The position numbers and the translations under genes are program-made. DNA of 63,570 bases, filler included, from Craspedostauros australis (lineage: Eukaryota), in NCBI GenBank assembly GCA_030167865.1. It is 13 parts of 13 records of this genome, joined end to end, with 100 filler letters (N's around TTAATTAATTAA, not from the genome) between each part and the next. Parts side by side here need not be neighbours in the genome. Positions count along the whole stretch, not along the records: positions 7,057 to 12,977 come from JALAGF010004886.1; 12 more parts are not named here. One strand, given 5' to 3'. Positions 1-63,570 of the stretch are shown here, in pieces. Each line of letters begins with the position of its first letter. The stretch's first letter is position 1. Below the pieces are notes generated by a model. The model made no database searches. It saw only the letters and a list, made by a program, of their open reading frames with translations, and was not told the DNA's origin.

Positions 1-1666
1 ATGAATCGCCTTGGAGTGTAGCTTGGAAGGTTTCGGCGGTGAGCTGTGGCTGATTGTAGTACCCAGCGGTCACAGAGGCCCCGGTGATCCAGATCTCTCC
101 CGTGACGTTGTCTGGACGCTGTACACGAGTATCCGGGTCCACGATGATGATATCGATGGAGCTGTGCAGATTGCTGCGATGTGCGATGGCGATGAATGGT
201 TGGAGATCTTCACCTTCGCGGATGGTGGAAAGATGGGAGCCGTGGTTGTAGCTGGCACCAACGACGTTCTCTGCCAGTCCGTATGCTGCAACGAACCAGT
301 CCTTGCGCAAGCCATACGAACAGAATGCGTCAGAGAAGCGCTTTTCTGTGTCAAGCCGGATTGGCTCTGCAGCGTTCTGGAGATGAAGCAGATTGGAGAG
401 ATCCAGCTTGTGGGTAAGTTCTGCTTTGGTCTCGTTGAACTTGCGGGTGACCAACCGATAGGCAAAGTCGGGAGCGGCACCGATGTGGCACTTGTGTTGT
501 GACATGAGATCAATCCAGAGAAACGGGTTCCGGATGAATGAGACCGGTGATGTCATGTGGACACGGAAGGCGCCTGCCAATGGCGTGACGGCCATTTGGA
601 TAAGGCCCATGTCATGGTACTGCGGCAACCAAGAGCATATGGCGATGCGCTTTGGGATTTCGCTCGTATCACCCAGCTGGTCTCGGAACGAAGCGAACCA
701 CTGGCTCTGTGTGAGCTCGATGTTGGCCCGCAGCGCATGATGAGTCACCATGACGCCCTTTGGGTTACCGGTACTTCCAGATGTGTACTGGAGGAACGCC
801 AGATCCGATCCTGCGATGTTTGGTTCATCGAAGGAAGGTGGCGGCAACGATGAACGGCCAGAGATGAGGCTGGAAAGGAAGCCTTTCTTTGCCTGCTTGG
901 AGTTGTTGTTGGAGTTGTTGCTTTTGCTCTTGTTTTTGTGGGTGATGAACGGATCGTGACGGATGATGCGATCGGTGACTTGGTACTTCGCCCCGCTCGG
1001 CCACATGGCCCGGCTCTTGGATGTTGGGTTGGCACGATCGGCGGCTCGAAGGAGGTTGATGGATGTCTGAGTGAGGATGAGTGCCGGAGAGCAATCCTTG
1101 ATCACCTTGTTCATCTTGGTGAGCGATTTGACGAGCGGCGGTCCCGGAGGGTAGACCAACACGGCTGTTACTCCTGCACGGAGGCATCCCAGGAAGATGG
1201 CGAAGAAGTGCAGACCGAAGTCGTAACAGAGGACGACACGATCACCTTTGTTGACGCTCCATTTGTTGCGAAGGAGGTGGGCACAGTGCCCCGCTTCATC
1301 CCAGAGCTGCTGGAAGGTGTAGTTGTTGACTGCCTTTCCCTTCTCGTTGTACCAAGTGGTGAAGACGGTGTCGGACTTGAGTTCGACGATGAACTTGATG
1401 TGGTCGATGAAGGACTTGTTTTGGATGGATTGCTGGATGACGTCATGCTCGCTGATAACAGCAGTGTTGCTGTCGTTGGACGAAATCAATGTCGTTGATG
1501 CCTGCGACGAAGGCAATGGTGGTGGCTCGACGATGCCGGCTTTGACATCATCTGTGATGTCTGGCACAGGAGAGTCCTCGTCATTGCCATTGGATTTGCT
1601 GGATGCAGTTGTTGCGACATCGCCGGTATTGTCTTCGGCTGTTTGGTCATGGTCGTCGTCACGCAT
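1..1666 (-). CDS. Fatty acyl-AMP ligase (FAAL)-type adenylate-forming enzyme, 5' part; runs off the window edge and is absent from the ORF track
   Basis: Manual minus-strand translation from the ATG at 1666 is open to base 2. Motifs: GDRVVLCY..GLHFFAIFLGCLRAG, AFLQYTSGSTGNPKGVMVTH, SWLPQYHDMGLI, APDFAY, NAAEPIR, YGLAE, GEIWITGASVTAGYYNQP..TAETF. Confidence 0.9.
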   Translation of the reverse strand, partial: MRDDDHDQTAEDNTGDVATTASSKSNGNDEDSPVPDITDDVKAGIVEPPPLPSSQASTTLISSNDSNTAVISEHDVIQQSIQNKSFIDHIKFIVELKSDTVFTTWYNEKGKAVNNYTFQQLWDEAGHCAHLLRNKWSVNKGDRVVLCYDFGLHFFAIFLGCLRAGVTAVLVYPPGPPLVKSLTKMNKVIKDCSPALILTQTSINLLRAADRANPTSKSRAMWPSGAKYQVTDRIIRHDPFITHKNKSKSNNSNNNSKQAKKGFLSSLISGRSSLPPPSFDEPNIAGSDLAFLQYTSGSTGNPKGVMVTHHALRANIELTQSQWFASFRDQLGDTSEIPKRIAICSWLPQYHDMGLIQMAVTPLAGAFRVHMTSPVSFIRNPFLWIDLMSQHKCHIGAAPDFAYRLVTRKFNETKAELTHKLDLSNLLHLQNAAEPIRLDTEKRFSDAFCSYGLRKDWFVAAYGLAENVVGASYNHGSHLSTIREGEDLQPFIAIAHRSNLHSSIDIIIVDPDTRVQRPDNVTGEIWITGASVTAGYYNQPQLTAETFQATLQGDS

Positions 1667-2498
1667 AATGGAAGGTTGGTGCTTATGGTACGACTACTTG
1701 CGCCAGCAGGAAAAGTGGAGTGTGTTTGCGCTGTTCCTCCGGTTTGTGAGCATCCGCCACAAGTGCGGAAGTTGAGCGTCGAGGAAGAGCGAACCATGCA
1801 CGCTTGATTGACACACAGAGGGAAACAACCCTTGTTTTGACATTGCAGCGCACAGGGAGTGCACAGTTGGTGCTGTTCCCAGTCAGCGCGGAAACGCATT
1901 GGTCTTGTGAACCCAAGGGCATTTATGTCTCGTGTTGCCTTGTCAAGAACGTTCCGGACGAACTGTCGTTGGAAGCGTGATTGACGTGTTGGTTACAACG
2001 GTTGTTGGCCTCGATTCTTTGGGGCGACACAAACAGAGCAGAGTAGAACAGAGCACAAAAGATACTCTCTGCTCACCTTTTTTGAAGGCGCGTGCATCTG
2101 TGAGTCTTCTGCTCGCTCTTGGAATTCGGTTCTGACAACTTCACCGGCAAAATCGTTCAATGGGGGACTGAGAAGATCGCCTCATGAGCCTCCGTCCACA
2201 CTACCGTAGAGTACTTGTTTCAGAGGGTCAGTAAATAGTAATATAGTAGTTCCAAAGCGTTGAAAGGGCATCCTGTCTGGCCATGTAGAGGTCGTAGTCG
2301 TACATTGGAAGAGCGGCAGGCAGCACATCCATCCGCCACCAAGCAAACAAGTTTTCGCAACTTGGTCCTACCTGGGGTTCCGGCAACTTATAACAATATG
2401 CAATAACAAATCGAAAGATACAAACACGGTTACCAGTTATGAACAAACAACGTGACAGTTCACGATAGAGCCACTGTTTTTGGTACAAGGTGACACTC

Positions 2499-2656
2499 TA
2501 TGAGCCCCCTTAGTGAGTCGACCTGCATGTTTTTATTGGACTCTACAAGTTTTATCTTGGATATCCAAACCAAGCACATATTCGCAGTCCCCTTAGTCTC
2601 CATATAAATAATTAACCGATGGATTTTTGATATAGACCTTATTTTAAGTTTTATGA
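2499..2656 (+). mobile_element. Terminus (TIR-like, about 160 bp) of an unclassified DNA transposon family
   Basis: TATGAGCCC..GTGAGTCGACC..GATATCCAAAC..CACATATTC..AAGTTTTA recurs at 34484(+), 63410(-) and 63488(+), with unrelated outer flanks. Confidence 0.7.
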
Positions 2657-3141
2657 ACAGTCAAAGCAATTTTGGAGTCGTATGGGTCGATCACAATGAA
2701 ATTACTAGTTGTTTCGTAGAAAGTTCTATCATGTTCTTGTGCATTTATCATGAGGTGTTCAGTCATGGACCGGACGCAGAAGATGTCGTTCGTTTGGTAC
2801 GCGTTAAATACACGTTAGCATGTGGTGCATCATCTCACATTTTGCTCGTCACAACACACATCACACAAAACACAAAACGCATCACACATCATCGACATCC
2901 TCCCACAAATTCAAACAGGATCGCCACACTTTCGCTCCATTTCACAACTTTCCTCGCCAATACCATGCGCGCTCGCTCTTGTGTTCAATGTTAGTGCTCG
3001 TTCTGGTAGTAGTAGTAGTTGTTGTAGTTGTAGTTGTTGCCAGCTTCTCGGCCTTTCATCGCATGCTCTCCTTCCTCACTTCGTCTCCGACCTGTGCAGA
3101 TCATCACATCCGACCTGCTAACAACTATACTCAGCAGCAAG

Positions 3142-3172
<31 letters not shown>

Positions 3173-3180
3173 ACTCCACC

Positions 3181-4168
3181 ATGCCTCTCTCCACCACCAC
3201 CAAGGCCCTCTCCAAGGATGCAAACCCCTCCCCCTGTAAGAAACCGCGTTCTGTTTACCCTGTATCTGCTCCTCCTGTTGACTCCAAGGGAAACTTGCTC
3301 CCTACCACGGAGCAACTGTTGCCTGACAAGCCATCCGCTACGTTGCGGAAGCCGAGCACCATCACGCAAGTGATCGATGTGAAGCCAATGCAGGCAGCGG
3401 ATGGCAGCCTCGTCCCGAACAGTACGCATGCGCACGCTCGCGAGCTGCACGTGTTCGTACACATCCTCGATGACAACGGAGGCGTCTTCGACGACTCCAA
3501 TGTCAGGGTGCGATCCGAGGGACGAGGTGTTGGCGATGGAGCAGTGGTGAGCGTTATCGTGAACGCGCCACCCCCTGCTGTGCCTGACGTTGCACCACCT
3601 GTCGAGCCTGCCCCACCAGCGAGGCTCCCTCGTCGCTGCAATGCTGTTGTTGCTGGTGGCTATGCAGACACCTCCAATGACAGCGACACCACCTACGACG
3701 ACAACGACAGGGGGGAACGAACGCGCGCCAGCAGGAACAGGAGAGGAGGCCAGTTTGGGTACGACCCAGAAGAGGGGGGAAATTGGAGGCGTCCTGCAGT
3801 GATTCGTGTCATGGACCAGCTCACGGATCACTTTGACATGAGCATCGTTAATTCTATGCCTCCCAAGGGATTCGTGGTTGGTGGCAAGTACGATGCGCAA
3901 ACATGGTGGAACATATCGCGTGTGTGGGTCGCTGTGGCTTCTGCACTCTGGGGTGTTTTGCTCCCTCATGAGGAATTGCCAACGCGCCAGATGCAACAGG
4001 TCGTGGAGTTTGTCCGCGCTCGCGCGGATCTACCTCCAACTGCACTCGGTTCAAATCTGTACACCCTATGTGTTGGGGGGGAACAGACACTGGCTATCGC
4101 AGCTAGAGCTGTCCTCGCTGCGTCTACGTCATTCACTAACAGCTCCGCAATCCTCTCTCGTCACATGG
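3181..4168 (+). CDS. Hypothetical protein, 5' part; possibly encoded by the transposon whose terminus is at 2499
   Basis: Open frame of about 330 aa from ATG 3181, after a CAACAG-repeat leader and truncated by the contig end. No recognisable motif. Confidence 0.45.
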
Positions 4169-4268
4169 NNNNNNNNNNNNNNNNNNNNNNNNNNNNNNNN
4201 NNNNNNNNNNNNTTAATTAATTAANNNNNNNNNNNNNNNNNNNNNNNNNNNNNNNNNNNNNNNNNNNN
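4169..4268. other. Artificial contig linker (N-run, TTAATTAATTAA, N-run). Others at about 6957-7056, 12978-13077, 19874-19973, 22276-22375, 28366-28465, 31781-31880, 35238-35337, 49290-49389, 58417-58516, 60262-60361, 62072-62171
   Basis: The same 100-nt spacer, with stops in all six frames, occurs 12 times. Confidence 0.97.
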
Positions 4269-6529
4269 GCTCTGCACTCGACAACAGCACATTGGACGAC
4301 GCGGTCAAGGCGCTCCTCATTTCCGACAAGTCGCTGTCGCCCATACAGCTGCGAGAAGCTGTGCCGAAGGTGCTGGAATGGATGGAAGGGCAGCACATGT
4401 ACGGCCATCCGCATGAACTCACATCCACCGCAGCCGATCTCAATGTGATGGCGCTGCTCGATGGCACGTGTGGCATGACCATCACAGACCAATATCCCAC
4501 GGACATCCTCGAGGATACGGAGCGATTCGGCATTGCCTCGATACCGGGTTCGTCCACCATTGTGCGACAGAACACGCCCACAGCCTGCACGCAATCCACA
4601 TGCAACAAACAGGACGCGGAGCTGGGCTGGATCAACCAGGTCGGCGTGTCATCCTCCTCCGCACCGCTTGGCATCATCTCCTCCATCACAGCCAAAGCAC
4701 AGCAGCACCACGCTTTCCAATTCCTTGAATTCCTCTCCATGCGAAGCAACGAATTGCAAATCGGCACCCAGGATCCATCGGACTCGGCTGCCATGATGGA
4801 TGCCGGATCCAATGAAACCTCGATTGCGTCGCAATCCGCAACTCCATCCACGCAGCACCAACCGCTCTGTCAATCGCAGCTGGATGGCCTTTCCACCGTC
4901 TATCCGCAGTACGCGACGGTCATCGAAGATGTGGTCCAGCAATCCTCCGACGCCAACATCGCCAGTCCTCCGCGCATCACCATGGCGATGCAATTTTGGG
5001 ACACGCTGGACAGCAGCGCAAGAGAATACCTGACGCAGACGTCGCTCCAGAAGAATTCAACCACGGTATCATCCAGACAACAGATCGCCACCCGCATCGA
5101 ACGATCATGGGAGGCGATCATCGACCAACACGACGCTCGCCCGCTTCCAACCCCGCTGACCAAGCCTCATCTCCCAATGTCCATCTGGTACCAGAAATCG
5201 TTGAATCAATTCGAACCGACCCCACGCGACGAGAAGGGCATCGACCCTGTCATCCTGACGGGAGGTTGGACCTTGGCCATCATCTCCATCGTCGTGTCGC
5301 TGTACATGGCGGCCTGGGTCGTTCGCAACCGCCGCGAACGCGTCGTGCTGGCATCCCAACCCTACTTCCTCTACATGATCTGCGGCGGCACCTGCGTCAT
5401 GGGCATCTCCATCTTCTTCTTTGGTTTCGATCGCGACTTCCACCTGCTTTCCGGAGCCGTGGCATGCAACGCCTCCATCTGGCTCTACATCTTCGGTTTC
5501 TCGATCGCCTTCTCCGCGCTCTTCTCTAAAACATGGAGAATCAACCAGATCTTCCGCAGCAGCCACTACTTCCAGCGCATCAAGGTGGAGCTGCAGGACG
5601 TTCTGATCCCCTTCATCTTCATCCTCTCCATGAACCTCGCCACCCTGCTCATTTGGATGATCATGGAACTGCTGGAATTCGTGTGGGAAACAGAAGACGG
5701 CGACGACTTCAGCGGCGGCTTCTACTACTATTTCTACGTGGAAGCGAACGGAGGCAGCTCGGAAGCCTTTGCGCGGCGCGAGGACAACATCTTCCTCACG
5801 GTGGAACCAGATGTGATCGGACGCTGCACCTCGCAGCACGCCATCCTGTACCTCTGCATCCTGCTGGGTCTGAATCTGGTGTTTGCATTCGTCGCGCTGA
5901 TCCAGGCCTACGAATGCAGACGCATCACCACGGAGTATTCCGAAAGCCTGTGGATCGCAGGCACCCTGCTCATCATGATCCAGGTTTGGGTGGTGGGAGT
6001 CCCATTGTACGGCGTGGTGCGCAAAGAAGTCAACGCGCGGTTCATCGTCATCGCTTCGATCATCTTCATCACCATCATGACGACGCTGGGTTTCATCTTC
6101 ATACCCAAAATGAAGCACGTATCGGCACTGTCATCGTCCGCGGCCGGCACGGCCCTGTCATCTTCCACAGGCAAGAACGGAAAACAGCTCGACCCGGACG
6201 GTTCCGACGATCAAGACACCCTCCTGAATGAAGCCGAGAACTTGGGCATCGAAGTGCGCCGCAGTCTACCTGGCAACCGCGGTGCCTCCTTCCAGCTTTC
6301 CAAGGCTGTGCTACATCGCAAATCGTCGACACGACATGGATTGCGCCTATTCACATCGCAAGGCAAGCACAACACCGAAGTGCGGCAGCTCAAGGAGGAT
6401 CTCGGACGCACCGTCAGCTTGAACCGCACACTTCAAGGGCAGTTGGACAAGCTGCAGGAGAAATATCATTCGCATCGGCTGCGCAATACGAAGAACAAGA
6501 TCAGCGGCAAGGTTGTGGTGGTCGATTGA
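4269..6529 (+). CDS. Class C (GABA-B-like, 7tm_3) GPCR with large N-terminal extracellular domain and C-terminal coiled coil; 5'-truncated
   Basis: 745-aa ORF with VVLASQPYFLYMI, ACNASIWL..GFSIAFSALFSKTWRINQIF, R.ITTEYSES.WI, IFIPK, seven hydrophobic segments, and heptad tail EVRQLKEDL..LQGQLDKLQEK. Confidence 0.9.
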
Positions 6530-6822
6530 TGGGGTAGATAATTGTTGCACGTATGGAAAGTGGAGGAGATAGAGAACACAGTCAACTCTTGCTACATCTT
6601 GCTTTGGGGGTTACATTTTGTATAATACCATACATATAATATGTTCTATTACTAATTGAGCACTGATGGATGCTGTATGTCCTACGAGTTGATGAGGCTG
6701 CGCAGAATAGGATCAAGCAGCTCATAATATATATACATTGTACAGCGCAGCCTCCAGTATAAGTATGTCACTACCACCCAACACACTGCTGCGCAGTGCA
6801 ACGCAGTTGTTATACCAGTAGA

Positions 6823-6956
6823 TCAGAAACGGATGATGTACAGCTCAGCGTCTCCCAGGCTGCCAGCATCATCACGTTTGGCACCGAAGAACGTGACCTC
6901 GTTGCCTTCGTCAAGCTCGTTCGAGGCATCAACAGTACTGCTGGTTGCATTCGATG
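6823..6956 (-). CDS. 3' end of an unidentified gene (..NEVTFFGAKRDDAGSLGDAELYIIRF*)
   Basis: Open frame from the contig edge to TGA at 6823-6825, convergent with the GPCR. Confidence 0.35.
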
Positions 6957-7056
6957 NNNNNNNNNNNNNNNNNNNNNNNNNNNNNNNNNNNNNNNNNNNN
7001 TTAATTAATTAANNNNNNNNNNNNNNNNNNNNNNNNNNNNNNNNNNNNNNNNNNNN

Positions 7057-7422
7057 ACCACAACAGAGCCCACCACAACAGAGCCCACCACAACAGAGCC
7101 CACCACAACAGAGCCCACCACAACAGAGCCCACCACAACACAACCCACCACACCACACCAGAACGCACCAGAACGCACCAGAACGCACCAGAATGCACCA
7201 GAATGCACCAGAATGCACCAGAACGCAACTCACAACGTGACGCAACAGAACGCAATATAACACACCGCAACAGAACACACCGCAACAAAACACAACTCGA
7301 CGCAACAGAACACAACACAACACGACGCAACAGAACACAACACAGCACGACGCAACAGAACACAACACAACACGACGCAACACAATGCAACAGAACACAA
7401 CACGACGCAGCCACAACACAAA
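7057..7422 (+). repeat. Compound tandem repeat: (ACCACAACAGAGCCC)x5, (CAGAAYGCAC)n, then degenerate ACAAC/GACGCAACAGAAC units
   Basis: 15-bp, 10-bp and 5-bp periodicities are directly visible. Confidence 0.9.
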
Positions 7423-8131
7423 TGATAATCAGCAATTACACGCAGGACAGGGCACCAAACACTGCACTTACTACGCCGCCTGGGTGATCAATCCAATAGG
7501 TGAAGTTGGAGATGTTTGGTGTTTGTTGTTGTTCTAAGTTAGTTGTAGTCAATTGATGATTGAGTTTGGATTATGAGATGATGATCTCCTATTTCTAATG
7601 ATGGTGCCTAATGCACGGTTGCTAACGTGCTGCTCGATTACCTCGTGGTTTCTCTCGCAGTCTTTCCCAAAACATTGCCCAAGATGGCATGTTGATTTAC
7701 ACGATATCCCGTGTTATTCTTGCCCTTGGGTCTTTCTTCATCTCTCCTGGTCTTGCCTAATCTTGATCTCTGTTTGATCACATATGGATTGATCCGTCTA
7801 CGTCGACGAGGTGCATGCATCACCTCTGACGATGTTCTTCCGGATCCTAAATGTTGTTGCCACGTGCTCAATGATGCACTCGGCTTTGCTAGACAAGTCA
7901 GCACACCATGACTAAAATATAATCTCGATTCCGAGGATCACAATGACCAATCCTCTGACGTCATACGATGATGTCAGTGCCTACGTCAGGTTCGATGACA
8001 GTAGTGACTGAATATCAATCGTGTAATCAAGACTCACTCGACTATACTCTCAAATCGAGTCGAATCAAAAAATAGTGAATCACATTTCAGTCATGGGAGA
8101 TGGGTACCTAATTTCGATCTAGATGTTGATA
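7423..8131. mobile_element. Solo LTR (about 709 bp), ends TGATAATC...GATGTTGATA, 5-bp TSD ACAAA
   Basis: ACAAA at 7418-7422 and 8132-8136. A homologous copy at 60362-60763 ends at the same TGTTGATA. Confidence 0.75.
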
Positions 8132-8180
8132 ACAAACACACAACACCTCACACCAACGCACACACAACAACAACACAACA

Positions 8181-9291
8181 ATGGTGGGCTCTGATGTCCG
8201 CTTTTACAAAGATGGGCCTGATGCGGCTGCCTTGATGAAGGCACTAATTGACGACCCAACAAAATGGAACTGGGAGGCAGAACGTCTGCGTCTCCACCAT
8301 TCATTTCTATGCAAGTATGATTCCAAAAAAATTGGTCAGACTCTACGTGACTTCAAACGAAGTTTGGTCAAAAAGAACTTGTTCCACAGTAAGTGCACAT
8401 GTGGTTGAAGCAGTTCCGTGTCGATGTGTGTGCTGAAGTCTCTGTTCTCTGACCACCATGTGATCAAGCATCATTTGCGTACAACATCGCCATTCCACCC
8501 ACGTCTCACCCATTGCCTTTCTCTGTTTGTGGTACACACCAACATGTGTGGTTTGCACATTGCAAATGCAAAAAAGTGGATGGCCAGCCCCATCAGATCT
8601 CTCAATCAAAGCTTGGATCCAAGCTCCTTCCACTTGACAACATGGACACCACGACATCCACCTCTGACAACCACAACCACAGCAACAACGTCTCCAACAC
8701 ATAAAGAGAACTAACAAGGAGCATAGTCACAGCCATGCAGCAAGAATCAGAAGTCCACGCCGTCGCAACCACCAGAGGGCACTCAAGCACTCAAGCACTC
8801 AAGCACACCCCAGCTTCAACCCCATGCTGCAGAGGATACTGACAGCAGTGTCCAGAGCATGTCGGATGCTTCAAGCCATGATTCCGATGTTGTGGACAGT
8901 GGCTCCGACCACGACATTGGATATGTTGGAGTGAAACTTGAGCCAGTGTCGCCCCCCACACAAGGTCCCACCCAGTGGCCCCATCACTGCAAGGTTTCAA
9001 CGTTTCTTCAACCTTCCAGAGGAGCAACGTGTCACACAGTTCCGCAAATTTCGTCGAACCATAGAGGTGTTCCACACAACACAAGTGTGGAGGCCTCCTG
9101 GTAAGAAGAATCGGATGATTGGTGTGGACTTCCACATGCCAGCCTGCATCACCAAACGTGATGCGACTGTCACAATTGAGAGCCGAAAGGTTGGCAGCGT
9201 ACCCTGCATGTTCCTTGTCCTCATCTACAAACCACCAGAGGCTTTTGGAAAAGATGGGAGCATTGTTGATGTCATGCTCCCGCATCTCTGA
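8181..9291 (+). pseudogene. Degenerate intron-containing gene of unknown function, convergent with the tyrosine recombinase
   Basis: ATG 8181 follows an ACA-rich leader. Exon 1 is MVGSDVRFYKDGPDAAALMKALIDDPTKWNW..; GTAAGT donor at 8389. Later S/D-rich and globular segments (..FHTTQVWRPPGKKNRMIGVDFHMPAC..) are broken by frameshifts. Confidence 0.45.
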
Positions 9292-10644
9292 AGTCATGGG
9301 GCTGCTGGACTTGAGGAGGTGAGGCCTCACAATGGGCTGAAGCTTCCCCTTGAGTTCTGGATGCAGCTGCTCAACTGTCAGTTCTGACATGTCGTCAATC
9401 TGACCCACATACATGTCAGCTCGGTCGGAGAGACTGCGGAAGTAGAGGTGCATTGCATTGGAGGTGGTGGTATAGTCCCCAATGATGCGAGCATCGGCAT
9501 CACCAGAGGATATTGGCAGTTTGTGTAACTTGGCCTTGCACATTTCATCATTGATGCGGCCTGTGCGAGGCGAGTGGGCAGAGAAGAACCTCTTGGGATA
9601 CCCCGCAAGAAGGCAGAGATTGCTTGTGATGTTGTTGATCCTTTCAGTGCTTGCAACTCCAAAGAGCTTGTCCGGATGCTTCCAAAGCTGGTTTCTGTGG
9701 CTTTTGAGGAACCTTGCCATTGCCACTGAAGCTTCCTCGGCTAGTACAGCCTCTCGCGGTGCCATGTCTGTTTCAGCCTTCTTCTGGGAGGCAAAGTAGA
9801 TGATGTAGCGCTTGGTATTGTGGTCATACTTTGGCCATTTCATTTCCTTGTCCACTGCAGCCTTTCCTCCTGCACCTGTCTCAAAGAGGAAGTAGAGAAG
9901 AGCAATGTCACGGTACCCATTTGGTGTTGGGTGTGTCGCAAGCTGTAGACGCCGGACGTCAGGGAGGGTGATTGACTCTGCTCGTTGCACGTTGTGTGAT
10001 GGCCTGATGCAGATCCGCTTGAGGTTCGTGCAAACGATGGCAAAGTGTTCAGAGTTCTCTCCAAGCTGCTTGAGGCCCGCAGCCACGTTGTAGATGTCGG
10101 TCCAACCCTTGAAGCGTTGAGTGATCTCATGGAAGGCCATCCGGGCACCCTTGGCCATGATGGTCAGCAGGCTTAATGTTGGTACATGATAGAGTACCAC
10201 CCAGGTGATGTAGAGTGCCAGACAGGAACCCAATGCATCATTGGGGAACATTGTCTCCCATGTTTGCTGCTTGGTGAAGTCCACAGGATCCCGGTTGGGA
10301 TTGTTGTCTGCTCGATGGTCTTTGAAGACAATATCTTCCCAGTCGTTGTGCTCAAAGAAGTCATCAATCAGCTTGCGCATCCTGTGGAGTTCTTGCTTCT
10401 CCTTGGGGCGCAAAAAGATTTGTGGATCAACTCTCACCATGTTGAAGAAGCCAAACATGGTGTGAGTGTCTGGAAAGAGATCATCCAGCAACTCATGCAT
10501 GATATCATCATCCCTTGGGTTGGCATTGTTGGCTTTTTCAGCCATGTTGGCATTGGTGTTGCGGTCAGTCATGGTGTGATGTACTGTGCTGTGATATGCC
10601 GTGTTGTTTTTTGTGCTTGTGTTTGTGTTTGTGTTGTGATACAA
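8791..10644 (-). CDS. Tyrosine recombinase (Crypton-like), probably inactive; true start likely at a downstream Met (about 10572 or 10545); the last ~165 aa may be read-through
   Basis: YRDIALLYFLFETGAG (box I, R replaced by G), QKK, FFSAHSPRTG (H-x-x-R), IIGDYTTTSNAMHLY (box II Tyr). No RT/RNase H adjacent. Paralogue at 12278-12977. Confidence 0.8.
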   Translation of the reverse strand: MYHNTNTNTSTKNNTAYHSTVHHTMTDRNTNANMAEKANNANPRDDDIMHELLDDLFPDTHTMFGFFNMVRVDPQIFLRPKEKQELHRMRKLIDDFFEHNDWEDIVFKDHRADNNPNRDPVDFTKQQTWETMFPNDALGSCLALYITWVVLYHVPTLSLLTIMAKGARMAFHEITQRFKGWTDIYNVAAGLKQLGENSEHFAIVCTNLKRICIRPSHNVQRAESITLPDVRRLQLATHPTPNGYRDIALLYFLFETGAGGKAAVDKEMKWPKYDHNTKRYIIYFASQKKAETDMAPREAVLAEEASVAMARFLKSHRNQLWKHPDKLFGVASTERINNITSNLCLLAGYPKRFFSAHSPRTGRINDEMCKAKLHKLPISSGDADARIIGDYTTTSNAMHLYFRSLSDRADMYVGQIDDMSELTVEQLHPELKGKLQPIVRPHLLKSSSPMTSEMREHDINNAPIFSKSLWWFVDEDKEHAGYAANLSALNCDSRITFGDAGWHVEVHTNHPILLTRRPPHLCCVEHLYGSTKFAELCDTLLLWKVEETLKPCSDGATGWDLVWGATLAQVSLQHIQCRGRSHCPQHRNHGLKHPTCSGHCCQYPLQHGVEAGVCLSA

Positions 10645-10720
10645 CTTGGTGTGGCTTGTTGCGATATGTTGTGATGTGTTCCAGTGTGGTGTATTGCAAT
10701 GGTGGTTCAGCTAGGATCAG

Positions 10721-11099
10721 CTTTGCTTGTTGAGGGTGACAGATCAATGGAGTGGCTCACGGTCAATCTCCTGTTGATGGGGCAAGTGATTCTGGCTCAC
10801 ACAGGTGATGCAATTGGTTTGTCTTTGCTTGTTGTGGGCGAGAGATCGATGCAGGGGATCGCAGTCAATCTCCTGTTGATGCTCAAGTGATTCCAGCTCG
10901 CAAGGGCGATGCAATTGGTCTGTCTTTGCTTATTGTGGGCGAGAGATCGATGGAGTGGCTCACAGTCAATCTCCTGTTGATGGGGCAAGTGATTCTGGCT
11001 CACACAGGTGATGCAATTGGTCTGTCTTTGCTTGTTGTGGGCGAGAGATCGATGCAGGGGATCGCAGTCAATCTCCTGTTGATGGGGCAAGTGATTCTG
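10721..11099 (+). repeat. Tandem array of 101-102-bp units (about 3.7 copies, alternating A/B variants) upstream of the recombinase
   Basis: Units start CTTTGCTT at 10721, 10823, 10924 and 11026. Shared core GTCAATCTCCTGTTGATG..CAAGTGATTC. Truncated by the LTR at 11100. Confidence 0.92.
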
Positions 11100-12065
11100 T
11101 GTTGGGAATCACAGATACTACAAAACTGCATGAAGATCAGCAGCAAGTTAATGGCACACCGAATGAAGATCAGCAGCATGTCAGTAGCACACGACATGAA
11201 GACAATTGTAAAAGTGGAACAATGAATGTAGAGTATGAATGCAAAAGTGGAGATGGGAAATTGTGTGACAAGATGGAAATCTTGGTCTCATAATTTGCCA
11301 TCGAGAACAACAAACAAGAACAACAACAAAACAAAATAAAAATACAGCACAATTTGTGTGAAACAAGGACTCTCAATTTACGCCAAGTGGATTTCTTAAC
11401 ACACTTCGAAGTGGCAGAAAAGAAACCACTTCAGGACAGACAAGATCAGCCCAAGACAGTTGGAAGCTGAGCAGGGATTGTAACTGAACTGACATCAGTA
11501 CAGATCCAGAACGAGAGAGAGAGAGAGAGACAGTCACATCTGAATTGATCTGAATACAAGATCAGACAACAGGAAAGAGGAGTACCCAAGAGAAGCTGGC
11601 ACTTCACTGAAAACAAGTCAGTGAGACAAAGAGAAGCAAGCAATCAACTGAACAAGTCAGTGAGCAAGCAGGAGGTAAAGAATCGAAGCAAGACTGCAAG
11701 TGATCAACACCATGACGACTGAAGCATCTACGACAGGAGAAACATCTCTCTGTGTGATTCTATTCGATGGAAAGCAGGATGGTTGGCGTTACTGGGAGAT
11801 GCGCTTCATGGCGAAGGCATCATCGCTGGACCTGGACGACATCTACCTTGGGATCGATGAAATCCCAATTGCAGCGATGGTGAAGCTCTCAGCATCAACA
11901 GCAGAGACCAAGGCGGACTACAAGAGGGCAAAGAAGGCCTTCAACTTCTTGCTGATGTGTATCGACGCTTCAACTGATGCCGGAAAGGTAGCCGCAGAGA
12001 TCTTCAACAACTCACGAAACAACGACCATCCAACCGGCAACACGAAGCAGGCTTGGGACAGCCTC
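11100..12065 (+). mobile_element. Copia 5' LTR (11100-11458) plus truncated gag (11712 to about 12065)
   Basis: LTR ends TGTTGGG...CCCAAGACA, and a homologous LTR lies at 14360-14675(-). Gag N-terminus reads LFDGKQDGWRYWEMRFMAKA...KQAWDSL. Confidence 0.75.
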
Positions 12066-12193
12066 CATCCAGTATCAAGCCATCCCAGCTTGAGTCCATC
12101 CAATATCAAGCCATCCCAGCTCGTCTCCGTCCAGTATCAAGCCATCCCAGCTTGTGTACAGTCACCACTGACCATCCCAGCTTGAGTTCATCC
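12066..12193 (+). repeat. 31-bp tandem repeat (about 4 copies) upstream of the second recombinase
   Basis: CATCCAGTATCAAGCCATCCCAGCT core at 12066, 12097 and 12128, plus a degenerate fourth copy. Confidence 0.88.
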
Positions 12194-12277
12194 ACCTTCA
12201 TCCCTACCACCCTGGAACCAGCCAGGTTGCTTCTATCCAATAGCAACCAACAGGCACATTTCAATCCAGAAGTCATC

Positions 12278-12977
12278 ATGGCACAACAAAACAACACTGC
12301 CACTATGGATGTCACTGATGTGCCACCAGACCAGAGGCTTCCAGGTACAGATGATATGCTCAACTTCTTCAATACAGTGATGCAAAATCCTCAGATGTAT
12401 CTCACACCCAAGGAGAAACAAGAGCTGAACAGAATGGAGAAGCTAGTGGATGCTTTCTTCGTTCACACCAGTCAAGAAGATGAAGACCAACCAGATGACA
12501 GGCCAGACCACGACCCAGCCAGAGAACCAATGGACTTCACCCTACATGAGACCTGGGAGGCAGTGTTCCCTGGAGATTACCTGGGAGCTTGCCTTTCCCT
12601 GTACATCACATGGGCTGTTCTCTACAGGGTTCCAACCATCAGCCTCCACACCATTGTGGCCAAGGATGCAAGGAGGGCTTATAATGAGATCCACAAGAGG
12701 TTCCCCTCCTGGAGCAATATCCACAACGCAGCTACAGGGCTCACGGCACTGTCTGAAAGCTCATCTACATTCTCCATCATCTACCACAACCTCAAACGAA
12801 TCAACATCAGACCAGCCCAGAATGTCCAGAGATCAGAGCCCCTCACTTGACCAGACATCATGAGGCTCCAACAAGCTGCACCACCCACCCCAACTGGTTG
12901 CAGGGATATTGCTTTGCTCTTCTTCCTATTTGAAACTGGAGCAAGAGGCAAGGCAGCAGTCGGCAAGGCTATGAAGT
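12278..12977 (+). pseudogene. Second Crypton-like tyrosine recombinase, 5' part, with an in-frame stop at 12848-12850; truncated by the contig end
   Basis: Co-linear with the 8791-10644 protein (PKEKQEL.RM.KL.D.FF, TWE..FP.D.LG.CL.LYITW, NLKRI.IRP..NVQR). After the stop it continues GCRDIALLFFLFETGARGKAAV, retaining the catalytic R. Confidence 0.8.
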
Positions 12978-14359
12978 NNNNNNNNNNNNNNNNNNNNNNN
13001 NNNNNNNNNNNNNNNNNNNNNTTAATTAATTAANNNNNNNNNNNNNNNNNNNNNNNNNNNNNNNNNNNNNNNNNNNNTGCCGATGATCGGATCGTCAACC
13101 AGCACGGACAGTGCCTCCGCAGCACTCTCGAAGACGAACATGATGGCTGCGCACAGAATAAGGTGTGTGCCGAATGCTTCCCACGGCAAGCCGTGGATGG
13201 CGTATGCTGGAATTAGGAGGGAGAAGATCGCAAAGAGGATAAAGATGGGAACGACGAGGATGGACTTGACCATGACGTAGGTGGCTGCGGAGACCATTCC
13301 ATTCTGCGATTCTTGTTGGATGGACTTGAACTCATTGTTTAATGCGTACACCGCGACGATTCCCACTGTTCGCGTTCAGATCATATGGAATGCAGCAGAG
13401 TAGAGTAGGCACAGAGTAAATTAGAGTAGAATGGAATAGAGTAGGCAATGTGAGCATCATCATCGTTGCCGCCCTATTCGTACATAGTCGTTGGCGTGCG
13501 CATATTGGCAGTTGCAATAGAAAGCGAAAGATGCACAAAAGATATGTTGTGTCTCGGTTTCCATCTCAGTTCATTTCATTTTGTTTCTTCGCTTCGGGCC
13601 ATCCACCACGTACTGTTGGTCGAGATGCTCACGAACCAGAGCTGGACCCACATCTTGTTGTACAGCTGATCGAACTCGTTGTCTTGGGCATTCCAGAACA
13701 CGAAGCTAATCACTGTGCTCATCATGAGGAAGATGAGGCAACGCCCGAGATACAAGATGGGATTACGGCCGATCAATAGCAGATGGCGTTTGAACGTGAT
13801 GCTGATTTCTGTCATGAAGCTGGTGCCTTGGGTCTTCCCCACGCCTGCCGCTTCGTCGTCGTCGGCATCATTGTCAATTAGCTCTGTGTCATGAGTCGAA
13901 CCTCTGTGGAACAACGCATTCTTCGACTTGTGCTGGTCCCAAAGGTTGAGCATGTGCTCCGCTTCTTCGTCACCAGAGAAGTCAGAATTGACCAGATCAA
14001 GGAAGTGATCGGCTGGGTTGGTGGCCTCTGGGAGTGGAAATCCGATGCGATCGAAGCATGGCGTCGCTTCATTGACATCACCCGAGAAGGCTTGGCGTCC
14101 ACGACTCATGATCATGACCTGATCGAATCCGTTGAAAGCCTTGGTGGATGGCTGATGGATGGTGCACACGATGATGAGGTTCTTTTCCTTGGCAACGCGC
14201 GAGCTTCTTGTAGGATGTTGGCTCGTCAAGGAAGAGCACGGTTGGCTGTTTGACGAGTGCCACAGCGATGCTGAGACGTCTCTGCTGCCCACAGCTGGGA
14301 CTCGCACAACGGGTGTCAGCACAAATGGCGAGGCCTATCTTTTGGATGATTCGATCAAC

Positions 14360-14675
14360 TGTTCCGGGGATGGTATCTGCAAAGAAATCCGCCTGCCGTA
14401 AATTCAGAGTCCTTGTTTCACATCAATTGTGCATTATTTTGTGTTGTGTTGTTATCGTTTGTTGTTATTGATGGCGAATTGTGGGGCCCAGATTCCCATC
14501 TTGTCGCACAATTTCTCATCTCCCTTTTTGTATTCAAACTTCGCGTTCAACGTTACTGCTTGTACACTTCTCTTCAAGTGGTGTGCGACTGACATGCTGC
14601 TGATGTTCATGTCGTGTGTTACTGCCATGCTGCTGATGTTCACGGTTCCATAGTACGTGTCTGTGATTCCCAACA
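14360..14675 (-). mobile_element. LTR of the same family as 11100-11458
   Basis: Reverse complement starts TGTTGGGAATCACAGA and aligns with 11100-11400. Ends ..GGAACA. Preceded by purine-rich GGAAGGG. Confidence 0.75.
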
Positions 14676-15286
14676 CCCTTCCGAGCAGGTGGAGAAGGGC
14701 AATGGGTCAATCGTCAATCTCTCTCCCACATGTATTCAGCGATTAGCGCAACGCTATTTCTGAAACAAGTGACGCCTGTCGACCAATCAGAAAATAGTCT
14801 ATTTCCCGTTTCTCCGCTGCTGAACGGGAATCTTGATGCGACATGACGTCATGTCATTCTTGTGTCGCACTTCGTATCACATGAATAGTTTTCCCTCCGT
14901 TCAGTTTTCGGATGGCGTGGGACCAATTTTCTTACCCATCCTGAATTCTGAGAAGGAGCTTCCATCCAATTAGGACAGACTCCGGTCTTGGCCAATAAAT
15001 GTGAATGGATCCAGGCCTTCTCAACATGGAAGACGATCAATCGTATGATCGTTCTACTAGCAACATCGTGAGGAGTTGCCCTCCACAACATGGCGTATCG
15101 CGGTGCTTTTTTTCTGACTTTTGCAAATCTTAACTCACGCAGTAACATGCGCAGTTGTCGTGTTGTCTCTGTGTTAGATTCCATCTGAATATGCATGAGG
15201 CCTGCAAGCCCTCCCTCATGCTCACAGTTCCAAGAGCTCAATCTTTGGAGCTCGACAGCATTCTTCCTACTCAAACAAAGAACCAC

Positions 15287-16114
15287 TGTTGGAAATCCGG
15301 GGTGGTGTGATAGTAGAAAGCTAATCGTTTGTTAGAATCTACTTCTCTGAACTGTGAGCTCTTCATTGCTCTCAATTGCAAAGTCCAATCTCCTCCTGAG
15401 ATTGCCATGGGTCCCTCTGTTGGTCTAGCAGGCATTCATCTTGCATTCATCGCAAATTCATCATGGACATGCATGCACCACCGAGTACCCAATGTTCGTG
15501 CACATTAGCACGTTGTCCTCCGCTGATAGTTTCGATGCCTTAGACATCACCGAGTCGTAGGCATGACACTGATCGGCTCATTCGGTTGGATCACGGTCTC
15601 CCATGCGTTGCGGGAACGCCTTGGTTGGGAGCTCGTCCACCTCCTTGATCATCAGACATCTCCGATCATCTCCGATCGATTCTGGTCGACTCCGATCGTT
15701 TCTGATTGTTTCTTCGCCGATCACTTCACCGGCTTCCTGGAAGTTCCTCATACCAGGTTCGTTCACAAGCCATCTCACACTTCGTGATGTTGGCCTTCCT
15801 CCAGTCCTCGTTTCTCATTGGTTGCGACATGGGGGCCGTAGTCGCTCGTGTCGTGATGTTGGTCACGGTTCCAACATCCCCGCCCCCTGCGACATACACG
15901 TGTGATTCGCATTCCTGCATTGGAGTCATGAACGTCAGGCATGGTTCGCATTCGGCACGTGACGTTCTTCACCGCGAGTTACGTGCAGCTCACATTTTTC
16001 TGTGTCACAATGATCAAACGTGGGAGTTGCGGTAATGTAGAATATCCCGACGTTCGGCTCCTTACTCTTGGGAGGTGCGGCAATATGGTGTTTCAGAACA
16101 CCCAATTCCTGACA
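15287..16114. mobile_element. Solo LTR-like element (828 bp) with 6-bp TSD AACCAC
   Basis: TGTTGGAAATCCGGGG...CCCAATTCCTGACA, with AACCAC at 15281-15286 and 16115-16120. Homologous to 16948-17869. Confidence 0.85.
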
Positions 16115-16947
16115 AACCACATTAGCAAACAACTTCCTCACCAACAACTACGAATTGATCACTCTGCGTTTTCAGTGCAGTATCCTACCCATATTCGATT
16201 TCGGTCTATCAATGGTCTTTCCCACACCAGAAGGCCCCATAATGGCCAAGCCTTGGCTGTGTTTGACTTTGCCACTGGCATACTTGAGGATGTGCTTCTT
16301 CTTGTTGCCAGTCCCGATGACGAAGTCGATATCGTGGAACTTGAACACAGACGATCCCTTGAGATTGGATGAGGTCTTCGATGCTTTGGTGTCAACCACC
16401 CTCTTGCTTCCATCAGAGGAGGCCATGGGAACCTCAACGTTGGCGACTGTCTCTTCATAACTTTCGTTGCTGGGTGTCATGTTTGTCGGTTGGTAATACG
16501 AGCAGTCTGCCTATCGAGAATTGATGTGCACTGTTGTGAATTGTTGTGAATTGTTGTGAATTGATGGTTGGTTCGGTTGGTTGGCTTGCTTGAGCTTTGG
16601 ATTGCATTGTTATGAGCTGGTTCGAATGTGGAGCGTTGGCTTCGAACGCCTGGTGCAAAGTCGTTGAAGGTTGCAACGTGCCAATGGTGAAACATCCTTG
16701 AATCATCCCAGACCAGAGAAAGTACCAATACTCGCAATGCGTGCTGTGGCATAGCGATTGGATGGCGAGGAGATGGAGAAGACGCTGATGAGATGGGGAA
16801 GAAAAGTGGAGATGCCTTCTTTCATCCGAGAAACATGAAGACGGTTGATCTCACGATCATTCTTGAACAACCAAGAAGTTCGTTCAGCATGGCAGAACAT
16901 CACTCTGATTCCGATGCCTGCTTGGTGTAGAAGAGGATAGTAGAGTA

Positions 16948-17869
16948 TGTTGGAAATCCGGGGTACCCCAGTCTCTAGTAGTAGTCTCTGGTTACCTATT
17001 CCTGTTATTGCATTGTTGGAACTGTGAGTACAACATCTTCATCACTTTCAATTCCGTTTGCCAAAGCATACATAATCCATAGTAGCACACAGTCTTGCCC
17101 TTGCTCATGCAGTGCTGTCCTCCTGCTTCATCATGTCATGCAGCATGTACTCCATGTACATCTCATCTTGCAGTATTGGTTCATCTCATCATGCATTTCA
17201 TCATGCATCTCAGATATTCCATCTCCTGCCCTCTACCGATAGTTTCGTTAGCATAGACATCACCGAGTCGTAGGCATCATACAGCTCGGTCCATTCGATC
17301 GGATCAGGGTCTCCCATTCGTCACAGGAGCACCCTGGATGGGAGCTCATTCAGCTCCTCATCATCACACATCTCCGATCATCTCCAATCTTCTCCGATCG
17401 TTTCTCCCATTACTTCGCCGATCACTTCACCGGCTTCCTGGAAGTTCGTCATCACTGGTTCGTTCACAGGCCATCTCACACTTCGTGACATTGGCCTTCC
17501 TCCAGTACTCTTTTTCATTGGTTGCGACATGGGGGCCGTAGTCGCTCGTGTCGTGATGTTGGTCACGATTCCAACATCCCCGCCCCCTGCGACATGCACG
17601 CGTGATTGGCATTCCTGCATTGAGGTCACGGACACCATAGTCCGGTTCGCATTCGGCACGTGGCGTTCTTCACCACAAGACGCGTGTAGCTCACATTTTC
17701 TGTCACAAAGATCCACAGGTGGGAGTTGCGGTAATGTAGCATTTCATGACATTCGACTCCTGACTCCTGACTTATTGGGAGGTGCGGTAATGCAGCATTC
17801 CACGATGCTCAACTCCACACTCTTGGGAGGTGCGGCAATTTGGTGTTTCACAACACCCGATTCCTGACA
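16948..17869. mobile_element. Solo LTR-like element (922 bp) with 6-bp TSD AGAGTA
   Basis: TGTTGGAAATCCGGGG...CCCGATTCCTGACA, with AGAGTA at 16942-16947 and 17870-17875. Confidence 0.85.
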
Positions 17870-18853
17870 AGAGTACGATTTATGTGCGTATGGTGGTATG
17901 TCACACAAGCAAAACGCAAGAGAAGCGCAATCATCCAGGTTGTGGCAATGATGATGGAAGGACTGTCACTGCCACCACTGCCAAGAACTTAGCATCCAGA
18001 TGTCGCTACTGTTGTCTTGTTTCCCTCCGACATGTTCGTGGAGGCAAACGGGATTGGAACACGAAGCGACGTCACACATTATGCCAATTAATCTTCCAAT
18101 ATACCTTTCCGATATCGCCAACGATACTTCCAAAACTATACGTGGTCGTTTGATATTTGCATACGGACAACATTCGCATGTTCGTTTACGAACTCATGTC
18201 TGTCCGCTTGAGTCAATGCCCGTTAAATACTGTCTGTATATCACTTGGAATGAACATGTCTGTGTGAAGAGGCATGTTTGTTCAGTTGCATGTGGCTGTT
18301 TGCCAGTGGGTTGAGTGTGATACAGTCGTGGATAATAGGTCTTGTGTGAGGAACATCTCGTCGGATGGTGTGGGTGTGCGGCCGCTGTGGTATCTTGTGA
18401 TTCGAACTGGGACGCTTCTCTTGTTGTTGGTTGGGGGCGCATCCGGTTGAGCGTCGTCAACTTCGGTATCAGAGGACCGCCATCACGAATCATTCCAAGA
18501 TGTTGGGATGCTGAGAGAGCACCGCCAGGAGGCACAGTTCCTGCGTGGAAAGCATGAAACATCTACACACAAGATGTGATCTGGCATCTCACATGGGCAC
18601 TACTACATAGAATAGTACTCGCAGATGGCGGAGGAGGGTCGAGCAGTACATGGATGTCATCCCGTTGGTGTAGTCACATTGGAATGCAACCAGATGCATT
18701 CCTTGTTGATGTGATCACAAAATGTGAAGCCAACGAATTGGAAACGAAGAAACAACATCGACACCGAGTGCGTAGGTACAGGATCGCGTATATTTGTACA
18801 TTCCGTATTCACGCTCTGTGTTCACACTCCGTGTTTGCGCTCAGCGTTGGCCG

Positions 18854-19816
18854 ATGACTTCTCAAGCCACCACCATTGCGAGGACATGGCACCGATGCGA
18901 TATCCCTTCCATTTCTTGCCGAAGGATATCGTTCGTGCTTGCGTTGCTTCTCACATTCACACCAATGGCATTGTCCTTTGCACAGTTGCAACACTCTCTG
19001 TTCCTCAAACCGTCCTTGCCCCCGACATCTTCTGTGGCTCCGTCATACCACTGCCACCATCGTCGCCGCCATGACCATCATCAACAGCAGAAACAGGAGC
19101 AGACGCACAAGCAGACGCAGCAACAACGCTGGAAGAGTTCCACCACCATACGTGCCAAACAGGATCCAACCATGAAAGATTCGTACCAAACCAGCGTTCA
19201 GCAGCACCCCGCGACGCGTTCGCCATCAAAGGCATCCCCCCGACCCCCGTTCATGGTCGGAGCCACCGTGGCCGATCTCTTCTCGTCGCCACCATCCTTG
19301 GCAGTTGTGTACCAAACAATCGGGACAGCCTACGATGTCTCCAGCGCTGCCGGACTTGTCGCCGGCTCGCTGATGCACATGGGTGGCTTCCGACCGTACC
19401 CATCTTTTGCTGCAACGGTGGGAACCGTCACGCTTGCAACTGGGTTCACCTGCATGATGTTGGCAGAAGCGAAGCTGATCTGGATGATCCAACAGAATCC
19501 CGATCCCAACGAAGAACAACGCGCCAATTCGAGCGGCATTCTCAGCGGGCATTCAGGCAACATTCCATGGACCACCCATGCGCTTCAACAGCGAGCGGAG
19601 GAGATCCGGAATGACTTTGACATCCGGCTGCTTGATTTGAGTGTTTGGAGCGGGTTGGGTGTGTCAGCACTCACGATGGCCGCGACCAAAGGAGGCCCAA
19701 CGGCGATGGCATTGTCCCCTGGTAAATTGGGAGTGTTGCAAGGATTGAGCCTGGGGTCGGGCATTGGTGGCCTTGCAGCGCTCAGTGTGATCGCGGCTTA
19801 CAAGTTGAAGGCGTAG
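18854..19816 (+). CDS. Hypothetical membrane protein, possibly plastid-targeted
   Basis: About 320 aa. Hydrophobic signal (ISFVLALLLTFTPMALS|FA) followed by an S/P/H/R-rich transit-like stretch and 3-4 Gly-rich hydrophobic helices. Confidence 0.55.
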   Translation: MTSQATTIARTWHRCDIPSISCRRISFVLALLLTFTPMALSFAQLQHSLFLKPSLPPTSSVAPSYHCHHRRRHDHHQQQKQEQTHKQTQQQRWKSSTTIRAKQDPTMKDSYQTSVQQHPATRSPSKASPRPPFMVGATVADLFSSPPSLAVVYQTIGTAYDVSSAAGLVAGSLMHMGGFRPYPSFAATVGTVTLATGFTCMMLAEAKLIWMIQQNPDPNEEQRANSSGILSGHSGNIPWTTHALQQRAEEIRNDFDIRLLDLSVWSGLGVSALTMAATKGGPTAMALSPGKLGVLQGLSLGSGIGGLAALSVIAAYKLKA

Positions 19817-19973
19817 CAAGTGGTGGGAGAAGAGCACATGGTGCATGGTGCGAGCACGATCTACCAATAGTCTNNNNNNNNNNNNNNNNNNNNNNNNNNN
19901 NNNNNNNNNNNNNNNNNTTAATTAATTAANNNNNNNNNNNNNNNNNNNNNNNNNNNNNNNNNNNNNNNNNNNN

Positions 19974-22275
19974 TGTCCCAGCCGTCGTCGTCTGGACGCG
20001 CTGGATGGATCTTCAATCCATAGTCCTTTGTATCGATCACATACTTGATGATCCAATTCATCTCCTTCATTGCGGCCTTGGTGGGCCCGATCAATACCTT
20101 GGAGAGTTCCCTCACAGGGTTCGCGATGTCTGGTCGCGAGTGCTTGATGAGGAAGAGTAGCATACCGACGCCTCGGCGGTATTCGGCATGTTCTTCCGGT
20201 CCAACCTTCTGTAGTCCGTTGTCTTTGGATGGTCGTACAATGATTTGACCCGGGGTTCCCGGTGTCCCATAGCGTTGCATCTTCTCAACCTTGGTTCCGA
20301 ACTCTTCGATGAGNTGTNGGATGAGNTGTGGTTGACGCAATGTCGCTCTAGTCTTGTCATGGTTCAGTTCGATGTTGCAGCTGAGGTAGTCTCCAAGTCC
20401 TCGCTCGATTGTTACCTTGAACTTGCTGCCTTGGATATCCTTCAGGAATGTCTCCAATGCCTTGGAGTCTCCACAGCAGAAGCAATCGTCCACGTAGATG
20501 GCCACGATCATGCTTCCTTCATTCGTCTTTCTGTAGAACAGGCACGGGTCTGCTGCGCTCTGTTCGAAATTGATATTCTTGAGGGTCGATACCAACATCT
20601 TGAACCATTGCCTGGCGCTCTGCACAAGTCCGTAGATTGGCTTNNNNNNNNNNNNNNNNNNNNNNNNNNNNNNNNNNNNNNNNNNNNNNNNNNNNNNNNN
20701 NNNNNNNNNNNNNNNNNNNNNNNNNNNNNNNNNNNNNNNNNNNNNNNNNNNNNNGCAGTCCATCTTCTTGATCAGCATGATCACCATCATGACCCGATAG
20801 GTCACGTCATGGATGACGGGTGAGTAGTGCTCTTGGAAGTCTACTCCTGCGATTTGTGAGTAGCCACATGCAACGAACCGTGCTCGATGTGTGCCGTCAC
20901 GCTTCAGCTTGAAGACCCATTTGCACTTGCAGCATCTGCGGCCGCGTGGGATGGCGTCTTGTTTGATCTTGCTGTACACCTTTTGTGTGTTCATGGAGTC
21001 GAACTCCTTCTTGATGGCTGCTCGATATCCCTTTCGATGGATGGGATCTGGATGATTGAAGGCTCCATCGAATGTTGTTGGTTCGATGTGCTTCTCTGAT
21101 TCTTTGTTCTCGTCCTGCATCGACAATCCGATGTCGATCATTGGTGCCTCGGTGATGATTGCGTTCATCCCATATAGTCCAGTTGTGCTATGATGAGTGA
21201 TCTCGATCTCTTCTTCTTCGTCTATGATTTCTTCGTCATCTGTAGTTTCGTTGTTGGACTCGTCGGTTATCTCATCGCTCAGTTCGTCACTATCGTCATT
21301 GGATGATGACTTGCTCTCATAGCCTTCCTCCTTTCGACCTCGTTCGTTGAAGTCTGCGAGCTCACACAGAGCTCTGGGAATACTCTTCCCTGTAGTTGGC
21401 TTAGGATTAGCTTCTCCCTTCCTGTCTCGTGCTTCATGACGTCGGATTCTCTCCTTTCTAGCTATGTCACGCTTGCTTGGTTTGTTGGGTGGAGGTCTGG
21501 ATGGTACGTTATGTGTAGACTTCGCTGGTGTATTCGGAGGAGTGACGCCTGTGTCATCGTCGGCTTCGTCGCCGGATGGTATGATCTCGTCATCCTCATG
21601 ATTGGATTCGCTCCAATTTTCCTCGTCGTTGTGGATTAGTTGGGTTACTGCTCCATCGTCCTCATCATCCTCATCGTCGCTGTCCGATAGGATATAGTAC
21701 CTGTTGCTGTCAGCAAAAGATACTCTCTTTGCTTCTGATGCTTGACGCATTGCCGTCCTTGGCATTGCTCCCTTCCGTCCGATGGTTGTAAAGCCGTCTG
21801 CGTCCGTTGTTCCTACTTCGTTGGATATGTTCGGTGCTGGTGCCCAGCCACGGAACTGTCCGTATGATTGGTTGAGTCACTTGATATCGCGTGAGCAGAT
21901 CAGTGACTTGGTCGATGGTCTGTACATGTTGTAGACCCCTGATGCATGTTGGTGTGCACACCCAATGAATACCATCTCTTCTCCTCTATTCTTGAGTTTG
22001 GCGGTAATCCCGCCATAGGTAGTCTTCACAACACCCACCTCTCCAAACGTGCGGAGTGCATCCGCATATGGTGGATCGCTGCCAAAGAATTGTCGATGTG
22101 GTGACTCCTTTTGATTCTTCGCTACGGTGATGTAGGCGATGGCAGTGGCAGTGTTCGCAGCAGCTGCCCACAGGCCATGCCTATATTCTTTGTCGAGCTG
22201 TGCTCCATTGAGCATGGAGCGGATCTTGGTATAGAGGTACGCGAACTTGCGTTCCACTCTGCCGTTCTGTTGCGG
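19974..22275 (-). mobile_element. Ty1/Copia pol fragment (integrase-RT), degenerate
   Basis: PQQNGRVERK, LWAAA, ICSRDIK* (W to stop), KWVFKLKRDGTHRARFVACGYSQ, IYGLVQSARQW, YVDD, RPDIA. Confidence 0.95.
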
Positions 22276-22375
22276 NNNNNNNNNNNNNNNNNNNNNNNNN
22301 NNNNNNNNNNNNNNNNNNNTTAATTAATTAANNNNNNNNNNNNNNNNNNNNNNNNNNNNNNNNNNNNNNNNNNNN

Positions 22376-23853
22376 TCTGTCAGATGATATCGTCATCTGA
22401 GGTTTAGTTGGGAAGTACCTCGAGATTCTCTTGGTACCATTGATGCATGGACGGACGATATTCTGATTCTCCCAGAAATCGTTATTTGCAAATTTCCTCC
22501 AGAAATCTTGCCCCTTTTCGTGTGTTCCATTTCCTCTGTAATTCTGACGAATCACAGCATACTATCGACACGAGTGTAGTTATACCATCCAAGTGCGTAT
22601 GAGAGAATAGCGGGTGAACGATGCACATATACACGTACATCTTGACATATACTCACATGTACATCTCGACAGTCGACAGGATGTCATTGTGTCACCACGT
22701 CGCCATCTGTCTCCAAGTCAGAGCAGGAGGCGAAGATCTGATGACCGAAGGACATCGAGATCATGGATACAGGAGGTGAAGTTCAAATGGTAAGTACTCA
22801 TGGAGTAGGAACCAGTAGGGAACGAACAAAGTGTCAAATACGCAGTACGCATCGAACACGGAGTATTGTGTAGCATGAAGCACACGATATTGAGAGAGAG
22901 AGAGAGAGAGAGAGAATACGAAGAGTAGCGAGAGAGTATCTTGCACACCGACTCATAGTCGGAGACCAAATCTATGAAACAGATTGAAGCGCCAAGAGCA
23001 TCGGGCAAGAGAACGGACACCGAGAGGATCGGAGTACCACCGTAATGAAATAGCAAACGAACGACTATCAACCAACACCATCTTCCACGATCGTAGGTTA
23101 CAGTTGGATTTTCGTGTGCTGTTGTGACACGATCCGGAAGGGATGGCCTAGCTGACTGCCAGATTCTAGGAATCTGATGGTGAAGTCAACGTGGGGCGAC
23201 CGTCTGGAGATTAGTAGTGTGTGACAATGAAGTAGATTAGTGTTGTTGTGCTGATCTTGAGTTGTGCTATTTGTTATTTGAATAGTCTGCATTGTGAGTT
23301 GATCAGTTTGAGATGCAGGATGAAGAAACGATAGTCAGTTTGAGTAGTGCGGCTCTGCACTTACCTTCAGAGGTTCAGTGCTGAGGGCGGATGGGTCCTC
23401 TCTCTCTCTCTTTCCCCAGTATCTCATCGTAGTCATTCTACGTTTGAGTACTAAGCCTTGACACCTTGATTGAGGTTGAGATCGAGAACACAGGTTGTCG
23501 GGCCGAGGGAATTGATGTAGGATTCCCTGCATGTGTTGAAGCAGGGAAGATCTCTTGGTTATTGTCATGCGGGGCTATCAGGTTGTATAGCTGACAACGG
23601 AATTCAGGTTGGCAGCATTGCAATAGCTCAGGAGAGCACATAGTTCCCAAGGTGTCTTGATCCCATTGACTCGAATAGTATTCGAGTCAGTGGTGATTCA
23701 TGAGTGAAAGTGGGAGAAGGAGGGAAAAGAGTGATTGTTCCGTATTTGTTGGTGGGAGGTTTCGCGCCAAAAGTTTCGCGCCAAAAGTAATTTCATGGTG
23801 CGACAAGGAACACACTGAGTATAAAAGTAGTCCGTTCTTTAGATGAACTTCAA
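22376..23853. repeat. Composite dispersed repeat: LTR pieces (22376-22670 and inverted 22671-23102) joined to a ~650-bp repeat with TTTCGCGCC motifs
   Basis: Aligns by eye with 37010-38469 and 29870-30520. Confidence 0.75.
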
Positions 23854-25767
23854 CTGACAGGCTGCATTTCGGTACACGACTGTTTGTGACACGGGACTGG
23901 AAACGCTCCAAGGTAGTCCGAGTGCGATCAACATGGGCTGACTATAGTTGGTCCCAATGATACTATCGGAGGGTGGGGTAATAGTGAATATTGAAACACT
24001 ATTGTACTCTCGATCCTCGACATGTCGCGGTTTGGCAGGGATGTTGACAAAAAAATCCGGGAAGGCAAGTCAGGGAGTCGCGGAACCAAGATCAAACTTC
24101 GCCAACGATACAACCCTTTTCAATCGAAGGCTGCGACCACGATGTCAGTGGGCTGCAACATTGCGTGCACATTTATCCGACGAATTGTGACGAATAAACA
24201 AGGTGGAGAACCAGGGGAGCTAAATGCACTTATTCCTTCACATGGGGAGGCCTTGCTGTGACCGGTACTAGTCATATACTTGGCGATCCCCCACCGAAGA
24301 ATGGAGAGAGTTCTCGCTTCCGAATATCATCCGATGAGTTTCGCATCAAGACAACAACGTCACGAATAGTTCGAGAAGCAACGGACGACAAATGACTGAG
24401 TCTGTTTGAGTGCAAATCACATGGTCCTTGCCTGGTGTTCTAACTCTAGCTGTTGGTGTAGTGTGCAGAACAAGAACGTTTCACTTTGACAACGCTCTAC
24501 TCTTGGACATGTCCCAGAATGGCTTTCTTATTCCTTCCATTATGTCAAAGCTGCCGAAAGACGAATTCAACCTGTTTGTCGCAGTTGATGGAGAAGCGCT
24601 TGCGTCAAGAAGTTGTTCTTGAATGACCCACGCCATTTTATCCGTTGACGACATTGTGGACGCAAACGTTGACAAGCAGCCCCGGGGGTCTCACAAAAGA
24701 CCAAAGTTTATCGGGTCGACGCACCCTGACCAGAAGTTGCCACGACCGAGTCGTAGAATGCTTACCTACACCTCAGCAGAGTGTACCGGAACAAGCTCCG
24801 ACCTGGTTTGGTCGTGGATCTTGATGTGGGTAAATCGATTGGTGAATGAAGTGCGATGATTCATTCTGTGCTCTCTTGCCCATCTTGTGACTTGCACTTG
24901 TCTGAACGTACGATAGATGTGCTTGGTGAAGTCTCAGCTGTGCGCAAGAGTGGTTGGCTCTTTGACCTTCACTCAAGGATGTGGGCAAGTTAGGCTCGTG
25001 GGAAGAAAAGAAGAAGCTGTTTGGATGTCGCTCAGAACCTGATGCTCTGGGGATGCTGCCACAAGCATGTGAACCTTCTCGGGCTGATCGCAAACGAAGT
25101 GAAGCGCTTTGGAAGTGGATTGCTTTGGTGAGGGGAGCAGCTTTCCACACCGATGAAGTTCACGGGGGCGGGAAAGTCTCGAAACCTCGGGTGGCATGAC
25201 TCTCCCAAAAACTACCAGTTCATGGGTGGACATGTGTCTGTATCTGAACCTTGACGATGGCATGCCAGAGAGTTTGGCGAATCCGCTTTGCCTTCCCCTG
25301 AAACCGCTTCGAAAAAGCAGCGCTGTGTCAGCAATGAAGGGGAACTTATTACGCATACTCGGAAGATTCGAGCGGTGGGAGCGTAAGCGACACAACTTGC
25401 GACATCTCTTTTGCTGGCCGCTCACAAATGCAGAATACTGGAAAAGAAGGAAGCAACAAACACACGCACACAAACACACGCACACAAACACACGCACACA
25501 AACACACGCACACAAACACACGCACAGAGAGAGAGAGACGCACATTCAAACATAAACGCAGAGAGAGAGAGGGAGAGAGAGACAAGCAAAGCAAGACAAG
25601 CAAACGAACCAATAGCATCACGAACAAGAGCAACACAAGACAAGCCGCGCGCGTATTGCAAACAAAGCACGCACCAGTTCAACGACGACGACGACGACAA
25701 CAACAACAACAACAACAACACCATCAATCAAGAGGCCGAGACAACGTCGAAGAAGCGAGGGGTCGAG

Positions 25768-28365
25768 ATGTCAGAGAGTATCGATGAATCTATTTCCGTG
25801 GCACCGAGCCAAGGTATGGGCTCTGTGTCCGACGAGGGCGATGAGGTTCAGGCTGTGCGCAATGCCGCCAGAAATGACACACTGAACATTCGGCTGTGGA
25901 GGCTGATGGTAACCGGCGCTCTCCTCGCAACAGCAGTCACGGTCACCTGGACCACATACAGCGTAAGTTGTGTCCAAGAACTTGTTGACTCACGATCTCA
26001 AATGCGAGAGATCTGAATGCTCACACGGCTGGAGGTTTGGGTTGGTGGCCTGTCGATGATTCATCTTCATCCACGACTATGTACAACATCCATCACCAGC
26101 GTTTTCATTGGTGCTATCTTTGGTGTTATCATCACCAACATCGATCTTGACTTTGTCGATGTCGATGCCCGATGCCTGATCTCAACCGGCACCATCTCAA
26201 TGCTTGTCGTTCATGCACTAACCTCACCATCGATCTGTTTCGCCATTGCTGCACACCCTCACACCAACCTGCCCCGCATGCTCCTCCCACCAGTTCCTCC
26301 AAGATGAACAGGACGAGAACTTCGAGACCGCCGTAAGTATGCCGCCAAGAAGTCTGTCCCTTCGAGGATACCAACTTCCAAGTTCGTGGGCAAAACAGTC
26401 CACCAAATTTCCTCCTGGTCAAGCGTCCCCCGTGCTTTATGGCAAAACGGCATCTCACCTCTCTTCTCTTCATCACGTCAACCATCACTCATCCATCTCA
26501 ATCCTTCCTTGTCTATGACTGAACCTCCCCGGTTTTCGAACTGCTGTGCGCCATCGTACTACCAATTCGCATCAATCAATCGTTTGGACGCTCATGCGCA
26601 CAGTTCAAGCAATTCTCCAGAACAGTCGGAGATGCTGCTGTCGATCAGCAACGAGTCCTCCGCATAGGATACCGGGGGTTGGCAGATGCCGTGTCAGCAT
26701 CGGCCGAGATCACCAACCAAACATGGCCATTCGTGACGAATGATTACTACGGAACGCATGTCCAACCCTTCCTTGACCAAACTCCGATGGAGTTGGTTGG
26801 CTGCTTTCATCTTGTGGAACCCAACCAGCTGGAGGAGTGGGCCAGTTACACCACCGAGAGACACGAGTCCATGGTCCAAGGCGCTCACATCGAACAGCAC
26901 GGACACTTGGATAGGCTAATTCCAGTTGGATTTCACCCGTACATCACCCGAGCCACTCCGAAGGGCTTGATTGAAGACATTCCACGCGATCGCTACTTTG
27001 CGACTTGGGAATTCTATCCTGCACCGTTTACATACGGCTTCGTCAACTGGAATGTTTACTCTGTGCCTGACTTTGCTGGGATCCCCGGCGCACTATTTGC
27101 CCTCAAGAACCAAACAATGGTCACCAATGTTCGACACTACGTTGGGGCAGGCATCAGCTTTACACAAGAAGAACATGAGGCCATGCATGCCAAGCTGAAA
27201 GATTCCAGCACCGAACATCCACACAGCTTCATGTACCAACCCGTTCATGAGAAACCGGGAGACTACAACTCCAAAATCGTCGCTGTGTTGGGTGGCGGAG
27301 CTGCATGGGACGCTGCACTGAAGGATCTACTCCCTTCCAACGTCAAGGGCCTCTACGCTGTCATCAAGAACGACTGCAACCAATCCTACACCTATGTCAT
27401 CAATGGCGGTGATGCCATCTTCGAGGGAAACGGTAAGTGTTGCCACTCGCTTCGCTCGAAGCATACTGTCTTGATACTCGCGAAGTGGTGCACACCACGA
27501 GTCGCGTGAGTTGAACTTCACCGATCGCGCATCACATCACTCCCGTGCAACGATACACACTAGGCAGGAAGCAACCAACGTACAAGTGTCTGTATGCAAG
27601 TATGACACTAATGCACCCAACCCTCAGACGCAACAAGCTCACACAGCCCCTCCTTCTTTCTCTCTTTCACTCAATCCACCCATCGTCCACAACCACCAGG
27701 TGACCTGCATGACCCAAAGTACAACAACTACGAACGAAAGGTCGACCTCGCCCTCAACGATCATGCAGACTTCGCAACCACCCCAGGACACTGCCAGTAC
27801 TCAATGTTCCTCTACCCCTCCCGCGACTTCCAGCAACCATACGACAAGTTCACTCCGGAGATATTCGCCATCATCGTGTGCTGTACATTCGTCTTCGTTG
27901 CGGTCGTCTTCTTCATCTACGACCTCTTCGTCTACCGCCGCAACGAAAGACTGGTCGAGAATGCGGCCAAGTCCAACGCCATCGTCTCGTCCCTCTTCCC
28001 GCGAAACATCCGCGATCGACTCATCACCAACAGTCAGGCAGGAAAAAACAAGGGCGTTGCCAGCCAAATCTCCGGCCTCAAGAGCTTCCTGGCCGGAGAC
28101 ATTGAGGGTTCTGGCATGGACTCACGTCCCATGGCTGATCTGTTCCTTGACACGACGATCCTGTTCGCGGATATCGCAGGCTTCACCGCCTGGAGCTCCG
28201 TCCGTGAGCCATCCCAGGTGTTCACGTTCCTGGAGAAGATCTTCTCTTCCTTCGATCAGATCGCCAAGGCCCGTCGTGTGTTCAAGGTCGAGACCGTCGG
28301 TGACTGCTACGTCGCCGCCACCGGCATCCCTGATCCGCGAAAGGATCATGCCGTGGTGATGGTCC
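25768..28365 (+). CDS. Receptor-type class III adenylate/guanylate cyclase, 3'-truncated; exons about 25768-25962, 26294-26332, 26604-27432, 27700-28365
   Basis: GTAAG/CAG splice sites keep the frame. Architecture: TM, sensor region (TWPFVT..GDLHDPKY), TM, then IVSSLFP.NIRDRL, TILFADIAGFTAWSSVREP, FKVETVGDCYVAATGIP. Confidence 0.92.
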
Positions 28366-28465
28366 NNNNNNNNNNNNNNNNNNNNNNNNNNNNNNNNNNN
28401 NNNNNNNNNTTAATTAATTAANNNNNNNNNNNNNNNNNNNNNNNNNNNNNNNNNNNNNNNNNNNN

Positions 28466-29006
28466 GAAGTTCGTGTCGGATACGAGAGAGTACGGTCTGA
28501 AGATGAGACCGAAACCCTTGGAGAACGATGCATGGAAGATTGTGGTGTATACCGACAGCGAGTTCGCTGGTGACAAGGACAATCGCATCAGTGTGGGAGG
28601 ACACCTCGTCCTACTACANNNNNNNNNNNNNNNNNNNNNNNNNNNNNNNNNNNNNNNNNNNNNNNNNNNNNNNNNNNNNNNNNNNNNNNNNNNNNNNNNN
28701 NNNNNNNNNNNNNNNNNNNNNNNNNNNNNNNNNNNNNNNNNNNNNNNNNNNNNNNNNNNNNNNNNGCCGACAGACGTGATGGTTGACAACGTGGGAGCAA
28801 TCTTCATCGCTTCCAACCCATCTACATCGGCCAGAACCAGACACATCGATATCCGACACCACTTCATCCGAGAGCTGATTGCGAACAAAGAGGCCAGAGC
28901 CCGGTTCGTACGTTCAGAAGACAACATCGCTGACGGCTTCACCAAGAACACGAAGAAGGAGATCTACGACAGACACAAGGGAGATATCATCCAGCCTCGG
29001 TCAGCA
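28466..29006 (+). mobile_element. Copia RNase H fragment
   Basis: YTDSEFAGDKDNRISVGG, VDNVGAI, RTRHIDIRHHFIRE, NIADGFTK. Confidence 0.92.
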
Positions 29007-29869
29007 NNNNNNNNNNNNNNNNNNNNNNNNNNNNNNNNNNNNNNNNNNNNNNNNNNNNNNNNNNNNNNNNNNNNNNNNNNNNNNNNNNNNNNNNNNNNNN
29101 NNNNNNNNNNNNNNNNNNNNNNNNNNNNNNNNNNNNNNNNNNNNNNNNNNNNNNNNNNNNNNNNNNNNNNNNNNNNNNNNCAAAGTCGGACACGCTCCCA
29201 AGTCTATTGTGGACCTCCTCCTCTGTGTGTCAAGAGTATGACGGACGACGGACAGACTAATCGTGAGACATGGTTTTAGTGGATTGACGAACTGGTATGG
29301 CGAACGATGGATGTAAAAAGGAGACTGGAACACCGAAGTGTTCCAAGCATGAGGGTTGACCGGTTAACTTGAAACATCTATGCAAGGACGCAATCACGGA
29401 CTGAATCGCTCGGAACCCAGAACATGATTACGTGACCGATAGAGATCCAGCGAAGGAGAACAAAGAGCGGACTGGAACAACATCGAAGGACTGGACTGAT
29501 CGTGCCAGAACTCCATGTTCTGAGCAAGTGTGATTGTCGGTGAGCATGTGAGAGGAGTGAGTGAACAACACGGAAGAGTGTACTGAATGAGTGATGGATG
29601 CCTGATGAGAAGAGAATGAATCAAGCATCAGCATGCATGCACCTCAGGAGTGTAGACTGATATCTCAGCAGGACGAGCATGGTGAAATGCACATGTTATG
29701 AGCAATGAAATGGGCATGACAGAGAGAGAGAGACTGCAATGATGATTGTGAGGGGCAACTACAGGAGGCCATCAACATCATCATGGGCAAACGAGTTGAC
29801 GATTTGAGAAATGAGTGTGTTGTTCTCACAGTTCTGAAACGGTACAGTTTAATAAGCATTAGACTATAT

Positions 29870-30520
29870 CTATAACCCCGGATTTCCAACAGATACAGAA
29901 GGTGAACTTCAAATGGTAAGTACTCACGGAGTAGGAGCGAGTACTGAATGAACGGAGTGTTGAATGCGGAGTACGCATCGAACACGGAGTATCGTGTAGT
30001 ATGAGCACACGATGCTGAGACAGAGAGAGAGAATACAGAGAGAAGCAAGAGAGCACCTCTTGTACTGACTCATAGTCGGAGACCGAATCTACGAAACAGA
30101 TTGAAGCGCTGAGAGCATCGGGCAAGAGAACTGGTGTACACCAAGAGGATCGGAGTAACCAACTAATGAAATAGCAAACGAACGACTATCAACCACCACC
30201 ATCTTCCACGATCGTAGGTTACCGTGAGCGGAACTTGCCAACAGGCTGTGGAGTGAAAGTAGGTGTCATAGCTGACAAGGGAATCAAGACAAGTTGCAAT
30301 ACAAGGATTCAGGGGAGCACATTGTTCCCAGGACGGCTTGGATCGAGTCAATCGTGCAATTTGAGTCAGTGATGATCCGTGAATGGAAAAGGGAGGAAAA
30401 GAGAAAGGAGGATTTTCCTGTTGTCGAAGTTGGAAGATTTCGCGCCAAAAGTGAATTTCAAGCAACGACATTGGACACACTAAATGGAAAGTTGTCTGTT
30501 GTCCAGTGAACTTCAACTGC
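29870..30520 (+). repeat. LTR 3' part (to about 30243) joined to the TTTCGCGCC-containing repeat
   Basis: Homologous to 22760-23100 / 23580-23853 and to the reverse complement of 37010-38000. Confidence 0.7.
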
Positions 30521-30940
30521 TTTTTTGTGGCTTTCACGACGATTCCCTGTGACACTTCTCTTCGTGTCCTATCGTGTTTCAACTTGTCGATCTCACTGGC
30601 CGAGCGCAACCTGTTGACGCCACGAACAACTTCTGGGTACAGGTGATGTTCGGGTCAAGACCAGTTGACACAGCACAAACATGGAAGGACGAAACAACAA
30701 CACACAAAACACAGAATTCTCCAAAATCCTTCACAAAACCAGCGAAGCCTGTTCAAAGTGCCTCGAAAACTCTCTGCAGATCGCACTTGGTTGACACTCC
30801 AACATACCTGAGGCGAGAGGACTCTTCATCCCACAACAACAACAACGACAACAACAACGACGTTGACGACCTCCAGCATAAACGACGAAGGGCAGAACTC
30901 CACTTCGCTCGACTCAACTCCACTTGTTAGACGCCACCGT

Positions 30941-31780
30941 GATGGACGACCGCAAGCCACCACCAAGGAGCCCTGGCGATGACAAGGAAGGCAATGGCGT
31001 GATGGAGAAGGAAGACAACGAAGAAAACGAAGACAACGATGACGCCGCCAGTGCTGCTGAAGACAGAAAGCCTGCAGCCCACCGTCGGGAGGTCCACATC
31101 GGTCGAGACCGAGTTAGACAACGTCGCAGCGGTGGATCGACCAGGATCAGCTCTGCTGCCAACGCAGGCGCCAAGGCAAAGGCCAGGGCTGGAGCTCTGC
31201 GCGCCGCTGGTCTGCTCTCACCCAGCGAAATGACCCCCATCACCAGTGGATCCTTCTCCCCCATTGGATCGGAGCAACCGAAGTCAGGACCTCCACGAGC
31301 GTCAGTATCAGCATCAGTCGTTTCGCCTCCGCCACCGCGGCGACCAGGAGCCGTGTCTGTACCGGGCGTTGACGCATCGAGAGAGGACATCGCAGCGTCC
31401 AATGCGTCCAATTCGTCCAATGCGTACGCGATGTCGCAGAAGGGCGGGGCTATCCCTACGTCCCTCAGGACCACCGAGGCATCCATTGGCACACGGACCG
31501 CCGGTGGCACAGGAACCCGCAAGAGGACTAAGTTTGGATACCCCAGAGGCACGCGGACGCCGCAACGGGATTCCAATCCCAGCAGGGCCGCTATGCCCAG
31601 TCGCAACTCAGTTGAAACGAAGGAGGAGGATGACAAGGAACTATTGCAGCCAACGGATGACCCGCCACTGACCGTCCCGATCCAACCAGGCGCCATTTCA
31701 GCTGGCGGCAACTTGCGCCCGTCCACAGATTCCACCTTCACCATGGACCAAACCGGAAACATCGACACTATTGCCACCCC
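30941..31780 (+). CDS. Hypothetical protein, low-complexity N-terminus with PGAV/PGAI motifs; truncated
   Basis: Open frame of about 280 aa to the contig end (MDDRKPPP..RPGAVSVPG..QPGAISAG), a style common in diatom membrane-protein N-termini. Confidence 0.5.
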
Positions 31781-31880
31781 NNNNNNNNNNNNNNNNNNNN
31801 NNNNNNNNNNNNNNNNNNNNNNNNTTAATTAATTAANNNNNNNNNNNNNNNNNNNNNNNNNNNNNNNNNNNNNNNNNNNN

Positions 31881-33292
31881 TTCCCACAGATACATCAGCA
31901 GGCCTACGGAGGCGGATTGGAATACGAAGATGGCGCTGATGCCAATCATCGCACACGTTAAGAATCAGTGCTTCAGAACGTACTGGTATGGCTTCAGCTC
32001 TCTTCCAATACAGACGTGCCCTGCGCTGACTTGCACATCGTCATTGTAGAGAGCGTCGTCATGCAACGGTGTCCATTCTATCCACGCAGCTGGAGAGCTC
32101 GTGCGCTGTGTTCGTTGCCGCCTTTTCGTTCTGCTCACCAACCAAACAATGATGGACCGTGACGGATGCTGCTTTCGTTCCATGACGTAATGATACGACG
32201 GGATCACGATGGTGCGAGTTTCCGGGATAGCACCGACGAGAAACGGCACCAGTAGCGTCCATTTTCGAATCAGCGATATCCAGTCACTTTCGTGCAGGCA
32301 TTGCGTGGATCGCACAGATATTGCAAGGGCCGTTCCATTTGCGGATTGCAATGTCACGTGCACGCCGAAGATGCCCAACTCTCGGTTAGTCAGCGATTCT
32401 AGAAGTTCCAGCGCGATTTCGATGGCGCACGGTTGGTTTGTCTTCAACGCGGAGCGAGATCGTGGTTTGGGGTGATGACCGTCAAGGTATGGTCCCCATT
32501 GCGTGCGCTTGGTGAAAAGATCGGCAGTTGCTCAAGGCGATCGTTGCAAGGCACGCCGCTGATCAACTGAAAGATTAGGTATTTGGTTCTGCGGTGGCAT
32601 CTGAGGTTGTGCTTGGGCTTGTCTTTGAGCTTGCCCATGCGATGGTGGTGGTGATGAGTGGGAGACTGTCTCCTGTTGCGACTCGACGCCAGCTTCATGA
32701 CTGCTCTCGCTGCTGCTGCTGCTGTCATTATTGATGGCTATATTCGTCTCATATTGTTTGCATTCTTGTAACCCCTCTTTCTCCGTTTGATGCTTCCCAT
32801 CCTCCTTATCTGAATCTGCATCTGTTTCTGCTACTGCTCCAGCCACCATTGTTGCACGAGATGATGTTCAGTTGGATGGATGGACATCTCAGTGTAATCG
32901 AAGTAGAGTGACATCATGATGTCGTGGGATGGCATCACAATGATGTGGAACAGTCCGTAGGACAACACGGATGTGGAGAGGATCACCATGGCTATGCTCC
33001 AGCAGATGACGAGCTTTTGCAACAAGGGAATGAAGCCCATGAATCCATCTGCGCTGGTTCTGCTGTCATTATTGTTGCCATTGCCGTTTGCACGGTGGTT
33101 GCCATCTCCGTCTGTTGCATTGTGCACGGAAGATGAGCGATGCAAGATGCTGGAGTTTCCATTGCTCATCGCGATGGCTGTCGTTGCCCATGATGGCACG
33201 GGCAGCCCGTACGCAGACGAGAGCAACAGCACATCAGACGCAGTCGAAGCAAGGCGGTGAACAATGTGTTGGTTTTGGGAGGTGTCGGCCAT
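31881..33292 (-). pseudogene. Seipin-like (lipid-droplet biogenesis) pseudogene
   Basis: N-terminal TM then LYFDY; IEIALELLESLTNRELGIFGV..S.R..ESDWI..LVPFLVGAIPE; second TM after KH*FLTC. Frame change near 32850 and in-frame TGA at 32532 and 31965. Confidence 0.7.
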
Positions 33293-34483
33293 GATGGGAT
33301 GATGAGCCTCGTGATCTTGGTGGCGCCGATATCGCTTCTGATACGATTAGAGTCGAGTAGAGCAGAGCATGTCCTTGCGCTTACATCTGCACTTCCACCT
33401 GCGCTTCCACTTCCAAGGATGCTTGCGCTTGCTCGTCGCAATCAGTATCATCCACGACAACATTCCTTCTATGCTCTGTTTTGCTGCGTCCAACCCTCCT
33501 CTTGCTGGCCCGAAACAATCATTGCCGCAAGGTACTTCCTCTTGTTGTGTCGTCTTCCTCCTTTGATTCTTGGTAGCGACGTGGTGTTGGGATTGTTGGC
33601 ATACATACGTTGGCCATCGGTTGGCCATCGGTTGGCCATCGGTTGGTTCTTTCTCTTCATTCTTGGTCGGATGGAGGGAAATGATGTTGCTTCCCTCTTC
33701 TGTAATTTCACGCTTGCATCGAGCACCTCCAAATCTGGGAGAAGTACGACTACGGATTGCCTTGTGTCTCCGAAGACGTACACTTTGTGAGTGTTGGTAG
33801 TCGCGAGGCAACAATTTCACAACTGGCAAGCCTCGCTCATCCTGATCCCAAGTCGCGATTACGAATCCTGTGGAGTATTGACAACACAGACTCAGCGGAC
33901 TTTAGTCCCGTGACACTACTGACTAAATGCATGTTTCACAGAACTCGTTATGAAATTATGACCGGTCTCCCACCAGCGTTCAAAACCGGAACAACAAATC
34001 CATACTACTCCGATCGGTTCAGATTTGTGTGCGACATGGGTTGGGACCGTATATAACGGAAAAGGGTTATATTGGGATATGCGGTAAATTAATTACTTGT
34101 AACTCCCAATACTTCTTCCCGAGTGTTGCAGGCTCGCAAGCACGTCATCCAGAACCGCATTCTTGTCTGAACGGCGTCGCAATACTACGTCATCCTGTGA
34201 CGTCATCTGTTCGAACTGTTGCTCAATGAGATACCTTCATATTGGTACCATATCTTCGATCAATTTGTCTCAGTTCTGTTCGTGGTGATCATGCGTGTTG
34301 ATGCGAGCTTCGTGCGCAGACAACGGCGCAGCTCGTCGCGGCCTACGAGTCATCATTTTGGGAGTGACCCGCTGCACATCATGATCGCAATTACAGCATT
34401 ATAATCCATACTGAATTAGACTACACAACTACCTACCACCACTATCAAGGTGCTCCATCTTACTGGGATCATCGCATTCTCCT

Positions 34484-35160
34484 TATGAGCCCCCCGAGTG
34501 AGTCGACCTGCACTTTGTCCTGGGACTCAACACCTTTTTTCTCGGATATCCAAACAAATCACATATTCATAATCCCCATATTCTAAAACCAAATACTGAT
34601 TCAAATCACTTTCCGGTTAGACCTTAGTTTAAGTTTTATGGTCCCATCAAGGTGCTAATTTTTAGACTGATTTAGGGACTCAGCCTTTGACAGACGACTA
34701 CATCGATCCAATTTAACCCTTTGCTGTTCTTTGTTTCAGCAACTTTGTTCCGATTTTGAATTGTTTAGTCTCTTTTTCAGGTGTTCGGACGACACCATCC
34801 AACAGTCCCTCCACGATAGCACTAGTTGTGGAATGTTGGGGGAAGCGGTGAACCTACATTTACGTTACTTACACCATGTGCTTGTCCAATCCGTCATCGA
34901 CGTCACGAAATTGGATACTTCGTCACGAAACACCAATGATATCACGATGCNNNNNNNNNNNNNNNNNNNNNNNNNNNNNNNNNNNNNNNNNNNNNNNNNN
35001 NNNNNNNNNNNNNNNNNNNNNNNNNNNNNNNNNNNNNNNNNNNNNNNNNNNNNNGGTAAATCTCCACATCCCCCAACATGTGAGGCTGGCCGAGAGTGGC
35101 AAACTCGACACACCAACATGGAAGTGGAGCAACACCAAAAAAATACCACAATGGCTGACA
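34484..35160 (+). mobile_element. Terminus and subterminal region of the TATGAGCCC transposon family
   Basis: Co-linear with the reverse complement of 62740-63410 for several hundred bp. Confidence 0.72.
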
Positions 35161-37009
35161 GCTTTCACTGTACTTCTTACCTCTTTACTAATCGTATTAA
35201 TCAAATACTGGTCGGAGATTGTCCTCGGACAACTCACNNNNNNNNNNNNNNNNNNNNNNNNNNNNNNNNNNNNNNNNNNNNTTAATTAATTAANNNNNNN
35301 NNNNNNNNNNNNNNNNNNNNNNNNNNNNNNNNNNNNNTGCTCGTACTCGCAGGTATCTTGCATCTCAACCGCTGGTGCGTGCTGCCGTTTCATCAGTGTT
35401 GCTGCATCATCTGCGACACTATCCGCGGTTCGTGTGCGTCTTGACGTCGGTTTTGCAAAATTACTGCATTCTCCGTTGTGCAGGTACGAGTCTGTGCATG
35501 TGCGTTGTCGATTCTTCCTCTTGCATTAGCCAGGCTTCCATCCCCCTTTCTTCATGATGTGCACGTACCTTTCGAGTTGTTTTGCTTCGTTGCGGCCTCA
35601 AAGGGGTTTGTCGTCTCCTTCCAACGCCTGCTGGTTGTTAGTTGATTGCTGAATGCTGATTGCTGATTGCTGGCGTTTCCAATCTGATGATTGAATTGTT
35701 TTGTGAGACTTTGGTGTCGATTTCGGAGACAACGAAGTGATTCCTGTGAATGTCGCGAGTGTGTTGTGTTCGATGCGCCATGAATGTGCGAGATGCAATG
35801 AGCCCGGTGGCGTGGGATGCGGCTGCAGCTACCGACACCACCATCAATGGCAGAGCATGTCGACCGCATTGGTGCATCACACTACATCACACTACATCAC
35901 ACTGCATCACACGCACATGTCAACATGAGCGATGCTTGTCTCTACTCCTCGGACGGGGAGCTGTCCACACACGAGGTTACGGTAATGCCTGCTGGTACCA
36001 AAACAGTCCACGATTTGCTCAGTGGTCGGTTGGCATTTGTTTGGAGGTTCGTTGTTTGTTTGGGGATTTTGGACAGTGCCTGGCGTTGCTGAACCTGCCG
36101 ACGTCATGGTTGGTTCCGGTCCTCGGCGCAGATCTTCGACCTGGAAGGTTGGTGCGAAAGCCGGCAGTGCGTTGTGGTGAATCGGCGCTGCGGGCTGGCA
36201 CAGCATGCACCCGCGCCCATACCTGTCATACAAAGAGGCGATCCTACCTGGCGATCCCCCCTGGCGATCCGCACAACACATCCCATGAAGAATCCATGAA
36301 TAACCAGAATGCAGTGGACAAGAACGAGAAGCGATGAAGGGGATGAGCGATGGGTGATAGGAGACCGTCGTCAATCGCCTATGCTTTTCCTCGCTGTGGG
36401 CATGTCTGAATGTTGCCAGCCTCATGGTCAGCGCCTTTTATGTTTGAGAAGACACCCAAGAGTTCTGTTCTTTCTCTTGCGGGCGGGTCCTTCCAACACT
36501 TAGACGGATTTCAAGTTCGCCTCAAGGCGTCCAAAAGGAAGTCCTTGCAACCAGCAGCAGGGCGATGCTGTTGCGACAAACCAAAGACAGAAGGCTTCCG
36601 CTTCTTCAATTTGACGCCAATGTTCGCTCACCACACGTCCAACATAATGGAGTCCTCGTGGAGACTTCGTTGATGCAGAAGCTCTGAGTGTTGCCAACAC
36701 AGGGTGAAGCAGAGGATTGGCCAGCTGGTTGGTGCTTGTTGGTATCCAGAGATTGCACGCTTCGTTTTGGGTGATGGATCTTTTGATGGGAGTGTGGATG
36801 TGTGCGATCTCTTGTGCAGAGTCATAATTCGCTACGAGTCGACGCCGAAACGTGCTTCTCGTTAAATCTCTCCCAATAGAGACTTGCGGAAGCCCAAGAG
36901 CAGTTTCCCAAAATGACACGCACTGTGACTATCAATAACGTCTAGCACGAACGTCCTGAAAGATGACCAATGGCATCAATCGTGACCTGCAATGTGGATC
37001 AAGGTGGTA

Positions 37010-38469
37010 GTCGAAGTTCCTCTAAAGAACAGACTACTTCCACTTAGTGTGTCCAGTGTCGCACCATGAAATTGCTTTTTGCGCGTCAATTATGGCGCGA
37101 AACCCTTCACCTACAAATACGTAAATACCCCTTTTACCGCCGTCTCCCACTCTCATTCATGAATTATTGCGGACTCAAATCCCACTTAATTCACTGAATT
37201 CAATGCACTCCAGGAACTATATGCTCCTCTGAACCCTTGTGTTACAGCTAATCTCGATTCCATTGTCAGCCATACCAGCTAACAACTCCACATGACGACG
37301 ACAAGGAGATCCACCCTGCTTCAACACAAGCAGGGAATCCAACTACAATTCCCGTTGCTTGACAACCTGTGTTCTCAACTACAACCTCAATCAAGATGTC
37401 AAGACTTTGTACTTGAATGTAGAACAACTATGACAGATAGTGGAGAAAGAGAGAGAGAGAGAGAGAGAGGGCTTGTCCGTTCTCAGCACTGAACCTCTGA
37501 TGGTCAGTGCAGAGCCGCACTATCCAATTGAACATCGTTTCTTCATCCTACATCTCAAACTGATCGACTCACAATGCAGACTATTCAATAGAACAAATAG
37601 CACAACTCAAGATCAGCACAACCATTCTAATCTACTCATTGTCACCTACAACTATTGTTGGCAAGTTCCGTGATTGGAAGCCTACGATCGTGGAAGACGG
37701 TGTTGGTTGATAGTCGTTCTGTTTGCTATTTCAGTAGTTGAGCACTCTGATCCTCTCGGTGTCCGTTCTCTTGCCCAATGCTCTCAGCACGTTTGTCTGT
37801 TTCGTAGATTGGGTCTCTGACTATGAGTCTGTACGTGAGATGCTCTCTCGCTGCTATCGTATTCTCTCTCTCTCTCTCTCTCTCTCTCAATATTTTGTGT
37901 TCATGTTACACGATACTCCGTGTTCGATGCATACTCCACACTCGACACTTCGTTTGTTCACTGCTGGTCCCTACTCCACGATTACTCACCACTTGAACTC
38001 CTCTTCATGTATCCATGATCTTGATGCCCTTCGGTCATCAAATCTTTACCTTCTGCTCCTGACATGGAGACAGATGTCGACGTGGTGACACGATGACATC
38101 CTGTCAACGTCAGTAGGCGTCCTTCTGCTCTCCAGATGTCATGTTCCATCGATGATGCAATGGTCTGTCAGACGATATCGTCATCTGGGGTTTAGTTGGG
38201 AGGTACCTCGAGCTTCGCTCGATACCATACGTTTCCATTGATGGATGGACGGACGATGTTCTAATTCTCTCAGAAATCGTCGATTGAAAATTTCCTCCAG
38301 AAATTCTGTTCATTTTTGTGTGTTCCATTTCCACTGTAGTTCTGACGAATCACAGCATACTATCGACACGAATGTAGTTTTACCGTCCAAGTGCGTATGA
38401 GAGAATAACAGGTGAACAATGCACATATACACGTACATCTCAACATATACTCACATGTACATCTCGACA
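37010..38469. repeat. TTTCGCGCC-type repeat (37010-37655) plus full LTR-like unit (37656-38469, TGTTGGC...CTCGACA)
   Basis: Homologous to 22376-23853 and 29870-30520. TG...CA ends; no TSD found. Confidence 0.72.
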
Positions 38470-38608
38470 GCTCTGAGCGGAATGCGGAATTCCTGTAACA
38501 TCTGTGACGTCTGGCCTATGTGATCTTGTTTGCTATTCTGATGTTCTGTCCCACTATACTATACTCCACTGCACTCCAGTCTACTCCACTCGACACCACA
38601 TTCATCAT

Positions 38609-39745
38609 TCAACGCTCATCCGCCAACGGGTAGCACGTGCGACAGTGCGCTCGCGCGAATTCCGCATCGACCGTTTGGGATTCGACCTCGCGCCGTGACC
38701 AGTGTGGCCCATCCGAACATCCACGCACAAAGTCGGGCCGCACCACCTTGTACTTGTCAACGAGCCACGCATCGTCATCGATACGGATCACGATGCCTTC
38801 CACAGTGCCGCCGTCCGTTCGAAATTGGGATGCAGTCTGCAGTAATTGCAGTAACTGTTCGTGCGCATTGCACAATCGCCCGCGCCACATGATGGGCGGC
38901 ACCGGAATCTGCGTGCCTTGCAGCAACGTGTGAAATGTGCGACGCGAGACGAATTTCCGTGCCACCGTGTCATACAAATCGAATGCCACGAACCATCCCG
39001 GCAACGTCTTGTACGCTAACGAATGCCGCGCCGCCATCCATTCGCCGTACAGAATACAGTGGCCGTCGCCCAGAATGCGAAATAGCGCTTCCCGATGCAA
39101 GGCCAGCCATTGCGTCAATCGCGAATATTGTGCATGTTCGCCGTGCGTGATGTAATGACCGCGATTTTGGACGTAAATCTTGTGCGAGTAGGGACATATG
39201 CGGATGCCCAAATTGGAGCCGTCGATCTTCTCCTCGATGATGACGTCGCCGGCCGACGCCAGAACAGGTGCCATATCACTGAGCACGAGATCGTCGCGCG
39301 TCGTGGCCGTGCCGCCCGTATCGAAGAGGTGCGTCGTGCGCGGGTATTTGAGCAGCGGCGGGATGGGAATTTGCGATGGATGATGTTCATAGCAGATCTT
39401 GAGCAGATCGTGCGCCGCCTTGGTTTCGCGTGATTGCAACGTCGACGCGCGTTGCAGATGCGGGATGGCATCGAGGGTGCGGTGCATATGGAAGTACGCG
39501 CAGCCGATGAATGCGTGCAGCGATGCGGCGTGTTGCGATTGCGTCGATGATGTGTCAGCTTGCAGCGTCGTGAGCGCATGATGCAACAGTTCGGGGAACG
39601 CTCGTTTGCGTCCCAGCTGTCTGCATTGGCGCAGGGCGACGGTGATCGCGTCGTCTGCATCTGTTGGTGGTGTCTGTGGCGTTGTCGTTGCGATATCAGG
39701 ATCGTCGCACGTCGCGGCTTCCGAAACGACTGATGGGCCCGACAT
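38609..39745 (-). CDS. ATP-dependent RNA ligase (Rnl2-like, PF09414-type) with N-terminal TPR
   Basis: KYPRTTHL; motif I EEKIDGSNLG; Ia QNR; III LYGEW; IIIa FVAFDLYD; IV EGIVIR; V KYKVVRPDF. TPR-like segment LHAFIGCAYFHMHRTLDAIPHLQRA. Confidence 0.88.
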   Translation of the reverse strand: MSGPSVVSEAATCDDPDIATTTPQTPPTDADDAITVALRQCRQLGRKRAFPELLHHALTTLQADTSSTQSQHAASLHAFIGCAYFHMHRTLDAIPHLQRASTLQSRETKAAHDLLKICYEHHPSQIPIPPLLKYPRTTHLFDTGGTATTRDDLVLSDMAPVLASAGDVIIEEKIDGSNLGIRICPYSHKIYVQNRGHYITHGEHAQYSRLTQWLALHREALFRILGDGHCILYGEWMAARHSLAYKTLPGWFVAFDLYDTVARKFVSRRTFHTLLQGTQIPVPPIMWRGRLCNAHEQLLQLLQTASQFRTDGGTVEGIVIRIDDDAWLVDKYKVVRPDFVRGCSDGPHWSRREVESQTVDAEFARAHCRTCYPLADER

Positions 39746-40443
39746 GTGATGCTCTCGACTTCTTGAATTGTTGGTGTCTCTTGTGTCTGTGTCCTGATGC
39801 CAATGTATGATGATGTTCTATTCTATTATATGATGTTGCATTATAGAATATGAGACGCATGTGTGCAGACAACGATCCCGAAAGCACAAACCATCATCTT
39901 GGTTGATGCTCATTCATGTTGTGTTGTTTTGTTTTGTGTTGATGGGTGCTCAGTCGTGCACAAGAGTTTCCCGCACGACTGAATCGATAGATCGTGTGTG
40001 CGATGACGTCGCGTTTCAATCGTGTATTGATCAATGATTCGATTTCTCCAAACGTGTACGTTCCATTCGATTCGCTGGAACAAAGCCATCACGACAAAAT
40101 GGCACGATGATTGGTCGCTCACGCTGACGACCACATCATGCGGAGATGAGGGCGCAGCGAGTAGTCGCACGCGCAGTCGTATCCAAGGAGAGGGATGCGA
40201 TGGTCATGCGATGCCAACCACATCCACAGCCTCAATCTCCATCGACATCCAAGAACAGGTCATAAACAAGAGTCAGCAGCCAAACAACAACGACCAGGAA
40301 GCAAGAAGTAAGCAAGAAGTAAGCAAGAAGTAAGCAAGCACCATACCTACCAACAGCCACTCGATCAAGACCACCCAGCAAACCAACACCATCATACCGC
40401 ACACACAGAGTCCAATCAAGAGAGAAGAAGAGAGAGAGAAGCC

Positions 40444-43212
40444 ATGGGGGAAGATTCAGCCCCCACACCATCCACGTTGACGCCCAGTCAGGCTGTCACT
40501 TCTTCAACTGGGAACAGCAGCAACTCCAATGGCAACTCCAATGGCAACAATGGCAACAATGGCAATCAGCGTCGCAACAACAACAATAGCCGACGCAGGA
40601 ATCGAAACAGGCGGAACAACAACAACAACGGCAACAACGGTAATATCAACAACAATACGACAAGCACAGAGTCCCAGGAAAGCAACAATGGCAACAATGG
40701 CAACCAGAATTCCAGTGATGCTCAGTCACAGGAAGTGGACAATGACGCCAGGAAAGCGAAGAACAATCGCAATCGAGGACGACGCAATCGTCGTGGAGCC
40801 AACAATCAAGATGGCAATGATAACAATGATAACAACACCAACAACAACAGCAACAACAGCAACAACAACAACAACAATAACAACAATCGAAAGAAAAAGA
40901 ACAAAAACAAGAAGAAAAAGCCAAGAGGTGACCCCAACAAGCTGTATCCCTGGCGCAAGCTCATTCCAGAAGGCACGGTGGATCCCATCACCCTCGAGGA
41001 GCTCGATACGATGACCTATCCACCCTTTGCTCTCGTTGCATCAGCACCCTACGATCCCGTTCCGGAATGGCCCATTCCTGACATTGATCAATCCGACGTG
41101 CAGCCTGCTGCCAGCAAGGCCGAGCCCACCATGACGCAAGAGGAATTGGATGCGTTGAATCAACAGCGATTGATGGAGCAATGGGCCGGAACCAAGGTCG
41201 CCGCCACTCCCAACGAAAATGACGACAATAACATTGACGACAACGAGGAAGCCAACCTCCCGCTCAGCAAACGTTCCGTCAACCTCTATGACGGCCGCGC
41301 CCTCGCCATCTACCTCGTCTCGCAGCTCCAATTCATCGACCCCCTCAATCGACGCGATCTCAATCGTGACGAGATCCGCAACCTCGATGCCTACCTGCGT
41401 CGTCATGGTCTGTCCGATGCCGCCTCCGTCACGGAAGCCTACGATGCCAAAGGCGTCACGCTCAGTACGGCCGGTGCAGCGGCTGCCACGGCGCAAGGAC
41501 GTGCCGAGTTGTTGCAGCAGACGGCGCAGACGTTGCTCAATTCCCTCTTCAGTGGTTCCGGCGTGTCTGACGCAACGCAGCCCACCATGAATGCTCTGCA
41601 AGCGCAGTATGCGGCCATGCAACAGCAAGAGACTCAGTCGCCGCGGCGGCAACCACAGCGGCAGGATCCATCCGATGGCGGCGGCGTCTTCGCATCGGAC
41701 GATGGCGGTCTCATGATCATTGACGATAACGAAAATCCCAACATGCGTGGTGGTGCTGCGTCCTTTCCTGCACCGTCGCCACTTACCTTGAATCCCAACG
41801 CCGCCACGTTCCGTCCGCCGGGCAGTCTCACGTATTCTGCCAGCCACATCCGATCGCGGTACGGATCCGGCATCGTGCCATCGTCCATTGCCGCCGCGAG
41901 CTTTCCGGCCTTGCAGGCGTCGGCTCCACCGCGCGCTGCTTCACCTCCCGCCGTTGCCGTCAACACCAAGAAGGCACCGCCATCCAGCGGCAAACCATCC
42001 AAGACGTTGTCGCGCATCACGGGCGCCGTGCGCAAGACGAAACCGCAAGAACAGCGACGGCAGTGGGAGGCACGTGAAGCGGCACGGCGCAAGGCCATGA
42101 TGACCAACTTGAGCTTCGGTGTCGACGCACCGGCCGCCATCGTGGCTGCGAATGAGCAGCAGCAGCTGGCCTCGAGCGCGTCCCTCATGACGGCACCGCA
42201 GGCCGTCACACCATCCGACGACAAATTGCAACGCAACCGCAATCTGGCCGAAGCCTTGGGCGTGCAACCCGCCACGATGCGCCAGCAGAATCTCAACGCC
42301 GGTTGGGCCCGCACGGCCGGTGCCGACGGACGCATCGCGTTGGATGAATTCGGCAACGAACTCAATGCCGCCATCTATCCGCAGGCTCTCATCATGTCCG
42401 CCATCGATCGCATGCCGCTGTTGTTGAAGATCGAAAAGAAGTGGAAGACCTTCCTGGCCGACGACAAGGCAGCCAGCGTGCCCCTCAGCTACATGGACCG
42501 CAAAGCGCGAACCTTCACGCATCAGTACTCCGACTTTTGGAGGCTGCATACGGAATCCTTCGACGCCGAACCCAAACGGTACATCCATTGCGTCAAATTG
42601 GCCGAGACGTGTACGCCGCAACCGCTGTTGTCGTACGTGGCGCGCACATGGCGGCCCGGTGTCACGCCGACGCTCGAATCGGTCGCGGCTGCCAAGGCCT
42701 TCAAGGAACAGGCGTTAGATCATACGTCGCAGCAGACGGCGGGGCAATCCACGACGTCGCAGAGCAAACCGGCGCGCGTTGCCGAAGTCTCTATCGGTGT
42801 CGATTTGGCCAACGTCTCCATCGCGGAGACACCGCCGACCGTCATCGTGCCGCCCACGCACGAAGCCCTGGGCGGACGATTCGATGTGGATGCCGCCGAA
42901 CGTCCCAAATTGGAATTGGCCAAACGCACGATTCCCCTCGAACTGCCACCAGCCGACGATGAGGAGGATCCAGCTTACAGCATTGAGACGATTCGCAAGG
43001 AACGCATGGCCAAGCAATCGAAGAAGAATCAACGCGCGCAGATCAAGGCGGCGCAGAAGCAACGCGCCTTGCATGACGCGTTCGCCAGCGATAGCGACAA
43101 CGAAAAGGACAGTGACGTACCCCTCAAAACGGCCGGCGACGACGACAGTGACTGGGGCGACGCCGATGACGCATTCGAAGATGCTGATGATGCTTTCGTA
43201 ACAACCTTTTAG
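40444..43212 (+). CDS. 922-aa protein: N/R-rich disordered N-terminus, U-box/RING-like region, PAM2 motif, NFX1-type R3H-like domain
   Basis: DPITLEEL...YDGRALAIYL..FIDPLNRRDL; LTLNPNAATFRP; SFPAL; MDRKARTFTHQYSDFWRLHTESFDAEPKRYI. Confidence 0.7.
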   Translation: MGEDSAPTPSTLTPSQAVTSSTGNSSNSNGNSNGNNGNNGNQRRNNNNSRRRNRNRRNNNNNGNNGNINNNTTSTESQESNNGNNGNQNSSDAQSQEVDNDARKAKNNRNRGRRNRRGANNQDGNDNNDNNTNNNSNNSNNNNNNNNNRKKKNKNKKKKPRGDPNKLYPWRKLIPEGTVDPITLEELDTMTYPPFALVASAPYDPVPEWPIPDIDQSDVQPAASKAEPTMTQEELDALNQQRLMEQWAGTKVAATPNENDDNNIDDNEEANLPLSKRSVNLYDGRALAIYLVSQLQFIDPLNRRDLNRDEIRNLDAYLRRHGLSDAASVTEAYDAKGVTLSTAGAAAATAQGRAELLQQTAQTLLNSLFSGSGVSDATQPTMNALQAQYAAMQQQETQSPRRQPQRQDPSDGGGVFASDDGGLMIIDDNENPNMRGGAASFPAPSPLTLNPNAATFRPPGSLTYSASHIRSRYGSGIVPSSIAAASFPALQASAPPRAASPPAVAVNTKKAPPSSGKPSKTLSRITGAVRKTKPQEQRRQWEAREAARRKAMMTNLSFGVDAPAAIVAANEQQQLASSASLMTAPQAVTPSDDKLQRNRNLAEALGVQPATMRQQNLNAGWARTAGADGRIALDEFGNELNAAIYPQALIMSAIDRMPLLLKIEKKWKTFLADDKAASVPLSYMDRKARTFTHQYSDFWRLHTESFDAEPKRYIHCVKLAETCTPQPLLSYVARTWRPGVTPTLESVAAAKAFKEQALDHTSQQTAGQSTTSQSKPARVAEVSIGVDLANVSIAETPPTVIVPPTHEALGGRFDVDAAERPKLELAKRTIPLELPPADDEEDPAYSIETIRKERMAKQSKKNQRAQIKAAQKQRALHDAFASDSDNEKDSDVPLKTAGDDDSDWGDADDAFEDADDAFVTTF

Positions 43213-44393
43213 AACACGCTTAGAGTTGAACACAACGAGTCCACGCAAGAGCTTTCCACGATGAATTGCGTCCAATTCCAGGACAGATGAATGTAGTAGT
43301 TGGCCATGCCCCACGTATGCTGCTGCTTCAAATAAGCATGATCCGATGCGAAGACGTTCTCCTTGGATTTGCCACCCCCGTTGAAATGCAGCATCGCGAC
43401 ACCATCGGGTCGGCTCTGTTGCAACGGCGCGTTCCACAATTTGGCCAACGATACGTCGTAGGCGAGTGGCAAGGCGCCCACCATGGTCGGATGCTGATGT
43501 TGATACAGCCGCAGCAACAATTGATCGTTGGGCACGTTGTCCAACCGATCGGACCACCGCGCCAGAGGACGTTGCGCCAAGATCGATTGCCAAAAGTCGG
43601 ACAGTCGCGACGGAGTCAGGATCAGAAAGCCGGAACATTGAATTTCAGGACCCCACGCAAAGACGTGCTGATCTGTCGTGGAGATATATTGCCACAACCG
43701 ATCCAACGGCGCCGTCACGACGACGTCCGTGTCCAGGTACAAGACAGATGGCGCTTGCAGGACTTCATGACAGAACAACCGAAAGTACGAGCCCATCGTA
43801 TGACCCAGCACGACCTGCTTCGGCACATCGGGAAAGACATTCTGCAACAGAAAGGCACGCCATGTGGCAACGTGCGGTTGAACGTTGTGCAATCGAATCG
43901 AGATGGCGGGCCGCGTGCGCCATGTTTTGAACTGCTGCAGGAATGGCTGAATCCTATCGCAGGCCTGTTGCGTTGCCATGATGTGAATGACCAATGGCGC
44001 ATGGACGGGCGCATTGAGCAGGACGCTCTTGAAGGAGATGTGGAATTCGGCGAAGAAGCCGTCGTGTTTGCCGGCGAGGCCGTATAAGACGTGGACGGTA
44101 GTCGGGGTGTCCGTCTGATTGGTCGTAGCCGTGATGGATCGATGGCTGATGGTGGTCTCGCTGCTGATGGGCTGATTGATGGGCTGATCGATGGAGGGAT
44201 GATTGGCGGGATCGGCACTCATACTAATACCGTGGCCAACTTCACGTGAGAGCAGGATAAAGTTGAAGGCGACGGAAAGGCAAAGGACTGCCCATCGAAG
44301 GATGCTGATCCCGCTGACATTCCTGCAGACAGAGAACCTTCTCGTCCTCCCACTGTCCCTCCCATCGTTCATTGCATGGGTATTCTTCATCAT
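43209..44393 (-). CDS. Type II membrane glycosyltransferase, family GT8-like
   Basis: N-terminal TM, YFRLF..VL, VLYLDTDVVV (DxD), CSGFLIL, NDQLLL, LHFNGG. Confidence 0.85.
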   Translation of the reverse strand: MMKNTHAMNDGRDSGRTRRFSVCRNVSGISILRWAVLCLSVAFNFILLSREVGHGISMSADPANHPSIDQPINQPISSETTISHRSITATTNQTDTPTTVHVLYGLAGKHDGFFAEFHISFKSVLLNAPVHAPLVIHIMATQQACDRIQPFLQQFKTWRTRPAISIRLHNVQPHVATWRAFLLQNVFPDVPKQVVLGHTMGSYFRLFCHEVLQAPSVLYLDTDVVVTAPLDRLWQYISTTDQHVFAWGPEIQCSGFLILTPSRLSDFWQSILAQRPLARWSDRLDNVPNDQLLLRLYQHQHPTMVGALPLAYDVSLAKLWNAPLQQSRPDGVAMLHFNGGGKSKENVFASDHAYLKQQHTWGMANYYIHLSWNWTQFIVESSCVDSLCSTLSVF

Positions 44394-45152
44394 CCTCGAT
44401 GGATCAGCCTCAATGGATCAATCTGAATGGATCAGCCTCAATGGATCACGCTTGATGATGAAGACGCACCACGAGATCACTGCGCCGGCTCCTTGACATC
44501 GTGATGGCAGCCCCGTCGCCTTCCTGAATTGCTCCTCTATAGGCAATGTACGACCTATGGATCTCAGCAAAGGTGTTGCACTGGGAATTGGAGCGCAAGT
44601 GTGGCAACATCACATCACATCACATCACATCATGATCGGTCGATGGGTCATTTCGAGTTTGAGTATTTTTCAACCGCGTAATCGAGCGGTTATTGAAACG
44701 GTTAATTAACGTTACCTCATTATCGTGTTTCCACAACAACAGAACAAACGAGAACCATTCATGGCGCAAAAACAACACACCAAAGTCGAAAGCGCAGACA
44801 ACCGAACAACGACGATGACGATGATGACGATGATGACGACGATCGATGCGTCTCTCAGCGCCCACGCCATCTGTTGACAACGTGGTTTCCAGAACATACA
44901 GCCAGAAAACCAAACAGAACAAGCACTGCTCCATGACATTCAACGACAACGACCTCGAGTGTGGTGCAGCGAAAAGGAGCGGCTGAGCGGCACACGAGTG
45001 AATCGAAAGGCATCTGACTCCGAACAGCAGCTCCCATTGTAGCGATATTCCATTGCAGATCCTGTCCGGTCCACAAGTATTATGCGAGTATTCTGAGATA
45101 CGATTAGTAGGTCGAATACGAGTAACCAAGGGGATTGATAGTCATACACACC

Positions 45153-46943
45153 ATGGGGCATGTTGGCGGCGAAACCACTCGACTTCTTTCACCGCAGACA
45201 CATGCGAAGTCGTGCACAAATCAGAAATATCAATCATCGAATTCTGTGCTAGCAGCATCAACAACACCATCAACAGCAACGCTTGTGGCAACGTCTTCGC
45301 CATCCCATAGTCGCACAGCAACGATGGGTTCCTCACCAGCGCCAGAATCAGCGCCATCACCCAACATGCCCGTCAACATTGATCAATGTGAATTGGGACT
45401 TGTGCACAATGGCGAACTTGGAAAACCTGCAGAATCGTCTGCATCGCCAGCACTGCCATCATCACCATTGCAATTCAGCGATGACAGCGACAGCGGCGAC
45501 ATCGAAAGCGATATGAACATCGCCGCATCGACCGGCTACGAAAAACTCGGAGTGCTGCCATTCGCCGTCATCATCTTCTACAGCGTCTCGGGCGGACCGT
45601 TCGGCATCGAATCCGCCGTGCGCTCCGGCGGCTACCTGCCGGCCATCCTGGGCTTTGCAATCCTGCCATTCGTCTGGTCCATCCCGGAGGCGCTCATGAC
45701 GTCCGAATTGGGCACGGCCCTGCCCGAGGCGTCGGCTGGCGTGGCGTGGGTCGAGACTGCCTTTGGTCCCAACTGGGCATTCCTTGCCGGATATCTGTCG
45801 TGGATATCGGGCGCGACCGACAATGCCATCTATCCCGTCCTGTTTTTGGAGTATCTGCTGCAGGCCTTCTTTGCCAGCGACGCGGACGATGCGACCGACC
45901 TCATCAATCCCTTCCTTCGATTTGGTCTCATCGCCGCGATCTCCATCAGTCTGGGATACATCAATTGGTTGGGATTGCCGACGGTGGGACACATGTCCAT
46001 CTCCATCTGCATTGTTGCCATGAGTCCCTTCATCATCCTCACGCTCGTCGGTATGTTCGACGTCGATCCGCAGCGATGGCTCGAAATGCCGAGCGACAGT
46101 TCCACTGACCTCACATTGGATGACGACGGCAGCATCGAGGGCGGCCTCCTGTCCGGATCCATGTGGGGCGGCATCCTCTGGCGACCCTTCCTCAACAACC
46201 TGTTCTGGAACCTCAATTCCTTCGACTCCGCTGGAAGCTTCGTGGAGGACATCAAGGATCCGCCGCGCGTCTTGCCGCGATCCATGATGTGGAGCGTGCT
46301 GGCCGTGGTGCTGGGTTACCTCATCCCCCTCCTCGTGGCCATCGGCGCGTCGGACGCATCCGTCGAACCTTCCAACTGGGTCGATGGCTACTTGGCGCGC
46401 GTCACAACGGACGTCGTGGGACCGTGGCTCGGCGCGTGGACCGTCTTGGCGGCGGGCATCAGCAACATCGGCCTCTTCCAGGCTGAACTCAGCGCCGACG
46501 CGCTGCAGCTCATGGGCATGGCCGACAAGGGATACGTGCCCAAGGTCTTTGCCCAACGCAGCAAGCACGGCACGCCGACGTACGGCATCGGTCTGGGCGT
46601 CGCCATCATCATTGTCCTCGGCATCTCCAATCTCGACGAACTCATCGAGATGCTCAATTTCAATTACTCCCTCTCCTTGCTGCTGGAGTACGCGGCCTTC
46701 CTGTATCTGCGAATCTATCGACCCGATCTGCACCGGCCCTACCGCATACCATTGAGCACCGCCGGCTGCTTCGTCCTCATGACGCCCACCATCCTGCTGA
46801 CCGTCTTCATGATCGCGCTGGCGTCCTACAAGACGTTATTCTTTGCCGGCGTCGTCAGTTTGATCGGCGTTGGTTTGTATCAGTACAAGCATGTCTACGA
46901 ACGAGTAAGTGCGGCCGATGACAGTGGCCATGACGACCAGTGA
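45153..46943 (+). CDS. APC-superfamily polyamine/amino-acid permease (PUT/LAT-like)
   Basis: IFYSVSGGPFGIE, WSIPEALMTSELGT.LP, DNAIYPVLF, LFWNLN..DS, SNIGLFQAELS, RPYRIP; about 12 TM segments. Confidence 0.92.
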   Translation: MGHVGGETTRLLSPQTHAKSCTNQKYQSSNSVLAASTTPSTATLVATSSPSHSRTATMGSSPAPESAPSPNMPVNIDQCELGLVHNGELGKPAESSASPALPSSPLQFSDDSDSGDIESDMNIAASTGYEKLGVLPFAVIIFYSVSGGPFGIESAVRSGGYLPAILGFAILPFVWSIPEALMTSELGTALPEASAGVAWVETAFGPNWAFLAGYLSWISGATDNAIYPVLFLEYLLQAFFASDADDATDLINPFLRFGLIAAISISLGYINWLGLPTVGHMSISICIVAMSPFIILTLVGMFDVDPQRWLEMPSDSSTDLTLDDDGSIEGGLLSGSMWGGILWRPFLNNLFWNLNSFDSAGSFVEDIKDPPRVLPRSMMWSVLAVVLGYLIPLLVAIGASDASVEPSNWVDGYLARVTTDVVGPWLGAWTVLAAGISNIGLFQAELSADALQLMGMADKGYVPKVFAQRSKHGTPTYGIGLGVAIIIVLGISNLDELIEMLNFNYSLSLLLEYAAFLYLRIYRPDLHRPYRIPLSTAGCFVLMTPTILLTVFMIALASYKTLFFAGVVSLIGVGLYQYKHVYERVSAADDSGHDDQ

Positions 46944-47786
46944 GACATGTATTATACGGACATAGACTGACTCCAACATGTAAGCAATGTTACTAACAAG
47001 CTTGTTGCAATAGGTCGTGCTGCGTTACTTTTCGAAGCGCAAAGCGACGTAGGATGCTGCTGTGGGAGGATATGGAACAGTCATCGGTGGGTCTGCAGAT
47101 AGAGTGGCGCGGCAGAAGCGTGGCAGTGGATATGATGGGAATCACAGCGGAGTGCTCTAGACTGCTCTGCTCTACTCTCTACGAGTATTCTATCAATTCC
47201 CGCCTCAATTCCGGACACATTGCGCATGTCTGTTTGCGTGTCAGTCTTCCCAACCAATCAAATGTCTGTTTCTAAACAATCGGAAACAGTTGTCTGTTTG
47301 TTTTCGTTGCATGCCAAAACCGTTTTGATTAATTGCTGTTCTGTCTGAGGTCATTGAACGAAATTCTGTGCCCATGTTCTGTGCGCGAACGTAAAGAATG
47401 TCGCTCATGTCGATCATGCATGCAGCGAAAGAGAAGACCTCAGACATCGTCACCTCTGGAATGACATTTTCTTTCCAAGTGTCGCGGGTACATCTGTGGC
47501 TTTGAAGTTTCTCACTTCGACATCAATACGAAACTTTGGGCCCTGCAACTTGCGCTTTTGCGTGACCGGGATCGTCGCTCATCACATCCCAAGCATCACG
47601 CAACTTCCATCCAGATCCATCACAAACGAATCAACACATCAATGCATCAATGCATCAACACATGAAGAATGCACTGATGTTCACCGACCCACAAACCTGC
47701 GAATAGGGCAGCACCATTCCTGGCAACATAGATCGAACTCGGACATGACCTCAAATAGCTCGTAGGACTGCACAATTGGGATCAAC

Positions 47787-49289
47787 ATGTGGAAGCAACA
47801 GAGCTCGGAGGCATCAGCCCTCCCACCATTGGCTGCCCACCAACGAAGACCATCGCTCGTGAAGTTGCCCACCCATTCGAGACATTCGTCGCAACGTCAC
47901 CTGGGCAGGAGGTCATCCGCGCATCGTCGGTTGGAGCAACGGGCCTCGTTCTCGTTCATGGGTCGACGCTCTCAGACGGAGTCCGAAGATGATATCACCA
48001 ACAGCACAAACGAGAATACGAACGGCCAGATCGATGATTCCAAGCACGATATCTACAACGTCAGCGACGATGAAGACAGCGACGACGATCTGACAGAGTC
48101 GCAGGGCGGTAGCGATGGCATGTCCAACGGAATGGTGAGTGCAGCAGCAGACCCTCTCGGTCAGAACAAGCTCCAGTTCAATGCATTCGTTGGTCGTGAA
48201 GACGAGCTCGAACGGCTGAACTCCATCTATGATGGCATCCGTGACAACCCATTGGGAAGATCAGCGAACGATGACGGCAGCATTAGTAGCAGCAACAAGG
48301 ACGCACAAATCGTCTTCATCCACGGATACTCCGGATCAGGCAAGTCTGCGTTGGTGGATCGTTTCTTGAGCAGACTGAGCGAGAAGGTGAACACGGATAG
48401 ATCATCACTAAACGACGAATCCATGCACTCAAAAGAAGAGCAAGCGGATGCCGCCATGGGGAGAGGTAATGCAAATGTCCCGGCGATCAAACGAAGGGCC
48501 GATTCGCACCCTTGCCATTTCGGGAAGGGGAAATACGACCAGTACAGCACAGGTGGCAACCTTTCCGCCATCGTGGACGCGCTATCACATTTCTTCCGAC
48601 AGATCCTTGCGCATGCCGATGATGCCGAGTGCGAACGCATCCGGAGGAAGATCTCCAGCAGGATGGATAGCTCACGACAGGGTATGGTGTGCAGAGTTAT
48701 TCCAGGTCTATCGATGCTGCTGATGGAGCACAAACTCGGCAAGACTGGTGAAAGGACGGGTGATGATGCGAGCGGTGCAGCACGCACGCAAACGGTGCAG
48801 AATAGCCAATCCGATACGCCGTTTGCAGAAGGTGATGCACACAGCGCGCGTCAACCCATCGATGATGAATCGGTGCGTGCTCGCTCATGCGACATCATCG
48901 ATCCGTTGAGAGATGAGGACAAGGGCAACTTCGGACCTAAGGCTCGGGAATGGGCTCAGCTGGTGTACGGCATCAAGGCGACCCTGAAAGCCATCTGCAC
49001 GGATGGTCATCCGCTCGTGCTGTATCTGGATGGTGAGTGAAAGGGATGCCGTCGTGCCAGTGTTTGTCTATTCTGCATCGGATGAACAGTACAGTATGGC
49101 TTATCTGCACCTCCATGTGCACATCACGTTGTACGCCACTGCACAAGACCATCTCATTCTCCCCTTCTCGTATTGCACTCATACGCACCTTCACATTCTA
49201 TAACTAGATCTCCAATGGATCGATGAGCGATCTCTCAAACTCATCACGGAGATCCTCCTCGATCCGTCCATCCGCAACCTTCTCATCAT
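47787..49289 (+). CDS. STAND-class (AAA_16) P-loop ATPase, 3'-truncated; intron 49033-49207
   Basis: FVGREDELERL, Walker A GYSGSGKS, GKYDQY. Splicing GTGAGT..TAG reconstitutes Walker B PLVLYLDDLQWID. Confidence 0.88.
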
Positions 49290-49389
49290 NNNNNNNNNNN
49301 NNNNNNNNNNNNNNNNNNNNNNNNNNNNNNNNNTTAATTAATTAANNNNNNNNNNNNNNNNNNNNNNNNNNNNNNNNNNNNNNNNNNNN

Positions 49390-52300
49390 GCGTATCGTTC
49401 AGTACTGCTTGGTATCAGCATCCATAGAATTGGATCCCTTCTAAACTGATCTAGGAATTCAAACTGGGTGACCACACTTTTTGGAGTGTGCTTGGAGTTG
49501 TCCAGTTGGTTGGATCTCTGAAAACGGCCTGTGCAATGCATTGGTATGCATAATGCTGTACAAGGTGATGCGTACCGTGCAGTCTTGTCCAATGCAGAAC
49601 TGCGTGATATCAGCATCCGTATATTTCCATAACTTCCAGACGGATCTAACACTGCAGGCTCCATGGCCGTACTCTTGGGAGTGTGCTTGGAGTGGTGCGG
49701 TTGGTATCAATCTACATTGGTTGAAGCTCAAAGACTTCAACAACAACATCAAGAAGCTGAACAACCACGTTCGCAACCAAGTCTTCACTCTCCAGTCCAA
49801 AGGCGACACAGTTGGCAGCAAAGTCACCTTTGCACTCATCACTGCGTAAAACGCATCATACAATGAGGAGTTTGTCAGCTGCATCCAGCACTGCAGCGAC
49901 TGCGGTACTCCAGACTACATCAGTCTCACGAATACTGCTGAGACCAAGTACCAGAGTGTGGTCAATGCCAGCACATGGAACCGCCTTTCTTGCGACAAGC
50001 AGCTCCTTGCTCTCCGAGCCAAGACGAAGCAGCTCAAAGCGTCACTCACCAAATCATCCAGCAAGCAAGCAAACAACAAGAAGGACAACAAAGGGACAGC
50101 TCGCCACAAGGCAGCTACCACCCTCTTGCCAATCAAGATCCGCCAAAGGGCAACAACCCCAGACACTTTGTCCACCAGGGAACCACCTTCCACTGGTGTG
50201 ACAACCACAAGGCATGGGGCAAGCACAAGACATCCAACTGTCACACCTGATCTGGCAAGCATGCTGAATCCTCCAGGAAGAAGCGCTCACATGACAAGAA
50301 ATCATCCTCATCCAAATCCGCCAAGGTACACACCAAGTCAGCTCCTCACATCCACTTCGACGACGGCAATGGAAACTTCAACAGTAGTCAGCATTCCGCT
50401 CCCAGCAATGGAAACATCAGCGAGAACTGACATGTCAGCATGCCCATCCAGTCAACATTCTCAGTCACAGACCTGCAAGGCGCCTCTGCGATGCAGATGG
50501 CATTGCATTGGATAGGTGATGTGCCAATCGGAATCAACACTTGCATGTTGGCCACAGTCTCTGGACAATGTGGCAACTTCAACAACGATCTTCAACCTAT
50601 CCATGGTATGACCATAGAAGGAGTTGGAGGGTCCATCCCCATCCAATCCAAGGGCACACTGTCATGGACAATACTTGACAATGATGGCAGGCCACTGCGG
50701 ATTAAGATATCCAATGCTTACTACGCGTCACGGCTTCGCATCCAACTGTTTTGTCCACAGCAATGGTCTGACCAAGGTCCCCACGATCACCACGGCAGGC
50801 ACCTGCGTACCTGCGCGACATACAGCAACTACACTGTCCTGCGCTCCGCATGTTGCAAGGTCACAGTATATCATCATCCAGGCACCAACCTGCCTTTGAT
50901 GTCTGTTGTCAACACCAAGCGGCATGCGCCAGCATTCCTTGCTACTTCCAGTCCTCCAAGCAACTCTGAACTTCTCAACATCAACAATGTCCCCGATGAC
51001 ATGATGGAGGTTCACAAAGATCCCAAGGTCGCCAAGTTGAGGCCCGATCCTCTCCAAGACAACAGCACACTGGTCCGTGATCAGTTGGCAACACATCCTG
51101 TTGGTGCGTCTGACGCACAAGGACAGCTACTCCGGTGGCATCATCACTTGGGACACCTACCCTTCCGTGTCTTGCACAACATAGCATCACACAGCATCAT
51201 ACCACGACACTTGGCCAAGGCCGAGTTCCCTCTCTGCTCTGGGTGCATCTATGGCAAAGCCGTCCGTCGGCGCAAGCCAAACCATATCATGCACGTTGTC
51301 AAACGAGCGCGATTCCCAGGGCATATAGTGTCAGTCGATCAGATTTTCTCCTGCCAGCCTGGGGTGCTTCCGCAGCAAAACGGCACGCACACCTGGTCGC
51401 GATACACATGCGTGACAGTGTTTGTTGATCAGTACCTTGGTATTGACTACGTTCACTTGCAGCTCATCCAGTCTGGTGCCAACACACTGCAAGCCAATCA
51501 GGCTTTCGAGCACTATGCTCACTCATTTAGTGTCTGCATACACCACTACCACCCCAACAAAGACAGATTCGCTGAGCAGCTGTTCCGCACAGCTGTCGCA
51601 GCAGCCAATCAAACCATCACATTCTGTGGAGTCAATGCTCACCATCAGAATGGCGTCGCTGAGCGACGCATCCGCAACCTCCAAGAGTCCACTTGCTCGA
51701 TGCTCTTGCATGCGCAGCACCATTGGCCTGATGCCATTCATCCATCTCTATGGCTGTATGCTCTGCGCTACGCCTCCGAGATCCGAAGGAATGCTGCTCG
51801 AGAGGGAGGTATATCGCCACTCCAGCGATTCGCGCAGATTGAGGTCCAACCCTTGATGCAACACTTTCACACATTTGGATGCCCTGTATACATCCTCAAG
51901 GCCGCACTGCAACAGGGATCCCAGGTTCCCAAGTGGAGCAGCCGAGCCAACATCGCCATATTCCTTGGCATATCAGCTGAACATGCGAGCAGCGTACCTA
52001 TCGTTCTCAAGATCGACACAGGGTACATATCGCCACAGTTCCATCTGAACTTCGATGACAGGTTCCAAACGGTCAAGACCAATCCACTCCTGCATCCTGG
52101 CACATCGCAGTGGCAGCGTCTCACACACATCGAGGAACCAGCCGAGCCCTCGCAACAGATTCGCTCCGAATGCATCACATGTGCTGTTCAGCACCAGCTT
52201 TCCACAAGCACGCGTCCTCCAGGGACCACACATGCTGCACCTGACGCCAAGCCATTCCAGCTTGACATGCAGCACAAGTTGCACAACCTTCCGAGGTCCA

Positions 52301-54567
52301 ACCTTTCAAGGCACAGTGTTCCAAGACAACCAGCAAGCTCACCTTCAGAGGGAGCTACGCCATCGCCACACAGAACGCATCACGATCCGCTACATCCGCA
52401 ACAGAATGTGCAGAGACCAACCAGCCTACACTCCAACTCCAGTCATACCACACACACACACACGGCTTGATCCTTCCATGCATCCGACATCCTCAACATG
52501 AACTCAGGCGATCTGCACCCCGTGTAATTTGCAACAACACTTGCAGACGATGACACAATGTACTGGAGGCAAATGCAGACGCAGCCTGACCGCGACAAAT
52601 TCATCGAGGCAATGCACAAGGAAATCGAAGACCACCAATTCAGACAACATTGGGAGGCTGTTCAACGCAATCACGTGCCAAAAGGGCACAAGATCCTCAA
52701 AGCCATCTGGTCATTCAAACGCAAACGCAGACTTGCAACTGGCAAAATCTACAAGTGGAAAGCACGACTATGCGTGCATGGAGGAGAGCAACAATATGAT
52801 GTCAACTACTGGGAAACATTTGCACCTGTTGTGCAATGGTCCACCATCCAGACATTCCTCACCATGGCCTTCCAACGGCACTGGCACACTTGCCAAATCG
52901 ACTTTGTTCTGGCGTTCCCACAAGCGGATGTGGAATGCGACATCTTCATGCAAGTACCTCAGGGGTGCAACGTGGACGGAGACAGCAGGTCTCACATTGT
53001 CAAGCTCAAGAATCATCTGTACAGCACCAAGCAAGCAGTATTGGTATGGCATCGGCATGTGGTTGACAGCCTGATGCAGCATGGATTCTAGCAAAGCCAA
53101 GTCGACGAATGTCTTCTCTACAAGGACAACACATCCATTCTGCTGTACGTTGACGATGCCATCATCATTGGCCCACACAAACACGAGATCGATGACATCA
53201 TCGAGCGCCTCAAGGCACGGTTCGCACTAACCAACGAAGGCAACATGAATGAGTATCTGGGCGTTCACATCCAACGTACTGATGACACCATCACACTCAC
53301 ACAACCGCAACTCATAGATCGAATCATACAAGCAGCCAAGATCGATCCTGACTCACCAGGACGAACCTATTCGACGCCAGCCGTCAAACCACTCCTATAC
53401 AAGGACACCGGTGGCCCCGCTGCCACTTGGCGATTCGAATATAGGTCAGTTGTGGGGATGCTCAACTTTCTCACACGATCGACGAGACCTGACATCTGCT
53501 TTGCAGTCCATCAATGCGCACGCTTCATGGCTCATCCAATGAAGCCACACAAAAACGCCATTGAACGGATTGTACGATACCTCGCTCACACACGGGATAT
53601 GGGACTCCACATCTCACCTACCAATGACTCCATTCACTGCTATGCTGATGCAGACTTCGCAGGAGGCTTCACACAAGCCAACAACGACCCCAACACGGCA
53701 ACAAGTCGTACCGGATACGTCGTCCTGTATGCAGGATTCCCCATCATATGGAACTCCAAACTGCAAACAGAAGTCACACTCAGCACCACAGAAGCCAAGT
53801 ACGTGGCTCTCAGCCAAGCTCTAGGAGAGGTTATACCCATCATACACCTCATCAACGAAATGAAGCAACACATATCGTCATTCGACACTTCTCCGCCAAC
53901 AGTTCACTGCACAGCATTTCAGGACAACTCCAGTGCCCTCGACCTCGCAAACGCACCCAGAATGTGTCCTTGTACCAAACACATCAATGTCAAATACTAT
54001 CACTTCCATGAAACTGTCAGCAAAGGGCTCATCACCATCGAAAAGGTCGACATGTTGGACCAGATGGCCGATATATTCACCAAGCCCTTGGCACGTCCAC
54101 TATTCGAATCTCTGCGATTGCAACTATTGGGATGGTAAGCGCGGTCCGCTCGTGTCACCGACAAGAGGAAGTGTGCAGATTTAGTGCCAATTCACGAATC
54201 TGGCCGAATCCGAACAATGAGTGTCAATGGACAGACGATACCGCACAAACCACGAGTAGGATCCACACTGAGCAAATGACCGCCCTGCATGGACATAATT
54301 TTCAGAACAGACAGGTTTCACCCCATCTCCCACACCTCCGGTCACGTGAAAACCTGCACAAAGATTTGATCGTGCAGAAATGTTTGCATATGAGAAGACA
54401 CTTCTTCAACCACTGACCTCCAACCAAAACGAGAAACCGAATAGAGAATGGCTCGGGTTTGGGAGAAGTGCAAACCGAATCATCTCGAAATGCATGAATA
54501 CGATCGACCAAGAGGTGCAGACAGCAGAAGAGAGAGATAGCTCAAGTAGTCATAATTTGGTGTTACA
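49390..54567 (+). mobile_element. Near-complete degenerate CoDi-like Ty1/Copia: gag, PR, IN, RT, RH, PPT at 54160-54171, 3' LTR from 54172 (end approximate)
   Basis: WCDNHKAWGKHKTSNC knuckle, WHHHLGH..CSGC, QNGVAERRI, KWKARLCVHG, YVDD, YADADFAG, ADIFTKPL. Several stops and frameshifts. Confidence 0.92.
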
Positions 54568-54659
54568 TCCACAACAACAACATCCATCATCATTAGCAAA
54601 ACAACATCAATTGTATGAACATCAATCGTCCGCCGGCATAAGGCAACAAGACGATGACT

Positions 54660-55262
54660 ATTCTTAGCATAGACGGCGAACTGAGGAAGAAACAATTCGA
54701 CATTGCTCAGGTACGGTAAGGCAATGGCATGGAAGTAGGTGTAGAAAGTACAAACAATGCAGGAGATGCAAATGCTGTCCATACTTAATCTCAGTTCCAT
54801 GTCACAGAAACGTCCACAATGTGCCAGATGGTACAGCATGAGCAGCAATCCCATTTCATAGGATACCGAGTATCAGTTCTTGACCTGAATGCAAGCAGGG
54901 TCATTCTCACCAGACACTGCCTGGAACTTTGGCCAGAGACAGTCAGCCAAGCGTTGGAGGTAGCATGATTGGAAGCGGAAGTGAGGAATAGCTTCGGTGT
55001 CAGCCAATTCTGAGATGGCAATGTTTCTGTTCGTATACAAAGGAGGAGGACCCAATGGACCGAGATAGAGCTGCTGCATCTCCAGCACATGGCAGCCTAA
55101 TGCGATAACGTGACTGTAGTACTCCACAAGAATGGCGACACCAGCGTAGTTCAGGCCCTGCACATCAATCTGCGAAAGCTGATTCACAGCCTCAACAAAT
55201 CGATCGTGGGCTTCTTGCAATGCCTGCCTCTCAGGAAGGGAGTGCCAAATACGTAGCACCAT
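54660..55262 (-). pseudogene. PIF/Harbinger (DDE_Tnp_4-type) transposase N-terminal fragment
   Basis: HFRF...LQRLADCL, EMGLLLMLYHLA...RFCDME...IS.IV..F pattern; stop at 54873. Confidence 0.65.
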
Positions 55263-58066
55263 TAGAATGAGAAGGACCAGCTATAGTGCGTGGAGAAAGG
55301 TTGTATATGCGAAAGCGTGGTGAACGCGGAAGAATTGAACAAACCACGAGTATAGCATCACGTGCAGTGTGGAGGAAATTTGTCATGCAGGTACCAACAA
55401 CCGGAAGGAGGTGATGTGTCGACAGAGGCATCAGCAAATGTGATGTTTTTCAGCACGAATCAAACCGAACGTGACTAAATTAATCGCACAGTTTTGGCGC
55501 GAACGCAATATCGCTCGAGTTAATCCAAGCAGGGTTCTGTCACGAATCAGTCCTGTGCGTTTTTCGTACTCGAGAGTTAATGCGAACCGCGACATGACAC
55601 AGGGGCCGGGGGAACAGAATGCGAAAGTCCTCTATTGGGGCCAAAAACAGCCGAAATGTGTGCCAGTTCGCACGACTGTAGACACGTCTGACTTCAGCTT
55701 CGAGCGCCTTGCTGTGAGTCCGTCTGAGAGAGGAAAAAAGAACATTTTCGCCGCTCGCCGACGTCCAACTTGAAGACAATGACGAGTCGCATCCATGTCC
55801 GATCGAAAGCTAAAAANNNNNNNNNNNNNNNNNNNNNNNNNNNNNNNNNNNNNNNNNNNNNNNNNNNNNNNNNNNNNNNNNNNNNNNNNNNNNNNNNNNN
55901 NNNNNNNNNNNNNNNNNNNNNNAGAGGAACATCATATTAAATTTATAGGGAAATCTGAGAGGACTTCCCGAGAAAGGTGTACTATTTTCGCTCAGGCGGG
56001 TCATAATAGCATACATGCATGGCCAGTCCGCTCCTGGGAACCACTCGTTGTCGTTGTCGTTGTCGTTGTCGCCGACCGAAGACGAGGCTCGTCTCAGCAA
56101 TCCCGCCGATCGACTTACCTATTCCCTTCATTCCTGGTACAACCCATCTCTTCCTCTCTCGCGGAACACCATCTCCGCAATGGCGGGAACAGCTGGAGGA
56201 GCGAGACGTGGTGCTGTTTGTCGATCTCGCAGCGTTGGTTTGGGGGTTCCGCAAGCACCTTCGATGTTGTGGTGTTGTGGTGGAGCTCGGATTTGTTTCC
56301 ACGTTGTTGTTCTCGAATACTCTTGCGGTATCCAAGTCGTTTGAACGTGAGAATGCTTGCATCTACCGCAGCCTTCATTGTGTCCGAGTTTGATGAACAT
56401 GACAGGTCCTCCAACAAGGAACGACCACAGAAACAGAACAACAAGGAACAGAACTTCCACCACAAAAGAACGAGAAAGAAACGTCGAGGGCAAGATGCCA
56501 CAACAACATCAACATCGCCCAAGAGAAACATCAACATGGGAGAAGAGAGACGTGTGGGCGCGTGACTTTGCTGCTGTCTTTCTCACTCCGAAAACAACAC
56601 GACACGATTGCACACGGCCACGACGAGGTGATTTCGCGCCGCGCGGAGCGACGCTCCGTTGTCTCCATACGCGAAATCCAAAAGGGTGCTAACGCCTTTG
56701 CTGTCCGCCTTCCATGAGCATGTTCCCCACCACCCATACGATCACTTTCGGCATTCGCGGTATTCTTCAGACTCAGGAGGAGCGAGGCGAAGCTGGGTTC
56801 TCTCCGAGAGAGGCCGGGAGCAACAAGCGTAAGCCGCAACCGGTCGGAGATCAGATGCGCGAAACGCTGTTGTGGCAGCAACATCCTTTCGTGTTTCAGA
56901 CCCATGACGGTACGAGCCACGAGCTACTCCGAGCGATGATCGTGCTGGTCCGGTTGGATACTTTGGCGCATCATGCACCATCACCATCGTTGTTGTCATC
57001 ATCATTATGATGAGGCGAACCAAACGTACTTGCAACAAGGGAGCACCTGCGCATGAACAACAGCAACTGACAGCGACAGCGAGCAGTTGGACATCGAAGG
57101 AAGGAAGAGGAAAAGGAGGAGCATCGAGGAACCAATCCATCGTCTACCCCATGGAACGACTTTCAGCACTTGTGGCGTTGGTGAGGCTCGTGGAAGTTGG
57201 GCTGCTGCCCACTCTACTTGGCCTTCACAATGGGCTTGGTGTCGAAGCGGGTGCATTTGCTGTACCATCGAGACAGGCAAGTTCCGTCCATCCCCTCTTT
57301 GTGTGGTCAAAGCATGTTTGGGATCGCCGTCTGACACCCAAGAGCACAATCATCCGCGTGGAGAATCATGTCGACACATATGCGTAAATGGAAGAGAAGT
57401 GCGTGCATAGGTGTTGGTTGTGAGGCCATTGGGATTTATTATGATTCATGCACGACGATCTGAGGCAAACAGCGCCACAGGAAAGATGGGAGACGAGAAC
57501 GGGATGGTGTGATTTGTGGATCTTGGTCGTGCTTCGGGCGCCATGACAGAGTGAGTATCTTGGTGATGATGCAAACAGGAAACCAAGGACATATTTCACT
57601 CGCGCAGTAGTGTCATCACCGACGCGTACGCGTACAGCTACATTGCAAACGGCTTCCGTTCTTTTGTTCTTTGTGTTCATTGACGGGGTTGGACTTGTGT
57701 CAATGTGATGTTTGGCGGGTCTGGACAAGTCCACAATCTTCGCCCTGTTTCTCTTTGTGGATTGGCTCTGTTGTCGTGTTGTTGTTGGCTTTGTCTTTGG
57801 CTCCACTGCTCTCGCCGTGTCAATCCACAAAGGTGCTTCTCTGCCAGCTGTGCGCTTCGAGTATCACGGTGGTTCTTTCCAACTCAGCCCCTCTGGAGGC
57901 TTCCCACCTTGACACCTCAACTCGCTTTCCACTTCCCACAACATTGATCTCATAAAAACATTTTATACATCGCCATCACCATCGCAGACATCAGCATCCG
58001 AAGCGCAAAGTAGCATTTCCAATCTCCATCCCTCTTCACATACCAGTCCGAGTACGCTTCTCCAAC

Positions 58067-58416
58067 ATGCTGAATCAGAAAGAGCAAAGCAGTGCCATGG
58101 AGGTCCCATCGGTCGATCTCCACCAACTCGACATCCACAACGAGCTCGGATCAGGGAGCTACTGCGTTGTCTACTCCGCACGATGCCAGCAAATGCTACA
58201 AACACCGCAAACAGCAAGCGCGCCGCAACTGGATCGGCACGCGAGAGTCGCAGTCAAGATGATCAAGGGAGACGTCCGCAAGTTCCGTCCCGCCCTCGCA
58301 GAGATGGTGCGTGGTGATCTGATCACTGAGAGAGACATTCTGTCGCAAATCGACCATCCCAACATCATCAAGGTTCACGCCGCATCCCATTCTTTGACGA
58401 AGTCACAACCATCAGC
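58067..58416 (+). CDS. Protein kinase N-lobe, truncated
   Basis: LGSGSYCVVY, VAVK, E in helix C (LITERDIL), HPNIIKV. Confidence 0.88.
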
Positions 58417-58516
58417 NNNNNNNNNNNNNNNNNNNNNNNNNNNNNNNNNNNNNNNNNNNNTTAATTAATTAANNNNNNNNNNNNNNNNNNNNNNNNNNNN
58501 NNNNNNNNNNNNNNNN

Positions 58517-59338
58517 CGACCAGGTACATTGGGCAGCCGTCGCGGGAGCGTTGCAAGGCCTTGACCACACAAAGAAGATTCTCTCAATCAAGCTCATAGC
58601 TGGAGAGGCGGCTGCAGGCCAACAAATGAAGCGATGGGGCCTGTGCGACTCTGATAAGTGTCCCAATTGTGGGGAACGGGAGAGCAGTGAGCACTTTTGG
58701 GAATGCAGAGACCGGGCGAGAGTGCAAGTGGCGACCAGGCACGTGGCAAGCATATGCGGCTGGATGCAGAAATATCCCACAAGCCCGGACGTCATGCAGG
58801 CGATAGTTTCAGCGCTGTGCAGCCAAATCAGCACCATGGTCCTGTTACGTCCGGCGGATATGAGTGCGGGCATGCAGACAGCGTTGGGAAGCCAGCAGTC
58901 CATAGCAGCGACGGCCTTGCGAAAGGGTTTGGTCTCCGAACAATGGAGTATCCTCCAAGGTCAATTTCTGAAAAGTCAGGACATGGAAAAACGGCCAGAA
59001 AGTGGTCAGCACAACTCATTCGACGAATCTGGAAAATAGCGTGGGAGCAATGGCGGCTTCGGAACGAAGCGCAGTTTCATCAAGAAGACTCGGTCGAAGC
59101 CGAAATGGAGCAAGCTTTGCAGCAGCGAGTAGCTTCAGGTCGGTGTCACCTCGAGGAAGTTCAGCCAAGCCACGAGCGGATGGTCCGCACAGCTCCAGGA
59201 AGGGAGGCGCTGGTACAACAGGCCACGGTTTGGCTGGAGCAGGCTGCACGAATATTGGCGGAGCTGATTGCCCATGGTACATTGCTCCGCTGGATTCAAT
59301 ACAAGCAGCACGCCCAGCCCGATCCCAGTGGAAGTTAG
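58517..59338 (+). mobile_element. Non-LTR retrotransposon C-terminal region with CCHC zinc finger, frameshifted
   Basis: CPNCGERESSEHFWEC; KWSAQLIRRIWKIAWEQWRLRN. Confidence 0.7.
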
Positions 59339-59622
59339 CAGGGTCGCCGAGGGAGCTCGTCCAGTGTCATGATGCATGTCAAACAGTGCAAGTAACTACG
59401 AAAGACGTATTGGCCCGTTGTTTCGTGCCCTGGTCGGAGCTCTTGTTGTTTATTTGTGAGTGCTGTCCGAAGACAGCCCCCGACCAGTATTTGACTANNN
59501 NNNNNNNNNNNNNNNNNNNNNNNNNNNNNNNNNNNNNNNNNNNNNNNNNNNNNNNNNNNNNNNNNNNNNNNNNNNNNNNNNNNNNNNNNNNNNNNNNNNN
59601 NNNNNNNNNNNNNNNNNNNNNN

Positions 59623-60261
59623 TTCGTGAGCATATCTGCAAAGTTCCGCTTCGATGGGACATAGACTGGGACAAGGATTCCAGCTCCCACCGCTTCGCGG
59701 ACTCTGTGGAATGATATTGCCACGTGCTTCTTTTGAAGCAAGCTGTCTGCAATGGTCGTGTTCGATATCACTGCATTGTTGTCGCCGAATGTGATCGTTG
59801 GCGCTTTGACTGTGACTCCCAGAGATCGGAGTGCGTATCGGAGTGCAATGATTTCCTCGGTTGCCGAGCGCATTGCATTGAATTCTGCTCCGTATGTTGA
59901 NNNNNNNNNNNNNNNNNNNNNNNNNNNNNNNNNNNNNNNNNNNNNNNNNNNNNNNNNNNNNNNNNNNNNNNNNNNNNNNNNNNNNNNNNNNNNNNNNNNN
60001 NNNNNNNNNNNNNNNNNNNNNNNNNNNNNNNNNNNNNNNNNNNNNNNNNNNNNNNNNNNNNNNNNNNNNNNNNNNNNNNNNNNNNNNNNNNNNNNNNNNN
60101 NNNNNNNNNNNNNNNNNNNNGGGTTGGGCGATTCTGGATTGAAGTTCTCGAATGCGATGGGTTTTGAGTCGATCATTGTTCTCAGCGTGGATTTGCTCTT
60201 GAGGTATCCCCATATCTTAAGTGCTCTCGTGAGATGCCCTTTTCGTGGTGTTGATGTGAAA
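59623..60261 (-). mobile_element. CoDi-type Copia RNase H fragment
   Basis: STYGAEF, GDNNAV, KKHVAISFHRVREAV, NFADMLT. Confidence 0.9.
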
Positions 60262-60361
60262 NNNNNNNNNNNNNNNNNNNNNNNNNNNNNNNNNNNNNNN
60301 NNNNNTTAATTAATTAANNNNNNNNNNNNNNNNNNNNNNNNNNNNNNNNNNNNNNNNNNNN

Positions 60362-60763
60362 GGGTCTTTCTTCATCTCTGTCTGATCCTGTCTGCCTTGA
60401 TCTCTGTTTGATTACATAAGGGTTGATCCGTCTACGTCGGCGGGGAGCTTGCATCATCCCTGACGATGTTGTTCTGGATCCTAAGTATTGTTGCCACGTG
60501 CTCGATGATGCACTCGGCATGGCTAGACAGGTCAGCGTACCATGACTAAAACANNNNNNNNNNNNNNNNNNNNNNNNNNNNNNNNNNNNNNNNNNNNNNN
60601 NNNNNNNNNNNNNNNNNNNNNNNNNNNNNNNNNNNNNNNNNNNNNNNNTCAATCGTGTATCAAGACTCACTCGACTATACTCTCAAATCGAGTCGAATCA
60701 AAAAATAGTGAATCACGTTTCAGTCATGGGAGATGGGTACCTAATTTCGATCTAGATGTTGAT
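60362..60763. mobile_element. LTR of the 7423-8131 family abutting a Copia RT
   Basis: High similarity to 7728-8131 with the same TGTTGATA end. Confidence 0.8.
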
Positions 60764-62021
60764 ACTAGACAGCATCATCATCGACTTTGAGACAGCATTC
60801 TTGCATGGAGACCTCGACGAAGAGATCTACATGCAATGCCCAAAAGGCATGAAACACGAAACCGATGAATGTCTGCTGCTCAAGAAAACCATCTACGGAC
60901 TCGTGCAAAGTGCCCGACAATGGAATAAGAAGCTCGTCGACATCCTATTCAAACTGGGGTTCAGGCAGAGCGAGGTAGACCCATGCCTACTGATTCGGAA
61001 TCAGGAAGGGCAACTGCTTTTAATCGGCACCTATGTGGACGATTGTCTCTGCATCGGAGAAANNNNNNNNNNNNNNNNNNNNNNNNNNNNNNNNNNNNNN
61101 NNNNNNNNNNNNGTCAAAGTGGAGGAAGATCTTGAAGACTACCTAAGCTGCAAGATCATATTCAACCATGACAAGACGAACTGTTGGGTGAACCAACCAC
61201 ACATCCTCAAAAACGTCATCGATACGTTCGGGAGCGATGTGCTGAAACTACAACGATACGGAACACCAGGAACACCAGGGCAGGGCATCCAAAGGAACAG
61301 CGATGCACCCAAGGTGGACGAACAGCGACACAGCCGATACCAAAGCGGAGTAGGCATGCTGCTATACCTGGTGAAACACTCTCGACCCGACATCGCCAAT
61401 GCAGTGCGAGAGCTGACCAAAGTATTGGACGGACCAACGGCCTTAGCATACAAGGAGATGCTATGAGTCATGAAGTTCGTATGGGACACAAGAGAATATG
61501 GACTGAAGATGAAACCGAGTCCACTGACCCAAGATGCATGGAAGATTGCAATATTCACCGACAGCGAATTCGCAGGTGACAAGGACAATCGCATCAGCGT
61601 AGGAGGGCACATCGTCCTACTACAAGGAGTACCGATCATATGGAGATCAAAGGCACAACGCAGCGTAACACTCAGCTTGACAGAAGCAGAATACGTCGCA
61701 CTGTCAGAAGCAGGGAAAGAAATCCGCTTCGTGACGCAACTGATGAGAGACATCGGATTAAAGATGCACAANNNNNNNNNNNNNNNNNNNNNNNNNNNNN
61801 NNNNNNNNNNNNNNNNNNNNNNNNNNNNNNNNNNNNNNNNNNNNNNNNNNNNNNNNNNNNNNNNNNNNTTCATACGTGAACTCGTCAAAAATGGAGAAGC
61901 CATAACCAAATTCGTGCGATCGGAAGACAACATCGCAGACGGCTTCACAAAGAACACCAAAAATGAGATCTACGACAACCACAAGAGTCACTTCATCCAA
62001 CTGCGGTCTGCAATGGATTAA
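60764..62021 (+). mobile_element. Copia RT-RNase H fragment, same lineage as 19974-22275 and 28466-29006
   Basis: DFETAFLHG, IYGLVQSARQW, YVDD, RPDIA, DSEFAGD, EAEYVAL, ADGFTK; TGA at 61464 where Arg is expected. Confidence 0.94.
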
Positions 62022-62739
62022 TGGGAGTAAGGCGAAAGGTGAGAGAGAAGGACGGTGATGATGGATGTTATNNNNNNNNNNNNNNNNNNNNNNNNNNNNN
62101 NNNNNNNNNNNNNNNTTAATTAATTAANNNNNNNNNNNNNNNNNNNNNNNNNNNNNNNNNNNNNNNNNNNNCCATTTGGTGATGCCATTGGTTTTTGGGG
62201 GGCACCCACCAACAACGACCATTCGTCGGATATGGTGGGGTGCCGCCTCTTGTAGACCGTCTCCGCGGCGCAAACTTCGCGAGGTGAATCTCCCATTGAT
62301 TCCGCACGCATCTTGTATGGGTGGCTTGGCGATGGTGTGAGTTGGCGATGGTGCCCTGCACAGCCAAAGCCACATGATGGAAACCCCCACGACACACCGC
62401 GAAAATTGTTTGCCCTCCACCTTTTCCTCTGCGCGGAGGACTTCCCAGTCCTCCCCGAGCCTGAAACTTCGTGGGAATCTTGGTCTTGGCCTCCTGGAGC
62501 CATCCTGCCCATCCATAGGCGTTGGGGTGGGCTGTGGATGGAGTACGCCGGCCATATGCAACGAGGCAATCTGGCGCGAAATTGTGACGTTTGATCTGGG
62601 GCCTGCGACGGCCCCAAATCAAGCGCTCTCGCGGCCCCCTCTCGTCCACCCACCAATGGTTGCATTGCGGTGACGGAGATGCGCTTGGATTTTCTTGTGG
62701 ACCACTGGTTGGTGCGGCGCAGTGATTGCCGTTGGACGG

Positions 62740-63410
62740 CCATTGTGGTGTTTTTTGGTGTTTTGCCATTGTCATGTTGTTCGTTTTTGGAGTTTGCCAC
62801 TCTTGACCAGTTGCACATACTGGGGGATAAGGTAATTGCAAACACCTAACCAAATGCACGAAAGAAGCATGACACTAAGCACTTCCGGAGTACCAATGCA
62901 ACTCGACCATTCCGTCACGACGAAACGTAGCTGATGCTGCTTCACATCGTGCTATGATTGGTGGTTCATGACGCAGCACCCAGTCTGGTGACGTAGATGA
63001 CGGATCAGGCAAACATAGGGTAGAATGGATGCAAACGCGCACTCGCCGCTTCTCCCCAAACTCTACAACTAGCGCTATCGTTGACGGGGTGTTGGATGGT
63101 CTGATCGGGACACCTCAAAAAGAGACTAAACAATTCAAAATGGGAACAACCTTGCTGAAACGAAGAACAGCAAAGGGTTAAGTTTGATCGATGTAGTCGT
63201 AGGCGAAAGGCTGAAACCCGAGAGAGATCGAAAATTGCNCATATCCATCGGTCCGTAAAACTTAAAATAGGATCTAACTNAAAAATNNANNGGTTAATTA
63301 TTTGTATTAGACCTACAGGGATTACGAATATGTGCTTGGTTGGGATATCCAAGCTAAAATTTCTGGAGGCCAATAACGGAGTGCAGGTCGACTCACTGAT
63401 CGGGCTCATA
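62740..63410 (-). mobile_element. Terminus and subterminal region of the TATGAGCCC family
   Basis: Reverse complement matches 34484-35160. Confidence 0.72.
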
Positions 63411-63487
63411 CATTTTGTGCATCTTCATGGTGGTAGCCAAACGAATCGTTGTTGTTGCACTGCGGCAGAGACAAATCCAACCTTCTT

Positions 63488-63570
63488 TATGAGCCCGATC
63501 AGTGAGTCGACCAACACTTTGAAATAGACATTCTAACTTTTCATCTGCGATATCCAAACCAAGCACATAT
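63488..63570 (+). mobile_element. Fourth TATGAGCCC-family terminus, oppositely oriented to the one at 63410
   Basis: First 25 bp (TATGAGCCCGATCAGTGAGTCGACC) are identical to the reverse complement at 63386-63410. Confidence 0.72.

Follow-up and report, generated by a model that had tools for sequence, protein, structure and literature searches.

Organisation of the locus

The window, a 63,570-nucleotide stretch of DNA from Craspedostauros australis, is a chain of contigs linked via N44-TTAATTAATTAA-N44, and positions 7057-12977 correspond to exactly one 5,921-bp contig. This contig is small, repeat-rich and unplaced, and it holds two copies of a recombinase gene placed head to head, each accompanied by repeats:

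7057..7422, resuming at 8132-8180 after an insertion, plus strand: A/C-rich minisatellite tract at the left contig end (TRF; units of 15, 10 and 25 and related lengths)
7423..8131, plus strand: solo-LTR-like discrete insertion of ~709 bp, with ACAAA on both flanks
8181..8388, plus strand: putative exon 1 of a proposed 'partner' ORF, opening with ATG (8181) and followed by GTAAGT as donor (8389)
8791-10710, minus strand: copy 1 ORF, stop to stop, with an ATG at 10545
8791..9277, minus strand: open tail of the copy 1 ORF, 161 codons without similarity to relatives, whose profile ends at about nt 9277
9278..10545, minus strand: homologous part of copy 1, a Cre-type N-terminal domain and a catalytic domain (phmmer, profile, AF2 model)
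9868..9870, minus strand: position of the box I catalytic Arg in copy 1, GGA (Gly), from the alignment column and codon reading
10546..10720, minus strand: leader upstream of copy 1, A/C-rich on the coding strand (sequence, skew profile)
10721..11099, no strand: 102-bp tandem array x3.7 that precedes copy 1; TRF also reads it as 203 bp x1.9
11100..11397, plus strand: dispersed repeat of ~300 bp with an internal 33-bp tandem, between copies 1 and 2
11712..12062, plus strand: copia-gag-like ORF fragment (Gag N-terminus), stopping where the 31-bp array starts
12064..12194, no strand: 31-bp tandem array x4.3, upstream of copy 2 (TRF)
12278..12976, plus strand: copy 2 recombinase, from the N-terminal domain to box I, with the box I Arg present; cut at the contig end (translation)

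Two Cre-like recombinases of one family

Structural modelling and family comparison show that both ORFs encode tyrosine recombinases of one rare protein family, with a predicted Cre-like two-domain fold. The AF2 model of copy 1 (mean pLDDT 78.5) superposes on Cre (VIA) with a Z of 17.5 and an rmsd of 4.8, aligning 286/322 residues (model 39-385 against Cre 28-337), and Foldseek matches it to Cre with an E of 8.9e-8 and a probability of 1.00. For the relative P0007, modelled separately (pLDDT 83.2), the best match in a Foldseek-free search is again Cre (Z 14.3). The earlier note had described a shared N-terminal domain of ~200 aa that it did not recognise; in the predicted structure this region falls on the corresponding domain of Cre, and because the AlphaFold model matches Cre across both domains, it is an ordinary Cre-type domain.

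The family alignment, in which columns were tied to the catalytic residues of Cre by motif position, displays an R-K-H-R-[W/F/Y]-Y catalytic pattern. Arg I, Lys and Tyr are each present in 14/15 relatives and Arg II in 12/15, so that the catalytic set is complete in most of the family. The position that we take to be that of the Trp of Cre is aromatic (W or F). The catalytic domain of copy 1 includes K258, H327-x-x-R330, Y361 and Y371 (P0001 numbering); the HxxR motif and catalytic Tyr reported earlier for this copy are indeed there, as H-S-P-R at 9565-9576 and a conserved Tyr at 9442-9444. The profile of the relatives matches copy 1 at hmm positions 33-433 with an E of 1.6e-101.

The description of two diverged, head-to-head paralogues is also correct: in a tblastn comparison the two copies are 55.9% identical across 236 aa, with an E of 1.9e-79. 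The ATG of copy 1 (10545) aligns with that of copy 2 (12278), the amino-acid identity is 57% over 232 codons, and the DNA identity is 66% over 574 nt. This likeness between the two diverged, truncated copies is restricted to the coding sequence. Over the 232 codons, pN is 0.266 and pS 0.746, giving a dN/dS of about 0.08 with synonymous sites saturated; at the level of codons, the comparison shows two lineages that parted under strong purifying selection.

Damage in both copies

Judged by their sequences, both copies in the window look inactive. Box I had been assigned to both: copy 2 does have its Arg (AGA), as do 14/15 relatives, but the same column is Gly (GGA) in copy 1, which fails the R-K-H-R-(H/W)-Y catalytic set because of this Gly at Arg I. 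Copy 2 keeps Arg I and is interrupted by an in-frame TGA at 12848-12850, flanked on either side by profile matches (E 2e-36 and 2.4e-11), before it ends at the assembly gap ahead of the remaining catalytic residues. The Gly codon and the TGA are each a single-base difference, and sequencing errors in this small, unplaced contig could account for both. Copy 1 had been considered complete, but it lacks the ~200-aa C-terminal domain kept in 12/15 relatives, and the corresponding part of the family profile (hmm 434-640) is absent from the contig in all six frames.

Beyond its homologous part, copy 1 stays open for 161 codons. Such a frame arises by chance in 6/20,000 mononucleotide and 28/5,000 dinucleotide shuffles, and its codon score is weak. 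The extension is either a tail particular to this lineage or the frame running on into foreign DNA; an open frame of this length beyond the homology is easier to reconcile with a gene that worked until recently than with a long-decayed one.

A dN/dS this low suits host genes no less than transposons, and the long open frame of copy 1 is likewise compatible with the two copies being paralogous host genes derived by domestication from a recombinase. According to PMC3212892, domesticated Crypton derivatives, among them DUF3504, have typically lost the catalytic Arg. However, copy 2 combines a retained Arg with an in-frame stop, the two copies lie amid transposon debris in the small unplaced contig, and the relatives are patchy, found on short metagenome contigs and mostly equipped with all catalytic residues. 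It is improbable that these are host genes.

Insertions and transposon debris

The solo LTR proposed at 7423-8131 is a genuine discrete insertion: it is flanked by ACAAA on both sides, and a second, partial copy at 60362-60764 (86-98% identity) has an identical 3' boundary. That second copy adjoins an RVT_2 reverse-transcriptase fragment.

Two further features, the repeat at 11100-11397 and the gag-like ORF, lie between the recombinase copies and were overlooked in the earlier note. The repeat aligns with 14676-14382 on the neighbouring contig at 78% identity over 304 columns, with sharp edges on both sides, and is possibly an LTR. The ORF at 11712-12062 has zero Pfam matches; all of its Pfam-labelled language-model neighbours are Gag families (Retrotran_gag_2/3/4 and DUF4219, scores 0.87-0.89), which serve as a lead towards a copia-type Gag N-terminus. 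The likeness also leans on a motif that we presume to be characteristic of this type. The position of the gag-like ORF, just ahead of copy 2 and in the same orientation, counts against the explanation favoured below.

With 215 bp separating this ORF from copy 2, and the LTR-like dispersed repeat in front of it, the recombinases could be read as remnants of a retroelement that carried a recombinase, either DIRS/Ngaro-like or of LTR type with an acquired tyrosine recombinase, and whose RT part has been lost or lies off the contig. Yet none of the 65 contig ORFs of at least 50 aa matches a Pfam family for RT, RNase H or integrase (E <= 0.01), in keeping with the absence of attached RT and RNase H noted earlier, and Pfam detects an RT domain in 0/20 relatives. 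The loci of two metagenome relatives (3.3-3.4 kb) each consist of a single ORF; at both, the 1.1-1.4 kb upstream contains no ORF >142 aa and no RT or RNase H lies beside the recombinase, an association that would have told against the earlier note. Moreover, the gag-like ORF ends exactly where the 31-bp array starts, as expected of an insertion junction, and the recombinase starts at an ATG of its own, which lines up in copies 1 and 2. A retroelement origin is accordingly unlikely. As reported earlier, the contig also shows no convincing TIR, the only candidates being low-complexity matches of 25-26 nt at 73-80%.

Tandem arrays and the proposed partner gene

The earlier note had assembled the left part of the contig into a two-gene, repeat-bounded mobile unit comprising the repeat tract, an intron-containing partner gene (8181-9291), the convergent recombinase and the 102-bp array. 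In such a unit the arrays would act as ends or as recombinase-binding sites. Several points favour this picture. Each copy is preceded by its own array, and both arrays are real (102 bp x3.7 and 31 bp x4.3 by TRF). Among the relatives, L002 has a 90-bp x1.9 repeat inside the 5' part of its ORF, and the N-terminal 175 aa of P0002 resemble a translated tandem repeat. The strand skew flips at about 9100-9300, which fits a plus-strand unit running from 7057 to ~9100 and converging on the recombinase. In favour of the partner gene itself there are only the ATG (8181) and the GTAAGT donor (8389).

Against these points, the partner ORF has no homologue, no Pfam family and no second copy within the window; splice enumeration produces no model that reaches 9291 convincingly, and on the opposite strand the recombinase ORF runs across the proposed part at 8791-9291. 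Between the two copies neither arrays nor leaders are related: the local score of their upstream regions is 21, where shuffles average 19.5 and reach 32. Nor are arrays consistently upstream of the recombinase in relatives, with none at L001, and neither array region contains lox-like inverted repeats. The 102-bp array stops abruptly where the dispersed repeat cuts it off, within the repeat debris between the copies. The partner gene and the two-gene unit are not upheld, and a composite element of this kind is very unlikely.

A rare family of metagenomic relatives

A phmmer search of 1.84 billion representatives finds 20 proteins at E <= 1e-3, and the 10 clusters inspected contain metagenome members only, without informative names. 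The profile libraries name neither recombinase copy, and the family is very rare and has no name. The ~200-aa C-terminal region is common to 12/15 relatives, with GCR1_C in none of the 20.

The relatives' contigs are short for the most part, with longer ones of up to 26 kb (P0009), and the P0009 protein includes a fused WW domain. The longer contigs and this fusion would suit the integrase of a larger integrating element, virus-like or cargo-carrying, of which the present contig would be only a corner. In contrast, four full-length members of the P0007 cluster are found on contigs of only 3.1-3.5 kb, scans of viral contigs found no relative, and Pfam identifies no virus-like gene among the 65 contig ORFs of at least 50 aa. 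Such a larger element is very unlikely.

A probable recombinase-only mobile element

Neither the contig nor the surroundings of the recombinase in two metagenome relatives contain RT or RNase H, and a recombinase-only (Crypton-type) element is therefore the best reading: with a probability of about 0.6, the contig carries two anciently diverged, defective gene copies of such an element. They lie amid transposon debris made up of the LTR-like insertion with its ACAAA flanks, the dispersed 300-bp repeat and the gag-like fragment. Weighing against mobility, the single 5.9-kb contig displays neither a near-identical further copy nor element termini, empty sites or repeats at a target site. 'Crypton-like' is the best label because the recombinases have the Cre fold, come without RT or RNase H and belong to an unnamed rare family; the term, proposed in the earlier note, is supported in the broad sense of a eukaryotic element encoding a tyrosine recombinase only.

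In intact relatives, the predicted product would be 550-760 aa long and consist of the recombinase and the ~200-aa C-terminal domain. Such relatives may move in the manner proposed for Cryptons: the element would be excised as a circle and then integrate site-specifically through a short shared sequence. The head-to-head layout and the neighbouring arrays probably reflect nested insertions and not a functional two-gene unit.

A more far-reaching proposal, which is possible but probably claims too much, is that the family represents an unnamed deep eukaryotic lineage of recombinase-only elements, with a Cre-like recombinase and a private ~200-aa C-terminal domain, spread thinly among protists and missed by Pfam, NCBIfam and PHROGs, in which recurring upstream arrays serve as recombinase-binding or promoter modules. 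If confirmed genome-wide, the recombinase-only reading would bring a further lineage into the Crypton-type elements, which are polyphyletic, and the profile together with two confident structure models would help to annotate a recombinase family that escapes existing libraries, both in the genomes of protists and in metagenomes. No new transposition mechanism is revealed, and the direct biological weight of the window copies is small because both look inactive.

Comparison with known systems

Cre of phage P1 and copy 1 have the two-domain fold in common over nearly their whole length, but at only 14% identity, and the eukaryotic proteins have an extra leader of ~40 aa. The relatives differ further in their ~200-aa C-terminal domain, for which slight probing gave no clear structural match.

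With DIRS, Ngaro, PAT and VIPER the family shares a eukaryotic Cre-like recombinase, and here a gag-like ORF lies upstream of copy 2. The family does not fit DIRS/Ngaro: within the contig ends, and in the relatives, RT, RNase H and methyltransferase are all absent. The contig likewise shows neither split direct repeats nor inverted terminal repeats that enclose a complementary region, and its inverted matches are all of low complexity.

Domesticated Crypton derivatives (DUF3504 proteins, Ndc10/Cbf2, ALOG domains) have lost the catalytic Arg, as has copy 1. P0007 has weak structural matches to Ndc10 (Z 5.1-5.7) and an ALOG domain (Z 5.2), and the language-model neighbours include NDC10_II and ALOG clusters. 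However, there is no Pfam match to DUF3504 or NDC10_II here, and most family members have the full catalytic set.

Three other groups were considered and set aside. CryptonA recombinases match Pfam DUF3504 at E <= 8e-12, as stated in PMC3212892; no DUF3504 match occurs in copies 1 and 2 (E <= 1) or in the 20 relatives (E <= 0.01). CryptonF has a GCR1_C DNA-binding domain next to its recombinase, and Starship captains are DUF3435-type recombinases located at one end of large elements with cargo; in the same proteins Pfam detects neither GCR1_C nor DUF3435.

Another close comparison is with Cryptons in the broad sense, and with the CryptonS group of stramenopiles in particular (Kojima & Jurka 2011, PMC3212892, and Goodwin et al. 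2003 as cited there). The earlier note held that the element may be undescribed in diatoms. This calls for qualification, since PMC3212892 already described CryptonS-1_PTri of Phaeodactylum tricornutum (4,671 bp, 4 copies) in 2011. For CryptonS, no named protein appears among the 20 phmmer matches in 1.84 billion representatives. The motifs around the catalytic residues in the CryptonS rows of the alignment given in PMC3212892 differ from those of the family, as compared by eye, and both window copies are defective. The termini are described there as 5-6-bp direct repeats, often TATGG; in the broad sense, Cryptons are repeated units whose defined ends have short direct repeats of 4-6 bp beside them. 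In common with Cryptons, the tyrosine recombinase is the sole recognisable gene, with no RT, on the one 5.9-kb contig and at the two 3.3-3.4-kb loci. Set beside the description stated in PMC3212892, the relatives possibly also resemble CryptonS in having a conserved C-terminal region and no GCR1_C domain, and their single-ORF contigs of ~3.1-3.5 kb are close in size to CryptonS-1_PI and CryptonS-2_PI, given in that source as 3.1-3.2 kb.

Two diverged recombinase paralogues on one contig

The small contigs of the window are chained by N44-TTAATTAATTAA-N44 linkers (e.g. 6957-7056 and 12978-13077), so that features on either side of a linker are not neighbours in the genome. The span 7057-12977 is precisely one contig (JALAGF010004886.1) of 5,921 bp, and the assembly therefore breaks at both its ends. 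The analysis is based on this contig, the remainder of the window, and relatives of the recombinase from public protein and metagenome collections. In the preceding contig, a large ORF (4271-6526) encodes a family-3 GPCR-type seven-transmembrane domain (7tm_3, E 9.7e-36).

The earlier note described two tyrosine-recombinase paralogues, copy 1 and copy 2, lying head to head on the contig; its coordinates were largely right, but its details were partly wrong. The pair itself is real: the two proteins share 55.9% identity over 236 residues (tblastn, E 1.9e-79), with the ATG at 10545 of copy 1 aligned to the ATG at 12278 of copy 2.

Features of the contig
8791-10710, minus strand: stop-to-stop ORF of recombinase copy 1, ATG at 10545
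10721-11099: 102-bp tandem array, 3.7 units, upstream of copy 1 (TRF)
11100-11397: dispersed repeat of ∼300 bp with an internal 33-bp tandem; second copy at 14676-14382 in the neighbouring contig, 78% identity, sharp boundaries
11712-12062: gag-like ORF, breaking off exactly at the start of the 31-bp array
12064-12194: 31-bp tandem array, 4.3 units, upstream of copy 2 (TRF)
12278-12976 (contig end), plus strand: recombinase copy 2, ATG at 12278

At the DNA level the copies are 66% identical over 574 nt, with no similarity outside the coding sequence. Over 232 aligned codons, pS is 0.746 (saturated), pN is 0.266 and dN/dS is ∼0.08, indicating that the two lineages split long ago and were held under purifying selection, so that the defects seen today in both copies must be late events. 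Copy 2 carries an in-frame TGA stop at 12848-12850. Both copies in the window are damaged and surrounded by transposon debris. A profile of the family, run against the whole window, matches these two copies only, bar noise; a tblastn match at 15133-14777, in the neighbouring contig (E 0.037), was rejected, since the profile finds just two copies window-wide, and a further match at 24966-25196 (E 0.05) is noise.

A Cre-type fold in a rare protein family

Neither copy matches Pfam at E ≤ 1, and NCBIfam and PHROGs give no family-level match for the recombinase family; the sole traces in profile libraries are a sub-threshold match of one relative, P0015, to Phage_integrase (E 0.0018) and of another, P0003, to an integrase PHROG (E 0.038). 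Sequence searches against solved structures, with copy 1 and with the family profile, return nothing relevant. The word-indexed homologue search finds none with copy 1 and, with the family profile, recovers a single relative, P0018. When 1.84 billion representative proteins are scanned in full with HMMER, just 20 relatives emerge at E ≤ 1e-3, four of them below 1e-30. The ten clusters checked have metagenome-derived members only, either nameless or labelled ‘hypothetical protein’; a metagenome scan gives just two short loci with relatives (L001 and L002), and three scans of viral contigs give no relative. In the 1,283-aa relative P0009, whose contig is up to 26 kb long, a WW domain (E 4.4e-9) precedes the recombinase; this protein is possibly a fused or host-recruited form.

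Structure prediction, which the earlier note proposed as a check, shows that the copy 1 model folds like Cre. The AlphaFold2 model, which covers residues 1-440 and draws on an alignment of 15 relatives, has a mean pLDDT of 78.5, and Cre recombinase accounts for all its top structural matches (Foldseek E 8.9e-8, probability 1.00). With VIA-align, the model aligns to Cre with Z 17.5 and rmsd 4.8 over 286 residues (model 39-385, Cre 28-337). P0007, a relative encoded at locus L001 (1152-2813) and modelled separately (pLDDT 83.2, pTM 0.71), also has Cre as its best match (Z 14.3) when 48,161 chains are searched independently of Foldseek. Among the language-model neighbours are clusters of Phage_integrase, ALOG and NDC10_II. 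As the Cre match spans both domains, the N-terminal domain of roughly 200 aa, for which no kinship had been recognised, is Cre-type.

Catalytic residues and the C-terminal region

Copy 1 has each of the motifs reported for it (box I, HxxR and Tyr), but in its box I the catalytic residue is missing, with Gly for Arg; the codon is GGA in copy 1 (9868-9870) and AGA (Arg) in copy 2. The motif columns were counted in a 16-row alignment of copy 1 and 15 relatives, and were equated with Cre residues by motif position, not by residue-level structural alignment.

Catalytic positions in copy 1 and in the 15 relatives
Box I Arg: Gly in copy 1; Arg in 14/15 relatives
Lys: Lys in copy 1; Lys in 14/15
His of HxxR: His in copy 1; His in 8/15
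Arg of HxxR: Arg in copy 1; Arg in 12/15
Aromatic position: Tyr in copy 1; W or F in 11/15
Nucleophile Tyr: Tyr in copy 1; Tyr in 14/15

A profile made from the 15 relatives alone covers copy 1 at positions 33-433 of 640 (E 1.6e-101), and homology to the relatives stops near nt 9277. The remaining positions, 434-640, represent a C-terminal region of ∼200 aa common to 12 of the 15 relatives, and match none of the contig's six reading frames. The frame of copy 1 stays open for 161 codons beyond the end of homology, to 8794; chance seldom gives a frame as open, in 6 of 20,000 shuffles of mononucleotides and 28 of 5,000 of dinucleotides. Two observations count against a genuine coding tail: the codon-usage score, which declines past ∼9150, and the strand compositional asymmetry, which reverses sign at ∼9100-9300. 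The 161 codons may be a tail specific to this lineage, or foreign sequence into which the frame reads through. In P0007, the C-terminal domain (residues ∼386-553) is predicted with confidence to consist of helices and, after them, a small alpha/beta unit (block pLDDT 75-95). The C-terminal domain of the relatives has no clear fold match in the whole-protein search, which barely probes that part.

Repeats and transposon debris around the copies

TRF confirms the tandem array, of 102-bp and 31-bp units respectively, noted before each recombinase copy. The sequences upstream of copies 1 and 2 have no detectable similarity (local score 21; shuffle mean 19.5, maximum 32), and neither array region contains lox-like short inverted repeats. 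Locus L001 has no upstream array, its sole array (21-bp unit, 4.7 copies) lying at the 3′ contig end; L002 has a 90-bp repeat (1.9 copies) within the 5′ part of the ORF, and the first ∼175 residues of the relative P0002 resemble a translated tandem repeat. Upstream repeats may recur across the recombinase family, on slender evidence.

The 102-bp array ends abruptly at 11099/11100, where the ∼300-bp repeat begins. A reading of this repeat as an LTR was rejected: the neighbouring-contig copy shows neither a target-site duplication nor a primer-binding site immediately following, hence the name dispersed repeat. That copy ends at TTTCTTTGCAG, which is acceptor-like, and an exon of an ABC transporter (ABC_tran, E 8.8e-10) follows at once; the copy may lie inside an intron, and the repeat is possibly an introner-like element. 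The ORF at 11712-12062 has no Pfam match, and its Pfam-labelled language-model neighbours, a lead only, are all copia-type Gag families (scores 0.87-0.89). The simplest reading is nested insertion, with retroelement debris between the recombinase copies and the 5′ region of copy 2 abutting a truncated gag.

The solo LTR proposed at 7423-8131 is reasonable as a candidate: the insertion is discrete, has ACAAA on either side, and has a second, partial copy (60362-60764) that ends at the same base and adjoins a copia-type RT fragment (RVT_2, E 3.7e-22). That partial copy of the LTR-like element breaks the RVT_2 fragment (60756-62021, YVDD motif) at 60764/60765.

None of the 65 contig ORFs of at least 50 aa matches RT, RNase H or integrase families, in line with the observation that no RT/RNase H is attached. 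The stated lack of TIRs is likewise borne out, as the only inverted repeats in the contig are low-complexity matches of 25-26 nt, 73-80% complementary, between A/C-rich tracts (7150-7287 versus 10557-10692); these were rejected as TIRs, and are read as CA-rich leaders of two convergent units.

The proposed partner gene

An intron-containing plus-strand gene at 8181-9291, convergent with copy 1, had been proposed as a partner of the recombinase. An ATG at 8181 after an A/C-rich tract, a GTAAGT donor at 8389, and the A/C-rich bias of the plus strand from 7057 to ∼9100, which the coding strand of either recombinase copy also shows, are in favour of a unit transcribed from the plus strand, and are all that speaks for such a gene. 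The region has no Pfam family in any frame, exon 1 has no homologue among longer proteins in the word-indexed search, and tblastx of 8132-9300 against the window gives nothing better than E 0.015, and the rest of the window has nothing like it. Enumeration of splice acceptors gives several candidate second exons, none of them compelling; codon-usage scoring of 8100-9300 in six frames makes no clear-cut coding call, and the stretch 8791-9291 overlaps the recombinase ORF on the other strand. At the left end of the contig, the array at 7057-7152 has a 15-bp unit (6 copies) that is the reverse complement of 8182-8197 at 15/16 bases; this match lies where the partner ORF has its ATG, and with ∼0.4 chance matches per contig on a rough estimate it may mean nothing.

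The two metagenome loci of relatives have no sign of, nor space for, a partner gene, and co-occurrence of the partner ORF with relatives is not seen there. With a partner that has no homologue, unrelated arrays, repeat debris between the copies, and no upstream array at L001, the evidence does not bear out a two-gene, repeat-bounded mobile unit.

Comparison with Cryptons and other recombinase elements

Cryptons are DNA transposons with a tyrosine recombinase as the only encoded protein, as set out by Kojima and Jurka (PMC3212892); they also describe CryptonS from oomycetes and one diatom, with a conserved C-terminal region, without a GCR1_C domain and with 5-6-bp terminal direct repeats, and list CryptonS-1_PTri at 4,671 bp and 4 copies. 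That Cryptons are not monophyletic is stressed in a 2026 paper (PMC13465315).

The markers of the other groups are absent from the present family in Pfam searches: DUF3504 of CryptonA, GCR1_C of CryptonF and DUF3435 of Starship captains; the RT/RNase H features of DIRS/Ngaro are all missing too, in the contig and in the relatives. None of the 20 HMMER relatives and of the ten clusters checked gives a sequence-level link to a named protein, and in a by-eye comparison the motifs are unlike those in the CryptonS rows of the PMC3212892 alignment. What the family shares with Cryptons, CryptonS included, is its layout of a recombinase with a conserved C-terminal region and no RT; the four full-length members of the P0007 cluster lie on single-ORF contigs of ∼3.1-3.5 kb. 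As regards the protein and the missing RT, the evidence supports a description as a Crypton-like recombinase element; the family, being rare and unnamed, is probably a new lineage within an already known kind of element.
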